A DNA stretch of 63,281 nucleotides, the filler included. It is 4 parts of 4 records of this genome, joined end to end, with 100 filler letters (N's around TTAATTAATTAA, not from the genome) between each part and the next. Parts side by side here need not be neighbours in the genome. Positions count along the whole stretch, not along the records: positions 16,331 to 42,214 come from SRR2962707_848; 3 more parts are not named here. One strand, given 5' to 3'. Below the pieces are notes generated by a model, which made no database searches, was not told where the DNA came from, and saw nothing but the letters and a program-made list of their open reading frames with translations. This document shows, in pieces, positions 1 to 63,281 of this stretch. Numbering within the stretch: position 1 is the first letter of the stretch; each line of letters starts with the position of its first letter. The translations under genes were made by a program, and so were the position numbers.

Positions 1-1260
1 TTCAACTTTGTTTTCAGAAACAATACTATGGATCAAATTCCGTCGTATCGAATTCGTCAAATTAGACAAAACGGACAATTAACGGGAGAAGGTTCTGGAG
101 AAATAAACTCTAATACTTACAATAGTTTTGTTGGTTTACTTCAGCATAAAAAAGATTTTAATTTTGCAAACTCATCATTAATTATTGGGGCAACCGCCGA
201 TTATTCTCCGCAGACTTATGTTGCAGAATCTATAACTGTTTTTGTGGATCCATCTACAGGAATTAATACTGGTTATAATTTAAACAATGGGGATTACATC
301 CTTAATTACAATGCCGATATATTTAATTATGCTGGTTTTCTTCAGTATGAAATTAACCCTATTGAAAACTTAAAAATTACAGCTGCATTACGTTACGACC
401 GCTTTGATTATGATTACAATAATATGTTAGACGGGCAGGCAGGGCCTAAAGATTCAGAAAATAATTATGATAATTTTGCTCCTAAAATTGGTTTTAATTA
501 CAACTTTACAAACCGTTCTGGTGTCTATGCTAATTATTCAAACGGATTTACACCCCCGCAGACTTCTACTTTATACAGAAATAGTTATGTAGGTGTTGGT
601 GGAGAAGTTTTTGACTTAAAGCCTAGCCACTATGACAATTATGAAATAGGTGGATATTTTGTATCTGAAAAATGGAAACTGGATGCTGCACTTTACATTT
701 TAGACGGAAAAAACACCTTAGTAACCTTGCGAGATACTAACGATGAATTTTACAATGCCAATGCTGGAGAAACACGCTCGTACGGAATTGAATATGGAAT
801 AACCTATAAACCAATTCCTGAATTAAGCTTAACCCACAATGGAAGTTTTGCAAAGCATCGCTACATTAAATTTTACGAAGGGGGTATAGATTACTCTAAC
901 ACCGACCAAGAAACGGCTCCTAGTCTTTTAGGGAACACTCAAATAAATTATCACCCTAATTTCATTAAAAATTTTATGCTTGGTTTAGAATATGAATTGG
1001 TAGGAAAATACAATACTAGTTTCGAAAACCAAATAGATAATGGCGATGGAACTTTTAGCACCGCAACCTATGATGGACATAATATTTTTAATTTACGGGC
1101 TAGCTACCAACTCAAACAATTTGAAATTTGGGCACATGCTTTAAACATTTTCGATATCCTCTATTCTACAAGGGCGTCTTTTAACCAATACAGTAAAGAA
1201 AATAATTACAGCATTGGAAATCCGCGTGCTTTTCATGTAGGAATTCGTTATAAATTTTAA
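1..1260 (+). CDS. TonB-dependent receptor, C-terminal beta-barrel part (5' truncated by window edge)
   Basis: Frame is open from base 1; barrel motifs LRYD, PKIGFNY, NIFD..Y and terminal GNPRAFHVGIRYKF. Confidence 0.93.
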   Translation, partial: FNFVFRNNTMDQIPSYRIRQIRQNGQLTGEGSGEINSNTYNSFVGLLQHKKDFNFANSSLIIGATADYSPQTYVAESITVFVDPSTGINTGYNLNNGDYILNYNADIFNYAGFLQYEINPIENLKITAALRYDRFDYDYNNMLDGQAGPKDSENNYDNFAPKIGFNYNFTNRSGVYANYSNGFTPPQTSTLYRNSYVGVGGEVFDLKPSHYDNYEIGGYFVSEKWKLDAALYILDGKNTLVTLRDTNDEFYNANAGETRSYGIEYGITYKPIPELSLTHNGSFAKHRYIKFYEGGIDYSNTDQETAPSLLGNTQINYHPNFIKNFMLGLEYELVGKYNTSFENQIDNGDGTFSTATYDGHNIFNLRASYQLKQFEIWAHALNIFDILYSTRASFNQYSKENNYSIGNPRAFHVGIRYKF

Positions 1261-1265
1261 TACAG

Positions 1266-2525
1266 ATGAAAACAAACACTAAACTCAACAAGTGGCTTTG
1301 GAAATGGCATTTTATTGCAGGCCTTATTTTGCTTCCATTTATACTTTTACTATCGGTTACTGGAGTAATATATCTATTTAAAGCACAATACGAAGCTCCC
1401 ATTTATAAACCCGTAAAAGAAGTAGCAGCACAAGGGAAGGCAATTTCTTACCAAAAGCAATGGGAAATAGCCAAAGAAAATGCGGCAAAAAAGCCTAACG
1501 GAATGATTCTTTCTTCTGAAGAAACTCAAGCAACCGAATTTACTTCTGGAATGTTTGGACATGCTAGCAGTTTATTTGTAAATCCGTATAAAGGAGACGT
1601 TTCTGGAGAAATATTGCCCCAAAAATCGTTTATGTATAAAGTAAGAAAACTTCATGGAGAGCTTCTCATGGGGAAATATGGAACTAAAGTAGTTGAATTA
1701 ATTGCCTGCTGGATGGTAGTTTTAATCCTTACTGGTTTATTTATTTGGTGGCCAGAACGTGGTTGGAAAATAAAAGGGTATTTTATTCCGAGAACAAATC
1801 TAGGTAAACGTACTTTTTTTAGAGACACCCATGCTATTACTGGATTTTGGATGTCCATTTTATTCCTAATAATTCTAGCTGGAGGATTACCTTGGACAGA
1901 TATTTGGGGAGCTGGATTTAAATGGGTTCAAGAGCAAACCAACACGGGTTACCCTTCCACTTGGAATAAATTTAGTGTAAATAACAACCCTGAAAACGCT
2001 CCTGTAATTTCCTTAGATGAAATGGTAGTAAAAGCAAAACTGCTAAACCTTCCTGGGGAGGTGAAAATAAGTTTTCCAAAAGGGAAAAACGGGGTTTACA
2101 GTGTTTCCAACACATATTATGCAAATCAAAATGACCAAAAAATGATTCATTTTAATCCGCATACTGGAGCACAAGTATTGCAACACAATTGGGAAGATGT
2201 TGGAATTTTAATGCGCGGCAGAATGTGGTTGATGGCTTTTCACCAAGGGCAATTTGGAAAGTGGAATTGGATTTTAATGATTTTTGCAGGGGCAGTTTTA
2301 TTCCTAATGAGTCTTTCCGCATTAATCTCCTATGCTTTACGAAAACGCAAAGGAGATTGGGGAATTCCAAAAGTTCCAGCATCTTTTAAAGCAAGTTATG
2401 GTGTTGTTATTCTAGTTGGAATTCTTTGTATTCTACTCCCTCTATTTGGATTAAGTGTTATATTAATCTGTATTTTTGTTCTTATTAGAAGTTTTAACAA
2501 GAAAAAACTACAAACCCAACTATAG
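1266..2525 (+). CDS. PepSY-associated TM helix domain protein (iron/metal-regulated membrane protein)
   Basis: WKWHFIAGL...SVTG, RKLHGEL, RDTHAITG and MAFHQG His motifs; directly follows the TonB receptor. Confidence 0.9.
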   Translation: MKTNTKLNKWLWKWHFIAGLILLPFILLLSVTGVIYLFKAQYEAPIYKPVKEVAAQGKAISYQKQWEIAKENAAKKPNGMILSSEETQATEFTSGMFGHASSLFVNPYKGDVSGEILPQKSFMYKVRKLHGELLMGKYGTKVVELIACWMVVLILTGLFIWWPERGWKIKGYFIPRTNLGKRTFFRDTHAITGFWMSILFLIILAGGLPWTDIWGAGFKWVQEQTNTGYPSTWNKFSVNNNPENAPVISLDEMVVKAKLLNLPGEVKISFPKGKNGVYSVSNTYYANQNDQKMIHFNPHTGAQVLQHNWEDVGILMRGRMWLMAFHQGQFGKWNWILMIFAGAVLFLMSLSALISYALRKRKGDWGIPKVPASFKASYGVVILVGILCILLPLFGLSVILICIFVLIRSFNKKKLQTQL

Positions 2526-2564
2526 AATATTTGAAAGTCTATTGAAAATAAAAAATCATTAAAA

Positions 2565-2987
2565 ATGAAAAAATTATTATTAATAATTTTAGCAATCTCA
2601 TTTAGCGTAATTGGTTGCAAGCAAGAGAAAAAACAAAGTTCAGAGCCTTCTAAAATGGAAATGGTAATGGCTGTACACGATAGCTTGATGCCTAAAATGA
2701 ATACCATAACTAAATTAATTGGCGCGCTAAACGCAAAAGCAGATTCCACAGAAACTGGAATGCAATATGAAGCGGCAAAAAAAGACCTTCAAGCAGCACA
2801 TAAATCAATGATGGATTGGATGCAGAGTTTTGGAGAACGTTTTGACCATGAAGAAATCCTTAACGGAAAAGAACTCTCAGAAGAAAAAAAGGAATTATTA
2901 AAAGAAGAAGAAGAAAACGTAAAAGCCTTAAAACAAGAAATCAATACCAGTATTGAAAATGCTAAGTTATTGTTAAATGAAAAGTAA
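2565..2987 (+). CDS. Helical lipoprotein with HDxxMPKM / MMDWM motifs
   Basis: Lipobox VIGC after a hydrophobic signal; Met/His-rich helices. Confidence 0.8.
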   Translation: MKKLLLIILAISFSVIGCKQEKKQSSEPSKMEMVMAVHDSLMPKMNTITKLIGALNAKADSTETGMQYEAAKKDLQAAHKSMMDWMQSFGERFDHEEILNGKELSEEKKELLKEEEENVKALKQEINTSIENAKLLLNEK

Positions 2988-3008
2988 TTTTTGACATCTT
3001 AATCAAAT

Positions 3009-3045
3009 AAAATGCCTTCAAAATTAAGTTTTGAAGGCATTTTTT
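3009..3045. terminator. Bidirectional intrinsic terminator
   Basis: AAAATGCCTTCAAAA-ttaag-TTTTGAAGGCATTTT between convergent genes. Confidence 0.9.
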
Positions 3046-3047
3046 AA

Positions 3048-3914
3048 TTATTTTTTATACTTACTACCAAAAGGGCAACGTTTAATCATATACTTTAACC
3101 CTGAGTGATACGCATCAATCCCCAATCCAAAAGGATGTCTAGACTCTGCATATATATTTTCCCCTTTATCGTTAAAGATTTTTAAATCTAATTTTACATC
3201 GTAGCTTATTGTTGTTGAAGAATTAGATGAAGCTATTGCTACCCCTTTATTCTCTGTATTTTTTCTATCTTTCTCCTTTTCTTTATCCTTGTAAGAAACT
3301 ACATCACTACCATAAGTTCTTGTTCCTTCATTTATAACTTCAGTTGCGCCATACATAACATATTCCACTCCAAGTATAGAAGCTAATTCAGTTGGTAGAA
3401 GTGTAGCTATAGCCGTTGCATCAATTCCTTTTTTAGCCAATAATGCATTTGTAGTCATTGGGTCTTGAATAGTTACAGCAAACGCACTCTCTTCTCGCAA
3501 AATATTTGCACAATCGTTTTGTACTTGCACCCCAAAAACATCAGGTTTTATGGCATCATCATTAGATACAATAGAAAAAGGTAACACAGCCACTTTATTT
3601 TTAGTACTTCCTGAAGATGAATTATTTGCTATCAAACTAGAAGCTTGCTTTGGCTCATTCACAACTTCTACCCTACCACTGGAAAATTGAATTTGATTTA
3701 TTTCCTCTTTGGAAATCTCATATTCCAAACTCTCCCCAACATAAGTAAACTTTATAGCATCGGAATTTACACTTATTACCTTCCCCTTTTTAATATCTCC
3801 ATTTAGCATGGTGATTATATCCACAGAATCTTGAGCAGTTAGCGTGCTTGTTATAAAAGACAAAAAAAGTAGTGTAGTAAGGAGAAATCTCGGATATGTT
3901 TTTGAGATAGACAT
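3048..3914 (-). CDS. Secreted hypothetical protein (small N-terminal beta domain plus alpha/beta domain starting VAVLPF)
   Basis: 288-aa ORF with signal peptide ending TLTAQ; DIITMLNG motif; KVAVLPF resembles CsgG/TolB-N-like folds (inference). Confidence 0.75.
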   Translation of the reverse strand: MSISKTYPRFLLTTLLFLSFITSTLTAQDSVDIITMLNGDIKKGKVISVNSDAIKFTYVGESLEYEISKEEINQIQFSSGRVEVVNEPKQASSLIANNSSSGSTKNKVAVLPFSIVSNDDAIKPDVFGVQVQNDCANILREESAFAVTIQDPMTTNALLAKKGIDATAIATLLPTELASILGVEYVMYGATEVINEGTRTYGSDVVSYKDKEKEKDRKNTENKGVAIASSNSSTTISYDVKLDLKIFNDKGENIYAESRHPFGLGIDAYHSGLKYMIKRCPFGSKYKK

Positions 3915-4252
3915 ATATATTATATTTATAATTAGACCTTTATAAAGATACCTCCTACAAATATAAAATCATAATTTAACATCAATAAGTAGTAAATTTT
4001 TGATTAAACATTAAGATTTACCCTACTTAATTATTTTTTCAAGCTATAATTTGAGAATTTGAAAGCACTAATAAGTTATTCTTGGAGAAGGAGTATCTTA
4101 TTTCCAATGAACTATTCCCATAATCTTTCTAATATCCTCTTCTAAGTATCTCTTACGTAAAACACATAAAAAATATTCTAACTAAAATTATCTATTTACT
4201 TTTATATGATTACTTTTTTCTATATTTAGAGCTATCAAATTATGTAAATAAA

Positions 4253-6133
4253 ATGAAAAAAATAGTACTTATGTTATGCTGCTTTCTTGCAACGCAGCTT
4301 AGCTTTTCACAGAGAGAAGCGTCTAAAACTTTAGATTTTGAAAACACAGTAGACGACCTTCTAGTTGTACCTTTCAACGGCATTACTGTAATTTCAGATG
4401 GCGCCAAGGTATATGCTTACGACCCCGAACAAGAAAAAATTATTTGGGAGAAACCAGCCCCTCAACGTACAGGAGTCGATATGGCAGCTGAATTTTTAAC
4501 TACTGGAGGGATTGATTATACCAAGTTTAATGTTATTGAATCCACTCCCTTTGTTGAGAAATTTTTTGACGGAAGACTCTTTGTTATTAATAGTTATGAT
4601 GGGCAAATACTTTTTTCTGCTGAAGGCGAAGCAGAGTATTTCCAAGCGGAATATCTTTTTGATGAAAATGCCTTTTTACTAAGAGGTGTTAAAGGCAAAG
4701 AACTCATAATTGCTAAATACAATATTCCAGAACAAAAGTTCGAATGGCAAACCGTTGTTTCTGAAACCTATGCAGAATGGTTACAAACCATGAGTAAAAT
4801 AGCTGGAATGAATAAAATTGGAGATCTAGACAAAATGGATTATACCAACGATAAAGTTTTTTCTTTAATTAAAAAACAATTCTTCGTGCTAGATAAGCAA
4901 ACAGGAGAATTATTATGGAAAGTAGACTCTGGTGATATTATTGATTTCAAAAGATCATTAGACGGAGCAAAAGTAGTAACTATAGAAAGTAAAGGAATAA
5001 TTTCCAACAAAAACGAAGTAATGCTGTATAATGCAGAAAATGGCACCCAAATATGGGATAAAAAACTAACTACCAAATATGTTGTTCTTTTTGAAGATTG
5101 GCAAGATAAAATGCTTTTAGCACATCAGAAAGGATTCAATTTCTACGATTATACAACTGGTGAAAAAGTATGGAAAAAAGATCCTAAAGGAAAAGGAATT
5201 AAGAGTGTTGTTCCCATTGGTACCGATTTCTTGTATGTGTATGATGATGAAATGATGCTTATTAATAAAGAAGGTGAGAAAATGTGGAAAAAAGATGTAA
5301 AAATATGTGATGATGAAGAGGATCCTATTTATTTTCTTGAAAAAACTAAAAACGGTCGTGTTTTATACATAACTGCCACCTACGCAAATATGGTAAATTA
5401 TAAAACAGGTGAAAAAATATGGAGAAAAAATTTAAAGTTGAACGAAAAGCGACCAACATTTGCTGAATACAATGAAAACTCTGGAAACTTTATTATATAC
5501 AACGATGAAGAGCTCTACCGATTTGATGAAAACAGTACTGAAAAACCCGAGCCTTATGCAGAATTAAAACTTAAAAATGAAAAAGATTTAACAAGTCTAG
5601 AAATTTTTCCTAATAATGTAACAATAACAGGGTTAAATGAAGTTGTTGGAGTTGATAAAAGTGGAAAAGTTATATTTCATAACCAATACAAGCAACCTGG
5701 AGAAACAGGTCGTGTACTAAAAAATATAGGGCTAGGACTTGCAAATATTGGCTTTGCTGTTGCTGGTGCAACTTCTACTACAAATACTTACTACAGAGAT
5801 TCTGAAGGAAATATAGTAAGTAGAAGTTCTACTTCGGCAGTTTTTGGTGATAAAGCTAAAGCAATTGGCGATGCAGGCTATATAGCTACCGCTGCAGCAA
5901 TGCTTTTTGCTAAGGAAAGACACAATGCCCTACAAGAAACAAACAAATATGCTATTCTTTTTGCTAAAGGAGAAAATGGTGAACGCTTATTAATAAAAGT
6001 AGATAAAGAAACAGGAGAAGAACTAGATAAAATAACTGTTGATAATCTAAGACCAATTTACGATGTAGATTATGCTACCGATGATATTTATTATAGTGTA
6101 AAAAATCAGGTTAAAGTTTTTAAATCAGAATAG
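4253..6133 (+). CDS. PQQ-like beta-propeller repeat protein, secreted
   Basis: Signal peptide; repeated D.xTGE.xW motifs (DKQTGELLWK, NGTQIWDK, TTGEKVWKK, KTGEKIWRK). Confidence 0.82.
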   Translation: MKKIVLMLCCFLATQLSFSQREASKTLDFENTVDDLLVVPFNGITVISDGAKVYAYDPEQEKIIWEKPAPQRTGVDMAAEFLTTGGIDYTKFNVIESTPFVEKFFDGRLFVINSYDGQILFSAEGEAEYFQAEYLFDENAFLLRGVKGKELIIAKYNIPEQKFEWQTVVSETYAEWLQTMSKIAGMNKIGDLDKMDYTNDKVFSLIKKQFFVLDKQTGELLWKVDSGDIIDFKRSLDGAKVVTIESKGIISNKNEVMLYNAENGTQIWDKKLTTKYVVLFEDWQDKMLLAHQKGFNFYDYTTGEKVWKKDPKGKGIKSVVPIGTDFLYVYDDEMMLINKEGEKMWKKDVKICDDEEDPIYFLEKTKNGRVLYITATYANMVNYKTGEKIWRKNLKLNEKRPTFAEYNENSGNFIIYNDEELYRFDENSTEKPEPYAELKLKNEKDLTSLEIFPNNVTITGLNEVVGVDKSGKVIFHNQYKQPGETGRVLKNIGLGLANIGFAVAGATSTTNTYYRDSEGNIVSRSSTSAVFGDKAKAIGDAGYIATAAAMLFAKERHNALQETNKYAILFAKGENGERLLIKVDKETGEELDKITVDNLRPIYDVDYATDDIYYSVKNQVKVFKSE

Positions 6134-6169
6134 ACACTATCGATTTAAATACAATGTACTTATAAGGTA

Positions 6170-6195
6170 AAAGAGGAGTTTTTAAACTCCTCTTT
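6170..6195. terminator. Bidirectional intrinsic terminator
   Basis: AAAGAGGAGTTT-tt-AAACTCCTCTTT between convergent genes. Confidence 0.85.
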
Positions 6196-6202
6196 CTTTA
6201 TT

Positions 6203-7771
6203 CTATTCACAATACACAACATCTTCAATAAAACTGCGTAAGCTTGCTGTATTGTTTTTATAATAGTTCTTATCTATCAACTCATTTACTTTAGAACAAG
6301 AACCTGTAAACTTTTTTAACTCATTTTTAAACCCCATCAAAAATTTATACGAACGGTTAGAATAACCTACCTCTTCATCTTTTATAAAGAAAACAACCTC
6401 ATCGTCTAGAAATGCATACATAGAAAGCTCTTCTGTTTCAAATTCTTTTCGTACCAAATATTTTTCTGGCAACTTAGCCCGAGGGTTGTTTTTGTATGAA
6501 ATAAATTCCTTCTGAACATATATGTTGTTCTCATCAAAAACTAATTCTTTTAAATCTGCTGCATTAAATATATTTAGCTTTAAATTTCCGTTCTCATCGG
6601 GTAAATATACCTTTGCTTCTGCCCCTACCATTGCAAGATCTTGATAATTCATATTTGCGATTAATGTATCGTTCTCAACGGTAACCAAATATGCAAAACT
6701 ACTTACTTCTTCAACTTCTACCTCATTAAATTTCTCATCTATTGGAACTACCATTCTTCTACTATCTACCATATTTGCGGCTAGTATTTTATCTAAATCA
6801 CTGGCGGTATTTATTAACTCTTCTGCATCTGTATCGCTATACTTAAGTGGAAAAATCATTTCAGCATATTTTATGGCTTGACTAGGGATGTCCATATAGT
6901 ATGATAGAATAGCGCAATTATATAAACAAGCAAATTTTACCTTTCGCTCTCTTCTAGAATCTCCTTCTATTTGATTAGCCATTTGTTCAAACGCTTCAAC
7001 TATTGGAGATAATGCTTCTCTAGTTTCTTCAATTGGAGCTTCATGGTTTATTCCACTCATTATCGCTTTTACCTAGCTAAATTCTGTTTTCTGAGGCTCT
7101 GTAAGCGGATTATTTCTTGAATCTAATATCCATAAATAAGCATTCGTTTTATAGGGTCTATATCCAAAAGCCGAGTTTATTATATCATCTATTCTATAAC
7201 TAACATACTCCACAAAATTATAAAGTATTTCTTCTTTTATCTCCTCTTTATTTACATCGTAATGTGCGTAAGCCTCTTGTTTACTGTTAAAATAATCTGA
7301 AGCGTATTTCTCCACTCTGTCTAGGTTATTTTCCATTTTAAGTTCAAACGGATTTTCAACCATATACCCTCCTCTTACTTTGTAACTAAACAAATAACGG
7401 TATACATAATATGACCGCACAACATTCCCATCATCGTCTTTTACCTCTATAAGCTTACTGTCAATAGAAAACGATTGGGGATCGATTAAAAAACTCGATA
7501 AATTTAACTTTACATGTACTTTAGGTGCTACTTCTTCTCTTCTAAACCCTTGTATTTGGATATCATTAGAAATAGCTGTTTCAGAAATTAAATTCCCTAC
7601 GGTTTCGTCTATTGTACTTGAAACATTATAAGTTCGCTCGTTCTCATTTAAAATAGGATGAGAAGGTAATTTCACATAAGCAACAGAGAAATACTCCTTG
7701 TCGATATCCGCAGCCTGCGACCATGAAAACCATGGAAGAATCAATACTATTAAAATTAGTATACGCAACAT
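6203..7771 (-). pseudogene. Secreted hypothetical protein interrupted by one in-frame TAG at 7073-7075 (tracked as ORFs 7073..7771 and 6203..7060)
   Basis: Minus strand reads TTT AGC TAG GTA AAA GCG ATA ATG AGT, so both ORFs share a frame 12 nt apart; only the upstream part has a signal peptide. Confidence 0.7.
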
Positions 7772-7789
7772 AATATATTATTTAGGTAG

Positions 7790-8350
7790 TTAATTTTGCC
7801 ACTTTAGGCTTTCCATAATCTTTCTAATATCTTCTTCTAAGTATTTAGCGGCTGGAAGTACCGAATCGTAATTAGGTTTGGTGTTAAAATATAATGACCC
7901 TGTTAGAAAGTGAGAAGTGCTATCGGTTACATAAAATTGAGAAGCCGAAGCCGCATTGCCTGTTACCAAATAAAACATTCCATAAACCTTATTATCTGGA
8001 TTTACAAATGGCTGTTCTTGGATATTATCGGCCTTAGCTACATGCTCATAAGTAAGTTTTTGAGCATCTCGTAATAATTTGTCCAAATTGTTCTTAACGG
8101 GCTTATACGTAATATAGATACTCGCATTCATTTGCGGATAATCAACCGTCATGGAACAATTGTTAGAGGTCTTTACCGTTGTTTCTTTATTCACTTGAAA
8201 AATGTAAGGACATACTCTCTCTACTGAAACATAAGAAGCAGTAGGATATTCCAAACGAAGCATTCCATTAGGTTTTGGAACTGGATCATTTCCACATGAA
8301 TATAAAACTACGCTTAAAATAAGTATGTTTATAAAGATTGCTTTTTTCAA
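7790..8350 (-). CDS. gldD: Gliding motility lipoprotein GldD
   Basis: Lipobox LYSC, PKPNGMLRLEYP, GNAASASQFYVTDS, PNYDS; adjacent to gldE. Confidence 0.95.
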   Translation of the reverse strand: MKKAIFINILILSVVLYSCGNDPVPKPNGMLRLEYPTASYVSVERVCPYIFQVNKETTVKTSNNCSMTVDYPQMNASIYITYKPVKNNLDKLLRDAQKLTYEHVAKADNIQEQPFVNPDNKVYGMFYLVTGNAASASQFYVTDSTSHFLTGSLYFNTKPNYDSVLPAAKYLEEDIRKIMESLKWQN

Positions 8351-9666
8351 TGAAGTGTAACTTTTATTTGTTTGATTCGCTTTTTATCTAACGCTTCAAT
8401 TTTAAAGGTAATATTATTGAAAACAATATTTTCTCCTTTTTTTGGGAAGCTTCCCGCTATTTCCAAAACAAATCCTGCTATGGTTTCAGATTCTCCTTTA
8501 TTGTCTTCAAAAATACTTTCATGTTCAATATCAATAACTCTATAAAAGTCTTTTAATGCTGTTTTTCCTTCAAAGACAAAGTTTTTTTCATCTAATTTAG
8601 AATAAACAAGATCTTCATCGTCGAATTCATCACTAATATCTCCTACAATTTCTTCAATAATATCTTCTAAAGTTACCAAACCAGAAGTTCCTCCATATTC
8701 ATCCACAACAATAGCTAAATGCTTTTTCATCTCTTGGAACTCCTTCAATAAATCGTCTAATTTTTTATTTTCAGGAACAAAATAAGGCTCTCTTTTTAAA
8801 GAAGTCCAATCAAAATTCTTTTTATCTAGATATGGCAATAAATCTTTTACATATAAAACTCCAGTTACATTGTCCATATTATCTTTAAAAACTGGAATTC
8901 TAGAATAGCCATTCTTAATAATCTCATCCACAATTTCCTGAAACTTCATCTCTTCATTTAATGCAAAAACATCTATTCGAGGCTGCATTACTTGTCGTGT
9001 ATCCGTATTTCCGAAAGAAACAATTCCTTGTAAGATTTTCTGTTCTTCTATTGTTGTATCTTCCTCCGAGGTAAGTTCTAATGCATGAGAAAGTTGATCT
9101 ATTGAAATATTGGTACGCTGTTTTCCTAATTTATCTTGTAAAAAGATGGTTATGGAGCGCATTGGCATACTTAAAGGATAGAAAAGTGTATCTAAAACAT
9201 TCAAGGGATATGCCATAAAATAAGCAAATTTGAGCTTGTTTCTATTTGCATATACTTTTGGAAGAATTTCTCCAAAGAGCAAAATTAGAAAAGTAGCTAC
9301 AACTACTTCCACAATAAAACGCACTTCTATAATTCCTAAAATTCTTCCCTCTAAGCCTCCGAAGAAAAAATTTCCGAGAGAACTAAACAATAATACAATG
9401 GCAATATTTATAAAATTATTGGCAACCAAAATAGTTGCTAATAACTTTTTTGGTTTGTCTAGTAGCTTTACAATTATGTTTCCTACGGTAGTTTTTTTGT
9501 CTTGGACGTCGTTAACATCTGTTTGAGAAAGTGAAAAAAAGGCTACTTCTGCTCCAGAAATAAGAGCAGAACAAGCAAGTAATACAACTAAAACTATCAA
9601 TTTAATAATTGAAGTTGTGTCAATAAATAATAAAATTGAAAATAAACTCGAGGGCTCTGGGTCCAA
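8347..9666 (-). CDS. gldE: Gliding motility-associated protein GldE (DUF21-CBS-CorC family)
   Basis: TTG start MDPEP; SGAEVAFFSL, GEILPK, YSRIPV, VVDEYGGTSG; overlaps gldD. Confidence 0.95.
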   Translation of the reverse strand: MDPEPSSLFSILLFIDTTSIIKLIVLVVLLACSALISGAEVAFFSLSQTDVNDVQDKKTTVGNIIVKLLDKPKKLLATILVANNFINIAIVLLFSSLGNFFFGGLEGRILGIIEVRFIVEVVVATFLILLFGEILPKVYANRNKLKFAYFMAYPLNVLDTLFYPLSMPMRSITIFLQDKLGKQRTNISIDQLSHALELTSEEDTTIEEQKILQGIVSFGNTDTRQVMQPRIDVFALNEEMKFQEIVDEIIKNGYSRIPVFKDNMDNVTGVLYVKDLLPYLDKKNFDWTSLKREPYFVPENKKLDDLLKEFQEMKKHLAIVVDEYGGTSGLVTLEDIIEEIVGDISDEFDDEDLVYSKLDEKNFVFEGKTALKDFYRVIDIEHESIFEDNKGESETIAGFVLEIAGSFPKKGENIVFNNITFKIEALDKKRIKQIKVTLH

Positions 9667-9691
9667 AGGTTTTTGTTTTGATTAAACTTGG

Positions 9692-10180
9692 TTAAAATGG
9701 TAAATCGTCATCTGCATCTGGAGATAATGGCGATTGTTCCGATGCTTGATGATGCTGCTGAGGCGATTCTGTATTTTGGTTATTGCTACTTTGATTTTGA
9801 CTAGGCGAAGAAGCATTTTGCTGAGCCCCTCCTGCACTTTCTCCTTTATTAGATAAGAAAGTAAAATCTGTTGCCTGTACTTCTGTGGTATATCTCATAT
9901 TTCCATCTTCTCCCTGCCACTGTCTTGTTTTTAAGCGTCCTTCAATATAAACTTTATCACCTTTGCTTAAATATTTTTCACAAACTTCGGCAGCTTTATT
10001 ACGTACTACAACAGTATGCCATTCGGTATTAGAAACACGCTCTCCTGTTTGTCTGTTTGTATACGTTTCATTGGTTGCTAGCGGGAAACGTCCAATACAA
10101 TTGCCTCCTTCAAAATAATTCATTTTCACGTCGTCTCCTAAGTGACCAATCAGCATTACTTTATTTAACGTTCCACTCAT
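9692..10180 (-). CDS. ssb: Single-stranded DNA-binding protein
   Basis: LNKVMLIGHLG, TEWH, acidic tail DDDLPF. Confidence 0.97.
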   Translation of the reverse strand: MSGTLNKVMLIGHLGDDVKMNYFEGGNCIGRFPLATNETYTNRQTGERVSNTEWHTVVVRNKAAEVCEKYLSKGDKVYIEGRLKTRQWQGEDGNMRYTTEVQATDFTFLSNKGESAGGAQQNASSPSQNQSSNNQNTESPQQHHQASEQSPLSPDADDDLPF

Positions 10181-10324
10181 AATATTATTTCTTAAAATCT
10201 ATTTCGTTAATTTATAAATGTATTAAAAATTACTAAATTTTCATTGCAAAAAAATGGTAATTTACAAGATGTCTTTCAAATTGCAACTTCAACTTTAAAA
10301 GTATTTGTTTGCAATTAAAACACA

Positions 10325-11368
10325 CTAACTATTAAATCCAAACTCTTCAACAAAATTTGCAATTAGCACAGGTACAGGATAATCTCTTACATTATCTACA
10401 GAAATCCCGTTTTTTAATTCGCTCTGCAAAGTTACAATCCAAAACTGAGTATATATATGTTGATGTGATAATTTATGAACTTTAGACTCCTCATTATACA
10501 AATTCACATCAAAAGTGTAGCCTTTTGTGTGTTTTAAAAAGTCTTCGTGCTTTATTAAATCGTCTATTTTTATTGCTGAAGAAGTTTCAATCAAAGGGAA
10601 TTCATATAAATTAAGCCATATATCCTTCTTTGTTCGCTGCTGAAGGACTGTTTTTTTATCATCCGTAATAATTAAATAATTAAAATATCTCTTTTTAACC
10701 TTCGTCTTTTTTAATTTAACAGGAAGTAAAGAAATTTCGTTCTTATTAAAAGCAACACATTTAGACTGAAGCTCACAAATACTACAATCTGGAGATTGAG
10801 GTTTACATTGCTTTGCTCCAAACTCCATTAATGCTTGGTTGTAAGTGCCTGGGTCTTGAGTATCTATTAATTCTTCTGCCAAAGATTTAAAATATTTAAC
10901 CCCTTCGGTACTATTAATTGGTAGATCTATCCCATAAAATCTAGCTAGAACCCTATATACATTCCCGTCTACAACAGGCGTTACTTCGTTATAACAAATA
11001 GAGGCAATAGCACTAGCCGTATAATCTCCCACTCCTTTTAGTTGTTTTAACTCCTTATAGTTATCAGGAAAGTTTCCATCAAATTCGAAAGCAACTTTTT
11101 TAGCTGTTGTATGTAAGTTTCTAGCTCTAGAATAGTAGCCAAGTCCTTGCCATAATTTCAAAACTTCTTCTTCCGAAGCCTGTGCAAGATCAAAAACTGT
11201 AGGATACTTTTCGGTAAACTTTAGGTAATAAGGGAGTCCTTGTTCCACTCTAGTCTGCTGAAGCATGATTTCAGAAAGCCATATATTGTACGGATTTTTG
11301 GTTGTTCTCCATGGTAAAATCCTTTTATTTTTATCATACCAATGCATGATAACGCCTTTAAAATCCAT
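10325..11368 (-). CDS. mutY: A/G-specific adenine glycosylase
   Basis: LPWR, SEIMLQQT, WQGLGYYSRARN, HhH-GPD and FeS Cys cluster; start placed at the ATG of MDFK. Confidence 0.96.
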   Translation of the reverse strand: MDFKGVIMHWYDKNKRILPWRTTKNPYNIWLSEIMLQQTRVEQGLPYYLKFTEKYPTVFDLAQASEEEVLKLWQGLGYYSRARNLHTTAKKVAFEFDGNFPDNYKELKQLKGVGDYTASAIASICYNEVTPVVDGNVYRVLARFYGIDLPINSTEGVKYFKSLAEELIDTQDPGTYNQALMEFGAKQCKPQSPDCSICELQSKCVAFNKNEISLLPVKLKKTKVKKRYFNYLIITDDKKTVLQQRTKKDIWLNLYEFPLIETSSAIKIDDLIKHEDFLKHTKGYTFDVNLYNEESKVHKLSHQHIYTQFWIVTLQSELKNGISVDNVRDYPVPVLIANFVEEFGFNS

Positions 11369-11453
11369 ATGTTTCTTTATCGTGTACAAAAATAATAGCT
11401 TTATTTAGTTAAATTTTAATTATTTACAGTTTATTTATTGGGTAATTAATTTA

Positions 11454-11461
11454 TATATTTG
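11454..11461 (+). promoter_or_regulatory. Bacteroidetes sigma-A -7 element (TAnnTTTG) upstream of the HU gene
   Basis: TATATTTG 40 nt before the start codon. Confidence 0.65.
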
Positions 11462-11501
11462 CATCCCCTAAATTTATAACACTGTAAACAAATATAAAAA
11501 A

Positions 11502-11792
11502 ATGACTAAAGCAGACATTGTAGCTAAGATTTCAGAGAAACTTGGCATGGAAAAGGGAGATGTACAGGCAACTGTTGAATCCTTTATGGAAGAGGTGAAA
11601 AACTCATTAGAAAGCGGTGATAATGTTTACCTAAGAGGTTTTGGTAGTTTCATTATCAAAACTAGAGCAGAAAAAACAGGAAGAAACATTTCTAAAAACA
11701 CAACTATTAAGATTCCTGCTCACAATATCCCAGCTTTCAAACCCGCAAAAGTATTTGTAGAGGGTGTTAAAACTAGCGTAGAAGTAAAATAA
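11502..11792 (+). CDS. HU/IHF family DNA-binding protein
   Basis: MTKADIV, LRGFGSF, KTGRNI, PAFKPAK. Confidence 0.95.
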   Translation: MTKADIVAKISEKLGMEKGDVQATVESFMEEVKNSLESGDNVYLRGFGSFIIKTRAEKTGRNISKNTTIKIPAHNIPAFKPAKVFVEGVKTSVEVK

Positions 11793-11817
11793 GTATTAAT
11801 ATAAAAAATTAAAGTCG

Positions 11818-11907
11818 ATGCCAAGCGGTAAAAAAAGAAAAAGACATAAGGTAGCTACGCATAAGCGTAAGAAAAGAAGAAGAGCTAACCGTCACAAGAA
11901 AAAGTAG
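11818..11907 (+). CDS. Small basic ribosomal protein, bS22-like (29 aa; below the ORF-track cutoff)
   Basis: Hand translation MPSGKKRKRHKVATHKRKKRRRANRHKKK*; resembles the bS22/mS38(AURKAIP1/COX24)-type peptide of Bacteroidetes ribosomes as recalled. Confidence 0.85.
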   Translation: MPSGKKRKRHKVATHKRKKRRRANRHKKK

Positions 11908-11931
11908 TTAGATAACTACTTTTTCTTTTTT
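11896..11931 (+). terminator. Intrinsic terminator overlapping the bS22 stop codon
   Basis: AAGAAAAAGTAGTTA-ga-TAACTACTTTTTCTT followed by T-run. Confidence 0.75.
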
Positions 11932-12099
11932 ATGTGATTGTATACTCATTATACAAACGTTCATTGAAAAAGAAATTTAATCTTAGCAAGAACGCTAGGG
12001 TAAATTTCGTTGGGTTTATTCAAAAAAACCTGTAGTAAAAATTTATTTCATTTTTTTTAGATGAAACAAATTTTATTGTTTAATCCATCAGTTTTGCAA

Positions 12100-12200
12100 T
12101 TTTAATTCCTATTAAGGGTATAATACTAAGCAATTTTGTTTATTTATAATACTTTTCCGCGGAAATCGTCGGAAAATTAAACCCTCTGTGAGGGAATTAA
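12100..12200. repeat. Inverted pair of dispersed-repeat termini in the RNase E/G leader
   Basis: TTTTAATTCCTATTAAGGGTATAAT (12100-12124) versus ATTAAACCCTCTGTGAGGGAATTAA (12176-12200). Confidence 0.55.
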
Positions 12201-12230
12201 AATATCAAAACAGATAAAAATTCATTCAGA

Positions 12231-13781
12231 GTGAATAAAGAATTAATTGTAAGATCTAGTTCCTCTGACGTTGATTTTGCCATATTAAAGGATGGAAAAC
12301 TTGTTGAATTACACAAGGAAGAAGAAAGTAGCGACTTCTCCGTGGGTGACATTATGCTTGCAAAAGTAAGAAAACCAGTTACTGGTTTAAATGCAGCTTT
12401 TGTAAATGTAGGATACGAAAAAGATGCATTTTTGCATTACCACGATTTAGGTCCACAATTGAGCTCCTTGTTGAAATTCATAAAACGTGTAAGCACAGGT
12501 AAATTAAAAGATTTCTCTTTAAAAGACTTCCCATTTGAAAAAGATATAGACAAGAATGGCGTAATAAACAACGTTTTAAAAGCCAATCAATCTATACTAG
12601 TACAAATTGTAAAAGAGCCTATTTCTACAAAAGGACCCCGAATTAGTTCTGAGCTATCTATAGCCGGAAGGTATTTGGTATTGGTTCCTTTTTCTGATCG
12701 AGTTTCTGTTTCTCAAAAAATAGAAAGTAAAGAAGAAAAAGATCGTTTAAAAAGGCTTGTACAAAGCATCCGCCCAAAAGGGTTTGGAGTGATTGTGCGA
12801 ACAGTGGCAGAAGGCAAAAAAGTCGCCGAACTAGACAAAGATTTAAACAACCTGTTAGCAAAATGGACAGCGTTGTGCAAAAAAATTTATAAGGCAAATT
12901 ATCCATCTAAAGTTTTAAGTGAAATGAATCGGGCAGCCTCTATTTTAAGAGATGTATTTAACGATGATTTTACTGGAATTTATGTAGATGACGAAACGCT
13001 TTATTTTCAAATTAAAGATTACTTGCATGAAATTGCACCAGAGAAAGAATCTATTGTAAAATTGTATGAATCAAATATTCCTATTTATGAAAAATATGGA
13101 GTTGAGAGACAAATAAAAACTTCTTTTGGACGAACCGTATCCTCCAGTAAAGGGGCGTATTTGGTTATAGAACACACCGAAGCATTACATGTTATAGATG
13201 TAAATAGCGGAAATCGTTCTAACAAAGCAAAGTCTCAAGAAGACACCGCCTTAGAGGTTAATCTAATTGCTGCTTCTGAAGTAGCACGCCAATTAAGATT
13301 ACGAGATATGGGAGGCATTATTGTTGTTGATTTTATAGATATGGCAAATGCCGACAATCGAAGACAACTATTCGACCATTTAAGAGAAGAAATGCGAGAC
13401 GATAGAGCCAAACACAAAATCCTACCTCCAAGTAAGTTTGGCCTCATACAAATTACTAGACAACGCGTAAGACCAGAAATGAATATTAAAACCCGTGAGG
13501 AAAATCCGAACGGAAATGGTGGTGAAATTGAAGCCCCAATTGTTTTAATAAACAAAATTACTTTCGATCTAGAACGCATCATGCAAAGCAAGAACAGTAA
13601 AAATGGAATTGTACTTAATACACACCCATTTATTGCTGCTTATTTAACAAAAGGATTTCCATCCGTACGTTCTAAATGGTTTTTAGAACATAAAAAATGG
13701 GTCAAGATTTTACCAAGAGATGCTTACACATATCTAGAATACCGCTTTAAAGATAAAGACGGTAATAATTTAAAATTTTAA
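12231..13781 (+). CDS. Rne/Rng family ribonuclease (RNase E/G)
   Basis: GTG start; S1 domain, KEPISTKGPR, IDVNSG, RQLRLRDMGGIIVVDFIDM. Confidence 0.96.
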   Translation: MNKELIVRSSSSDVDFAILKDGKLVELHKEEESSDFSVGDIMLAKVRKPVTGLNAAFVNVGYEKDAFLHYHDLGPQLSSLLKFIKRVSTGKLKDFSLKDFPFEKDIDKNGVINNVLKANQSILVQIVKEPISTKGPRISSELSIAGRYLVLVPFSDRVSVSQKIESKEEKDRLKRLVQSIRPKGFGVIVRTVAEGKKVAELDKDLNNLLAKWTALCKKIYKANYPSKVLSEMNRAASILRDVFNDDFTGIYVDDETLYFQIKDYLHEIAPEKESIVKLYESNIPIYEKYGVERQIKTSFGRTVSSSKGAYLVIEHTEALHVIDVNSGNRSNKAKSQEDTALEVNLIAASEVARQLRLRDMGGIIVVDFIDMANADNRRQLFDHLREEMRDDRAKHKILPPSKFGLIQITRQRVRPEMNIKTREENPNGNGGEIEAPIVLINKITFDLERIMQSKNSKNGIVLNTHPFIAAYLTKGFPSVRSKWFLEHKKWVKILPRDAYTYLEYRFKDKDGNNLKF

Positions 13782-13792
13782 AATATTTTTCT

Positions 13793-13836
13793 AAAACCAC
13801 GCCATTCAAATAACTATTTGTAAGCGTGGTTTTTTT
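13793..13836 (+). terminator. Intrinsic terminator after RNase E/G
   Basis: AAAACCACGC...GCGTGGTTTT plus T-tract. Confidence 0.8.
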
Positions 13837-13882
13837 ATTTACTCCACTAAAATTCAGGCTATTAAGTTGATTTTTAATAAAA

Positions 13883-14028
13883 TAAATTCCCTCGAAACAA
13901 GCCTACGAGGTATTCAATGGAGAATAATGTAATCCATTTCGATGTAGAGCTCTTCTGTAAACTCTGGACAAGCTTTGGACAAGCTTTGGACAAGCTTTGG
14001 AAAATAAAACCCTCAATGAGAGATTTAA
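13883..14028 (+). repeat. Dispersed intergenic MITE/REP-like repeat, full-length copy
   Basis: CCTCG..CGAGG hairpin, AATCCATTTCGAT, GAGC.CTT..GTAAACTCTGGACA, GGAAAATAAAACCCTCAATGAGAGATTTAA; matches 42110-42214, 22123-22246, 29644-29712 and 57403-57446. Confidence 0.85.
13965..14001 (+). repeat. 11-bp tandem repeat (TGGACAAGCTT)x3 plus TGGA, inside the dispersed repeat
   Basis: Read directly. Confidence 0.9.
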
Positions 14029-14116
14029 CTTTTGTTGATTCTTAAATTAACATGTGTTAATATTATTCTATAAACTATTAAATAACTTGCTCTTACTAAC
14101 AAAATTAAATTTAGTT

Positions 14117-15169
14117 ATGAGTCAGGTAAAAGCATATGCGGCATTGTCAAACGATGCAGATTTAATTCCCCATAAAATAGAACGTAGAAATACAAAAGAG
14201 AATGACGTAAAAATTGAAATAGATTTTTGCGGGGTTTGCCATAGTGATATCCACCAAGTACGAAACGATTGGAAAAACTCAAAATATCCTGTAGTTCCTG
14301 GTCACGAAATTATTGGTAGAGTTACAGAAATTGGATCCAAAGTAACAAAATTTAAAGTAGGAGATTTAGTAGGAGTAGGCTGCTTGGTTGATTCTTGCAA
14401 AGAGTGTAACTCTTGTAAAGAAGATCTAGAACAATATTGCGAAAATGGAGCAATACTAACTTACAATGGAAAAGATAAAGATTTGGGCGGGTATACCTTT
14501 GGAGGTTATTCTGAACAAGTAACTGTTAGAGAAGATTTTGTATTGAAAGTACCAGAAAATATAGATACAAAAGCTGCTGCACCACTTCTTTGTGCTGGAA
14601 TTACAACATGGTCACCACTACGAGAATGGAATGTTAAAAAAGGAGACAAAGTTGGCGTTATTGGCTTAGGAGGACTTGGACATATGGGAATAAAATTTGC
14701 TCATGCTTTAGGCGCAGAAGTTATTATGATTACCACTTCTCCAGAAAAAGCAACTGATGCAAAATCTTTGGGAGCTGATGATGTATTAATCTCTAAAGAC
14801 AACACCCAAATGCAAGAGCATGCAGCTAGTTTTGACTTTTTATTAAATACTATCCCTGTTGGCCATGATATTAATCCATACCTAGGGCTATTAAAAAGAG
14901 ATGGAACTATGGTATTAGTTGGTGCCATTGAGCCAATAGATCCTGTTCATGGTGGTGCATTAGTAATGGGCAGAAAACGTGTAGCTGGCTCAATGATTGG
15001 TGGTATTAAAGAAACTCAAGAGATGTTAGATTTCTGTGGAACGCATAATATTGTTTCCGATGTTGAGATGATAGACATCCAAAATATCAATACAGCTTTT
15101 GATAGGGTAGTAAAATCGGATGTAAAATACCGATTTGTTATTGATATGAAAAGCCTGAAAGAGGTATAA
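14117..15169 (+). CDS. Zn-dependent NAD(P)H alcohol dehydrogenase/aldehyde reductase (YahK/CAD family)
   Basis: CGVCHSD, PGHE, CxxCxxC, APLLCAGIT, GLGGLGHM, DVKYRFVID; start placed at MSQVK. Confidence 0.93.
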   Translation: MSQVKAYAALSNDADLIPHKIERRNTKENDVKIEIDFCGVCHSDIHQVRNDWKNSKYPVVPGHEIIGRVTEIGSKVTKFKVGDLVGVGCLVDSCKECNSCKEDLEQYCENGAILTYNGKDKDLGGYTFGGYSEQVTVREDFVLKVPENIDTKAAAPLLCAGITTWSPLREWNVKKGDKVGVIGLGGLGHMGIKFAHALGAEVIMITTSPEKATDAKSLGADDVLISKDNTQMQEHAASFDFLLNTIPVGHDINPYLGLLKRDGTMVLVGAIEPIDPVHGGALVMGRKRVAGSMIGGIKETQEMLDFCGTHNIVSDVEMIDIQNINTAFDRVVKSDVKYRFVIDMKSLKEV

Positions 15170-15182
15170 ACAATTCCCCCTT

Positions 15183-15223
15183 GACACTATCCCTTTAACT
15201 TACACACTTAAAGGGATAGTGTC
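15183..15223. terminator. Hairpin/terminator between convergent genes
   Basis: GACACTATCCCTTTAA...TTAAAGGGATAGTGTC perfect 16-bp stem. Confidence 0.8.
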
Positions 15224-15226
15224 TTA

Positions 15227-15658
15227 TTATTCAATCTCTTCAATCCATTCAACTTCATACCTATTTATATATCCATCTTTACTTTTTTCATATAAAAAAA
15301 TCCTTTCAAACACTTCACTATTAAATAACACTCTAACAACACCGTCTTTTTCATCTTTATTCATAAGTTCATTTCTTTTCTTTTCAGCCTGCTTTGTAAA
15401 AGAAAAAATATCAATTATATTTTCATCATCTAAACCTATGTTAGAGGTTTCTTCCATCACCTGTAGCTTTTTTGTTTTGAAATGCTCATTATTTATATAA
15501 AAATGTAACTCTCCTTCTTTTTCTACCTTTTGTAATCTTAGTTCTTCAGTATTATCACATAGATTGAATGACAAATGAATTGTTTCAATTTGTGCATTTA
15601 AAAAAATATATACCGGCATCATCAAAAATACGATTACAGTGATTAATAATTTTTCCAT
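15227..15658 (-). CDS. Secreted hypothetical protein (candidate partner/immunity protein)
   Basis: Signal peptide ending LNAQ; starts 1 nt after the stop of the HExxH gene; C-terminus YEVEWIEEIE. Confidence 0.7.
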   Translation of the reverse strand: MEKLLITVIVFLMMPVYIFLNAQIETIHLSFNLCDNTEELRLQKVEKEGELHFYINNEHFKTKKLQVMEETSNIGLDDENIIDIFSFTKQAEKKRNELMNKDEKDGVVRVLFNSEVFERIFLYEKSKDGYINRYEVEWIEEIE

Positions 15659-15659
15659 A

Positions 15660-16229
15660 TTAGTTACATGTTTTATTACCTGTCTTCTTATAATTGGTTA
15701 TAATACTTTCAATACGTTTCCTTTCTGTTTCTTGTAAATTACCCCAAGATGTTGTCTTGTGTAACCCTTCCCATGCTATATCTAAATAAAACTGCCTAGT
15801 ATGCTGGTTATTATCAAAATCCTGCAAAACATCTGCAATAGTTCCTCTATAATGAGCTGCCATTTGTTCATGCTGCCAATTTTTAATGTGCCTTTTGTAA
15901 TAATCATAAATTCCTGGGAAATCATTTACTGACACAACGCCACCTACAGACCTCACTTTTCTATATAATTCAGCATGAATAACCTCATGAGCAAAAGTTC
16001 GTGCCATGCCTAATATAGTACGATTCGGAATTACATTCCCATTAATCCTTATTTCAATGATATTTTGGTTACTATTATTAGTGACAGCGCTCGTTGTGTT
16101 AGGCAATTTATAATCCATCGAAAACCTCAAATGGCTTACAGGAAAATCGCCATCAAACTTTTGTATGGCATTTTTAAACTTATTACTTGTTATATTTAGT
16201 TTATCATACACACACTTGGCTTTACCTGT
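15660..16229 (-). CDS. C-terminal HExxH (zincin-like) domain of a larger protein, 5' truncated by contig end
   Basis: Frame open to the contig edge (TGKAKCVYDKL...); RTFAHEVIHAEL, HEQMA, AWEGL motifs. Confidence 0.75.
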   Translation of the reverse strand, partial: TGKAKCVYDKLNITSNKFKNAIQKFDGDFPVSHLRFSMDYKLPNTTSAVTNNSNQNIIEIRINGNVIPNRTILGMARTFAHEVIHAELYRKVRSVGGVVSVNDFPGIYDYYKRHIKNWQHEQMAAHYRGTIADVLQDFDNNQHTRQFYLDIAWEGLHKTTSWGNLQETERKRIESIITNYKKTGNKTCN

Positions 16230-16230
16230 A

Positions 16231-16330
16231 NNNNNNNNNNNNNNNNNNNNNNNNNNNNNNNNNNNNNNNNNNNNTTAATTAATTAANNNNNNNNNNNNNN
16301 NNNNNNNNNNNNNNNNNNNNNNNNNNNNNN
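16231..16330. other. Artificial contig spacer
   Basis: 100-nt N block with TTAATTAATTAA at 16275-16286. Confidence 0.99.
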
Positions 16331-16331
16331 T

Positions 16332-16517
16332 TATAAAGAAATAGCAGTAGCAGAAGTTCCACAAGCAATTCAAGAGGCACTTCAAGCTGATTATCCACAA
16401 GCTGAAATCACTAAAGCATATGTGAATGAAGAAAACACCTATAAATTAGAAGTAAAAATGGAAGACCAAACTGGAAACCTTTTTGCTAATGAAAGTGGTG
16501 AGTGGATAGAACAATAA
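16332..16517 (+). CDS. C-terminal part of a small PepSY-like/BLIP-like periplasmic protein (5' truncated)
   Basis: Hand translation YKEIAVAEVPQAIQEALQADYPQAEITKAYVNEENTYKLEVKMEDQTGNLFANESGEWIEQ*; followed by a terminator. Confidence 0.75.
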   Translation, partial: YKEIAVAEVPQAIQEALQADYPQAEITKAYVNEENTYKLEVKMEDQTGNLFANESGEWIEQ

Positions 16518-16539
16518 GAATCTGTTTTAGGTAGTCAGG

Positions 16540-16575
16540 AAAGTGTCTTTTCAATTTTGAAAAGGCACTTTTTTT
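16540..16575. terminator. Bidirectional intrinsic terminator
   Basis: AAAGTGTCTTTTCAA-tt-TTGAAAAGGCACTTT plus T-run. Confidence 0.85.
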
Positions 16576-17227
16576 ATTGAATTTTATAATCGTTTATTTT
16601 TAAAATTATCTTTCCAGACTTTACATCCATTTCTCTCATCTCTTTTTTATCAACTTCCATATTTTTAGCCAAATATTGGATAGGAAGTTTTATTTTTTCA
16701 ATTTCAAAACTGATAATAACTTCCTTTGGCAATATATCTTCTGTATCATTATAATCCATTAAAACAGTAAAAGTTCCATCTTTTTTGGTACTAATTTCAG
16801 ATTTTTTTATACGCTTTGAACTGGTATCAAGCCATAAAGTTGCAATGGCAAAATCTGCCTTTTTATCTGTAGGAATAATATTTATTTTTTTTGCTTGGAC
16901 ACCAGATACTTCTTCCACTCCTCTATTTACAGTAATAAAAGGGTACTTAAATAATTGCTGCATCGATAAATCCAACCCTCGCTTTGGAACCATTATAAAA
17001 TCTTCAGATTCAAACTGCATGGTCTTTCCTTTCTCAAAGTATATATCGGCATATTTTGTAGGCATATTTATAAAACTAATATCCACATCCAATTGCATTT
17101 TTGCTTGAAAGCCTTGTATACTATCTAAGCGTTCCTTTATTAACAATAAATCTTCATCTATTTCTTGAGCAATCACAAAATTAAGTCCTACAAATAGGTA
17201 TATAAAAAACAATAGTTTTTGCTTCAT
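16574..17227 (-). CDS. Secreted LolA-like/outer-membrane lipoprotein-sorting fold protein
   Basis: Signal peptide; GVEEVSG..AKKINIIP, TLWLD...RI pattern typical of LolA-like proteins (inference). Confidence 0.6.
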   Translation of the reverse strand: MKQKLLFFIYLFVGLNFVIAQEIDEDLLLIKERLDSIQGFQAKMQLDVDISFINMPTKYADIYFEKGKTMQFESEDFIMVPKRGLDLSMQQLFKYPFITVNRGVEEVSGVQAKKINIIPTDKKADFAIATLWLDTSSKRIKKSEISTKKDGTFTVLMDYNDTEDILPKEVIISFEIEKIKLPIQYLAKNMEVDKKEMREMDVKSGKIILKINDYKIQ

Positions 17228-18054
17228 CCTATATCTCTTTTATTAAAAATTAAAACACCAGCAACTAAAAAAGCAATTGTATACAAACCTAACACCAGCG
17301 TATTATGATAAATTATTTCCCACGGAATTTCTTCATAAAAAAAGTATTGCCATGAATTATTCAGTTTAGGAAAAAACCATTCATTATAAAAAACATTAGC
17401 TACTTCAAACTTCAGTAATAAATTAGTTACTATCAAAAAAAGTGCTGCTATAATCCATGTTTTTGTGGCCTCTTTAAATAAGATTGCTATTGTTAAACTC
17501 GCCACAGAAAAGAAAACCATAGACCCCATTCCCGCAATAAAAGCTAATTGTAATCTATATTGAGCATCCGAGGCTTTATAGAAATTGAGATTTCCCAAAT
17601 ACACTATTAAATCTCCTTTTCCGAAGAGTGCATATGATAAAATAAAAGAAGATATAGCTGTTAATAACACAACCAAAAGTGTGAAAAATATAGCTACAAT
17701 ATACTTACTGAGGATAAACTTCCATTTCTCAACAGGTTGTAACATTACTGTTTGTATGGTATTATCTTTATATTCTGTAGTTAACATTCCAGAAATGATA
17801 ATCATCAAAATAAGTGGCAAATGAAACCAAAGTGTATTGAGGATTAAATAGATTAGAAGATTTCCGTTTAAAAGATTTCCTTCAAAAAAAAACGAATCTT
17901 TTAAATTGCTTAATAATATATCTATAATTGTAGCTCCTTGATAATAGGCACCAATCAATACCAATAACTCAATTAAAAAAATGGCTCCTAACGCATAATA
18001 CGTTTTACTCTGTTTTAAAAGCTTATAAATTTCTGTGGCAAGAAGGTTTCTCAT
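17224..18054 (-). CDS. ABC-2 family transporter permease
   Basis: About six TM helices; EYKDNTI...QPVEK.KFILSKY; C-terminal FNKRDI. Confidence 0.9.
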   Translation of the reverse strand: MRNLLATEIYKLLKQSKTYYALGAIFLIELLVLIGAYYQGATIIDILLSNLKDSFFFEGNLLNGNLLIYLILNTLWFHLPLILMIIISGMLTTEYKDNTIQTVMLQPVEKWKFILSKYIVAIFFTLLVVLLTAISSFILSYALFGKGDLIVYLGNLNFYKASDAQYRLQLAFIAGMGSMVFFSVASLTIAILFKEATKTWIIAALFLIVTNLLLKFEVANVFYNEWFFPKLNNSWQYFFYEEIPWEIIYHNTLVLGLYTIAFLVAGVLIFNKRDIG

Positions 18055-18908
18055 AGGTTGGCTGACTCAAATAAGTTGTCAAAATTAATTTCTGGCACAC
18101 ATGCAGTTATATAAATATTCTCTTCGGTTAATTGTTGCAATAAATTTGGCACTTCCTGCTGAGAAATTAAAACCGTTGCACTATTCTTTTTTATTACTGA
18201 AGAAAACTGTTTTAAAGCAGTTGATTTTTCAATCCCCGAAGCATACACGGTGAACGAAGTTGTATTCTCTGCTATTATTTTTTGGGTTTCTCCATTGCTT
18301 ATAATAGCACCTTTATTGATTACATAGAGTGTATCACACAATTTACTTAATTCTTCAATAAGGTGAGAGGCTATTATTATTCCTATTTTTTCTTTGGTTA
18401 CCAATTCTAAAATTAACTTTCTAATAGCCTTTATTCCTATAGGATCTAATCCAGAAAAGGGTTCGTCCAATATTAAACATTCTGGATTATTAAGCAAGGA
18501 AATGGCTATGCCTAAACGCTGTTTCATTCCCATAGAAAAATTCTTTACTGGATCGGTTCTATCTAATGGCAATCCTACTTTTTGTAAGCTTTCTTCTATT
18601 TCTATTTTACCATAGTTTAATCCTTGGATTTTGGAAAACACTTTAATATTTTCCTTTGCATTAAGGTATTCATATAATGCAGGTTTTTCTATAATTCCGC
18701 CTAAAGGTTTTTCTTTTTCAGAATAAATTTTTAAGCTCCCACTATCTTGTTTTACTAATCCAAAGAGAATTTTAAATAAGGTTGTTTTTCCCGCACCATT
18801 TTTGCCAAGTAACCCTACAATTTCTCCAGCGCTACATGAAATATTTACATCTTTTAAAGCGACTACTTTTCCGTACTTTTTAGAAATTCTTTCTGCAGAT
18901 ATTATCAT
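18051..18908 (-). CDS. ABC transporter ATP-binding protein
   Basis: GKNGAGKTT, FSMGMKQRL, ILDEP, ASH. Confidence 0.95.
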   Translation of the reverse strand: MIISAERISKKYGKVVALKDVNISCSAGEIVGLLGKNGAGKTTLFKILFGLVKQDSGSLKIYSEKEKPLGGIIEKPALYEYLNAKENIKVFSKIQGLNYGKIEIEESLQKVGLPLDRTDPVKNFSMGMKQRLGIAISLLNNPECLILDEPFSGLDPIGIKAIRKLILELVTKEKIGIIIASHLIEELSKLCDTLYVINKGAIISNGETQKIIAENTTSFTVYASGIEKSTALKQFSSVIKKNSATVLISQQEVPNLLQQLTEENIYITACVPEINFDNLFESANL

Positions 18909-19447
18909 AAATCAGTTTCTAATTGTAGATTTCTAAAATCAAATTTTGATTCATAATTTTTTTCAAGAAAAGTACGCGACCAAAAGCTTTTTCTAAATAA
19001 AAACAAAGGCTCTCTTACCATAAAATAAGGAATAAAATGATACCATTTTACACCTCTAGAATGGTAATATGCCTTTAAATTTTCTTCTATTCCCAGCTCT
19101 TCAGCAGCAACTTCAGCAGCCATGCGCTGGCATTTAGAACCTAAATAAGTCTCTGCAATTCTCGCATTAAAACCATACCTATAAAACTGATCTTTTGCTC
19201 TTTTATAATTTTGATATCTAGACCAACCATCCATAATTACCAAATAAATATGAATAAAAGAAAATAGAAAACACCAGATCCAAAATAACTTCCAAATCAA
19301 AGAAGAACCTTGTAATGATTCTTGTAAAAACTTCCAGTAGATCCAAGATTCAAGTACAAAAAGAAATAAAGATAAATACAATAACCTTCCTACTCTTAAA
19401 TAAGAAATAATTGGGTGGGGTTGTAACGGAAGCGCTTTAAAAGACAA
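18905..19447 (-). CDS. Hypothetical membrane protein, first gene of the ABC operon
   Basis: Two TM helices, DGWSRYQNYKR, SKCQR, KWYHFIP; 4-nt overlap with the ABC ATPase; TTG start. Confidence 0.75.
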   Translation of the reverse strand: MSFKALPLQPHPIISYLRVGRLLYLSLFLFVLESWIYWKFLQESLQGSSLIWKLFWIWCFLFSFIHIYLVIMDGWSRYQNYKRAKDQFYRYGFNARIAETYLGSKCQRMAAEVAAEELGIEENLKAYYHSRGVKWYHFIPYFMVREPLFLFRKSFWSRTFLEKNYESKFDFRNLQLETDL

Positions 19448-19494
19448 GATATACTTTAGTTTATAATCAACAAAAAGACAACATTATTCACTAT

Positions 19495-19502
19495 CAAAGA
19501 TA
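19495..19502 (-). promoter_or_regulatory. Bacteroidetes -7 element for the ABC operon
   Basis: TATCTTTG on the minus strand about 48 nt upstream of the start. Confidence 0.55.
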
Positions 19503-19672
19503 ACAATTCATACGTAATTGAATTACTATTTTTGATTAATAGAAAATTATTTTCAAGAAAGAGAATTCCTACTATAAAGAGTGAGGTTTTAAAATAAAAT
19601 CCTGTTAAACTCTAATTTCATTATAAAAAACAATTTTTTATCAATATATTGTTTCAAACTATCAAAGAGAAT

Positions 19673-21172
19673 ATGCACCCAAAATTAAGAGCTTTTATTA
19701 GCTTAATTTACATAATTGTTACAATTCACTATAGCTATTCACAGCAACAAAGTAACACCGATTCTATCCTGCCTTTTGGTCAATTAAACAATTATAATAT
19801 AGAGCGCTATTTAAGTGAATATATAAAATTTGCCTCCGTTAGCGGGGAAGAAAAAAAAGCTGGAGAATGGCTAAAGAACATTTGTAAAAACAGTGGTTTG
19901 CATATCCAACAAATGGGAAATAAAGATGCACAATACAACTTTACAGCTTCACTTTATCCTCTTTCTAGTAAACTTCCAAATATTGTTTTTCTAAATCATA
20001 TTGATGTTGTTCCTGCAGGCGATTTATCCAAATGGAAATACCCTCCTTATTCTGGAAAAATTACTGACACCGAAATATGGGGTCGCGGTTCTTGGGATAA
20101 TAAAGGAAACGCGATTATGCAATTATTTAGTTTGGTAGAGATAATGAACAAATACAAAGGGCAACAACTCCCATATAATGTAACATTCTTAGCTGTTTCA
20201 TGCGAAGAAACTCAATGCAGAGGCGGCGCAGAATACGTTATCGAAAACTACTTAGATTTGCTCAACCCAGCAGTAGTAATTGGAGAAGGCCCTCCAGCCA
20301 TTAAAGGAGCTTTACAAACCAGACCCGACACTGCTGTTTTTCCAATTTCGGTTGCTCATAAAAGAGCTTTGTGGTTAAAATTAACTTTAAAAATAAATAC
20401 CTCAGCTCATGGTTCGGTAACTCCTTTACGCTATGCCAATAGAGAAATGGTAAAGGCTTTAGATAATTTATTGGGGAAACATCAAAAAGCAGTTTATACA
20501 GATTTAAATATTAAAATGCTTAAAGATATTGGACAATTAGAGAAAGGACTTACAGGTTTTGCTATGAGGCACCCTAAAATATTTAGAATGTTTATTACTC
20601 CACAACTGAGGAAACAACCAGAGCTATTTTCTGTTTTTTCTAATACAATTACTCTTACAAGTCTTGAAAGTAATAACGATGTTGTTAACGTAATTCCAAG
20701 CGAGGTAACAGCTTTATTAGATTGTAGGCTATTACCAGAAGCTAATAAAGATAAATTTCTGGCCAATTTAAAAAAGCGTCTAGATAATGACGATATTGAG
20801 GTCTCCACCATTTATTCCATGCCTAAAATGAAATCTTCTGACGATAAAAGTATTTTTTATAAAAACTTAAAAACTGCTATTTCAAAGACGTATCCTGAAA
20901 ATGATGTAATTACTATTTTATTACCTAACACAAGTGATGCTGGGGTTTTTAGAGCCAAAGGTATAGCCACTTACACTACTGTTCCTATTAGCTTAGATAT
21001 GAGTTACCTCGATAATATCCATAGTGAAAATGAACGCATTCCAAGAGGTGTACTTCATAAAGGAAAAGAAACATATACAAATTTTATTGAGGAATGCATC
21101 ACAGAGAATAAGGAGAAAGAAAAAAAGAAATTCTTAATTTTTAATTTAAATGATAAATCAAAAGATAACTAA
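19673..21172 (+). CDS. M20/M25/M40 family metallo-hydrolase, secreted
   Basis: HIDVVP, GRGSWDNKG, CEET, GEG, HGS, SDA, HSENERI. Confidence 0.9.
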   Translation: MHPKLRAFISLIYIIVTIHYSYSQQQSNTDSILPFGQLNNYNIERYLSEYIKFASVSGEEKKAGEWLKNICKNSGLHIQQMGNKDAQYNFTASLYPLSSKLPNIVFLNHIDVVPAGDLSKWKYPPYSGKITDTEIWGRGSWDNKGNAIMQLFSLVEIMNKYKGQQLPYNVTFLAVSCEETQCRGGAEYVIENYLDLLNPAVVIGEGPPAIKGALQTRPDTAVFPISVAHKRALWLKLTLKINTSAHGSVTPLRYANREMVKALDNLLGKHQKAVYTDLNIKMLKDIGQLEKGLTGFAMRHPKIFRMFITPQLRKQPELFSVFSNTITLTSLESNNDVVNVIPSEVTALLDCRLLPEANKDKFLANLKKRLDNDDIEVSTIYSMPKMKSSDDKSIFYKNLKTAISKTYPENDVITILLPNTSDAGVFRAKGIATYTTVPISLDMSYLDNIHSENERIPRGVLHKGKETYTNFIEECITENKEKEKKKFLIFNLNDKSKDN

Positions 21173-21175
21173 ACC

Positions 21176-22105
21176 ATGAAAATTTGCCTACCTTATTTTA
21201 TACTTTTCCTTTCTGTATTTTCTATTGAAACGACGCTAGCGCAACAAAAAATAATTCCTTTATATGAAGGAGAAATCCCAAATAGTACAAATACTAAAGA
21301 GGATGAAAAGCAGGAAGAAAATGAAATTCTATGGATTACAAATGTTCAAAAACCTACATTAGAAGCTTATTTTCCTTCCAAAAGAAATACTAATGGAAAA
21401 GCGGTTATTATTTGTCCAGGCGGAGGTTACCACGGGTTAGCATACGATTGGGAGGGTACAGAAATAGCTCAATGGTTTAATACAAAAGGAATAACCGCAT
21501 TTGTGTTAAAATATAGACTTCCTGTTGCCAATAATGTAACTAATAAAAGTGAAGCTCCACTTCAAGATGCCATTAGAGCCATTCAGATTGTACGTAAAAA
21601 TGCTACTTCATGGAATTTAAATGAAGATAAAATAGGTATTATGGGATTTTCTGCTGGAGGGCATTTAGCTTCTACACTAGGAACTCATTATAATACGGAT
21701 ACAAAAATTCCAAACGACCCTTATAAAAATATAAGTGCGCGTCCGGATTATATGATTCTTATGTATCCTGTAATTACAATGAAAGAAAAATATACCCATA
21801 TGGGATCTCGCAAAGCGCTTATAGGTAATAATCCAAGCGAGGAAATTATAGAAAAATACTCTAATGAACTACAAGTAACTTCAGAAACTCCTCCTACTTT
21901 TATTGTACATAGCGCAGACGATGGCGGCGTTCCTGTTGAGAATAGTTTGGATTTTTATAAGGCTTTAAAAGAAAATAATGTTCCTTCTGAAATGCATTTA
22001 TACCCAACTGGAGGACATGGTTTCGGGCTGGGGTTGGAAAATAATCACCTTAAAAGTTGGACAGACAGATTAAATGAATGGCTTATTTTTTTAGATGAAA
22101 AATAA
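21176..22105 (+). CDS. Alpha/beta hydrolase (esterase)
   Basis: CPGGGY, GFSAGGHLA, HSADD, GGHGFG. Confidence 0.92.
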   Translation: MKICLPYFILFLSVFSIETTLAQQKIIPLYEGEIPNSTNTKEDEKQEENEILWITNVQKPTLEAYFPSKRNTNGKAVIICPGGGYHGLAYDWEGTEIAQWFNTKGITAFVLKYRLPVANNVTNKSEAPLQDAIRAIQIVRKNATSWNLNEDKIGIMGFSAGGHLASTLGTHYNTDTKIPNDPYKNISARPDYMILMYPVITMKEKYTHMGSRKALIGNNPSEEIIEKYSNELQVTSETPPTFIVHSADDGGVPVENSLDFYKALKENNVPSEMHLYPTGGHGFGLGLENNHLKSWTDRLNEWLIFLDEK

Positions 22106-22122
22106 ATGCTAGTTAAGAGAAA

Positions 22123-22246
22123 TTAACTCCCTTTGGTAAGCCCACTAGACATTCAAAGGAAACAAATTAACTCATTCCAACGCAGAGCCCTTCAATAAAC
22201 TCAGAACAGGCTTGGGAATTAGACCCTATTCTCTATGAGGAATTAA
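22123..22246 (+). repeat. Dispersed repeat copy (diverged)
   Basis: GCAGAGCCCTTCAATAAACTCAGAACAGGCTTGGGAATTAGACCCT...CTCTATGAGGAATTAA. Confidence 0.75.
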
Positions 22247-22259
22247 AAGCATTTTAAAA

Positions 22260-22292
22260 AAAAGCCTCGAATCACTAAGGTTCGAGGCTTTT
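22260..22292. terminator. Bidirectional intrinsic terminator
   Basis: AAAAGCCTCGAATC...GGTTCGAGGCTTTT. Confidence 0.85.
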
Positions 22293-22297
22293 ATCAT

Positions 22298-23761
22298 TTA
22301 CAATCCGCTTATATAGCTTCCATATGGATCTTTAAGCTGATACCCTTCTGTAAAACGGTGTTTACTTAGCTTTTTAAACTCTACTAATCCCCATAAAAGG
22401 AATTCTTTTAAGAAATATGCATCTTCTTTATTTATATCGGCTTGATGTTTTTGTATTAAATCCTCTAATGGTTTAATATCATTTAATGTCTTTTTATAAT
22501 CCTCATCAGAAACATCATCTAATAGTTCAAAGCCAGAACCTTCAAAAAACCATGTTACCACATCATCATATGGACTTGGCGCATTGGGACGCTCTAATTT
22601 ATCTATTTTTGGAAAATATTGAGGGAATATTGTTTTAATAGCATTTCCTATTAACTGATGAGCTACATAAGCAGCCCCCTCCTGCTCTCCTTCATATACT
22701 AATTCTACTTTTCCTGTAATGGCAGGAATAACCCCCATAAAATCGCTCAATCGGATACTCGTTTTACTTTCTCCATTACGCAACATTCTACGTTCTGCTG
22801 TGCTCATCAAGTTTTCAAAAGCAGAAATACTCAAACGTGCACTTATCCCACTCTTATTATCTATGTATTCACTATTTCGAGCTTCAAAACCAATTTGCTC
22901 CAATACATCATATACCATTTCAGAAACATAAATATTACTTTTCTGCTCCTCCTCTAATTTGGCTTCTTGCTTGGTTATTTTCTTAGCAACTTCAATAGTT
23001 TCAGGATAATGTGTTAAAATTTGCGACCCAATTCTATCTTTTAATGGGGTTACAATACTTCCTCTATTGGTATAATCTTCAGGATTGGCTGTAAAAATAA
23101 ACTGAAGATCTAACGGCAACCTCAGCTTAAAACCTCTAATTTGAATATCTCCTTCTTGAAGAATGTTAAACAAGGCAACTTGAATACGAGCCTGTAAATC
23201 GGGGAGCTCATTAATTACAAAAATACTTCGATTGGCACGTGGAATCATTCCATAATGAATTACACGGTCATCGGCATAAGAAAGTTTTAAATTAGCCGCT
23301 TTTATCGGGTCAACATCTCCTATTAAATCGGCTACAGTTACATCTGGAGTTGCCAATTTTTCATAAAAACGTTCACTTCTATGAACCCATACAATTCTTG
23401 TATCATCGGCATGTTCTTCAATTGCTTTTTTAGCATATCTAGAAATCGGATTTAATGGATCATCGTTAATTTCTGATCCTTTTACAGCCGGAATCCATTC
23501 ATCCAATAGGTTTACCATTTGGCGTGCTAACCTAGTTTTTGCTTGTCCTCTAAGTCCTAATAAATTAATATTATGTCTTGAAAGAATAGCACGTTCCAAT
23601 TCAGGAATTACCGTACTTTCATAGCCATGAATGCCTTCAAAAGTAGTTTCTTTATTCTTTATTTTCTGGATGAGATTATCTCGTAATTCGTCTTTTATAC
23701 TTTTCGATTTATAATCAGAACGGAGTAACTCCCCTAGCGTTTTTATTTTTTGTATTTGCAT
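22298..23761 (-). CDS. Mg-chelatase-like (ChlI/MoxR-related) AAA+ ATPase
   Basis: GLRGQAKT Walker A, INELPDL, FTANPEDYTNRG. Confidence 0.88.
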   Translation of the reverse strand: MQIQKIKTLGELLRSDYKSKSIKDELRDNLIQKIKNKETTFEGIHGYESTVIPELERAILSRHNINLLGLRGQAKTRLARQMVNLLDEWIPAVKGSEINDDPLNPISRYAKKAIEEHADDTRIVWVHRSERFYEKLATPDVTVADLIGDVDPIKAANLKLSYADDRVIHYGMIPRANRSIFVINELPDLQARIQVALFNILQEGDIQIRGFKLRLPLDLQFIFTANPEDYTNRGSIVTPLKDRIGSQILTHYPETIEVAKKITKQEAKLEEEQKSNIYVSEMVYDVLEQIGFEARNSEYIDNKSGISARLSISAFENLMSTAERRMLRNGESKTSIRLSDFMGVIPAITGKVELVYEGEQEGAAYVAHQLIGNAIKTIFPQYFPKIDKLERPNAPSPYDDVVTWFFEGSGFELLDDVSDEDYKKTLNDIKPLEDLIQKHQADINKEDAYFLKEFLLWGLVEFKKLSKHRFTEGYQLKDPYGSYISGL

Positions 23762-23781
23762 GTCTTATCTATTCCTTTATC

Positions 23782-23894
23782 TTGATTTTTCCTGAAAGGG
23801 TTAACTTCTCGCAAGCTTAACCTAATTAGGAAAACTATATTGAATACTATTAATTTTTTATTTACCTTCCTCAAAAATTTCCCTGAGGTTATTG
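23782..23894 (-). repeat. Degenerate dispersed-repeat copy, reverse orientation
   Basis: Minus strand AATAACCTCAGGGAAATTTTTGAGGAAGGTAAA...AAGCTTGCGAGAAGTTAACCCTTTCAGGAAAAATCAA, compared with copy 42110. Confidence 0.45.
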
Positions 23895-23914
23895 TTTTTT
23901 TCTTCTAATTTAGT

Positions 23915-25057
23915 TTACCGAATTCGCTTTTTACGATTGGATTCATAATCTTCAAAAATCATTTCTCCTAAACCTTGTAATCCTGTAAAAAATGCCTTCC
24001 CCTTATTAGCTTCTGTAAATTGACGGATAAACTGCATTAAATAAGGATCTTGAGCTATCATAAAAGTAGTTATAGGAATATGAAGCTTACGAGCTTGTTG
24101 CGCCATATTATAGCATTTATCAACAATATAAGTATCTAATCCTACGCTATTCATATAATAATCGCCATTGGACTGCCTTATACAACTCGGCTTCCCGTCG
24201 GTAATCATAAAAATTTGTTTATTAGCATTACGTTTTCTGCGAAGAATATCCATAGCCAACTGTAATCCAGCTACAGTATTTGTATGATAAGGCCCTACTT
24301 TTAAATAAGGCAAATCCTTAATAGAAATTGGCCAAGCATCATTTCCAAAAACAATAATGTCTAGGGTGTCTTTTGGATATCTTGTGGTAATAAGTTCGGC
24401 TAATGCCATTGCCACTTTTTTTGCAGGGGTAATTCTGTCTTCCCCATATAAAATCATACTGTGACTAATATCAATCATGAGCACGGTACTCATTTGAGCT
24501 TTGTAGTGCGTTTCTTCAACTATTAAATCACTTTCATTTAAGGTAAAATTATTCAGTCCATTATTTATTTGGGCATTTCGCATACTTTCCGTCATAGAAA
24601 TACGCTCTAAAGCATCTCCAAATTGATAACTCCTAAAATCGCCCGTATGCTCATCTCCCCTTCCCGTGTGTTTGGTACGGTGATTTCCACTTGCACTTTT
24701 CTTTAATTTTCCAAAAATTTGATTTAAGGCATGTTTCCTAATTAATTGCTCTGTTTTTGCGGTAATTGAAAACTTCCCTTCAACATCACCATTACCGCCT
24801 CCTTGACTATTAGGGTCAATTTCTTCTTGAATAAATCCTTTTTTCTTAAGGTCTTCAATAAAATCATCAATTGTATAATCGGCATCCGTGAGCTGATATT
24901 CAACATCCAGTTCACGCAGCCAATCTATTGCTTCATCAAAATCTCCAGAAGTATGTGTAATTAATTCCTTAAAGATTTCGAAGAGTTTATCAAACGGAGA
25001 TTGTTCGGGAGCTTCATATTTAGTAAATACAAAACCTTTTCTTTTTAATTTATTCAT
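23915..25057 (-). CDS. von Willebrand factor A domain protein
   Basis: MIDAS DISHS, TNT, ITDGKP; upstream of the AAA ATPase. Confidence 0.9.
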   Translation of the reverse strand: MNKLKRKGFVFTKYEAPEQSPFDKLFEIFKELITHTSGDFDEAIDWLRELDVEYQLTDADYTIDDFIEDLKKKGFIQEEIDPNSQGGGNGDVEGKFSITAKTEQLIRKHALNQIFGKLKKSASGNHRTKHTGRGDEHTGDFRSYQFGDALERISMTESMRNAQINNGLNNFTLNESDLIVEETHYKAQMSTVLMIDISHSMILYGEDRITPAKKVAMALAELITTRYPKDTLDIIVFGNDAWPISIKDLPYLKVGPYHTNTVAGLQLAMDILRRKRNANKQIFMITDGKPSCIRQSNGDYYMNSVGLDTYIVDKCYNMAQQARKLHIPITTFMIAQDPYLMQFIRQFTEANKGKAFFTGLQGLGEMIFEDYESNRKKRIR

Positions 25058-25195
25058 AGCTCCATAAAATTAATCATTTTTATAGAGACTATAAAGATCC
25101 AGCTTATTTAAAATGTTATAGTTTTGATAAAAATACACTTACAATTAACGCTGTCTATTTCTGTCTACACAAAGCAGAAATAAGTCTCTCAAGGA

Positions 25196-26032
25196 TTAAA
25201 GCCTCTTAATTTCTTCTTGTAGTGCTATTAATTGCTCCATATAAACTTGTCTGATTTCTTCTACATAATGTCTAGAACGAAAATGTCCAGCTTCATAATT
25301 AGCAATTGCTTTTTTTATATAAGTTAACGCTTTTTGTTTCTCGTTCTTATCCTTATAAACTGTAGCCAAATAATAATTTGCATCTGCACTAAGTCCTTTA
25401 TTATACAACAGCATTTTATTAAAGTTAACCTCCGCCATCTCCAATTGTCCTAACTCGTACTGAGCAATTCCTAGATATAAAAAAGCAGATGGTTCAATCC
25501 AATCTTCGGTTAATGTTTTGAGTTCAATACCTATATGCTTCGTAAAAAAATCGAGTGCTTTTTCATAATCATTAAGACCAATATAAGCTATCCCTCTCCA
25601 ATAATTTACACTATGCCCTTGAGGAGCGTCCACAAAATTAGGTGTTAAAACATCACTTGCATTAAAATCTATAATAGCTTTTTTATAATCTCTATAAAAG
25701 TATAAATACAAATATCCACGCATGGGTTGCCATGTATTTGGGTCGCACGCTATAGCCTTGTCAAATAATGGTTTCCATTGGTATGCCATTCCACGTTTTA
25801 AATAAGGAACAGATTTTTCTCGAATTGCATCACAGTGTAAAGAATCGAGTGCTATTATTTCATCCAAAAGAGTTTGTGAAGCGGGACTTCCTTGTATAGG
25901 CTTATTTGATTCCCATTTTTCATCAGCTAATTCTTTACGCTCTTCAACCGTTAAATCAGAATAACTGGATGATGTACAACTCCAGAGAAAAACAAACAAA
26001 CCACTAAGGCAAAATTTCAACAACTTCTCCAT
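25196..26032 (-). CDS. Tetratricopeptide-repeat lipoprotein
   Basis: Lipobox LWSC; TPR-like YWRGIAY, LYLGIAQY, YYLATVY. Confidence 0.8.
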   Translation of the reverse strand: MEKLLKFCLSGLFVFLWSCTSSSYSDLTVEERKELADEKWESNKPIQGSPASQTLLDEIIALDSLHCDAIREKSVPYLKRGMAYQWKPLFDKAIACDPNTWQPMRGYLYLYFYRDYKKAIIDFNASDVLTPNFVDAPQGHSVNYWRGIAYIGLNDYEKALDFFTKHIGIELKTLTEDWIEPSAFLYLGIAQYELGQLEMAEVNFNKMLLYNKGLSADANYYLATVYKDKNEKQKALTYIKKAIANYEAGHFRSRHYVEEIRQVYMEQLIALQEEIKRL

Positions 26033-26549
26033 TCTCTATCTTATAAATTAAATACATATAGTAATTTGCGTTTTCGTAAAATAAATTCCAATTATCTGGT
26101 GAATGAGTTAGTGTTATTAATTGCTCAACCATCCCATCTGATAAATCTATCTTTTCAAACTCTAAATTCAATTCATTTACTTCCATATCCCCAACTTCTC
26201 CTTTGCAATTTATATGAAATCTTAAATTTAGATATCCAGTATCTAGATACCCTTTATTTGTATAATTTGAATTGATTTTTTGCTTGAAACTGTATTTGCT
26301 GTTTTTGTATATTTTAGGAGCCGCACTGCAATATGTTCCTATTACTCCAACATCTTTACACAACTCAAAAGAATTATTTTTTAGAATGTCTTCGGGATAA
26401 ATATGACCAATTGTATAAGGATACTTTTCTTCATTTATATTGAATTTCCCATAAAAATTATAATAAATATAACCAATACCGATAGCGACAACAAAAATTA
26501 GCGATAGCACAATTATTCCAACTATCTTCAGGATTTTATATTTTTTCAT
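26004..26549 (-). CDS. Membrane-anchored hypothetical protein with TonB-C-terminal-like motif
   Basis: Single N-terminal TM; GYLNLRFHINCKGEVG. Confidence 0.65.
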   Translation of the reverse strand: MKKYKILKIVGIIVLSLIFVVAIGIGYIYYNFYGKFNINEEKYPYTIGHIYPEDILKNNSFELCKDVGVIGTYCSAAPKIYKNSKYSFKQKINSNYTNKGYLDTGYLNLRFHINCKGEVGDMEVNELNLEFEKIDLSDGMVEQLITLTHSPDNWNLFYENANYYMYLIYKIENGEVVEILP

Positions 26550-26762
26550 CTATTAATATTTATCGCTTTTTAAAGTCAGAAGTAATACCTTCAAATGTCA
26601 TACATATAGGTTTGATAAACTGCTAATAGCATTTCATAAAAAACTATAAATAACGAATAACTGGTAATTTATAACTATCCATATTAAGAATCAAGGATAT
26701 AAAGGATTAAAATAAAACAACTTTACTATTTTGCCTCAAAACCTTTCGATTAATCAAAATAG

Positions 26763-26796
26763 ACTTCGGAGAAATAAAACCATCTAGGAGAGATTA
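26763..26796 (+). repeat. Partial dispersed-repeat terminus abutting the LytTR stop codon
   Basis: ACTTCGGAGAAATAAAACCATCTAGGAGAGATTA resembles the repeat 3' end. Confidence 0.45.
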
Positions 26797-27549
26797 GCTC
26801 AGCCAGTCTTTAAAATCTTTAACGCGCTCTCTACTTACAATTATTTCTTGCTCGTTAAAATGATTTATTTTTACTTGTAAACGGGCATTGGTATAATTAA
26901 TAATGTCTTTTACTGCATTTATATTGATACAAAATTTACGACTTACCCTAAAAAATTCATCTGGAGGAAGTTCTTCCTGCAAAGCCTCTAATGTAATATC
27001 CATTAGATAACTTCTATTTTCATTGGTATGTAGATAAGTCCCTTTATTTTCACTGTAAAAACAAACAATATCTTCTAAAGAAATTAATTTTAAATGTTGT
27101 CCTACTTTTACGGTAAACCGTTTTCTGTAAGTGCGTTCTATTGGGTTTACCAGTAACTTTTTAATATCATTAAAATTAAGCTGAACAGCGCTTTTTAAAG
27201 GTTTAAAGTTTTTATACTTTTCTACTGCATACGCTAATTCATCCTCATCTATTGGTTTTAAAAGATAATCAATACTGTTAAGTTTAAATGCTTGCAAGGC
27301 ATACTCGTCATAAGCGGTGGTAAATATAATAGCACTTTTTATATCGATACTATCAAATATTTCAAAAGAGAGTCCGTCCGACAATTGAATATCTAAAAAT
27401 ATCAAGTCTGGATGTGGTTTGCCAGAAAACCAACTTACAGATTCTTCAACCGAGTGTAAAATCTTATCTACTTCAACCCCCAAGTCTTTTAGCATTCTAT
27501 GTAAACGCCTTGCTGAAGGCGCTTCGTCTTCTATAATTAGTACGTTCAT
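26794..27549 (-). CDS. LytTR family response regulator
   Basis: IIEDE, FLDIQLSDG, FTTAYD, DYLLKP, FFRVSR. Confidence 0.95.
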   Translation of the reverse strand: MNVLIIEDEAPSARRLHRMLKDLGVEVDKILHSVEESVSWFSGKPHPDLIFLDIQLSDGLSFEIFDSIDIKSAIIFTTAYDEYALQAFKLNSIDYLLKPIDEDELAYAVEKYKNFKPLKSAVQLNFNDIKKLLVNPIERTYRKRFTVKVGQHLKLISLEDIVCFYSENKGTYLHTNENRSYLMDITLEALQEELPPDEFFRVSRKFCININAVKDIINYTNARLQVKINHFNEQEIIVSRERVKDFKDWLS

Positions 27550-27570
27550 ATTATTTATATAATACTGCTT

Positions 27571-27891
27571 TTATTCCCATTTTTGCCGTTCAAACTCTTC
27601 TTCTTTTATATACTTTTCAATATGCTCTTCTTCCCATTTTTTTGAAAAGAAAAACTGGGTTCCAAAAACCTTCCAAGCATGCATAGCCATTCCAATACCC
27701 CAAAAAAACAATGTTGTAAAAGTAGCCCAATTCCAAAATTCCTCATTATTATAAGAGCTAGAGATATAAATGTTTACTAAAATATAGGAGTTGATTATTA
27801 TAAAAATTGCTAAATGCCAGTAAAAGCCTTTTAAGCGTTTAACTCGTTCCTTTGCGTATTTATATCTTTCGTTTTGATCTGTTACTGTCAT
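27571..27891 (-). CDS. 2TM domain protein
   Basis: AKERVKRLKGFYWHL, WGIG..MH, WEE..I; start placed at MTVTD. Confidence 0.88.
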   Translation of the reverse strand: MTVTDQNERYKYAKERVKRLKGFYWHLAIFIIINSYILVNIYISSSYNNEEFWNWATFTTLFFWGIGMAMHAWKVFGTQFFFSKKWEEEHIEKYIKEEEFERQKWE

Positions 27892-27902
27892 TTTTTTATA
27901 TT

Positions 27903-28214
27903 TTATTCCCAACGAGTGGAGGTATTAGTTTCGTTATCTTCTTCCATAAATTCTTTAATCTTTCGCTCTTCCCAGTCTTTTGAAAATGCAGGGTTCCATC
28001 CATATACTTTGGCAGCTTGGAAAAGAAGCCCTACTGCCCATGGTCCAGCCGACCATAAAAACCATGGATAATTCCAACCATCTAACCAGTAATTCAATAT
28101 TGCTAAAAAAATATTGACTATAATATAGGACGTTAAACCATTGTAGAATTTCTTAATTTCTTCTACGCGCTCTTTTGCACGAAAATATTTATTATCCTTT
28201 TCTGAATTTTCCAT
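27903..28214 (-). CDS. 2TM domain protein
   Basis: AKERVEEIKKFY, WEERKIKEFM. Confidence 0.88.
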   Translation of the reverse strand: MENSEKDNKYFRAKERVEEIKKFYNGLTSYIIVNIFLAILNYWLDGWNYPWFLWSAGPWAVGLLFQAAKVYGWNPAFSKDWEERKIKEFMEEDNETNTSTRWE

Positions 28215-28224
28215 AATTATAATA

Positions 28225-29556
28225 TTAAATATCTTTCTCCATTAGTTCTCTAATCTTACGCTCTTCCCAACGTTTCCCCCATAATGGGTTATAACCAAAA
28301 GCTTCCATTCCATGTGCTAATAATCCAAATCCCCAACCCAGTGTAGGAAAAATAATCCATGGGAAATCGGTTGTTTGGTAATTTAACCATGCTAAACCTG
28401 GTATTATAATTAAATAAGCAGTTAGGTTTCCATAAAATCCTTTTATGGCATTTACACGCTCTTTTGCGCGTTTGTAGCGTTTATCTTGTATGTATATTTC
28501 TTGTTTTGTCATTGAAGTTGCTATTTGTTTAGTTAACATTGGAATCTTTACTTTAAAATGAGTGGCATTTTTCTCAATAACCACATCTCTAGTTGTTAGT
28601 AAATGATACCGTTGCTTAATGTTTGACAACCCTACTCCAACACTGCTTTTTAATACCGATTTTGGCTGAAGGTTATTAGAAATGATCAAATAATTATGCT
28701 CTTCTGTTATGGTTATTTCTAATGGGTTTTTAGGATTTACTTGATTGTGTTTTACCGCATTCTCCAAAAGCAATTGTAACGATAGCGGAACTACTTTTGC
28801 TTCTTTGTTTATTAAAGTTTCAGAAATATTAAAAACAATACTATCTTCAAAACGTGTTCTTAGTAAACTTATATAGGTATTAGCAAAATTAATTTCTTCT
28901 TCTACGGTAACTAATTCCTTACTTTTTTGCTCCAACACATATCGATATACTTTTGAAAGCGATGTTGTAAATTTTTGGGCTCCCCTAGGGTTTTCTTCTA
29001 TCAAACTTGTAAGAACATTTAAACTATTAAAAAGAAAATGTGGATCAAGTTGATTTTTTAAAGCATCAAACTGAGCTGTTGCTCTTCCGGCAATTACTTT
29101 TTGCTCTTTTACTTTTGACTCTTGTTTATTTTTATAAAAGAAAAATGCTGTAAAAATTAACGAAACAACAAGTGCTATCAACATTGGCCCTAAGAAATCT
29201 CCCACGTGTTGGTTTGCAATTGCTTGATTAAACGATGCTCCATGTATCAATACCCAAATAAAGGTATTTAATACAAATACGCAGAAAAAAGTGATTAGCA
29301 TCGAACCTAATACAAAACGAAAAATAATCTGGAAGGAATATATTTTTTTTCCATATCTATTAAAAAGAAACCTAATAAAAAATGCATTCCCAAGATAAAT
29401 TACAATGGTATAAAGCTGATTGTATAGAAACTTAGTTATCAAACTTTGATTAAAAACAATAACCCCTTCGTTTGCGAACGTAATGATATTGAGGATTAAA
29501 AAAATAAGCACCCCCAAAAAAAATGCCCTGCCAAGTTCTTTTATTATTGTAATCAT
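28225..29556 (-). CDS. LytS-type histidine kinase with C-terminal 2TM domain
   Basis: LKNQLDPHFLFNSLN, LLENAVKHN, GVGLSNI; tail AKERVNAIKGFY...WEERKIRELM. Confidence 0.93.
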   Translation of the reverse strand: MITIIKELGRAFFLGVLIFLILNIITFANEGVIVFNQSLITKFLYNQLYTIVIYLGNAFFIRFLFNRYGKKIYSFQIIFRFVLGSMLITFFCVFVLNTFIWVLIHGASFNQAIANQHVGDFLGPMLIALVVSLIFTAFFFYKNKQESKVKEQKVIAGRATAQFDALKNQLDPHFLFNSLNVLTSLIEENPRGAQKFTTSLSKVYRYVLEQKSKELVTVEEEINFANTYISLLRTRFEDSIVFNISETLINKEAKVVPLSLQLLLENAVKHNQVNPKNPLEITITEEHNYLIISNNLQPKSVLKSSVGVGLSNIKQRYHLLTTRDVVIEKNATHFKVKIPMLTKQIATSMTKQEIYIQDKRYKRAKERVNAIKGFYGNLTAYLIIIPGLAWLNYQTTDFPWIIFPTLGWGFGLLAHGMEAFGYNPLWGKRWEERKIRELMEKDI

Positions 29557-29643
29557 TTTCTGTTTAAATAATGTATTGTTTGTTTTGCTTAAAGTTAATG
29601 AAAACTAAAAAGAGTTAATTACTCCTTATAAAAATTCAACTCT

Positions 29644-29712
29644 TTTCGATACAGAATCCTTTGGCAAACTCAGGAGAAGCTTTGAGAAATTAAACCCTCT
29701 ATGAGAGATTAA
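29644..29712 (+). repeat. Dispersed repeat copy (3' part)
   Basis: TTTCGATACAGAATCCTTTGGCAAACTCAGGAGAAGCTTTGAGAAATTAAACCCTCTATGAGAGATTAA. Confidence 0.8.
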
Positions 29713-29866
29713 TTCTGTATTCTGATGAGACAAATACATTCTCTTGATGATTCATTCTTACTGATTCGATTTTTGATTGATGGTTTGCTACTTCTTCGAT
29801 TGACGCCCCATCTACATCAATCAAACTAAAAAGAAGTAACAAAAAATAATAAAGCAATTGTATCAT
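29699..29866 (-). CDS. Putative 55-aa small protein with hydrophobic N-terminus
   Basis: Hand translation MIQLLYYFLLLLFSLIDVDGASIEEVANHQSKIESVRMNHQENVFVSSEYRINLS*. Confidence 0.4.
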   Translation of the reverse strand: MIQLLYYFLLLLFSLIDVDGASIEEVANHQSKIESVRMNHQENVFVSSEYRINLS

Positions 29867-30029
29867 AATTTTCTAGTGTTAGTTATATAGGTTCAAAATT
29901 GATACATTTTAACGTTCTTATAAAAAAGAACATTCCGACTTGTTGATTTTTATAGATGAATTGTAAAAATAAAGGACGAAGCAAAAAAAAATAAGTAGTT
30001 TTGAAATATCTAAATACACTTTTTAAAGC

Positions 30030-31088
30030 ATGAATCGTAGAAAATTTATCACTCGTAGTGTGCAAGCATCCGCACTTACTGCTGTTCCTGTGGGAACTAT
30101 TTTTGCTCAAGAAAATACTATTAAACCTATTCAAAGTAATGTTATTCTTCCGAAGAAATTAAAAAAAGGGGCTAAAGTAGGTTTAATCGCACCAGGATAT
30201 GCACTCTCTGATAAAGCTTTACAAAATGCAATTACCAATGTAAAAGCCATGGGGTATGAACCTTTTTATACTTCTAGGATTTCTGGAAACTATGGATATT
30301 TTAGTAATACAGATATTGCTAGGGTTGAAGATATCCATGAAATGTTTTTAAATCCAGCTATTGATGCTATTTTTTGTGCACGTGGAGGCTATGGGTGTAC
30401 TCGAATCTTAAAAGATATTAATTTTGACTACATTCAGCAAAATCCTAAAATATTACTTGGGTTTAGTGATATTACTGCGCTTGTAAACAGTATTTATCAA
30501 AAAACTGGAATTGTAACTTTTCATGGGCCTGTTGGAACTACACTGGATAATCAATTTAATAGAACACAATTAGAACGAATAATTGAACATACAAATAATA
30601 GCATTCAGCTTGCTACAGAAACATTTCCAGCAAGCAAAACCTTAGCAGATTCTACTTTTGAGAATTATGTAATTACCTCTGGAACGGCTACAGGAAAGCT
30701 TGTTGGTGGTAATCTCTCCTTACTTTCTGCTATGACGGGAACCGATTTTGATGTTGATTATACGGATAAAATTGTTTTTATTGAAGAAATTGATGAAGAC
30801 CCTTACCGTGTAGACCGAATGCTCACCCAACTTCTAGATTCTAAAACTTTTAAGCACGCCAAAGGGATTGTTTTAGGAGTTTTTAAAGGTTGTGACGACC
30901 CAAAAAGAGCTAATTCTTTTAGTCTGAAAGAAGTTATTTTAGATCGATTAAAACCTATGAATATTCCTTGTGTATACGGTTTCCCAATTGGACACGTTAA
31001 TCATAACATTACACTTCCGGTAGGAATTGAAGCTCGTTTAGACACACAAAACTACAGTTTAGAATTATTAAAGAATAGTGTATCCTAA
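30030..31088 (+). CDS. LD-carboxypeptidase (peptidase S66) with Tat signal
   Basis: MNRRKFI Tat motif; RGGYG, GFSDIT, GGNLS, IEE, GH. Confidence 0.92.
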   Translation: MNRRKFITRSVQASALTAVPVGTIFAQENTIKPIQSNVILPKKLKKGAKVGLIAPGYALSDKALQNAITNVKAMGYEPFYTSRISGNYGYFSNTDIARVEDIHEMFLNPAIDAIFCARGGYGCTRILKDINFDYIQQNPKILLGFSDITALVNSIYQKTGIVTFHGPVGTTLDNQFNRTQLERIIEHTNNSIQLATETFPASKTLADSTFENYVITSGTATGKLVGGNLSLLSAMTGTDFDVDYTDKIVFIEEIDEDPYRVDRMLTQLLDSKTFKHAKGIVLGVFKGCDDPKRANSFSLKEVILDRLKPMNIPCVYGFPIGHVNHNITLPVGIEARLDTQNYSLELLKNSVS

Positions 31089-31126
31089 CCGTTTTAAGTG
31101 TTAGTATTTTATCATACCTTTAGTGT

Positions 31127-31627
31127 ATGATATTCAACACACAAAGATTATCTGTTCGCGCGCTTAGTTTTGAGGATCTCGACTTGTTTCATAAAATGCA
31201 GAACGACCAAGCTGTTATGAAATATGTTGGGGGTAAAACTTATTCTTTGGAAGAGAATAAAAAAGACTTATTGAATATTTTAAAATTCTATGAAAATCCG
31301 AAAAACGACTTTTGGGTTTGGGCAATTACCTTAAAATCTTCCTCCAATTTTATCGGAACTATTGCTTTAGTAAGAAATGAAAAAGATGAGTACGAAATTG
31401 GCTACCGATTACTAAAAGAATATTGGAAACAAGGTTATGGAAAAGAAGTAACTAACGGACTCATTAAATATGCTTTTGAGGTTAAAAAGATAAAAGAAAT
31501 TGTAGCTTACGTTGATAAAAACAATATCACCTCTGTTAGAATTCTCGATTCTACTTTTAACTTTATTAAAGAGTTTTATAATGAAGAAGATAATTGTATT
31601 GACCGCTATTACAAACTCTCTAATTAA
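31127..31627 (+). CDS. GNAT family N-acetyltransferase (RimJ/RimL type)
   Basis: TQRL, EIGYRLLKEYWKQGYGKE, N..S.RIL. Confidence 0.88.
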   Translation: MIFNTQRLSVRALSFEDLDLFHKMQNDQAVMKYVGGKTYSLEENKKDLLNILKFYENPKNDFWVWAITLKSSSNFIGTIALVRNEKDEYEIGYRLLKEYWKQGYGKEVTNGLIKYAFEVKKIKEIVAYVDKNNITSVRILDSTFNFIKEFYNEEDNCIDRYYKLSN

Positions 31628-31630
31628 AAT

Positions 31631-32026
31631 ATGCACGTCTTTGTTTACGGAACTTTAATGAATGACTTTAAAAATTCTATTGCTGAATTTTTAAGAAACA
31701 ATAGCACATTTATAGGAAAAGGAATTACTAAAGGAGAGATTTATGACCTTGGAAGTTTTCCGGGGGCTGTTTTTGATGAAAATTCCTTCAATACTATATA
31801 TGGAGAAGTTTATAAAATCACCTCCAATATAGAAGCTGTTATTTCTGCATTGGACACCTATGAAGGTATTAACGACCCAACTTTTAATTATTACGAAAAA
31901 AAGGAGGCTTTTATTCAAGTTCATACTACTCAAATAAAAGCCTCAGTTTATCATTTTAAAAAATGTCCTAATGGTTTTAAACGCATTGAAAGTGGAGATT
32001 ATTCAAAATATTTAGACAGTATCTAA
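31631..32026 (+). CDS. Gamma-glutamylcyclotransferase family protein
   Basis: FVYGTLM, GEVY, LDTYEG, IESGD. Confidence 0.9.
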   Translation: MHVFVYGTLMNDFKNSIAEFLRNNSTFIGKGITKGEIYDLGSFPGAVFDENSFNTIYGEVYKITSNIEAVISALDTYEGINDPTFNYYEKKEAFIQVHTTQIKASVYHFKKCPNGFKRIESGDYSKYLDSI

Positions 32027-32030
32027 AAAA

Positions 32031-34232
32031 TTAATTGGCTACATCACTAATAAATTTTATACGGTATAAGCGTATTTCATCGTCTTCATATTCGCCATCA
32101 AACTCTTCCATTGCATTTGAAATTTTATCGTCTTCAGCCTCCAAAAAGTAATCGTGTAACTCTTCTTGTTGGTCTTCATCTAAAATTTCATTAATCCAAT
32201 AATCCAAATTCAATTTAGTTCCCATATAAACAATCTGCTCCATCTCTTTAATAAGGTCGTCCATTTTCAACCCTTTTGAAGCTGCAATGTCATCCAAAGG
32301 AAGTTTTCTATCAACATTTTGTATTACATATAATTTTAAAGCAGAATTGGCGCCTGTAGATTTTACCACCATATCATCTGGTCGGATAATATCGTTTTCT
32401 TCTACATATTTATTAATAAATTCAATAAAAGGCTTTCCAAACTTCTTAGCTTTCCCATCTCCAACACCATGAATATTACTCATTTCGTCTAAATTGATAG
32501 GATATTTTAGAGCCATATCCTCCAAAGAAGGATCTTGGAAAATAACAAATGGTGGAACTTCAAGCTTTTTGGCTTGTTGTTTTCTAAGGTCTTTTAGCAT
32601 TTTCAACAATTGCTCGTCGGCTACAGCCCCACCTCCTTTAGCGGCTGTAACAATTGTATCGTCATTGGCTTCTGTGTAAGAATGATCTTCGGTCATTAAA
32701 AAAGAAGTTGGGTTTTCTATAAACTCATTTCCTTTTTCATTTAAATGCAATACGCCATATTGCTCTATTTCTTTACGTAACATCCCTGTTACCAATACTT
32801 GACGGATTAATGCCATCCAATAAGATGCTTCATGCTCTTTTCCATTTCCAAAAAACGGACGCTCATCTGTTTTATGAGACTTTATAAGTGCATTTACTTT
32901 TCCAACTAGCGTATTAACAATCTCTTTAGCTTTATATTTCTCTTTGGTGCTTTTAATTATTTTTAAAAGCTTAACAACATCATCTTTAGCTTCATGTTTC
33001 TTTTTAGGATGACGGATATTATCGTCCATATCTGCGCCTTCTCCATTTACCTCGTCAAATTCTTCCCCAAAATAATGAAGAATATACTTACGTCTAGACA
33101 TTGATGTTTCTGCATAGGCAACCATATCTTGTAGCAACGCATGACCAACTTCTTGCTCGGCTACAGGTTTTCCACTCATAAATTTTTCTAGCTTTTCTAT
33201 ATCTTTATATGAATAGAATGCTAAACAATGTCCTTCTCCTCCATCACGACCAGCACGACCAGTTTCTTGGTAATAGCTTTCTATACTTTTAGGAATGTCA
33301 TGGTGGATTACAAAACGTACGTCTGGTTTATCAATTCCCATTCCAAAAGCAATGGTAGCTACAACAATGTCTGTATCTTCCATTAAAAACATATCTTGAT
33401 GTCTTGCTCTGGTTTTGGCATCTAAACCTGCATGATAAGGAACGGCTTTCAAGCCATTTACCTGTAATGTTTGAGCCAATTCTTCCACACGCTTTCTACT
33501 AAGACAGTATATAATACCAGACTTTCCTTCATTCTGTTTTACAAAACGAATTATATCGGCATCTACATTTTTAGTTTTTGGGCGTACCTCATAATACAAG
33601 TTTGGTCTGTTAAATGATGCCTTATAAACCTCGGCACTATTAACTCCCAAATTTTTAAGAATATCTTCTTGAACTTTTGGTGTAGCAGTTGCTGTTAGGG
33701 CTATAATTGGAATATCATCTCCTAAACGCTGTATTATTGTTCTAATATTTCTGTATTCAGGTCTAAAATCATGTCCCCATTCTGATATACAATGGGCTTC
33801 ATCTACGGCTACAAACGATATTTTTACCGTTCTAAAAAATTCTACATACTCCTCTTTTGTAAGAGATTCTGGTGCTACATACAATAATTTTGTAACGCCA
33901 TTTGTAATATCTTCTTTTACTTGTCGAACTTCCGTTTTATTGAGTGAAGAATTTAAAACATGGGCAATGCCTTTATTCGAGGAAATTCCTCGAATAGCAT
34001 CAACCTGATTTTTCATCAGTGCAATTAGGGGGGAAATTACGATGGCTGTCCCATCTTTAACTAGCGCTGGTAATTGGTAGCAGAGAGACTTTCCTCCACC
34101 AGTCGGCATAATAACAAACGTATTCTGATCATTAATAATATTTTTTATGACCTTTTCTTGTAAACCTTTAAACTGACTAAATCCAAAATACTGTTTAAGC
34201 GCTGCCTGTAAGTCAATTTCAGCTGAACTCAT
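32031..34232 (-). CDS. recQ: ATP-dependent DNA helicase RecQ
   Basis: [39 protein letters not shown] and HRDC domains. Confidence 0.97.
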
Positions 34233-34254
34233 CCTTTCGTTTTACTATTTTATA

Positions 34255-34262
34255 TACATTTG
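34255..34262 (+). promoter_or_regulatory. Bacteroidetes -7 element upstream of kdsD
   Basis: TACATTTG. Confidence 0.6.
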
Positions 34263-34318
34263 CACTACTAAAGATACTATTAATCTTTAGTTATTACAAA
34301 TTCTAAAAAAATTTAAAT

Positions 34319-35284
34319 TTGAATACTAAAAGTGTCATCAAAGCCAATGCAATAAAGGTAATTGATAACGAGAGTAGTGCCATCAAAAACCTTGCCTCTT
34401 TTGTAGATGATGAATTCGCTGACGCAGTAGAGTATATATACAATTCAAAAGGTAGAGTAATCGTCACCGGAGTGGGAAAAAGTGCCATAATTGCCACAAA
34501 AATTGTAGCTTCATTAAATTCTACTGGCACTCCTGCAGTTTTTATGCACGCAGGAGACGCAATTCATGGAGATTTAGGAACCATTTTAAAAGACGATGTT
34601 GTTATGTGCATCTCTAAAAGTGGAAATACCGCAGAAATAAAAGTATTAGTACCATTTATTAAAGAAGGTCCCAATAAACTTATTGCAATTACCTCCAACA
34701 AAAAATCATTTCTAGCGCAGCAAGCAGATTTTATAATAAATGCACATGTAGAAAAGGAAGCCTGCCCTCATAATTTAGCGCCAACTACCAGTACTACTGC
34801 TCAAATGGTTATGGGAGATGCGCTTGCTATCTGCCTTTTAGAGCTTAGAGGCTTTAGTAGTAAGGACTTTGCTAAATACCATCCTGGGGGAGCTCTTGGA
34901 AAGAAACTTTACCTTAGAGTTAAAGATATTGCTACTGTTAATCTTAAACCTGAAGTTACTGAAAATGCAGATGTTAGAGACGTTATTGTGGAGATTTCAG
35001 AAAAATTAATGGGGGTTACTGCAGTAATAAATCAAAATAAAATTGTAGGAATCGTTACAGATGGTGATATTCGTAGAATGCTAAGAAAGTATGATAGCAT
35101 AAATGGATTAAATGCTAAAGACATTATGTCAGTTAATCCAAAAACTGTCAACTGCGATATGTTAGCAGTAGACGCCCTAGATATTATGGATCAATTTGGA
35201 ATCTCTCAGTTACTAGTAGAAAAAAACGGAGACTATTTTGGAGTAATCCATATTCATGACTTAATTAAAGAAGGAATTTTATAA
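34319..35284 (+). CDS. kdsD: Arabinose-5-phosphate isomerase (KpsF/GutQ, SIS plus CBS)
   Basis: GVGKS, HGDLG, SKSGNT, EACPHNLAPT, HPGG, CBS pair; TTG start. Confidence 0.92.
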   Translation: MNTKSVIKANAIKVIDNESSAIKNLASFVDDEFADAVEYIYNSKGRVIVTGVGKSAIIATKIVASLNSTGTPAVFMHAGDAIHGDLGTILKDDVVMCISKSGNTAEIKVLVPFIKEGPNKLIAITSNKKSFLAQQADFIINAHVEKEACPHNLAPTTSTTAQMVMGDALAICLLELRGFSSKDFAKYHPGGALGKKLYLRVKDIATVNLKPEVTENADVRDVIVEISEKLMGVTAVINQNKIVGIVTDGDIRRMLRKYDSINGLNAKDIMSVNPKTVNCDMLAVDALDIMDQFGISQLLVEKNGDYFGVIHIHDLIKEGIL

Positions 35285-36129
35285 TGACAAAACAAATTGG
35301 AACTGGTGAAACAGAAGAAATGTCTTTTCTTGACCACCTTGAAGAATTAAGATGGCACCTAATTAGAGCTGTTCTAGCAGTTATGATTATTGGGATTGTA
35401 GCCTTTATAGCTAAAGATTTTATATTTGACACCATCCTTTTTGGCCCCAAAAAAGCAGATTTTCCTACCTATAAGTTCTTCTGTAATATTTCAAGATATT
35501 TTGGAATGGACGAATCTTTTTGTGAAGGGCCACAGTTTAGAATTCAGAGTAGAGAGATGGCTGGACAGTTTTCTGCACATATTTGGACCTCTATTTGGGC
35601 AGGGTTTATAATTGGATTCCCTTATATTTTATGGGAATTATGGCGCTTTATAAGTCCTGGACTTTATGAAAAAGAACGAAACAACTCACGTGGATTTATA
35701 ATAATTGCATCTTTTCTGTTTTTTACAGGAGTTCTTTTTGGATACTATGTTATTTCTCCACTTTCTATAAATTTCTTAGCAAATTACCATGTTAGTGAAG
35801 AAGTATTTAACGATATCGATTTATCTTCTTATATCTCAACAATTCGATCTTCAGTAATTGCCTGCGGACTTATTTTTGAGCTTCCTATTTTAATGTATTT
35901 CCTTACAAAAATAGGATTAGTAACGCCAGATTTCCTTAGAAAATATAGAAAAATAGCCATTGTAATTGTATTAATACTTTCCGCAGTAATAACCCCTCCA
36001 GACGTTGCTAGTCAGATTGTAGTATCAATTCCGATTGTAATTTTATATGAAGTAAGTATTTATATCTCTAAAATAGTACTTAAAAGAGAAGAACGTAAAC
36101 TAAAGAAAGAAAAAACTAAAAATGGGTGA
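35284..36129 (+). CDS. tatC: Twin-arginine translocase subunit TatC
   Basis: HLEELR, FISPGLY, FELP, ITPPD. Confidence 0.96.
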   Translation: MTKQIGTGETEEMSFLDHLEELRWHLIRAVLAVMIIGIVAFIAKDFIFDTILFGPKKADFPTYKFFCNISRYFGMDESFCEGPQFRIQSREMAGQFSAHIWTSIWAGFIIGFPYILWELWRFISPGLYEKERNNSRGFIIIASFLFFTGVLFGYYVISPLSINFLANYHVSEEVFNDIDLSSYISTIRSSVIACGLIFELPILMYFLTKIGLVTPDFLRKYRKIAIVIVLILSAVITPPDVASQIVVSIPIVILYEVSIYISKIVLKREERKLKKEKTKNG

Positions 36130-36472
36130 TATTGTAGATGATTTTAATGCGTATCGTTCTAAAATGAATGACCGCATTCTAGAAGACAATAATAAATTAA
36201 TAAAACGAATCTTTAATTTAGACACCAATGCATACATGGCAGGTACCTTAGATGTAAAAACTAAAGAATTATTAGGTTTAGTAGCTTCTGCAGTATTGCG
36301 TTGTGATGATTGTATAAAATACCATCTAGAAACAAGTTATAAAGAAGGACTAACCAAAGAGGAAGTAGTAGAAGCATTAGGAATTGCAACCCTTGTTGGC
36401 GGAACAATTGTTGTTCCACATTTAAGAAAAGCATATGAGTTTTGGGATGCGCTAGAAAATAAAGATTCCTAA
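36122..36472 (+). CDS. Carboxymuconolactone decarboxylase/AhpD-like protein
   Basis: KTKEL, RCDDCIKYH. Confidence 0.9.
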   Translation: MGDIVDDFNAYRSKMNDRILEDNNKLIKRIFNLDTNAYMAGTLDVKTKELLGLVASAVLRCDDCIKYHLETSYKEGLTKEEVVEALGIATLVGGTIVVPHLRKAYEFWDALENKDS

Positions 36473-36511
36473 ACCTATATTAAACTGTGTTCTATTTAAC
36501 CCCAAAATCCA

Positions 36512-36519
36512 TACTTTTG
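36512..36519 (+). promoter_or_regulatory. Bacteroidetes -7 element upstream of lptB
   Basis: TACTTTTG. Confidence 0.55.
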
Positions 36520-36572
36520 ATGGCGAATGGAGTATTTATTTCATCTGAATTACTAAAAATAAGCAACATCAT

Positions 36573-37313
36573 ATGAAGCTAAGAGCTGAAAACATCATGA
36601 AATCCTACAAGGGACGAAAAGTAGTGAAAGGAATTTCTCTTGAAGTAAATCGTGGAGAAATTGTTGGATTATTAGGCCCTAATGGAGCAGGTAAAACCAC
36701 TTCTTTTTATATGATAGTTGGTCTTATTAAACCTAATGGTGGAAAGATATTTTTAGATAATCAAGAAATTACCAATTACCCAATGTATAAACGTGCTCAA
36801 AACGGAATTGGGTATTTAGCGCAAGAGGCTTCTGTTTTTAGAAAATTAAGTATTGAAGACAATATTATGAGTGTGCTTCAGCTAACAAAACTTTCTAAAA
36901 AAGAGCGCCAAATGAAAATGGAAGCGTTAATTGATGAGTTTAGCCTTGGTCATATCAGAAAAAACAGAGGAGATTTACTTTCTGGAGGAGAGCGTAGACG
37001 TACAGAAATTGCACGAGCACTAGCTACCGATCCAAGTTTTATTTTGCTTGACGAACCTTTTGCAGGAGTCGACCCAGTTGCTGTGGAAGACATTCAGCGT
37101 ATTGTAGCGCAGCTTAAAAATAAAAACATCGGGATTTTAATTACCGACCATAATGTTCAAGAAACGCTAGCTATTACGGAGCGCTCTTACCTAATGTTTG
37201 AAGGTAATATCTTAAAAGCAGGAATCCCAGAAGAATTGGCTGCCGATGAAATGGTGAGAAAAGTATACTTAGGTCAGAACTTCGAGCTAAGAAAGAAAAA
37301 ATTAGATTTTTAG
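36573..37313 (+). CDS. lptB: LPS export ABC transporter ATP-binding protein
   Basis: GPNGAGKTTSFY, LSGGERRR, DEPFAGVDP, TDHNV, VYLG. Confidence 0.96.
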   Translation: MKLRAENIMKSYKGRKVVKGISLEVNRGEIVGLLGPNGAGKTTSFYMIVGLIKPNGGKIFLDNQEITNYPMYKRAQNGIGYLAQEASVFRKLSIEDNIMSVLQLTKLSKKERQMKMEALIDEFSLGHIRKNRGDLLSGGERRRTEIARALATDPSFILLDEPFAGVDPVAVEDIQRIVAQLKNKNIGILITDHNVQETLAITERSYLMFEGNILKAGIPEELAADEMVRKVYLGQNFELRKKKLDF

Positions 37314-37381
37314 ACTAAAACTGATAGTCCCTACTACTATATATTGAAAATCGTTTTATCTCAAAAATTAATTAAAAAGCA

Positions 37382-38185
37382 ATGATGAATTTAAAATTAA
37401 CTTCAATTGGTTTGCTATCTGCTGCCCTATTAGCTGTTGGATGCAATGAAAAACCAAAAAAAGAGGAAACAACAACTTCAACTGAAGAGAAAATTGTGGA
37501 CACCCATACTAGCGAAAACTCCTTGGATTGGAATGGAACTTATAAAGGGATACTCCCGTGCGCAGATTGCGAAGGAATAGAAACTTCTCTTCTCTTAAAT
37601 CTAGATAAAACATATATTGTAACTACTACATATCTTGGTAGAGAAGAAGAGCCATCTGAGAAATCTGGTTCTTTTACTTGGAATGCTAAAGGAAATCAAA
37701 TTACTTTAGATGGAGATAAAAATCAACAATATGCTGTTGGAGAAAACACTTTAACAAAGCTTGACAACCAAGGTGCTAAAATTGAAGGTGCATTGGCAAA
37801 TAAATATGTTTTAAGCAAAGAACAAATAATATCTGACGAAGCACTTACTGGGAAAAAATGGAGGCTTGTAAAACTTATGGGGCAACCAGTTTCTGAAATT
37901 GGAAAAGCTACTTCTGAACCTTTTATACAGTTTTTTGCTGAAGAAAATAGAGTTAGCGGAAACGCTGGATGTAATAGTTTTACAGGATCTTATACACTAA
38001 AAGAAGGTAATAGATTTGAAACTTCAAAATTAGCAAGCACCATGAAAGCTTGTTTGGATATGAAAGTTGAGAGTCAGTTTATGGGAATTCTTGAAAAAGC
38101 CGACACTTATACCATTAAAGACGGGGTACTTTCTATTACTAAAGCACGTATGGCTCCTTTAGCAGTTTTTGAACTTGCTGAATAA
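37382..38185 (+). CDS. Lipoprotein with NlpE N-terminal (CxxC) domain and META domain
   Basis: Lipobox AVGC; LDWNGTYKGILPCADCEGI; W.LVKL, GNAGCN, STMKAC. Confidence 0.9.
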   Translation: MMNLKLTSIGLLSAALLAVGCNEKPKKEETTTSTEEKIVDTHTSENSLDWNGTYKGILPCADCEGIETSLLLNLDKTYIVTTTYLGREEEPSEKSGSFTWNAKGNQITLDGDKNQQYAVGENTLTKLDNQGAKIEGALANKYVLSKEQIISDEALTGKKWRLVKLMGQPVSEIGKATSEPFIQFFAEENRVSGNAGCNSFTGSYTLKEGNRFETSKLASTMKACLDMKVESQFMGILEKADTYTIKDGVLSITKARMAPLAVFELAE

Positions 38186-38205
38186 AGTACAATCCTATAT
38201 TTAGA

Positions 38206-38249
38206 ATTAAAAAAGCCTTTGAGTTTACTTACTCAAAGGCTTTTTTAAT
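38206..38249. terminator. Bidirectional intrinsic terminator
   Basis: ATTAAAAAAGCCTTTGAGT-ttactt-ACTCAAAGGCTTTTTTAAT. Confidence 0.9.
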
Positions 38250-38264
38250 AGTTTAGATTTATTT

Positions 38265-39023
38265 TTAAGCGCGACTCTTCTGTTGAAAACTCATCACAAC
38301 CGAAAACAATACATACAATACTATAATCAATGGAATTGCAGCAAACTGGAGCAGTATTAATAAAAGGGCTGCTATTACTAAAAACACATATCGGATGCTA
38401 TTTTCTTTGAATCCCCAGCTTTTAAACTTCAATGCAAAAAGAGCAATTCTGGCATTCAACATATAGGTACTTAAAATGGTTACTACTATTAAAAACCATT
38501 TATTAAGAATTAAACTGTCTAAAAAACTAGACTCTTGAAAATGCAATATTAATGGTAACGATAATATAAAAAGTGCATTTGCTGGAGTTGGCAAACCTAT
38601 AAAAGAAGTTGCTTGCTCCTCATCTATATTAAACTTTGCCAATCTGTATGCAGAGCCTAAAGTAATTAAAAGCCCGAAAATTGCTAAAAAAGAAAAATTA
38701 AACCCGTCAACATTTACCATCGTTTGAGTTGCTTCATGATTGTCCCAAGTATAATTTCCTTCGCTCATTTTAAACAACTGAAACATCACAATTCCGGGTA
38801 CAACCCCAGAAGTCACCATATCTGCCAACGAGTCGAGTTGTAAGCCTAATTCACTTTGCGCATTTAAGAGTCTTGCAGCAAGCCCATCAAAAAAATCAAA
38901 AAAGATTCCTGCAAAAACAAAATATGCAGCAAAAATGAGACTACCTTGAACTGCTAAAATAACTGCAATAGTACCGCAAAGTAGGTTTAAAAGTGTTAAT
39001 CCGTTGGGAATAAATTTCTTCAT
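38265..39023 (-). CDS. pssA: CDP-alcohol phosphatidyltransferase (phosphatidylserine synthase)
   Basis: PNGLTLLN, DFFDGLAAR, GLQLDSLAD, RLAKFN, FIGLPTP. Confidence 0.9.
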   Translation of the reverse strand: MKKFIPNGLTLLNLLCGTIAVILAVQGSLIFAAYFVFAGIFFDFFDGLAARLLNAQSELGLQLDSLADMVTSGVVPGIVMFQLFKMSEGNYTWDNHEATQTMVNVDGFNFSFLAIFGLLITLGSAYRLAKFNIDEEQATSFIGLPTPANALFILSLPLILHFQESSFLDSLILNKWFLIVVTILSTYMLNARIALFALKFKSWGFKENSIRYVFLVIAALLLILLQFAAIPLIIVLYVLFSVVMSFQQKSRA

Positions 39024-39176
39024 TAGTGTAAAATTTCAATTATGTAAAATTACTATTTTTAAAATTTAAGTGGATGAGTTATTATTTAAATATAATAATT
39101 ATATAGTATCTCTTTTCACTCCACATGGTGCTATCAAATTTTATTAAGATATTAGCAGTATCAAAATAATTTCATG

Positions 39177-39197
39177 AAACCCTCATGGAGGGATTAA
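39177..39197 (+). repeat. Isolated dispersed-repeat terminus
   Basis: AAACCCTCATGGAGGGATTAA. Confidence 0.55.
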
Positions 39198-39290
39198 GTA
39201 TAGCCAAGGTAATCGTTTCCTAAAAGAAAATGATTCTTTGCTTAATTATGTAAGTTCTTGAAATTTAAATTTTAACTTAAGTTTATTAGT

Positions 39291-40877
39291 GTGAAAAACT
39301 CGTATTTACTTGCCATATTATCAGGACTATTATTAGCACTAGCTTGGCCAACATATGGTGTCCCTCTGCTTGCTTTTATTGGTTTTGTTCCCTTACTGTT
39401 AGCCGAAAAACACATCCGAGAATCTAATTATAAAAGAAAAGGAGCTAAAGTATTTTTTACAGCATACCTAGCTTTTATTATTTGGAATTCTATAACCACT
39501 TGGTGGATTTGGTATTCTACCCCTTTTGGGATGTTTTTTGCATTGGCTGTGAATTCACTTTTAATGACGATTGTTTTTTCTCTTTATCATTTTGTAGCAA
39601 AGCGTTTACCCGCAAAAATCCATCTTATATTTCTCCCTGCTATTTGGATGGCTTTTGAAAAGTTTCACCTCAACTGGGATTTTTCTTGGCCATGGCTCAA
39701 CTTAGGAAATGCCTTCTCCCAATATACTACTTGGATTCAATGGTATGAGTATACAGGAACTTTTGGAGGTGCACTTTGGATTTGGATTATTAATATTGGA
39801 GTTTTTACAACAATTGTTAAATATCAAGAAAGTAAGAATAGACGTATTTTATCAAAAGGAATTGCTCGCAATGTTTTATTAATTGCGATACCTATTATTT
39901 TTTCTCTCTTTTTACTGAAAAATTACGAGGAGTCCTCTCAAAAAGCAGCAATTACTTTACTACAACCCAATATAGACCCATACTCTCAAAAATATGATAT
40001 TTCAAACCTTCAAATGGCAAAAAGCCTTGTAAAACTAGCTAAACCAGTTGTTACATCGAATACAAATTATGTTATTGCGCCAGAAACGGCATTGGCAAAA
40101 GGCTCCTCTATAGATGCATTTGATAACGCTACAGAAAAAATGGTTTTGCAAAACTTTGTGAGTCAGTATCCAAATATGCAATTTATTACAGGAGTAGACT
40201 TCTATCGTCATTATCCTCAGAAAGAAAAACCTACAATTACTGCAAACTTTTATGGTCAAAATGGTTGGTTTGATTTTTACAATGCTGCCGTACAAGTAGG
40301 AAAAAATAACATTTCAGAAAAATATATAAAATCAAAATTAGTTGTTGGGGTTGAAAACTTTCCTTTTAAAAATGTTCTAGAACCTTTATTAGGAGATGTT
40401 ATGCTAGACTTAGGAGGAACTGTGGCAATGCGAGCAACACAAAAAGACCGCAGCGTTTTCTTTTCAAATGATAAAGTATTTGCAGCTGCTCCTATTATAT
40501 GCTACGAATCTATTTATGGGGAATTTGTAACAGGATATGTAAAAAACGGAGCTAACTTTTTAGCAATTATTACTAATGATGCTTGGTGGGACAACACCCA
40601 AGGACATAAGCAACATTTAAGTTACGCAAGACTTCGTGCTATAGAAACTCGTAAAAGTGTTGCCAGAAGTGCAAATACGGGAATTTCTGCCTTTATAAAT
40701 GAGAAGGGAGAGGTTACCAAAACACTTGCTTATAATGCCAAAGGAAGTTTATCTGGAGAAGTTACTATCAATAATAAAGAAACCTTTTATGTAAAATATG
40801 GGGATTATATTGCCCGATTGAGTGTGCTTTTTGCAGGAATGATTTTACTTTATGCTATTGCTCGTAAAAAACAATAA
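39291..40877 (+). CDS. lnt: Apolipoprotein N-acyltransferase
   Basis: WPWLNLGN, QPNIDP, PETA, K..LV.GVE, ICYES, TNDAWW, RAIE, ANTGIS. Confidence 0.95.
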   Translation: MKNSYLLAILSGLLLALAWPTYGVPLLAFIGFVPLLLAEKHIRESNYKRKGAKVFFTAYLAFIIWNSITTWWIWYSTPFGMFFALAVNSLLMTIVFSLYHFVAKRLPAKIHLIFLPAIWMAFEKFHLNWDFSWPWLNLGNAFSQYTTWIQWYEYTGTFGGALWIWIINIGVFTTIVKYQESKNRRILSKGIARNVLLIAIPIIFSLFLLKNYEESSQKAAITLLQPNIDPYSQKYDISNLQMAKSLVKLAKPVVTSNTNYVIAPETALAKGSSIDAFDNATEKMVLQNFVSQYPNMQFITGVDFYRHYPQKEKPTITANFYGQNGWFDFYNAAVQVGKNNISEKYIKSKLVVGVENFPFKNVLEPLLGDVMLDLGGTVAMRATQKDRSVFFSNDKVFAAAPIICYESIYGEFVTGYVKNGANFLAIITNDAWWDNTQGHKQHLSYARLRAIETRKSVARSANTGISAFINEKGEVTKTLAYNAKGSLSGEVTINNKETFYVKYGDYIARLSVLFAGMILLYAIARKKQ

Positions 40878-40938
40878 CTTTTTACTGTTAATTAGAAATG
40901 CTAAATCAAACTCACGGTATGTAACTTCCTTTAGATAT

Positions 40939-41607
40939 TTAATGAGACTTAAATTTTTTAACCCCAGCAGTAATTGCATAATCTAACGTATTCTCTTTTG
41001 GCACAATAGGACAAGAGTATTTTTTATTATACGCACAATACGGATTATACGCTTTATTAAAGTCAATTGTAATGGAATCGGTTTCCGGGATCCTAAGGTC
41101 TATATAACGCCCCCCTCCATAGGTTTCTTCCCCATTAGTTTTATCAGCAAATGGCAAAAAGAGATAATCTTTATATTCTTCTGTTTCTTTTAACTGTAGA
41201 TTTTGATATACGTTTAAAGAAAACTTTTTACCATGCAATTCAAAATAAAGGATTCCAAACAAAACTTCCTCCGATTTTCTATCTGTGGTTGTTGGCATTA
41301 AAAATGGCTGTTCGTTTGGAGTTAATTCTAATTTGGCAACCACATTAAAACTTGTATCTATTGGAAAAAATTCTAAACTCTCAAATCCTATAAAATCTTC
41401 TTTCGTTAATGGAGATTCTTTAGGATCTGCATATTCTTCATTTATTTCCTTCTGAAAAGCTAGTGCCTGAGCTTCCTTACTTAATTCAGTTTTTATATTT
41501 TCTGAAGTTGCTTTTATTTCCTTTTTATCATCATGATATTTTTTCCCATCCTTACAAGCAGTCATTAAAAACACAATAGAAAGAGTAATAAAAAAGTTTA
41601 ATTTCAC
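40939..41607 (-). CDS. DUF1684 family lipoprotein
   Basis: FLPFADKTNG..TYGGGRY, DFNKAYNPYCAY...SCP. Confidence 0.92.
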   Translation of the reverse strand: MKLNFFITLSIVFLMTACKDGKKYHDDKKEIKATSENIKTELSKEAQALAFQKEINEEYADPKESPLTKEDFIGFESLEFFPIDTSFNVVAKLELTPNEQPFLMPTTTDRKSEEVLFGILYFELHGKKFSLNVYQNLQLKETEEYKDYLFLPFADKTNGEETYGGGRYIDLRIPETDSITIDFNKAYNPYCAYNKKYSCPIVPKENTLDYAITAGVKKFKSH

Positions 41608-41805
41608 ACTAATAAATTTAAGTTTAACAATTAATTCTCAATGTTTTATCCCACAACACAAAGCGCCACTACCTTTAAAAAGACCTTCGTTTTATTATTC
41701 CCTTTTGTGGAAGTAACTGTTCTTGGTCATTATAAAATCCTACTATAAGGACATTTTAAATAGTTTTTTCTGAAAAACAAAAATACAACTTATTACTTTT
41801 TTAAG

Positions 41806-41813
41806 TAGCTTTG
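41806..41813 (+). promoter_or_regulatory. Bacteroidetes -7 element upstream of the leader peptide
   Basis: TAGCTTTG 39 nt before ATG 41853. Confidence 0.6.
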
Positions 41814-41852
41814 TTTTGAATTCGTTTAGGCGAGTTCATTAACAATAAAAAA

Positions 41853-41930
41853 ATGATGAAACATATTACAACGTATAATAAATCTTATGTGTACTCTCTG
41901 GTACGCTGTTGGTGCTTTTGTATGATGTAA
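41853..41930 (+). CDS. Putative leader peptide (25 aa) MMKHITTYNKSYVYSLVRCWCFCMM
   Basis: Hand translation; A-rich initiation context, upstream promoter, downstream terminator with alternative pairing. Confidence 0.65.
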   Translation: MMKHITTYNKSYVYSLVRCWCFCMM

Positions 41931-41953
41931 TAATGTTACAAACATAACTATAT

Positions 41954-41990
41954 AAAAGCCCGACGCTAAAAACGTCGGGCTTTTCTTTTT
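41954..41990 (+). terminator. Intrinsic terminator (candidate attenuator)
   Basis: AAAAGCCCGACG-ctaaaaa-CGTCGGGCTTTT followed by CTTTTT. Confidence 0.88.
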
Positions 41991-42019
41991 AAAACCAATT
42001 AATAATTTTTTAAACTGAT

Positions 42020-42040
42020 AAACCCCATACAGAGGGATTT
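42020..42040 (+). repeat. Isolated dispersed-repeat terminus
   Basis: AAACCCCATACAGAGGGATTT. Confidence 0.4.
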
Positions 42041-42109
42041 GTTTTAGTTTAAGTATTTGCCTTAATAAAAGTAATTGAACAAAGCTAAGGGTTTTAAAAA
42101 AGCTAGTTA

Positions 42110-42214
42110 TTAATCAACTACCTCGGGGCAAACTATGAGGTAGTCAAAGGAAAATAAGTAAATCCATTTCGATATCGAGCCCTTTGGTAAACTCTGGACA
42201 GGCTTTGGGGAATA
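42110..42214 (+). repeat. Dispersed repeat copy, truncated at contig end
   Basis: ACTACCTC..GAGGTAGT hairpin, AATCCATTTCGAT, GAGCCCTTTGGTAAACTCTGGACAGGCTTTGGGGAATA. Confidence 0.85.
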
Positions 42215-42314
42215 NNNNNNNNNNNNNNNNNNNNNNNNNNNNNNNNNNNNNNNNNNNNTTAATTAATTAANNNNNNNNNNNNNNNNNNNNNNNNNNNNNN
42301 NNNNNNNNNNNNNN
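42215..42314. other. Artificial contig spacer
   Basis: 100-nt N block with TTAATTAATTAA at 42259-42270. Confidence 0.99.
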
Positions 42315-42343
42315 CGTGGTCGTGGTCGTGGTCGTGGTCGTGG
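42315..42343. repeat. (CGTGGT)n hexamer repeat encoding the His-Asp tract
   Basis: Four full units plus CGTGG at the contig start. Confidence 0.9.
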
Positions 42344-42990
42344 CTATCATGCGTTGCGTTGGTCGTATCGACAACCCCCTGCGCTACGATCAAACAAGGG
42401 TCTAGATCTGACTCTAAAAGGGACATAGGGTCCTTCATCACCAGTTGTTCTGGCTGCAACCCTCGAGATTGGCAATAGCGCATCAATCTCTTTGTATCCG
42501 CTTCGCGGTATGCTGACACATGGCTTGCCACCAAGACATTGGCACACTCTAGCTGATCGTTAAAAATCGCATGTCGTGTGTAGCGTTCATCGGCTAGGTT
42601 ACGCGCATCGAGCACACAAAATGCCCCAGTGACCAACAAGACATCTTGATATTTTGGTGTCTTTAACGAGTCAATAATTTGTCGCGGATGCCCTAATCCG
42701 GAAGGCTCAATCAGAATTCGGTCAGGGTTTTGCTCACGTATCAGTTGGTTTAATCCCTGAGCAAACGCCGCCGAGGTCGTACAGCAAACACAGCCTCCGG
42801 GGACTTCCTTAATCGCCACGCCGCTATCGCTCAGTAAGGCGCCATCCAATCCAATTTCACCAAATTCATTGACCAGCACAGCCCAACGCTCATAGGCTGG
42901 CGCTTGCGCTAACAAGTCACGAATTAAGGTGGTTTTACCTGCCCCTAAAAAGCCCGTGATAATAGTGACCTTAATCCCTTGATAACGCAT
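42315..42990 (-). CDS. CobW/YjiA (COG0523) metal-chaperone GTPase, 3' truncated
   Basis: GFLGAGKTT, NEFGE, GCVCC, IEPSG, His-Asp tail. Confidence 0.92.
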
Positions 42991-43017
42991 TCATGTCTCC
43001 GCTAAAACAGCAACACA

Positions 43018-43551
43018 CTAAGCGCGCTTGGTGCGCACTTTAACATTGTTATTCACGTCTTTACTGCTACGAATCAGCTCATCATCGGCCACCGCACGAG
43101 AAGATTTTGCTAAGCGATCGTACAAGACAACATTCACCGAGGCGGCCAAATTCATGCAACCTATTGTAGGCACAAACACCACATGATCCGCACGATCTAC
43201 GACTTTCTGGCTGATGGTGCCATCTTCTGGGCCAAACACATACAGCGCCTTTTCAGGGTGTTCAAATGCCGGCAAAGGCGTCGCCCCTTGGATTAGATCC
43301 ACACACACAATTTTTGTCTGTGCATCCACCGCATCAATCAATTCGTCCAGACCAAGTGACGCTATGTTAATTAAAGGAATGGATACATGGGCCTTCTTCG
43401 TGTCTGTCGACAATTTAGCCGCGCGGTCGTAGCGCTGGCCAGAGTACAAGACTTGATCCACTTGATAACAGCCAGCGGCACGCATAACTGAGCCAACGTT
43501 TGAGGTACTTTTCGGGTTTGTTAGACCAATAGAAACAAAATCAGTATTCAT
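43018..43551 (-). CDS. SpoU/TrmH family RNA methyltransferase
   Basis: NVGSVMRA, FGPEDG, CMNLAAS..VVLYDR. Confidence 0.9.
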   Translation of the reverse strand: MNTDFVSIGLTNPKSTSNVGSVMRAAGCYQVDQVLYSGQRYDRAAKLSTDTKKAHVSIPLINIASLGLDELIDAVDAQTKIVCVDLIQGATPLPAFEHPEKALYVFGPEDGTISQKVVDRADHVVFVPTIGCMNLAASVNVVLYDRLAKSSRAVADDELIRSSKDVNNNVKVRTKRA

Positions 43552-43744
43552 ATGGGGTTAGATAGACCTTAAAAGAACGAAGCGCCGTTTAAAAAAGACG
43601 CAATGAAAGAGCACAAATAATACCATCCTTTTGGTCAATTCCTATTAATAAGGCAACTCCTCGCAAACGCCCTGTGCCAATTGCTCCCACCCTTCGATTC
43701 GGGCTATGCTGCTTTTCTTTATGCCACCATTACGAGTAAAAGCG

Positions 43745-44605
43745 ATGTCATTCATTAAAAAATGTGGTCTAACCCTTTTTGCCGCCGCGGCGTTTCAAAC
43801 CCAAGCAGCATCGGTCTGGAAGGTTATGTCAGGTAACAATGCATTATATTTAGGCGGCACTATTCATATTTTATCTCCCGATGACTACCCACTTCCGACG
43901 GCCTATGATGAAGCTTATCGCGCCTCGGATAAGGTCATTTTCGAAACAGACATTAACACCATAAATTCTCGTGAATTTCAGCAAAAAATGGTCAGCCAAC
44001 TCTCCTATTCCGACGGCACCACCATTGACCAAGTTCTAAAGCCAGAGACTTACCAAGCCCTCGCCCGCTTTCTAGAAGCGCGCCATATTCCCATGGACAA
44101 AATTGCCCCTTTGAAGCCGAGCTTAATCGCGATGACGCTCAGCGTGATGGAATTGCAATCCTTAGGATTCACCAGCGAAGGCGTAGACCAATATTATTCA
44201 GCAAAAGCCACCCTCGACCACAAACATCAAGGCTGGCTAGAAGCCCCTCAAGACCAGATTGATGTACTAGAAAGCATAGGGGAAGGCGACGAAAGCGAGA
44301 TGATAGATTATTCTCTGCAAGACATTGAAGACATGCCCAATACCATTGACGTACTAAGAAAAAGTTGGCGCGATGGCAATATGATCGCCATGGCTGAGGC
44401 AACCATTACCGACTTTAAAGAAGACTACCCAGAGATATACGAAGAACTATTGGTTGCGCGAAACAAGCATTGGTTGCCGCAAATCGAAGCCATGCTAAAT
44501 GACAGCAGCACGGAATTTGTCATGGTTGGGGCCATGCACCTTGCGGGGCCAGATGGATTATTAGCCCAGCTAGAAGCCAGCGGCTATCAGGTTGAAAAGC
44601 TGTAA
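43745..44605 (+). CDS. TraB/GumN family protein
   Basis: Signal peptide; YLGGTIH, FE, GVD, LE...Q, RN..W, VGAMHL.G; start placed at MSFIKK. Confidence 0.9.
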   Translation: MSFIKKCGLTLFAAAAFQTQAASVWKVMSGNNALYLGGTIHILSPDDYPLPTAYDEAYRASDKVIFETDINTINSREFQQKMVSQLSYSDGTTIDQVLKPETYQALARFLEARHIPMDKIAPLKPSLIAMTLSVMELQSLGFTSEGVDQYYSAKATLDHKHQGWLEAPQDQIDVLESIGEGDESEMIDYSLQDIEDMPNTIDVLRKSWRDGNMIAMAEATITDFKEDYPEIYEELLVARNKHWLPQIEAMLNDSSTEFVMVGAMHLAGPDGLLAQLEASGYQVEKL

Positions 44606-44636
44606 AACACGCAGCCTAGCAGCATTAAAAACGAGA

Positions 44637-44834
44637 CTAAAAAGTCTCGTTTTCTGAATGCACAGACACCCGCTCTGAACCATCGATTGCATCCTGCACA
44701 TGAAATACAATCGGCTGACAACAGACCTGACAGTCTTCGATATATTCTTGAGGCTCGTCCAATAGTTCAACGCTAACACTGATTATTTCACCGCAATAGG
44801 GACAGGCAATGTCCGTTTCAATCAACTCGCCCAT
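44637..44834 (-). CDS. CPXCG motif cysteine-rich protein
   Basis: CPYCGE...YIEDCQVCCQPI; SD GAGG upstream of MGELIE. Confidence 0.88.
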   Translation of the reverse strand: MGELIETDIACPYCGEIISVSVELLDEPQEYIEDCQVCCQPIVFHVQDAIDGSERVSVHSENETF

Positions 44835-45038
44835 TGGTCGCTTCCTCACCTTTTTTAACGTGCTTTTAAATCTAGCACACCCATCTTGCCAATAGGCTTA
44901 TTTTACTCCCCTTTACCCAGACAATTACCCCCAACATCACAGGGGCTGTTTAGGCTTCGCAAAAGGCAAGGATTGATATATGATGCGCCCCTCATTTTTC
45001 TCGCCGTCTTTTTGCGCGCGGCGCCTAGCAAGGTAATT

Positions 45039-45803
45039 ATGTCTTATAACGCGTTATACAGTGACTTGTCTGGTTATTATGATCTTATGTGTGCCGACAT
45101 TGACTATCAAAGCCAAAGCAACAGCGCCCATCGTCTGAATCAGATTTTTGGCAATGGTGGCAAGCAGCATTTAGACTTGGCTTGCGGCACCGGCCCTCAC
45201 ATTGCTCACCTAATGCAAGATGGCTTTACTTGTCGCGGTTTGGATATTAATCAGCCCATGTTAGACATTGCCAAACAACGTTGTCCAGACGCTGAGTTCG
45301 CACAAGGCAATATGTGCGCCTTCGAGACGGAACACCCATTCGACTTAATTACCTGCTTTTTGTATTCGATACATTACAGTGGTGACTTAGACAACCTAAA
45401 AAGCTGCATCAAAAGCGCCTACCAAGCCTTAACTCACGGCGGAGTTTTCTATTTTAACGTCGTGGCTAAAAGCCAGATTGATAATGCGCTGTTTGCCAAA
45501 CACAGCGTGCAACAGGACCAAGATCTGTTCCACTTTAGCTCAGCGTGGCACTACATTGGTCATGGCGAGAAACAAACGCTCAACGTGCGAATCGACAAAA
45601 CAACCGATCAACAAACACTCACTTGGGAAGATGAACACCCGATGGTGGCGCTCAACTTTGATGAACTGCAAACACTGCTCGCACCGTATTTTGACGTGCA
45701 TGTGTTTGAACATAACTATGACAGCATTACACCGTGGGACCACAGCTCAGGCAATGCTATTTTTGTTTGTGTAAAGCGCGAGCAAAACGACAACGAACGT
45801 TAG
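45039..45803 (+). CDS. Class I SAM-dependent methyltransferase
   Basis: LDLACGTG, GLD, FDLITC; start placed at MSYNAL after AAGGT. Confidence 0.9.
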   Translation: MSYNALYSDLSGYYDLMCADIDYQSQSNSAHRLNQIFGNGGKQHLDLACGTGPHIAHLMQDGFTCRGLDINQPMLDIAKQRCPDAEFAQGNMCAFETEHPFDLITCFLYSIHYSGDLDNLKSCIKSAYQALTHGGVFYFNVVAKSQIDNALFAKHSVQQDQDLFHFSSAWHYIGHGEKQTLNVRIDKTTDQQTLTWEDEHPMVALNFDELQTLLAPYFDVHVFEHNYDSITPWDHSSGNAIFVCVKREQNDNER

Positions 45804-45887
45804 AGTCATAACCCTAGAGGCGATGAACGTACGAACCATCAGGCTTTATGATGCATAAAGCCCTAACGCCTCTCTTTGGAAACCAGG

Positions 45888-46166
45888 CTATTTGCTTTTC
45901 CAAATCGTCGCCACGGCGCGTTCAGTCCCCAGAAAACCAACGATATCGCAAACCAGCCCCACCGCTAAAAACACCACAATCGGAATCACACCACCAACTT
46001 CTGAAAATTTCACCGACAATGACAAGGACGCGATCGACAACGCACAAAACAACAACCCAATCACGATCAAGATTTTCCGATGAGAAGGTTTATACACATA
46101 TTCCTCTTCCCCCTTTTCAAAAGGAGCAAGAACGAACGAAAACCCTTTTCTTAATGACTCTTTCAT
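45888..46166 (-). CDS. Small two-TM membrane protein
   Basis: YKPSHRKILIVIG, two TM helices, ends ERAVATIWKSK; start placed at MKESLR. Confidence 0.75.
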   Translation of the reverse strand: MKESLRKGFSFVLAPFEKGEEEYVYKPSHRKILIVIGLLFCALSIASLSLSVKFSEVGGVIPIVVFLAVGLVCDIVGFLGTERAVATIWKSK

Positions 46167-46235
46167 AGCAACCTTAAAATAATAACGATTAGCGTAAAAT
46201 GCCTGCAATAAGGGTGCCGATAACCATCCCCCCCC

Positions 46236-46883
46236 TTACTCAACAAACACATCCTGCAACGCAAAAACGGCCAAACCGCTGCCATCAGATTGGCTGACTT
46301 GCGCCATTTTTATGGCGACTTCAGTCCCTTTAATTGGACGATAACGCCGTAGCCAAGGCAACACGAGCAACACTGGAGACAGGAGACTAGCAAGCACCTC
46401 ACCGAAACGAAAATCCGCACGTGCACCAAGCAACAAAGAGGGTTGAAATAGACTGGTGCGAGGAAAAGGCAATGCCTTGATGCGATCTTCTAGCTCACCT
46501 TTCATGCATAAATAGGCATTTCTGCTGTTGGCATTCGCACCACTTGAAGACACTAAAAGATAATGGGATACACCTTGTTTAAGAGCAAGCTTCGCGGCAT
46601 TCAGTTGATAGTCCAAATCTACTTTTCTCTGTGCTTGAATCGACCCCGCTTGCTTTAACGTTGTGCCCAAACAAGAAAACAACATATCGGCGGTAAAGTA
46701 GTCGGCATAATCCTCAAGTCGATCAAAATCCACCACCTGATTTTCAACTTTCTCGGCGTCATGATGGGCTGGGCGTCGCGTCAGCGTCACCACCTTGGTG
46801 ATCGCTTCGATGCCCACCAACTGATCCACCAAGGCGCGACCCACCAAGCCTGTCGCGCCAATAACAACGGCTGTTTTCCCCAT
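46236..46883 (-). CDS. NAD(P)-binding oxidoreductase (YraR/HTATIP2-like)
   Basis: GATGLVG, CLGTT, VSSSGA, KGELE, PSLLLG. Confidence 0.9.
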   Translation of the reverse strand: MGKTAVVIGATGLVGRALVDQLVGIEAITKVVTLTRRPAHHDAEKVENQVVDFDRLEDYADYFTADMLFSCLGTTLKQAGSIQAQRKVDLDYQLNAAKLALKQGVSHYLLVSSSGANANSRNAYLCMKGELEDRIKALPFPRTSLFQPSLLLGARADFRFGEVLASLLSPVLLVLPWLRRYRPIKGTEVAIKMAQVSQSDGSGLAVFALQDVFVE

Positions 46884-46944
46884 ACTTTACGCCTTTCGAT
46901 TTGTCTCGTTCAATTTATGCCATGGGCTGACCATACGCCAACAC

Positions 46945-46981
46945 AAAAAAAAGGCCAGAGACACAGCCTCTAGCCTTTTTT
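46945..46981 (-). terminator. Intrinsic terminator after ilvE
   Basis: AAAAAAAAGGCCAGAG...CTCTAGCCTTTTTT. Confidence 0.8.
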
Positions 46982-47005
46982 ATAACACGATTTTATTCGC
47001 GAAAG

Positions 47006-48004
47006 TTACGCGATTTTTGTTAACCAATTATGTGTATCTGGCGCATTGCCCCATTGAATGTCATTCAATGCTTTACGCAATTTTTCAACAACCGGACCAG
47101 GTTCGCCAGAACCTACCTTGATGTCTTCGCCATTATGAATAAATGTACCAACAGACGTTAGAACAGCGGCGGTACCAGATAATGCGGCTTCAACGCCAGG
47201 TTTTGCAGCACGCTCAAGCAATTCTGCCACGGTAATATCGCGCTCTGTGACCGTCATACCCAGGTCAGCAGCCAATGTCAGTACAGAAGAACGAGTGACG
47301 CCATGTAGGAAGCTGCTGTCTAGCGCTTTGGTAATAATTTCATTGCCGTCGATTAACAAGAAGTTCGCCGCACCGGTTTCTTGAACATCGCCATTTGGGC
47401 AGAACAAGATTTGATCCGCTTGCAGGTCAGCTTTGGCTTTCATCGTTGGGCCAAGCGCACTGGCATAGTTACCACCGCTTTTGATAATGCCCATATGTGG
47501 TGCACAACGCATGCCTGTTTCATCCAATAGCAAACGTAATGCTTTTACGCCGCCAGTAAAGTAATCCCCAACAGGAGACAATAAGATGTACAGCATAGAA
47601 GAGACACTAGGCGTAGCAGCTTTACCAATCGCAGCTTCTGTACCAATGTGCGTAGGACGAATGTACAAAGACCCTGGTGGCTCAGGCACGTCGCTCGCAA
47701 ACTCAGCGACCGCGTCTAAAATCATTTGAGAGACTTGTTCTTTATCGATCGTTGGCAACGCCAATAGCTCGCTGCTTTGAGCAAAACGGTTGATGTTCTG
47801 ATCCATGCGGAACACATGAATACTTCCATCCGCATGACGAAACGCTTTTAACCCTTCAAAACAAGTACTTGAGTAATGTAGAACATGGGCACCTGGGTGC
47901 AACTGAATGCTCTGTGCAGAAACAAGCTCTGCTTTACTCCACTGATTATTCTCAAATGTCGTCATTGCCATCTTAGGCAAAAACACGCTACCAAAAGCCG
48001 CCAT
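47006..48004 (-). CDS. ilvE: Branched-chain amino acid aminotransferase
   Basis: LHY..CFEGLKAF, LYIRP, KSGGNY, ETGAAN, L.GVTR, GTAA. Confidence 0.94.
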   Translation of the reverse strand: MAAFGSVFLPKMAMTTFENNQWSKAELVSAQSIQLHPGAHVLHYSSTCFEGLKAFRHADGSIHVFRMDQNINRFAQSSELLALPTIDKEQVSQMILDAVAEFASDVPEPPGSLYIRPTHIGTEAAIGKAATPSVSSMLYILLSPVGDYFTGGVKALRLLLDETGMRCAPHMGIIKSGGNYASALGPTMKAKADLQADQILFCPNGDVQETGAANFLLIDGNEIITKALDSSFLHGVTRSSVLTLAADLGMTVTERDITVAELLERAAKPGVEAALSGTAAVLTSVGTFIHNGEDIKVGSGEPGPVVEKLRKALNDIQWGNAPDTHNWLTKIA

Positions 48005-48278
48005 TATTGTGTCCTATTAAGTCAGATGAATACGATCCAATGTCGCTGTGATAAACGGGCGAAACGCTCTCTTATGATAAAAAGCCTGCCCTATGGTAGT
48101 TGATAGTAAATCAGATTAGTGTCGCAAGAAAGCGAATCAGAAAAGCCATTGCCCGCAAATAGGCTATTTCCAGTATTTTTGCGTAATTCAGCAACAGGAG
48201 GCGAAAAAGAAAGGAGGACTGAGTATCACGACGTAAGGCTTACCAGAAGAGATGAGGACGATAACACTGAGCTGAGGG

Positions 48279-49154
48279 TCATATCGTAAACACGGAAATT
48301 TGATTTCCTCCTGCGTGTTTTGATTGGTACATTGCATGGTCTGCGTGTTGAATCAAAGCCAACACCTCGTTAGCGTGCTCAGGATAATGCGCAATACCGA
48401 TACTGGCCGTCACATGAAATTCAAAACCATCCAGAAAATACGGCGCTTCAATTTCCGAGCGAATTTTCTCTGCCACCTTGTAACTGTCCTCTGCGACATT
48501 GATGCTATTGAGCAACACCAGAAACTCGTCACCCCCTTGCCTTGCCACACTGTCCGACTCACGTACGCTTGAGGTCAATCTACTGGCAATCATTCGCAAT
48601 AGTTTGTCGCCCATTGTATGACTGTAGCGATCGTTCACTTCTTTAAAGCCATCAATATCGATAAACAACAAAGACAATAAGGTGTTTTCCCGTCTGGCTC
48701 TGGTTAACCCTGTTTGCAAGCGATCCAAAAACAGCGAACGATTCGGCAAATCGGTCAATGGATCATGGCGTGCCATGCGCTCTAATCGAGCCTCCATCTG
48801 CTTACGTTCAGTAATATCATGGGCAACGGCAATGCGCAGCTGATGCTCTTCCGACCAACGAGCAGACCATAAGACATGAACAACACGACCACTCTTATGA
48901 ACCCAGCGATTCTCAAAACGAGGCTTCAACTCACCTTGTAACATATGCTCAACCGTTTCATGGGTTTTCTCTACGTCTTCTGGATACAGCATGATGTCCA
49001 TCGGCTTGCCAATCACTTCGCTTGGCGCATAACCAAACAAATCTTCGAAAGCAGCACTCACAAAAACAAACTCCCCTTCACGGTTGACGACACAAACCGC
49101 ATCAAGCATCAGCTCTAATACATCAGGAAGACTAATAAAATCACTTATTTTCAT
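48279..49154 (-). CDS. PAS-domain diguanylate cyclase
   Basis: PAS domain, HDPLTDLPNR, I-site RESD, intact GGDEF; SD GAGGGG before MKISDF. Confidence 0.93.
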   Translation of the reverse strand: MKISDFISLPDVLELMLDAVCVVNREGEFVFVSAAFEDLFGYAPSEVIGKPMDIMLYPEDVEKTHETVEHMLQGELKPRFENRWVHKSGRVVHVLWSARWSEEHQLRIAVAHDITERKQMEARLERMARHDPLTDLPNRSLFLDRLQTGLTRARRENTLLSLLFIDIDGFKEVNDRYSHTMGDKLLRMIASRLTSSVRESDSVARQGGDEFLVLLNSINVAEDSYKVAEKIRSEIEAPYFLDGFEFHVTASIGIAHYPEHANEVLALIQHADHAMYQSKHAGGNQISVFTI

Positions 49155-49336
49155 ATAACCGAACCCCTCTTTCATACAACAAGATCCCTAAAAAACATCC
49201 TGTTGTATTCGGGTTAAATGCTTGTTTTGTGACAGTTAACCTAATAATAGGTTCATTTATTCGCTTTTGTCTTTGTAAAATTCAGAAAAACATCATGAAA
49301 AAGAAAAAAATGCACAAAACAACCAAGCCGATGCGA

Positions 49337-49777
49337 TTAAGGCGCCAGCTTCTTCGTGTCGTCGTAATAAATCGCCTGCCCAGTCACACGGGCTTTCGGC
49401 AAAGAAAAGCCAGACCCTATGGAGGTACCAACACCGCCACTGCCTAAAGACAGCCCTAACCCTGTTCCCAAATGCTCAAAAGAGCTTTCTGAAACCTGAT
49501 CCAATATCACGCCATTGGCGCCAATCTTAGCGGCTTGCTCTTTGAGCTCAACTTTGGCTTTTTCCAACCTAGCGTCATCAGAAAAGCCTTTTTCACTGGT
49601 GGCTTTCACGGTACCAATCACCTGATAAGAGAACGTCGGTTTATGGGAAAAAAGCGCCACTTGTTCAGGGTCAATTTCAGGGCGTTTATCGCCGGTTAAC
49701 TGATAAGAGCCTGAGGCGCACCCTTGCAGTAACAAAGAGAAAAGAAGTATCGAGATAAAAGGTATTATTTTTAACAT
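49337..49777 (-). CDS. Lipoprotein, YbjQ/DUF4156-like fold
   Basis: Lipobox LQGC; LKEQAAKIGANGVIL, GQAI; start placed at MLKII. Confidence 0.75.
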   Translation of the reverse strand: MLKIIPFISILLFSLLLQGCASGSYQLTGDKRPEIDPEQVALFSHKPTFSYQVIGTVKATSEKGFSDDARLEKAKVELKEQAAKIGANGVILDQVSESSFEHLGTGLGLSLGSGGVGTSIGSGFSLPKARVTGQAIYYDDTKKLAP

Positions 49778-49949
49778 GATAACCCACAGTGAATACGTAA
49801 AATGTTGAACCAAACCTTACGAAAACGGCAAGTAAGGCGCCACAGAACACTACTTTGAAGATATACCACTTTGTGAGTTCGTACCAAAAACCACTGGATT
49901 AAAAGCGGCTAAGTTTCTTTATCTTGAGGCTTCCCTAACAATCCGCCAT

Positions 49950-49977
49950 AAAAAAAGAGGCGCTTGCCTCTTTTTTA
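49950..49977 (-). terminator. Intrinsic terminator after dcd
   Basis: AAAAAAAGAGGC-gctt-GCCTCTTTTTT. Confidence 0.85.
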
Positions 49978-49991
49978 AACACCGTTAGAAT

Positions 49992-50579
49992 TTAGCTTTT
50001 ATCGCCCGATATGCGACTGCCTACCGCCGACGTCTGATTCTTATACTTGGCATTGTCGCGTTTGTTATAAGGACGCTCTGCAGAACCGGACATGGTTTCG
50101 AAGTTAATCGCTCCTATGGTCATGCCTGGGCTCAGCGCGATGGGCAATTTGCCACCGTTTAAGAACTCCAAAACAATGCCGCCGCTCCAACCTGGATCAA
50201 TTCGATGGGCCGTTACGTGCACCATCAGCCCCAAACGCGCCAAAGAAGAACGCCCATCTAGCCAGCCAACCAAATTGTCAGGCAAGGTCACCGATTCTTT
50301 CGTCACGCCCAAAACCAATTCACCAGGATGGATAAAGAATGGCTTACCATCCTCGACCAAAATCTCTTCGCTCATGACCGATTCAATGACTTTATTTAAA
50401 TCGGCTTTCGAACTACTAAGGTCCAGATAAGGCGCTGGGTGACCTTGGAACACACGAAAGGAGTTCCCTAATCGAAGGTCCACGGAGACGCCACTAATTA
50501 CACTATTATCTGGGCGAGGGTCTATGGTAATGGCACCTTCATCTAAGGCTTTAATGATATCTCGGTCACACAAACGCAT
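49992..50579 (-). CDS. dcd: dCTP deaminase
   Basis: [28 protein letters not shown]. Confidence 0.97.
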
Positions 50580-50588
50580 TTCTATTCC

Positions 50589-51659
50589 TTAATCGTCACT
50601 CATGCCAATAGTCGGCATTGCAAACTGGTTATCTTGTTGGGACGCAAGAGTAGCACCAAGCTTACGCGCAATCGACTGATAAATGCCGGCCGCTTCGCTT
50701 TCTGGCTCACTCACTACAACTGGATTGCCCGCGTCACTGTGCTGACGAATCGCCAAACTCAGCGGCAATTTGCCCAATACATCAACGTTATATTCTTTTG
50801 CTAAGCTGGTGCCGCCTTCGTCACCAAAGATGGCTTCATGGTGTCCACAGTTCGAACAAATGTGCGTCGACATGTTTTCCACCACGCCCAACACAGGGAT
50901 TTTCACCTTATTAAACATCTCAATGCCACGACGCGCATCCAACAAAGCAATGTCTTGCGGCGTGGTGACAATAACAGAGCCCGCCACCGGCACCTTCTGC
51001 GATAAGGTCAGTTGAATGTCCCCTGTGCCCGGCGGCATATCGATGAATAAATAATCCAAATCGTTCCAGTCGGTTTGCGTCAAAATCTGCATTAAGGCGC
51101 CCGTCACCATAGGCCCACGCCAAGCAACCGGTGTGTCTTTAGTGGTTAAAAACGCCATCGACATGACTTGCACGCCGTGCGCCATAGGTGGAATAAAGAT
51201 CTTTTCATCTCGAACTTCTGGACGGGTGCCGTCCGCAAAGCCCATCATCATGCCTTGGCTTGGCCCATAAATGTCCGCATCCAGAATGCCCACGCGTGCG
51301 CCTTCTTTCGCCATCGCCAATGCCAGATTGACCGTAGTAGTGGATTTACCCACTCCGCCTTTGCCTGACGCCACCGCGATGATGTTTTTCACCCCAGTAA
51401 GCCCAGGAATATTTCCTTGCGTTGCCTGACTTACTACCTGATGCTCAAGTTCCACAATCAGCTCACGAGGGTCCGCCAATAAAGTGCGAATACGCTCAGT
51501 TAATGCTGCTTTTTCTGTCTGGGCTGGGTAACCCAAGCTTAGGGTAAGATGTAAGCGCGTCGAGTCCCCTACTACTTGCCAGACAGCGCCATACGCTTGA
51601 CCGCTGTTCTGATCGGTTAGTGTTTCTAATTGAGCCTGTATTTGGGCATCGGTTTGCAT
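50589..51659 (-). CDS. apbC: Fe-S cluster carrier ApbC/Mrp
   Basis: SGKGGVGKST, DADIYGPS, WRGPM, DMPPGTGD, ENMS..CSNC; start placed at MQTDAQ after GGAGAG. Confidence 0.95.
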   Translation of the reverse strand: MQTDAQIQAQLETLTDQNSGQAYGAVWQVVGDSTRLHLTLSLGYPAQTEKAALTERIRTLLADPRELIVELEHQVVSQATQGNIPGLTGVKNIIAVASGKGGVGKSTTTVNLALAMAKEGARVGILDADIYGPSQGMMMGFADGTRPEVRDEKIFIPPMAHGVQVMSMAFLTTKDTPVAWRGPMVTGALMQILTQTDWNDLDYLFIDMPPGTGDIQLTLSQKVPVAGSVIVTTPQDIALLDARRGIEMFNKVKIPVLGVVENMSTHICSNCGHHEAIFGDEGGTSLAKEYNVDVLGKLPLSLAIRQHSDAGNPVVVSEPESEAAGIYQSIARKLGATLASQQDNQFAMPTIGMSDD

Positions 51660-51812
51660 ACTTCTCTCCAACAAAGCGGCGGCGTTATCTATAAACAGTC
51701 CAATCACTGAGCATAAACAGACACGACCGGCTTTTTAATAAGTCGTTGTGACGAAAATTTCTAGAATATGTGCCAAGTGTGGGGGCAAAATGCAGAAAAG
51801 CAAGTCAAGCTA

Positions 51813-51840
51813 TTGCACACCACTGAAGGGCTCTTATAAT
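51813..51840 (+). promoter_or_regulatory. Sigma70 promoter of metG
   Basis: TTGCAC-N16-TATAAT. Confidence 0.65.
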
Positions 51841-51974
51841 TACGCGATCTATTTCGTTATCAATGGTTAGGCTCTTTTAGCGTTCTTCGACTTAGTCCTT
51901 ACATCGCGATATATCCAGCGATGCCTTCCTATTGATAGAATACTCGACCTTTTACTCCAGCAGGCTTATCACTA

Positions 51975-54026
51975 ATGGCACAAACGCAACGCAAAATTTT
52001 AGTTACCAGCGCCCTTCCGTATGCAAATGGACCTATCCATTTAGGGCATATGCTGGAACACATCCAAACCGATATCTGGGTGCGTTTTCAGAAACTTCGC
52101 GGCCACCTTTGTACCGCTGTTTGTGCCGATGACGCACACGGCACCGCCATCATGATAAAAGCGGACCAACAAGGCATCACGTCAGAAGAGTTGATCGATG
52201 GTGTGCGCAAAGCCCACACCGCGGATTTTAACGATTTCTTGATTGGCTATGATAACTACTACTCGACTCACTCAGAAGAAAACCGTGAGATCTCCAATCG
52301 TATCTATAAGCTACTACGCGACAACGGTAAAATTGCCGTGCGTTCTATCGTGCAAGCGTACGACCCTGAAAAAGAGATGTTCCTAGCGGATCGTTTTATC
52401 AAGGGCACCTGCCCGAAATGTAAAGCGGAAGATCAGTACGGCGACAATTGTGAGGTCTGTTCTGCGACTTACACGCCAATGGAAATGATCGACCCACGCT
52501 CGGTTTACTCTGGCGCGACCCCTATTGAAAAAGAATCTGAGCATTACTTCTTTAAATTGCCAGACTTCCAAGACTTCCTAGCCAAATGGACTCGCAGCGG
52601 CACACTACAAGATCAAGTCGCTAATAAATTGGCTGAATGGCTAGAATCTGGTTTGAAAGAATGGGACATCAGTCGTGATGCGCCTTACTTCGGTTTTGAA
52701 ATCCCAGACGCGCCAGGCAAATACTTCTACGTTTGGCTGGACGCCCCAATCGGCTACATGGCGAGTTTTAAAAATCTATGTGACCGCACCGAAGGTCTAA
52801 ACTTCGACGATTACTGGGCGAAAAACTCCGACGCAGAGCTGTACCACTTTATCGGCAAAGACATCATCAATTTCCACGCCTTATTCTGGCCGGCAATATT
52901 GGAATGTTCAGGTTACCGCACACCAACAGGGGTCAATGCCCACGGTTATGTGACGGTCGATGGCACCAAGATGTCTAAATCCCGTGGTACCTTTATCATG
53001 GCGCGCACTTACTTAAACCATTTAGACCCGCAATACTTGCGTTACTACTTCGCCGCGAAGTTAAACTCAAGCGTCGATGACATCGATCTAAACCTGCAAG
53101 ACTTCGTACAACGCGTGAACTCAGACGTGGTCGGCAAGGTGGTTAACATTGCCAGCCGTACCGCCAGCTTTATTAATAAGAAGTTCGATGGACAGCTTGC
53201 TAGCCAAATCAGCGAAGCGGAAATGATTCAGTCCTTCATTGACGCAGGTGATGTGATTGCTGAGCACTTTGAAGCTCGTGAATACGGCAAGGCCGTGCGT
53301 GAAATCATGCGCTTAGCCGACGTTGCGAACACCTATATTGCCGACCAAGCACCTTGGGTATTAGCGAAAGACGAAGCCACGCTGCCAAAAGTACAAGAAG
53401 TCTGTACTGTCGCCCTGAATCTATTCAGCATTCTAGCGACCTACCTGAAACCCGTTTTACCAAACATGGTTGCAGACGCAGAAACCTTCCTTGGCAAAAC
53501 GCTAACATGGGAAAATCGCAGCGAATTATTATTCGACCGCACCGTTAATACGTTTAAACCATTGATGGGGCGCATCGAACAGAAACAAATCGATGCCATG
53601 ATCGAAGAAGGCAAAGAGGCCGCAGCAGAAGCCGCTAAAGCCAATGAGCCAGCCGCGGCGGTGACGGAAGAGACAGAACTAAGCAAAGAGCCAATCGAAG
53701 CGGAAATCCATTTTGATGACTTTGCTAAAGTGGATCTTCGCATCGCGCTGATCGCCAAAGCCGAGCATGTTGAAAAAGCCAATAAGCTCTTGAAACTGAC
53801 GTTAGACCTTGGCGGTGAAACCCGCACCGTATTCTCTGGCATTAAGTCCGCTTACAAGCCAGAAGACCTTGAGGGCAAATTAACCGTGATGGTCGCGAAC
53901 CTAGCGCCGCGCAAAATGAAATTTGGCTTATCGGAAGGCATGGTTCTCGCTGCAGGACCTGGCAAAGACGAAATCTACTTGCTTGAGCCACACGCCGGAG
54001 CAAAACCTGGCCAACGTGTGATGTAA
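51975..54026 (+). CDS. metG: Methionyl-tRNA synthetase
   Basis: [16 protein letters not shown], Zn knuckles, C-terminal tRNA-binding OB domain. Confidence 0.98.
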
Positions 54027-54046
54027 ACACTTTTTATTAAAAGCCC

Positions 54047-54086
54047 GACAACTGGCTCTAAATAAGTAAAGCCAGTTGTCTCTTTT
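54047..54086 (+). terminator. Intrinsic terminator after metG
   Basis: GACAACTGGCT...AGCCAGTTGTC TCTTTT. Confidence 0.8.
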
Positions 54087-54265
54087 AGTATCATAAAGTG
54101 AGCTTATATAATCATAGCTTATTATCTATATTCTAAATTACACTAACCGAAGTGGCTATTTAGTCTTGTTAGTTATAAGCAGCTTGGTATAGTTACCGTC
54201 GCGCATGATACTCAATGAATGCGCGTCAACTTCTGTGAATTCATCGATTATATTTTGGACGTGAG

Positions 54266-54847
54266 ATGACTGATTATCTCTTGATACTGGTCAGCACCAT
54301 ACTGGTTAACAACTTCGTATTGGTACAATTTTTAGGCCTCTGCCCCTTTATGGGCGTCTCTAGCAAACTAGAAACATCGATCGGCATGGCCTTAGCCACC
54401 ACCTTTGTATTAACGCTTTCTAGCCTTTGTAGTTATCTCACTTACACCTATATTCTGCAGCCATTTGGCTTAGAATATTTGAAAACCATCTCTTTCATTT
54501 TGGTGATTGCTGTGGTGGTTCAATTTACCGAAATGGTGGTGCATAAAACCAGCCCTATTCTGTATCGCGTGCTGGGGATTTTCTTGCCCTTGATCACGAC
54601 AAACTGTGCGGTTCTCGGTGTTGCCTTGCAAAATACCAGCAAGCAAAATGGCTTTGTAGAGTCCATCTTATATGGCTTTGGCGCCGCCGTAGGCTTCTCT
54701 TTTGTGTTGATCCTATTCTCCGCCATGCGTGAGCGCATTAATGTCGCTGACGTACCAGGCATATTCAAAGGCTCAGCCATAGGTATGATTACCGCTGGCC
54801 TGATGGCGTTAGCCTTCATGGGCTTTACTGGCCTAGTGCAAATTTAG
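54266..54847 (+). CDS. rnfA: Rnf/Rsx electron transport complex subunit A
   Basis: [24 protein letters not shown]. Confidence 0.96.
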
Positions 54848-54855
54848 GAGCCATT

Positions 54856-55452
54856 ATGCTGACTGTCTTAGTTGCTGTCGGGATCTTATTGGTCCTATCG
54901 TTAATCTTCGGTGCCATCCTAGGTTACGCCAATGTGCGTTTCCACGTGGAAGGCGACCCTATCGTGGACCAAATCGACGCCATCTTGCCGCAAACCCAGT
55001 GCGGTCAATGTGGTCATCCGGGCTGTCGTCCATACGCTGAAGCCATTTCCAATGGTGAAGCCATCAACCATTGCCCGCCTGGTGGCCAAGCGACTATTCA
55101 AGCGCTGGCGGACTTATTGGATGTCGAAGCGATTCCTCTGGATGGCGACCACGGCACCGAAACCGCGAAACGCGTTGCTGTCATCCGCGAAGACGAATGC
55201 ATTGGCTGCACAAAGTGCATTCAAGCGTGTCCTGTCGACGCCATTCTAGGTGCCGCAAAACAGATGCATACCGTGATTGCTGACGAATGCACTGGCTGTG
55301 ACTTATGTGTAGAACCTTGCCCTGTAGATTGTATTGATATGGTAGAAGTAGGCGTTACCTCAAGAACATGGTCTTGGGAAAAACCCCAAGGCATTGCCGC
55401 GCAACCTGGTAGCATCATTGCGACTGACCGCCAAGCGGAGGTCGTGCACTAA
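54856..55452 (+). CDS. rnfB: Rnf/Rsx complex subunit B
   Basis: [13 protein letters not shown], two 4Fe-4S motifs. Confidence 0.96.
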
Positions 55453-57302
55453 TGCAAACTGCAAGCGTCTTTTCCTTTCATGGTGGCATTCACCCACCGG
55501 AAAACAAAACACAATCATTACGACTGCCTCTTGGCCGCCCGAGCCTACCAACAGAACTGGTCTTGCCGCTTGGGCAACACATTGGCCAAAGCTCACGTCC
55601 ATTGGTCAATATTGGCGACAAGGTACTTAAAGGCCAAACCATTGCCATTAACAATGGCTTTTTGAGCAGTTTTTTACACGCCCCTACTTCTGGCACGATC
55701 AAGGCAATCGAAGAACGCCCTATCGCACACCCTTCAGGTTTGAGCGACGTTTGCATTGTCATCGCCCCAGACGGCGAAGAAAAATGGAGCACTCTCACCC
55801 CACTGCAAGATTGGAACACCCTAAGCAAAACCGATGTGTTAGCCTATTTAGCAGAAATGGGCATTGTTGGCATGGGTGGCGCGGGCTTCCCAACCCAAGT
55901 GAAATTACAAGGTGCCCATAAGCACCCACTCACTCACTTTATTATCAATGCGGCAGAATGCGAACCTTACATCACTGCCGATGACATGCTGATCCGCGAG
56001 AAAACCATCGAGCTAGTGCTCGGCATTGAAGCGCTGCAACACCTTGTTGAAGCGGAACAAGTTATTATTGGCATTGAAGACAACAAACCCACTGCCATTG
56101 CAGCCTTAAAGAAGGTATTAAGCGATCGCCTTAGCAACATTAAAGTCGCGGCTGTGCCAACCAAATACCCTTCTGGCGGTGAAAAACAGCTTATTCAACT
56201 GCTCACAGGCAAAGAAGTACCAAGCGGCCAATACCCTGCAGACATTGGCATATTGTGCCAAAACGTCGGCACCTGTGTCGCTGTACACGATGCGATTCAC
56301 CTAGGCCAGCCGTTGATTTCTCGTTTCACCACACTCACCGGTGACGCGCTAAAAGCACCACAAAACGTTGAAGTGTTACTTGGCACCCCCATTCAGCATC
56401 TTTTGAATTACGCCGAAAACGACAGCAAAAAACTCAAACGACTGGTTATGGGCGGCCCTATGATGGGGTTCACCCTTGACTCGGCCAACGTGCCCATTGT
56501 TAAAACCAGTAACTGTGTGTTGGCGGCCAGCAAAAAAGAGTTACCACAACCTGCTCCAGAGCAAGCCTGCATTCGCTGCGGCATGTGTGAACAAGCGTGC
56601 CCCGCCAGCCTATTGCCTCAGCAATTACTTTGGTTCAGCAAAAGCCAAGAGCTTGAAAAAGCAGAACACTATAACCTGTTCGACTGCATTGAATGTGGCG
56701 CTTGTTCCTATGTTTGCCCAAGCAGCATCCCACTGGTTCAGTACTATCGCCATACTAAGAGCAGCATCCGCGAAGCTCGTGAAGCCGCGGTGAAATCCGA
56801 CTTAGCGAAGCAACGTTTTGAAGCTCGCAAAGCTCGCCAAGATGCCGAAGCCGCAGAAAAAGAAGCGAAGCGTCTGGCTCGTCAAAAAGCCTCTGCCAGC
56901 AAATCGTCTGAGACGAAAAAAGTCGCCCCTAAAGCCGCGCCTGCTGCTGCCGCAACAACAGCCACCCCGGCTGGAGACGACAGCAAGAAGCTGAAGATTG
57001 ACCTAGCGATCGCCAAAACCAAGCTGAAGAAACTGCAAAAGCAGCTCCTTGAAGCACAAGAAAACGAACACACAGAAGAAATTAACACCCTGCAACTGCA
57101 AACCAGCGCGCAAGAAAAAGCCGTTGCCTTGCTAGAAGAGCAATTGGCTAACGCGGTCGCATCGGCACCAGCGCCTACGCCTAAAGCCCCTGCCAGCGAC
57201 GAACTTAAAAAGGCCAAGGTGGATGTTGCACTGAGCGGCACCAAACTGAAGAAGGTCCAAAAACAACTGGCCGAATCGCCAGATGACGCCGAGTTACAAG
57301 CC
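55452..57302 (+). CDS. rnfC: Rnf/Rsx complex subunit C, 3' truncated by contig end
   Basis: GGIHP, GMGGAGFP, ECEPY, GGPMMG, CIRCG, CIECG. Confidence 0.96.
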
Positions 57303-57402
57303 NNNNNNNNNNNNNNNNNNNNNNNNNNNNNNNNNNNNNNNNNNNNTTAATTAATTAANNNNNNNNNNNNNNNNNNNNNNNNNNNNNNNNNNNNNNNNNN
57401 NN
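57303..57402. other. Artificial contig spacer
   Basis: 100-nt N block with TTAATTAATTAA at 57347-57358. Confidence 0.99.
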
Positions 57403-57446
57403 CTCAGCACAGGCTCTGGGGAATAAAACCCTCTATGAGGGATTCA
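57403..57446 (+). repeat. Dispersed repeat copy, 3' part at contig start
   Basis: CTCAGCACAGGCTCTGGGGAATAAAACCCTCTATGAGGGATTCAA. Confidence 0.85.
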
Positions 57447-57564
57447 ATAAATATAGTACATTTTCTCTTTGCCTACTCAATTTCTTCTTTTTTTTGAAAT
57501 ACAATTTCTAAAAAGTTATTTTTATAACAATCTGTTATATTTTTTTGAATTTTCTTTTTTTAGG

Positions 57565-57594
57565 TTGTACAACTGTGAATATTAATTACTTTTG
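57565..57594 (+). promoter_or_regulatory. Bacteroidetes sigma-A promoter upstream of asd
   Basis: TTG-N19-TACTTTTG. Confidence 0.65.
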
Positions 57595-57745
57595 CCTTAC
57601 ATAATTGAAGAAGAAACAAGTTTACCAGCAATAAACTTTACATTAATACGATAAAGATGAAACATCCATGTCTAAATGTAGACATCCTGTAGAATGATTA
57701 TTTTAGATGTTCCATGTTACCGTTAAAAACAATAAAAATAAACAC

Positions 57746-58735
57746 ATGAAAATAGCCGTTGTAGGAGCAACCGGAATGGTTGGAGAAGTAATGCTTAAAG
57801 TTTTAGAGGAACGTAATTTCCCTATTACAGAATTATTATTAGTTGCATCAGAGCGATCTGTAGGAAAAGAACTTTCTTTTAAAGATAAAACATATAAAGT
57901 AATAGGTCTAGAAGATGCTGTGGCTGCAAAACCAGACATCGCCATTTTCTCTGCCGGTGGTGGAACTTCATTAGAATGGGCACCAAAATTTGCAGAAGCT
58001 GGGGTTACCGTTATCGATAATTCTTCGGCTTGGCGTATGGATCCTACAAAGAAATTAGTAGTTCCAGAAATTAATGCAAATGAGCTTACAAAAGAAGACA
58101 AAATAATTGCGAACCCTAACTGCTCTACTATTCAGTTAGTAATGGCATTAGCACCACTACACAAACAATACCGAATGAAGCGTGTGGTAGTTTCTACCTA
58201 CCAATCTATTTCTGGTACGGGTGTAAAAGCTGTTAAACAGTTGGAAAACGAGTTGGCTGGTGTAGAAGGAGAAATGGCTTACCCTTATCCAATTAACAGA
58301 AATGCCTTACCTCATTGTGATGTTTTTGAAGAAAATGGATACACAAAAGAGGAAATGAAATTAGCCCGCGAGCCACAAAAAATATTAAGCGATAAAACAT
58401 TTGCTGTATCTGCAACAGCAGTTAGAATTCCTACTTCTGGGGGACACTCTGAAGCTGTAAATGTTCAATTTGAAAAAGATTTTACTTTAGCAGATATCCG
58501 AAGAGTTTTAAACGATACTCCTGGGGTTGTAGTGCAAGATAATCCAGATACAAATACATATCCAATGCCAATTTATGCGCATGATAAAGACGATGTGTTT
58601 GTAGGAAGAATCCGAAGAGATGAGTCGCAACCTAACACCCTTAATATGTGGATTGTAGCCGATAACCTTCGTAAAGGTGCTGCAACAAACGCAGTACAAA
58701 TTGCTGAGTATTTGGTAGAAAATAAATTGGTGTAA
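57746..58735 (+). CDS. asd: Aspartate-semialdehyde dehydrogenase
   Basis: VGATGMVG, DNSSAWR, NPNCST, GHSE, DNLRKGAA; start placed at MKIAVV. Confidence 0.97.
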   Translation: MKIAVVGATGMVGEVMLKVLEERNFPITELLLVASERSVGKELSFKDKTYKVIGLEDAVAAKPDIAIFSAGGGTSLEWAPKFAEAGVTVIDNSSAWRMDPTKKLVVPEINANELTKEDKIIANPNCSTIQLVMALAPLHKQYRMKRVVVSTYQSISGTGVKAVKQLENELAGVEGEMAYPYPINRNALPHCDVFEENGYTKEEMKLAREPQKILSDKTFAVSATAVRIPTSGGHSEAVNVQFEKDFTLADIRRVLNDTPGVVVQDNPDTNTYPMPIYAHDKDDVFVGRIRRDESQPNTLNMWIVADNLRKGAATNAVQIAEYLVENKLV

Positions 58736-58759
58736 TAAGGATACCATAAAAATATGTTA

Positions 58760-58795
58760 AAAAAGCCCTTGATAGTAAGCTATCAAGGGCTTTTT
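58760..58795 (+). terminator. Intrinsic terminator after asd
   Basis: AAAAAGCCCTTGATAG-taag-CTATCAAGGGCTTTTT. Confidence 0.9.
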
Positions 58796-58832
58796 CTTTA
58801 AATTATCCTCGCTAATTACTAATCAATAAATA

Positions 58833-60992
58833 ATGAAGAAACTCATCACTTGCGTAGTGATTGCTGGGGTTTTAACCTCTTGTGATACTACCGAAAACAA
58901 AAAAGATTTAACATTGAAATATCCTGCTACTAAAAAAGTAGATACCGTAAACACCTATTTCGGTACCGAAGTAAAAGACCCATACCGTTGGTTGGAAGAC
59001 GACCGCTCTGAAGAAACTGCTACTTGGGTAAAAAATGAAAATGAAGTAACTTTTGGGTATCTGGAAAAAATCCCTTTTAGAAATCAGTTAAAAGGACGAT
59101 TAGAAAAACTATGGAATTTCGAGAAAATTTCTGCCCCTTTTAAAGAAGGAGATTATACGTATTACTACAAAAATGATGGACTACAGAATCAATATGTAGT
59201 GTACCGCAAAAAAGAAGAAGAAGGAAACGAAGAAGTATTTTTAGATCCAAATACTTTTTCTGAAGACGGAACTACTTCTTTAGGCGGTTTAAGTTTTTCT
59301 AAAAGTGGAAATCTAGCTGCTTACTCAATCTCTGAAGGAGGAAGCGATTGGAGAAAAGTAATTATAAAAGATGCTAAAACTAAAGAAATTGTAGAAGATA
59401 CTATTGTTGATGTAAAGTTTAGCGGCCTCTCTTGGAAAGGAGACGAAGGCTTCTTTTATTCGAGCTACGACAAGCCAAAAGGAAGTGAACTTTCAGCAAA
59501 AACAGATCAGCATAAATTGTACTATCATAAATTAGGAACTCCTCAAAAAGACGATCAGCTTATATTTGGAGGGACAGAAGCCGAGAAACACCGTTATGTT
59601 GGTGGAAACGTTACCGAGAACAATAATTATTTATTAATTAGTGCATCTATTTCCACCTCTGGAAACAAGCTATTTATTAAAGACCTCAATAAAAAGAACG
59701 CTCCTTTAGTACCAATTATCGAAACTACAGAAAGTGATACTTATGTAATAGAAAATGTAGGTTCTAAACTTTATTTGGTAACCAATTTAAACGCTCCAAA
59801 CAAAAAAATAGTTACTGTAGATGCTTCTAATCCGAGTCCAGAAAATTGGGAAGATTTTATTCCAGAAACAGAACATGTTTTGAGTCCGAATACGGGAAGT
59901 GGTTATTTCTTTGCGGAATATATGGTGGATGCCGTTTCTCAAGTAAAGCAATATGATTACGACGGGAAATTAATTCGAGATGTTAAATTACCAGGTATTG
60001 GAAGTGTTGGTGGTTTTGGAAGTAAAAAGGAAGACGATGTAATCTATTATTCTTTTACCAATTACAACACCCCAGGAAGTACTTATAAATACAATCCTGA
60101 AACAGGAGAGTCTGAAGTTTATTGGACTCCAGAAATAGATTTTAATAGCAACGATTTCGAGTCAAAACAAGTTTTTTATACTTCAAAAGATGGTACAAAA
60201 GTTCCTATGCTTATTACCTATAAAAAAGGAATCGAGCTTAACGGAAAAAACCCAACTATTCTTTATGGTTACGGCGGATTCAACATTAGCTTAACACCTT
60301 CATTTAGTACGGCTATGGCTGTTTGGTTAGAACAAGGTGGTGTGTATGCAGTTCCAAACTTACGCGGTGGTGGAGAATACGGCAAAAAATGGCATGATGC
60401 TGGAACAAAACTTCAGAAACAAAATGTTTTTGACGACTTTATTGCAGCGGGAGAATACCTCATCAAAGAAAATTATACTTCATCAGATTATTTAGCAATC
60501 CGTGGAGGTTCTAATGGAGGATTATTGGTTGGCGCAACCATGACACAGCGTCCAGATTTAATGAAAGTAGCTTTACCAGCTGTAGGAGTTTTAGATATGC
60601 TTCGTTACCATACATTTACTGCGGGTGCAGGTTGGGCGTACGATTATGGTACTGCCGAAGACGATAAAGAAATGTTTGAATACCTAAAAGCATATTCGCC
60701 TGTTCATAATGTAAAAGAAGGAACTGCTTATCCAGCAACGCTAATAACAACGGGAGACCATGACGACCGCGTAGTACCTGCTCATAGTTTTAAATTTGCG
60801 GCAGAATTACAAGAAAAACAAAGTGGAAACAATCCTGTGCTTATTAGAATTGAAACCAATGCTGGACACGGAGCTGGAACTCCAGTAAGCAAAACAATAG
60901 ACCAATATGCAGATATTTTTGGATTTACCCTTTACAATATGGGTTATAAAGAATTACCTAACAAAGCTGCATTAAAAGAATTTAAAAAATAA
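58833..60992 (+). CDS. Prolyl oligopeptidase (S9A), lipoprotein
   Basis: Lipobox [28 protein letters not shown]. Confidence 0.96.
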
Positions 60993-61002
60993 CCTATAGA
61001 AC

Positions 61003-62553
61003 ATGATTAAAAAAATAAACCTACTATCCGCATTCTTTATCATTACCAGTGTTGTAAATGCACAAACCGATAAAGAAGTTATTGAGAACATTGTAAATGA
61101 AGCTTCTCAAAATTCGCAATTAAAAGAATTGGCTTATGAGCTTATGGATGGCATTGGTCCGCGTTTAGTGGGAACTCCACAGATGGAACAAGCGCATGAC
61201 TGGGCCGTTAAGAAATTTGATTCTTGGGGTATTGCTGCAGAAAATGAAAAATGGGGCGAATGGAAAGGCTGGGAACGAGGAATTACTCATATTGACATGG
61301 TCTATCCGCGTGTAAAAACTATTGAAGGCACACAGCTTGCTTGGAATCCTGGTACTTCTAGCAAAGGAGTTACAGCAGAATTAATAGTTCTTCCTACAGT
61401 AAAAGATTCCTTGGCTTTTGATAAATGGCTAAAATCTGTAAAAGGAAAAATTGTAATGGTTTCTATGAACCAGATTACAGGAAGACCAGACGATAATTGG
61501 GAAGAATATGCTACCCCAGAATCTTTTGAAAAAATGAAAGCAGAACGCGATTCTTTAGACAAAGCATGGCGAGATAACATGAGAAAAACGGGTTATACTT
61601 CTAGAACACTTCCAGAAGCATTAGAAAAAGCTGGCGCTGCTGGAATTGCACAATCCTATTGGTCTAAAGGTTTTGGAGTTAATAAAATTTTTAGTGCTCG
61701 TACTAAAAAAATTCCAATGGTAGATATTGCTTTAGAAGACTACGGAATGCTTTACAGAATGGTAGAACATGGAGCAAAACCTCAACTTAAAATAGTAGCA
61801 GAAGCCAAAGACCTTGGCGTAGTTCCTACTTTTAATACCATTGCAACAATTAAAGGAACCGAAAAGCCAGAAGAATATGTTATTCTTTCTGCTCATTTCG
61901 ATTCGTGGGATGGAGGAACTGGAGCAACCGATAACGGTACTGGAACCATTACCATGATGGAAACTGCGAGAGTTTTAAAGAAAATGTATCCTAATCCAAA
62001 GCGTACTATTATCATCGGACTATGGGGAAGTGAGGAACAAGGGTTGAATGGTTCTCGTTCTTTTGTAGAAGACCATCCGGAGATTGTAAAAAATGTGCAA
62101 GCTGTATTTAATCAGGATAATGGAACCGGTAGGGTTGTAAATCTTTCTGGACAAGGATTTTTGCATTCGTATGATTATTTAGGAAAGTGGCTTAATGCTG
62201 TTCCTAAAGACGTTTCAAAACATATCGAAACTCATTTTCCAGGCACTCCTTCTAGAGGAGGTTCTGATTATGCCTCTTTTGTAGCCGCTGGTGCACCTGC
62301 ATTTTCGTTAAGCTCTTTAAGCTGGTCTTATTGGAATTATACATGGCATACCAATAGAGATACTTATGATAAAATTGTTTTTGATGATGTTCAGAACAAT
62401 GTAATTCTAACTGCTATTTTAACTTATATGGCTAGTGAAGATCCTGAAAAAACATCAACAGAAAAAAGTGTTTTACCTATTGATGATGAAACTGGAAAAC
62501 CTCAAGAATGGCCTAGTCAAAGAGAACCTACTAGAAGAGGCGGTTTGGATTAA
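61003..62553 (+). CDS. M28 family peptidase (carboxypeptidase Q-like), secreted
   Basis: IGPRL, SAHFDSW, GATDNG, SEEQG, SDY, WHT. Confidence 0.92.
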   Translation: MIKKINLLSAFFIITSVVNAQTDKEVIENIVNEASQNSQLKELAYELMDGIGPRLVGTPQMEQAHDWAVKKFDSWGIAAENEKWGEWKGWERGITHIDMVYPRVKTIEGTQLAWNPGTSSKGVTAELIVLPTVKDSLAFDKWLKSVKGKIVMVSMNQITGRPDDNWEEYATPESFEKMKAERDSLDKAWRDNMRKTGYTSRTLPEALEKAGAAGIAQSYWSKGFGVNKIFSARTKKIPMVDIALEDYGMLYRMVEHGAKPQLKIVAEAKDLGVVPTFNTIATIKGTEKPEEYVILSAHFDSWDGGTGATDNGTGTITMMETARVLKKMYPNPKRTIIIGLWGSEEQGLNGSRSFVEDHPEIVKNVQAVFNQDNGTGRVVNLSGQGFLHSYDYLGKWLNAVPKDVSKHIETHFPGTPSRGGSDYASFVAAGAPAFSLSSLSWSYWNYTWHTNRDTYDKIVFDDVQNNVILTAILTYMASEDPEKTSTEKSVLPIDDETGKPQEWPSQREPTRRGGLD

Positions 62554-62574
62554 AACAATAATCCCTAACATAAC

Positions 62575-62617
62575 AATAAACCTCAAAGATTATTTAATCT
62601 TTGAGGTTTATTATTTT
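62575..62617 (+). terminator. Hairpin/terminator after the M28 peptidase
   Basis: AATAAACCTCAAAGATTA-tt-TAATCTTTGAGGTTTATT. Confidence 0.8.
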
Positions 62618-62652
62618 CAATACCTTTAATCTCATTTCTGATATAAAAAACT

Positions 62653-63189
62653 ATGCAAGCTTTTGTTTTATTACTGCGAGGAATCAATGTTGGCGGTCAT
62701 CGAAAAGTAAAAATGGCCGAACTAAAAGTTGTTCTTCAAGAACTCGATTTTCAAAATATAGCCACCTATATCCAAAGTGGAAATGTTATTTTTTCTGCGG
62801 AAGAAACTAATATTTCAAAGCTTAAACATACCGCTGAAGAAGCTATAAAAGTACATTTTGGATTTGCTGTGAGTTGCTTTATAATTCCGAAAGAAACTTT
62901 CTTAACAATTATCGAGAACAATCCGTTTATAGAAACTGAAGAAATTACCAAACTCTATATTACTTTTTTAAATGAAACTCCAAATCCAGAAAAACTAGAA
63001 ACCTTAAAAACTTTTGAGATCTCAGATGAATTGTTTATTCTGAAAAATAATACTCTTTATTTCTGCTATAAAAATGGCTACGGAAAAGCAAAAATTGCTA
63101 ATCCGTTTATTGAAAAGAAACTCAATTTACAAGCCACCACCAGAAATTGGAAAACTATGATGAAGCTTCTGGAGCTGTTGAATAGTTGA
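62653..63189 (+). CDS. DUF1697 domain protein
   Basis: LLRGINVGG, TYIQSGN, TTRNWKT. Confidence 0.92.
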   Translation: MQAFVLLLRGINVGGHRKVKMAELKVVLQELDFQNIATYIQSGNVIFSAEETNISKLKHTAEEAIKVHFGFAVSCFIIPKETFLTIIENNPFIETEEITKLYITFLNETPNPEKLETLKTFEISDELFILKNNTLYFCYKNGYGKAKIANPFIEKKLNLQATTRNWKTMMKLLELLNS

Positions 63190-63224
63190 TTTGTTAGTTT
63201 ATAGTTTAAAAATATTTCCTTTTT

Positions 63225-63249
63225 TTCTGACTTCTGACTTCCGACTTCT
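63225..63249. repeat. Heptamer tandem repeat (TTCTGAC)x3.5
   Basis: TTCTGAC TTCTGAC TTCCGAC TTCT. Confidence 0.75.
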
Positions 63250-63281
63250 TTCTTTTTCAATCCTTCAATCTTTAAATTTTT

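Follow-up and report, generated by a model that had tools for sequence, protein, structure and literature searches.

A probable ribosome-dependent transcription attenuator upstream of an MDR family MFS transporter gene in Flavobacteriaceae

Results

Organization of the leader locus

The stretch of DNA analysed in this study (hereafter the window) comprises 63,281 nucleotides, and the leader locus lies on its contig SRR2962707_848 (positions 16,331-42,214). The features of the locus are listed in Table 1 by their positions in the window. A short A-rich leader precedes an ORF of 25 codons, which was confirmed with its ATG start as it had been claimed in the original prediction. The TAnnTTTG element, which we take to be a -7 promoter box of the Bacteroidota type, was likewise found at its predicted place, and the strong terminator claimed downstream proved to be a 12-pair stem, with seven G-C pairs, followed by a T run that reaches 41990. 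Only one terminator-like site was present in the region 40800-42216, compared with 0.6 +/- 0.8 in shuffled sequences.

Table 1. Positions of the features at the leader locus
Feature	Position	Strand	Basis or remark
DUF1684 protein, 222 aa, divergent neighbour	40939..41607	-	Pfam PF07920, E 1.5e-47
Conserved block CAAAAATACAACTT, upstream of the -7 box	41778..41791	+	conserved in relatives
-7 promoter box TAnnTTTG, TAGCTTTG	41806..41813	+	read in the sequence; conserved in relatives
Leader ORF, 25 codons, MMKHITTYNKSYVYSLVRCWCFCMM, TAA at 41928-41930	41853..41930	+	ATG start
Segment 1 (codons 3-11), 5' strand of helix P1, the anti-antiterminator	41860..41884	+	minimum-energy folds
Apical hairpin P2, mid-ORF	41889..41906	+	minimum-energy folds
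Segment 2, G/U-rich switch strand, from the last 8 codons through the stop to 7 nt past it	41905..41937	+	both folds
Segment 3, antiterminator 3' strand; overlaps the terminator 5' arm (41954-41965)	41949..41966	+	folds
Intrinsic terminator, stem 41954-41965 with 41973-41984, then T run	41954..41990	+	terminator scan
Dispersed repeat copy, ~105 nt, between terminator and transporter gene; contig breaks inside	42112..42214		

The contig ends at 42214, where the N spacer begins with position 42215, and thus stops 224 bases past the terminator and within a dispersed repeat, to which the assembly break can be attributed. The context 3' of the contig end was read from the nearest genome (G001) and from other genomes; the identity of G001 to the window was 100% across the 455 nt surrounding the element and 99.2% across 4455 nt. 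The next same-strand gene in G001 encodes a 402-aa MFS_1 transporter of the 'MDR family', so the regulated gene that had been placed beyond the contig end does follow the leader there. The ~105-nt intergenic repeat had 42 matches of 74-88% identity in G001, its own locus counted, and is probably a small non-autonomous mobile or REP-like element. Together with this repeat, the spacer between terminator and gene extends to 302 nt here, as against 17-60 nt in most relatives, and it may contain a second promoter, by which the switch would be bypassed.

Three N runs with a TTAATTAATTAA linker (16231-16330, 42215-42314 and 57303-57402) indicate that the window is made of at least four contigs, and no feature should be taken to extend over these joints. 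The adjoining contig (42315-57302) opens with a run of the CGTGGT hexamer and has 45-49% G+C, compared with about 32% elsewhere in the window, and a 3-kb piece of it was without match in G001; foreign DNA, an island specific to the strain and a contaminant contig in the assembly are possible explanations.

The 402-aa protein matched the Pfam family PF07690 (MFS_1) with 164.8 bits at a gathering score of 33.4, and MFS_3 below threshold, while the Tet, Cmx and EmrB models gave only weak matches, all far below their cut-offs. It is therefore an MFS_1 member, drug:H+ antiporter-like and with 12-helix efflux-type relatives, and its nearest solved relative was NorA (1.7e-12). Relatives are named 'MDR family MFS transporter' or 'MFS transporter' by NCBI, the nearest named ones being those of Joostella (85%) and Galbibacter (77-82%), and the identity across genera of the family was 46-86%, with a few matches lower.

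The block upstream of the -7 box was invariant or nearly so in seven sequences of the same genus, and a strict regular expression (TACAAC, 10-22 nt, TAnnTTTG) matched 46 of 80 loci from other genera. The predicted promoter would be the one used upstream of the leader ORF, and the distance from the box to the leader ATG is 39 nt in the window and 18-23 nt in most relatives. The block may be a putative regulator site or part of a back-to-back divergent promoter. On the opposite strand, it reads TATTTTTG, a -7-like box directed towards the DUF1684 gene, and this gene and the leader-transporter unit may share a back-to-back promoter region. The divergent neighbour was kept in 57 of the 80 related loci, and its N-terminus looks like a predicted lipoprotein signal; as a functional clue it was of no help, both of its solved relatives being labelled uncharacterised. 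A regulon motif was also considered for the promoter block and rejected, the longer block-plus-box pattern occurring once per genome in the three genomes tested. The longer 5' leader of the window species has a possible 6-bp hairpin (41836-41841 with 41854-41859) over two ATG codons, which is absent in the relatives with their shorter leaders.

Conservation of the leader before one orthologous gene

Six genomes of the same genus and two from other genera carried the same promoter block, small ORF and terminator before the transporter orthologue. An alignment of the transporter (62-86% identity) was used to scan one genome per species, which matched about 586 stretches, and 80 loci from many genera of Flavobacteriaceae were taken for comparison. 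In the relatives, the promoter block is followed by an ORF that starts with ATG and has about 22-28 codons, and then by the terminator. A terminator was found 17-302 nt before the transporter gene at 85 of 89 loci, and all but one of these 85 had an ORF of 17-32 codons with its stop 15-42 nt before the terminator stem (84 loci; start codon ATG in 83 and TTG in one), the single locus lacking it being cut by a contig end.

A covariance model built on 83 leaders was searched in 151 genomes across the family and found a match in 77 of them, almost always once per genome. The best 30 matches had an MFS gene directly downstream in every case, and 71 of 85 matches lay 6-297 nt upstream of the transporter on the same strand, with one more on closer look. 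Among the 14 matches not adjacent to the transporter, seven were two pheA leaders, one MFS leader on a small contig and four gene ends with terminators, and the remaining seven were partial (E from 2.8e-5 to 8.7e-4). The single-copy occurrence of the element directly upstream of one same-strand gene argues for action in cis. In an order-wide sample, the leader was also found before the MFS orthologue in two genomes of a second family.

The transporter orthologue was present in 103 of the 151 genomes, and 32 of the genomes with it had no adjacent model match. When 30 of these were examined, 14 had a terminator beside the gene, including 11 with a small ORF, and 16 had no terminator detectable by the strict finder, which argues that the switch is dispensable in some lineages. 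At the loci L149 (G115) and L152 (G130), the promoter block stands directly before the transporter gene with neither leader ORF nor terminator, and the attenuator has apparently been lost in these lineages. In one large genus of the family, nine genomes were without a model match at E <= 1e-5. The conservation expected in Flavobacteriaceae held for the ORF, antiterminator, terminator and downstream gene; it did not hold for the peptide.

Mutually exclusive RNA helices

The region 41830-42000 (171 nt) folded with -44.8 kcal/mol (z = -5.9), and none of 200 dinucleotide shuffles folded as well. In the minimum-energy fold lacking the 3' arm of the terminator, 41905-41924 paired with 41949-41966 in 18 pairs with one bulge, by which the predicted pairing of 41908-41923 with 41950-41964 was recovered. 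A third helix (P1), missed in the original prediction, is formed by 41860-41884 with 41911-41937. The switch strand (segment 2) thus has segment 1 and segment 3 as alternative partners, and the presence of the anti-antiterminator P1 gives the full classical four-segment design.

When the MAFFT alignment was folded with RNAalifold, the terminator was the only helix recovered, and the helices beyond it were therefore taken from the fold of one member of the alignment (L089), which favours these helices over the slid controls. Pairs were counted on the MAFFT alignment, which was not fitted to any structure, and since the aligned leaders are kin, the following counts are not independent events: the terminator had 96.7% of cells paired with 9 of 10 pairs changed on both sides, and P1 had 63.7% paired with double changes in 13 of 15 pairs. 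Under the same limits of kinship and of helices chosen from one fold, the antiterminator had 72.5% of cells paired, compared with 29-41% when the partner was slid, with double changes in 17 of 21 pairs, and P1 and terminator taken together had 77% paired, compared with 33-44% when slid, with double changes in 22 of 25 pairs. Compensatory changes were thus seen in P1, antiterminator and terminator, and the folds predicted to exclude each other are both conserved.

Measures independent of the alignment were in agreement with these counts. The duplex between the last 48 bases of the ORF and the 5' arm region had a mean energy of -16.7 kcal/mol (z -4.1, from 40 shuffles per sequence), and its z-score was below -2 in 71 of the 83 leaders. 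P1 of at least 8 bp could be formed in 81 of 83 leaders, and an apical hairpin of at least 4 bp was found in the P2 segment in 67 of 83, with unrelated sequences. The terminator sequence is unusually conserved, and a near copy of its 3' arm lies within the ORF; by eye, this copy and the terminator change together, for example in L020, L043 and L090.

Predicted translation of the leader ORF and drift of its peptide

An ATG-started ORF was present in 82 of 83 distinct leaders, compared with 10.9% of dinucleotide shuffles. The ATG occupied one alignment column in 79 of 83, and the stops were confined to two adjacent codon columns. The conserved GG of the switch strand stood at a distance of 52, 55, 58, 61 or 64 nt from the ATG in 77 of 80 leaders, and the variable middle of the ORF measured 21, 24, 27 or 30 nt in 78 of 83 and a multiple of three in 79 of 83, while the spacing 3' of the ORF varied with no period. 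Because the length changes within the ORF are multiples of three, we infer that the leader ORF is translated.

This evidence bears on an untranslated element, either a switch of RNA alone (a riboswitch, or an attenuator to which a protein or a tRNA binds) or chiefly a free-standing gene for a small RNA or a small protein. The strong structure with its conserved internal loops, the dominance of RNA-level constraints in the sequence conservation and the stable RNA of about 150 nt that termination would yield all agree with such an element, but start, stop and a single phase of the insertions and deletions have been kept, and a hairpin that is not translated has no reason to change its length in threes. 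We consider an untranslated element scarcely credible. A functional small protein is argued against by the lack of a Pfam match together with the unconserved peptide; it was rejected along with a RiPP precursor, for which the ORFs of L019 included no maturase-like neighbour.

Column entropy along the ORF had no three-base periodicity, and a crude pN/pS was 0.83 in frame compared with 1.16 and 0.86 in the shifted frames. Third codon positions were as fixed as the first and second ones; of 36 Val codons, for instance, 35 were GTC. The typical exchanges were Tyr/Cys (TAT/TGT) and Trp/Arg (TGG/CGG), which keep A-U/G-U or U-G/C-G pairs and are non-conservative at the protein level. The peptide was consequently dropped as a conserved object. 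The G+U fraction was 0.64 in the last nine codons compared with 0.44 in the rest of the ORF (83 leaders), and Cys and aromatic residues made up 29.9% of these codons compared with 17.6% of the rest. The Cys/aromatic tail, which had been singled out as an unusual peptide, can thus be explained by the G/U-rich composition of a strand for which two pairing partners are required, and as a feature of the freely varying peptide it was not conserved. The longest run of a single residue in the 83 peptides was 3, and no amino acid was fixed at any codon column, the best being Thr in 48 of 83; in the window peptide, Tyr stands at codons 8, 12 and 14. Judged from these patterns, the act of translation would matter rather than the sequence of the peptide.

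A further alternative is a specific arrest peptide, for which a drug or metabolite, the pump substrate, would stall the ribosome from within the exit tunnel as in leaders of the erm, cat and tnaC type. The target is an efflux-type MFS protein of the NCBI 'MDR family' with NorA as its nearest solved relative, the N-terminal pattern V-T-I-Y/C-R-K-Q-W-T-S is common to many genera, and as a precedent, attenuation through a leader peptide and induced by drugs has been reported for the MFS pump of mef(E)/mel (PMC4335068). But that N-terminal pattern falls on the RNA strand engaged in P1, third codon positions are equally fixed, no clear purifying selection was found in frame, and the genus of the window carries a different peptide. 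No conserved arrest motif, as would be expected of drug-specific leaders of the erm, cat, cmlA and mef type, was recognised in the 83 leader peptides, and specific arrest is, in our judgement, quite improbable.

Ribosome positions and the predicted switch

The locus combines a promoter-proximal ORF, an intervening terminator, an antiterminator at the end of the ORF and a 1:2 helix that a ribosome can mask. In folds with a masking ribosome at codon 8 (Tyr8) or codon 12 (Tyr12), the antiterminator was the best structure before the 3' arm exists, while a ribosome at the stop removed the antiterminator and the terminator formed. The full leader with no ribosome folded into P1 and the terminator. 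The logic of the earlier proposal, in which the antiterminator is blocked once a ribosome stands at the stop and read-through calls for a stall further upstream, thus holds in these folds.

A plausible course of events can be drawn from these models. Transcription would start at the Bacteroidota-type promoter and yield four RNA segments, namely codons 3-11, the switch strand and the 5' and 3' arms of the terminator. With no ribosome, 1:2 would form, then 3:4, and transcription would stop. A ribosome that reaches the stop codon would cover segment 2, so that 3:4 would again form and transcription would stop. A ribosome lagging or stalled at roughly codons 3-13 would instead mask segment 1 and leave segment 2 free, and the freed strand would pair with segment 3 before segment 4 is made, by which the polymerase could read on into the transporter gene. 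The direction of the switch suggested by the modelled folds is hence that the pump would be on when translation of the leader lags. In the window species, the antiterminator (-30.2 kcal/mol) was already the minimum-energy state of the truncated transcript with no ribosome. As this fold is the thermodynamic optimum, the off state in the absence of translation rests on the kinetic assumption that P1 is the first to form.

Discussion

Our results indicate that the element is probably a ribosome-dependent (leader-peptide) transcription attenuator of a monocistronic gene for an MFS transporter of the 'MDR family', a reading drawn from comparative sequence evidence. The ribosome-controlled architecture proposed in the original prediction is in line with the ORF, antiterminator and terminator, which are conserved before one orthologous gene in many genera. 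The original prediction had not recognised the leader as a described attenuator class, and this view agrees with the searches made here, in which neither an Rfam family nor a publication describing the leader element was found. Rfam gave no match at threshold on the window, the best being RF00506 (Thr_leader) with 34.8 bits against a gathering score of 55, and the sub-threshold matches (Thr_leader, HrrF and MicC) were all driven by the terminator. Four related loci gave no Rfam match at E <= 0.01, and a full-text literature search found no description of the element. For a flavobacterium, the available part of one report describes leader-peptide attenuation only for amino-acid biosynthesis operons (PMC9723704).

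What makes the ribosome lag may first be sought in the codons of segment 1. If the leader were a codon-specific sensor of amino-acid starvation, an uncharged Thr, Ile, Val, Lys or Tyr tRNA would stall the ribosome in segment 1, and the transporter would move a related compound. Within codons 3-14, Thr is found at least once in 78 of 83 leaders, at least twice in 55 and at least three times in 15. Tyr is present in 67 of 83 and each of Lys, Val and Ile in 78-79, and the three Tyr codons of the window peptide fall in the same stretch. Classical thr and pheA leaders of similar layout exist in the same order, and the weak Thr_leader match points in the same direction, but its score lies under the gathering score. 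Against such a sensor, residue runs are never longer than three, no amino acid is fixed per codon column, a codon for Tyr in one leader may be a codon for Cys in another, Tyr is absent upstream of the switch strand in some leaders, and pN/pS is 0.83; moreover, the target is an MDR-like MFS protein, which belongs neither to a biosynthetic operon nor to a known family of amino-acid permeases.

The covariance model itself also matched thr and pheA leaders at weak E-values, namely L175 (G273) for thr and L160 (G020) and L165 (G070) for pheA. Of the 23 residues of the thr leader, 12 are Thr, and in the pheA leaders 9-10 of 25 residues are aromatic, whereas the present leaders have no long runs, which makes a classical single-amino-acid sensor unlikely; the clustered regulatory codons in segment 1 by which attenuators of amino-acid operons are known are missing. 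On the whole, codon-specific starvation sensing is unlikely. By eye, the gene behind the Phe/Tyr/Trp-rich leaders L160 and L165 was read as a prephenate dehydratase and aminotransferase operon, and that behind L175 was read from its N-terminus as an aspartokinase-homoserine dehydrogenase.

As there are no codon runs and the peptide is not conserved, we favour a generic sensor of slowed elongation, and the trigger may be a general slowing, for example by ribosome-targeting natural products, a view that we hold with a little less than even confidence. In a broader and more tentative form, the leader might be a family-wide 'translation speedometer' that reports how far the first ribosome lags behind the RNA polymerase and switches on the MFS pump, which is possible rather than probable. 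If so, the pump, perhaps with the DUF1684 neighbour, would belong to a core response to translation stress or to marine ribosome-targeting natural products.

Bacteroidota largely lack Shine-Dalgarno-led initiation, and with an attenuator of this type, the coupling of transcription and translation could be tested in a phylum whose ribosomes initiate in the absence of a typical Shine-Dalgarno sequence. Leader-peptide attenuation would here act on a conserved transporter in about half of the sampled genera of Flavobacteriaceae, with marine members among them, and the leader is a candidate new RNA family for addition to RNA catalogues. Inducers of read-through may serve as a route to the compound that the pump exports. 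Recognition of the element also guards against annotating the terminated leader as a small RNA, or the ORF as a gene for a Cys-rich peptide.

The classical leader-peptide attenuators of amino-acid operons are those of the E. coli leaders trpL, thrL and pheL. The present leader resembles this type in its promoter-proximal short ORF, whose stop marks the end of segment 2, in its 1:2, 2:3 and 3:4 helices and in the terminator just before the regulated gene, and its predicted read-through would likewise occur only with a ribosome stalled in segment 1. It differs from them in having no runs of regulatory codons (maximum run 3) and in its target, a drug-efflux-type transporter instead of a biosynthetic operon.

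Another type of leader-peptide attenuator is induced by translation stress or antibiotics; the bmrB-bmrCD genes of Bacillus subtilis, in which efflux genes are controlled in this manner, belong to it, and the leader peptide upstream of the MexXY regulator of Pseudomonas aeruginosa reportedly does as well. With these two and with mef(E)/mel (PMC4335068), the present leader would share a short leader ORF, a choice between terminator and antiterminator set by the ribosome, an efflux pump as target and the absence of amino-acid codon runs. No sequence relation to the three was found, and the element occurs in Bacteroidota. With mef(E)/mel as a precedent (PMC4335068), a slowed-elongation trigger would fit an efflux-type pump, and unlike mobile resistance genes, the pump behind the present leader is a conserved chromosomal gene.
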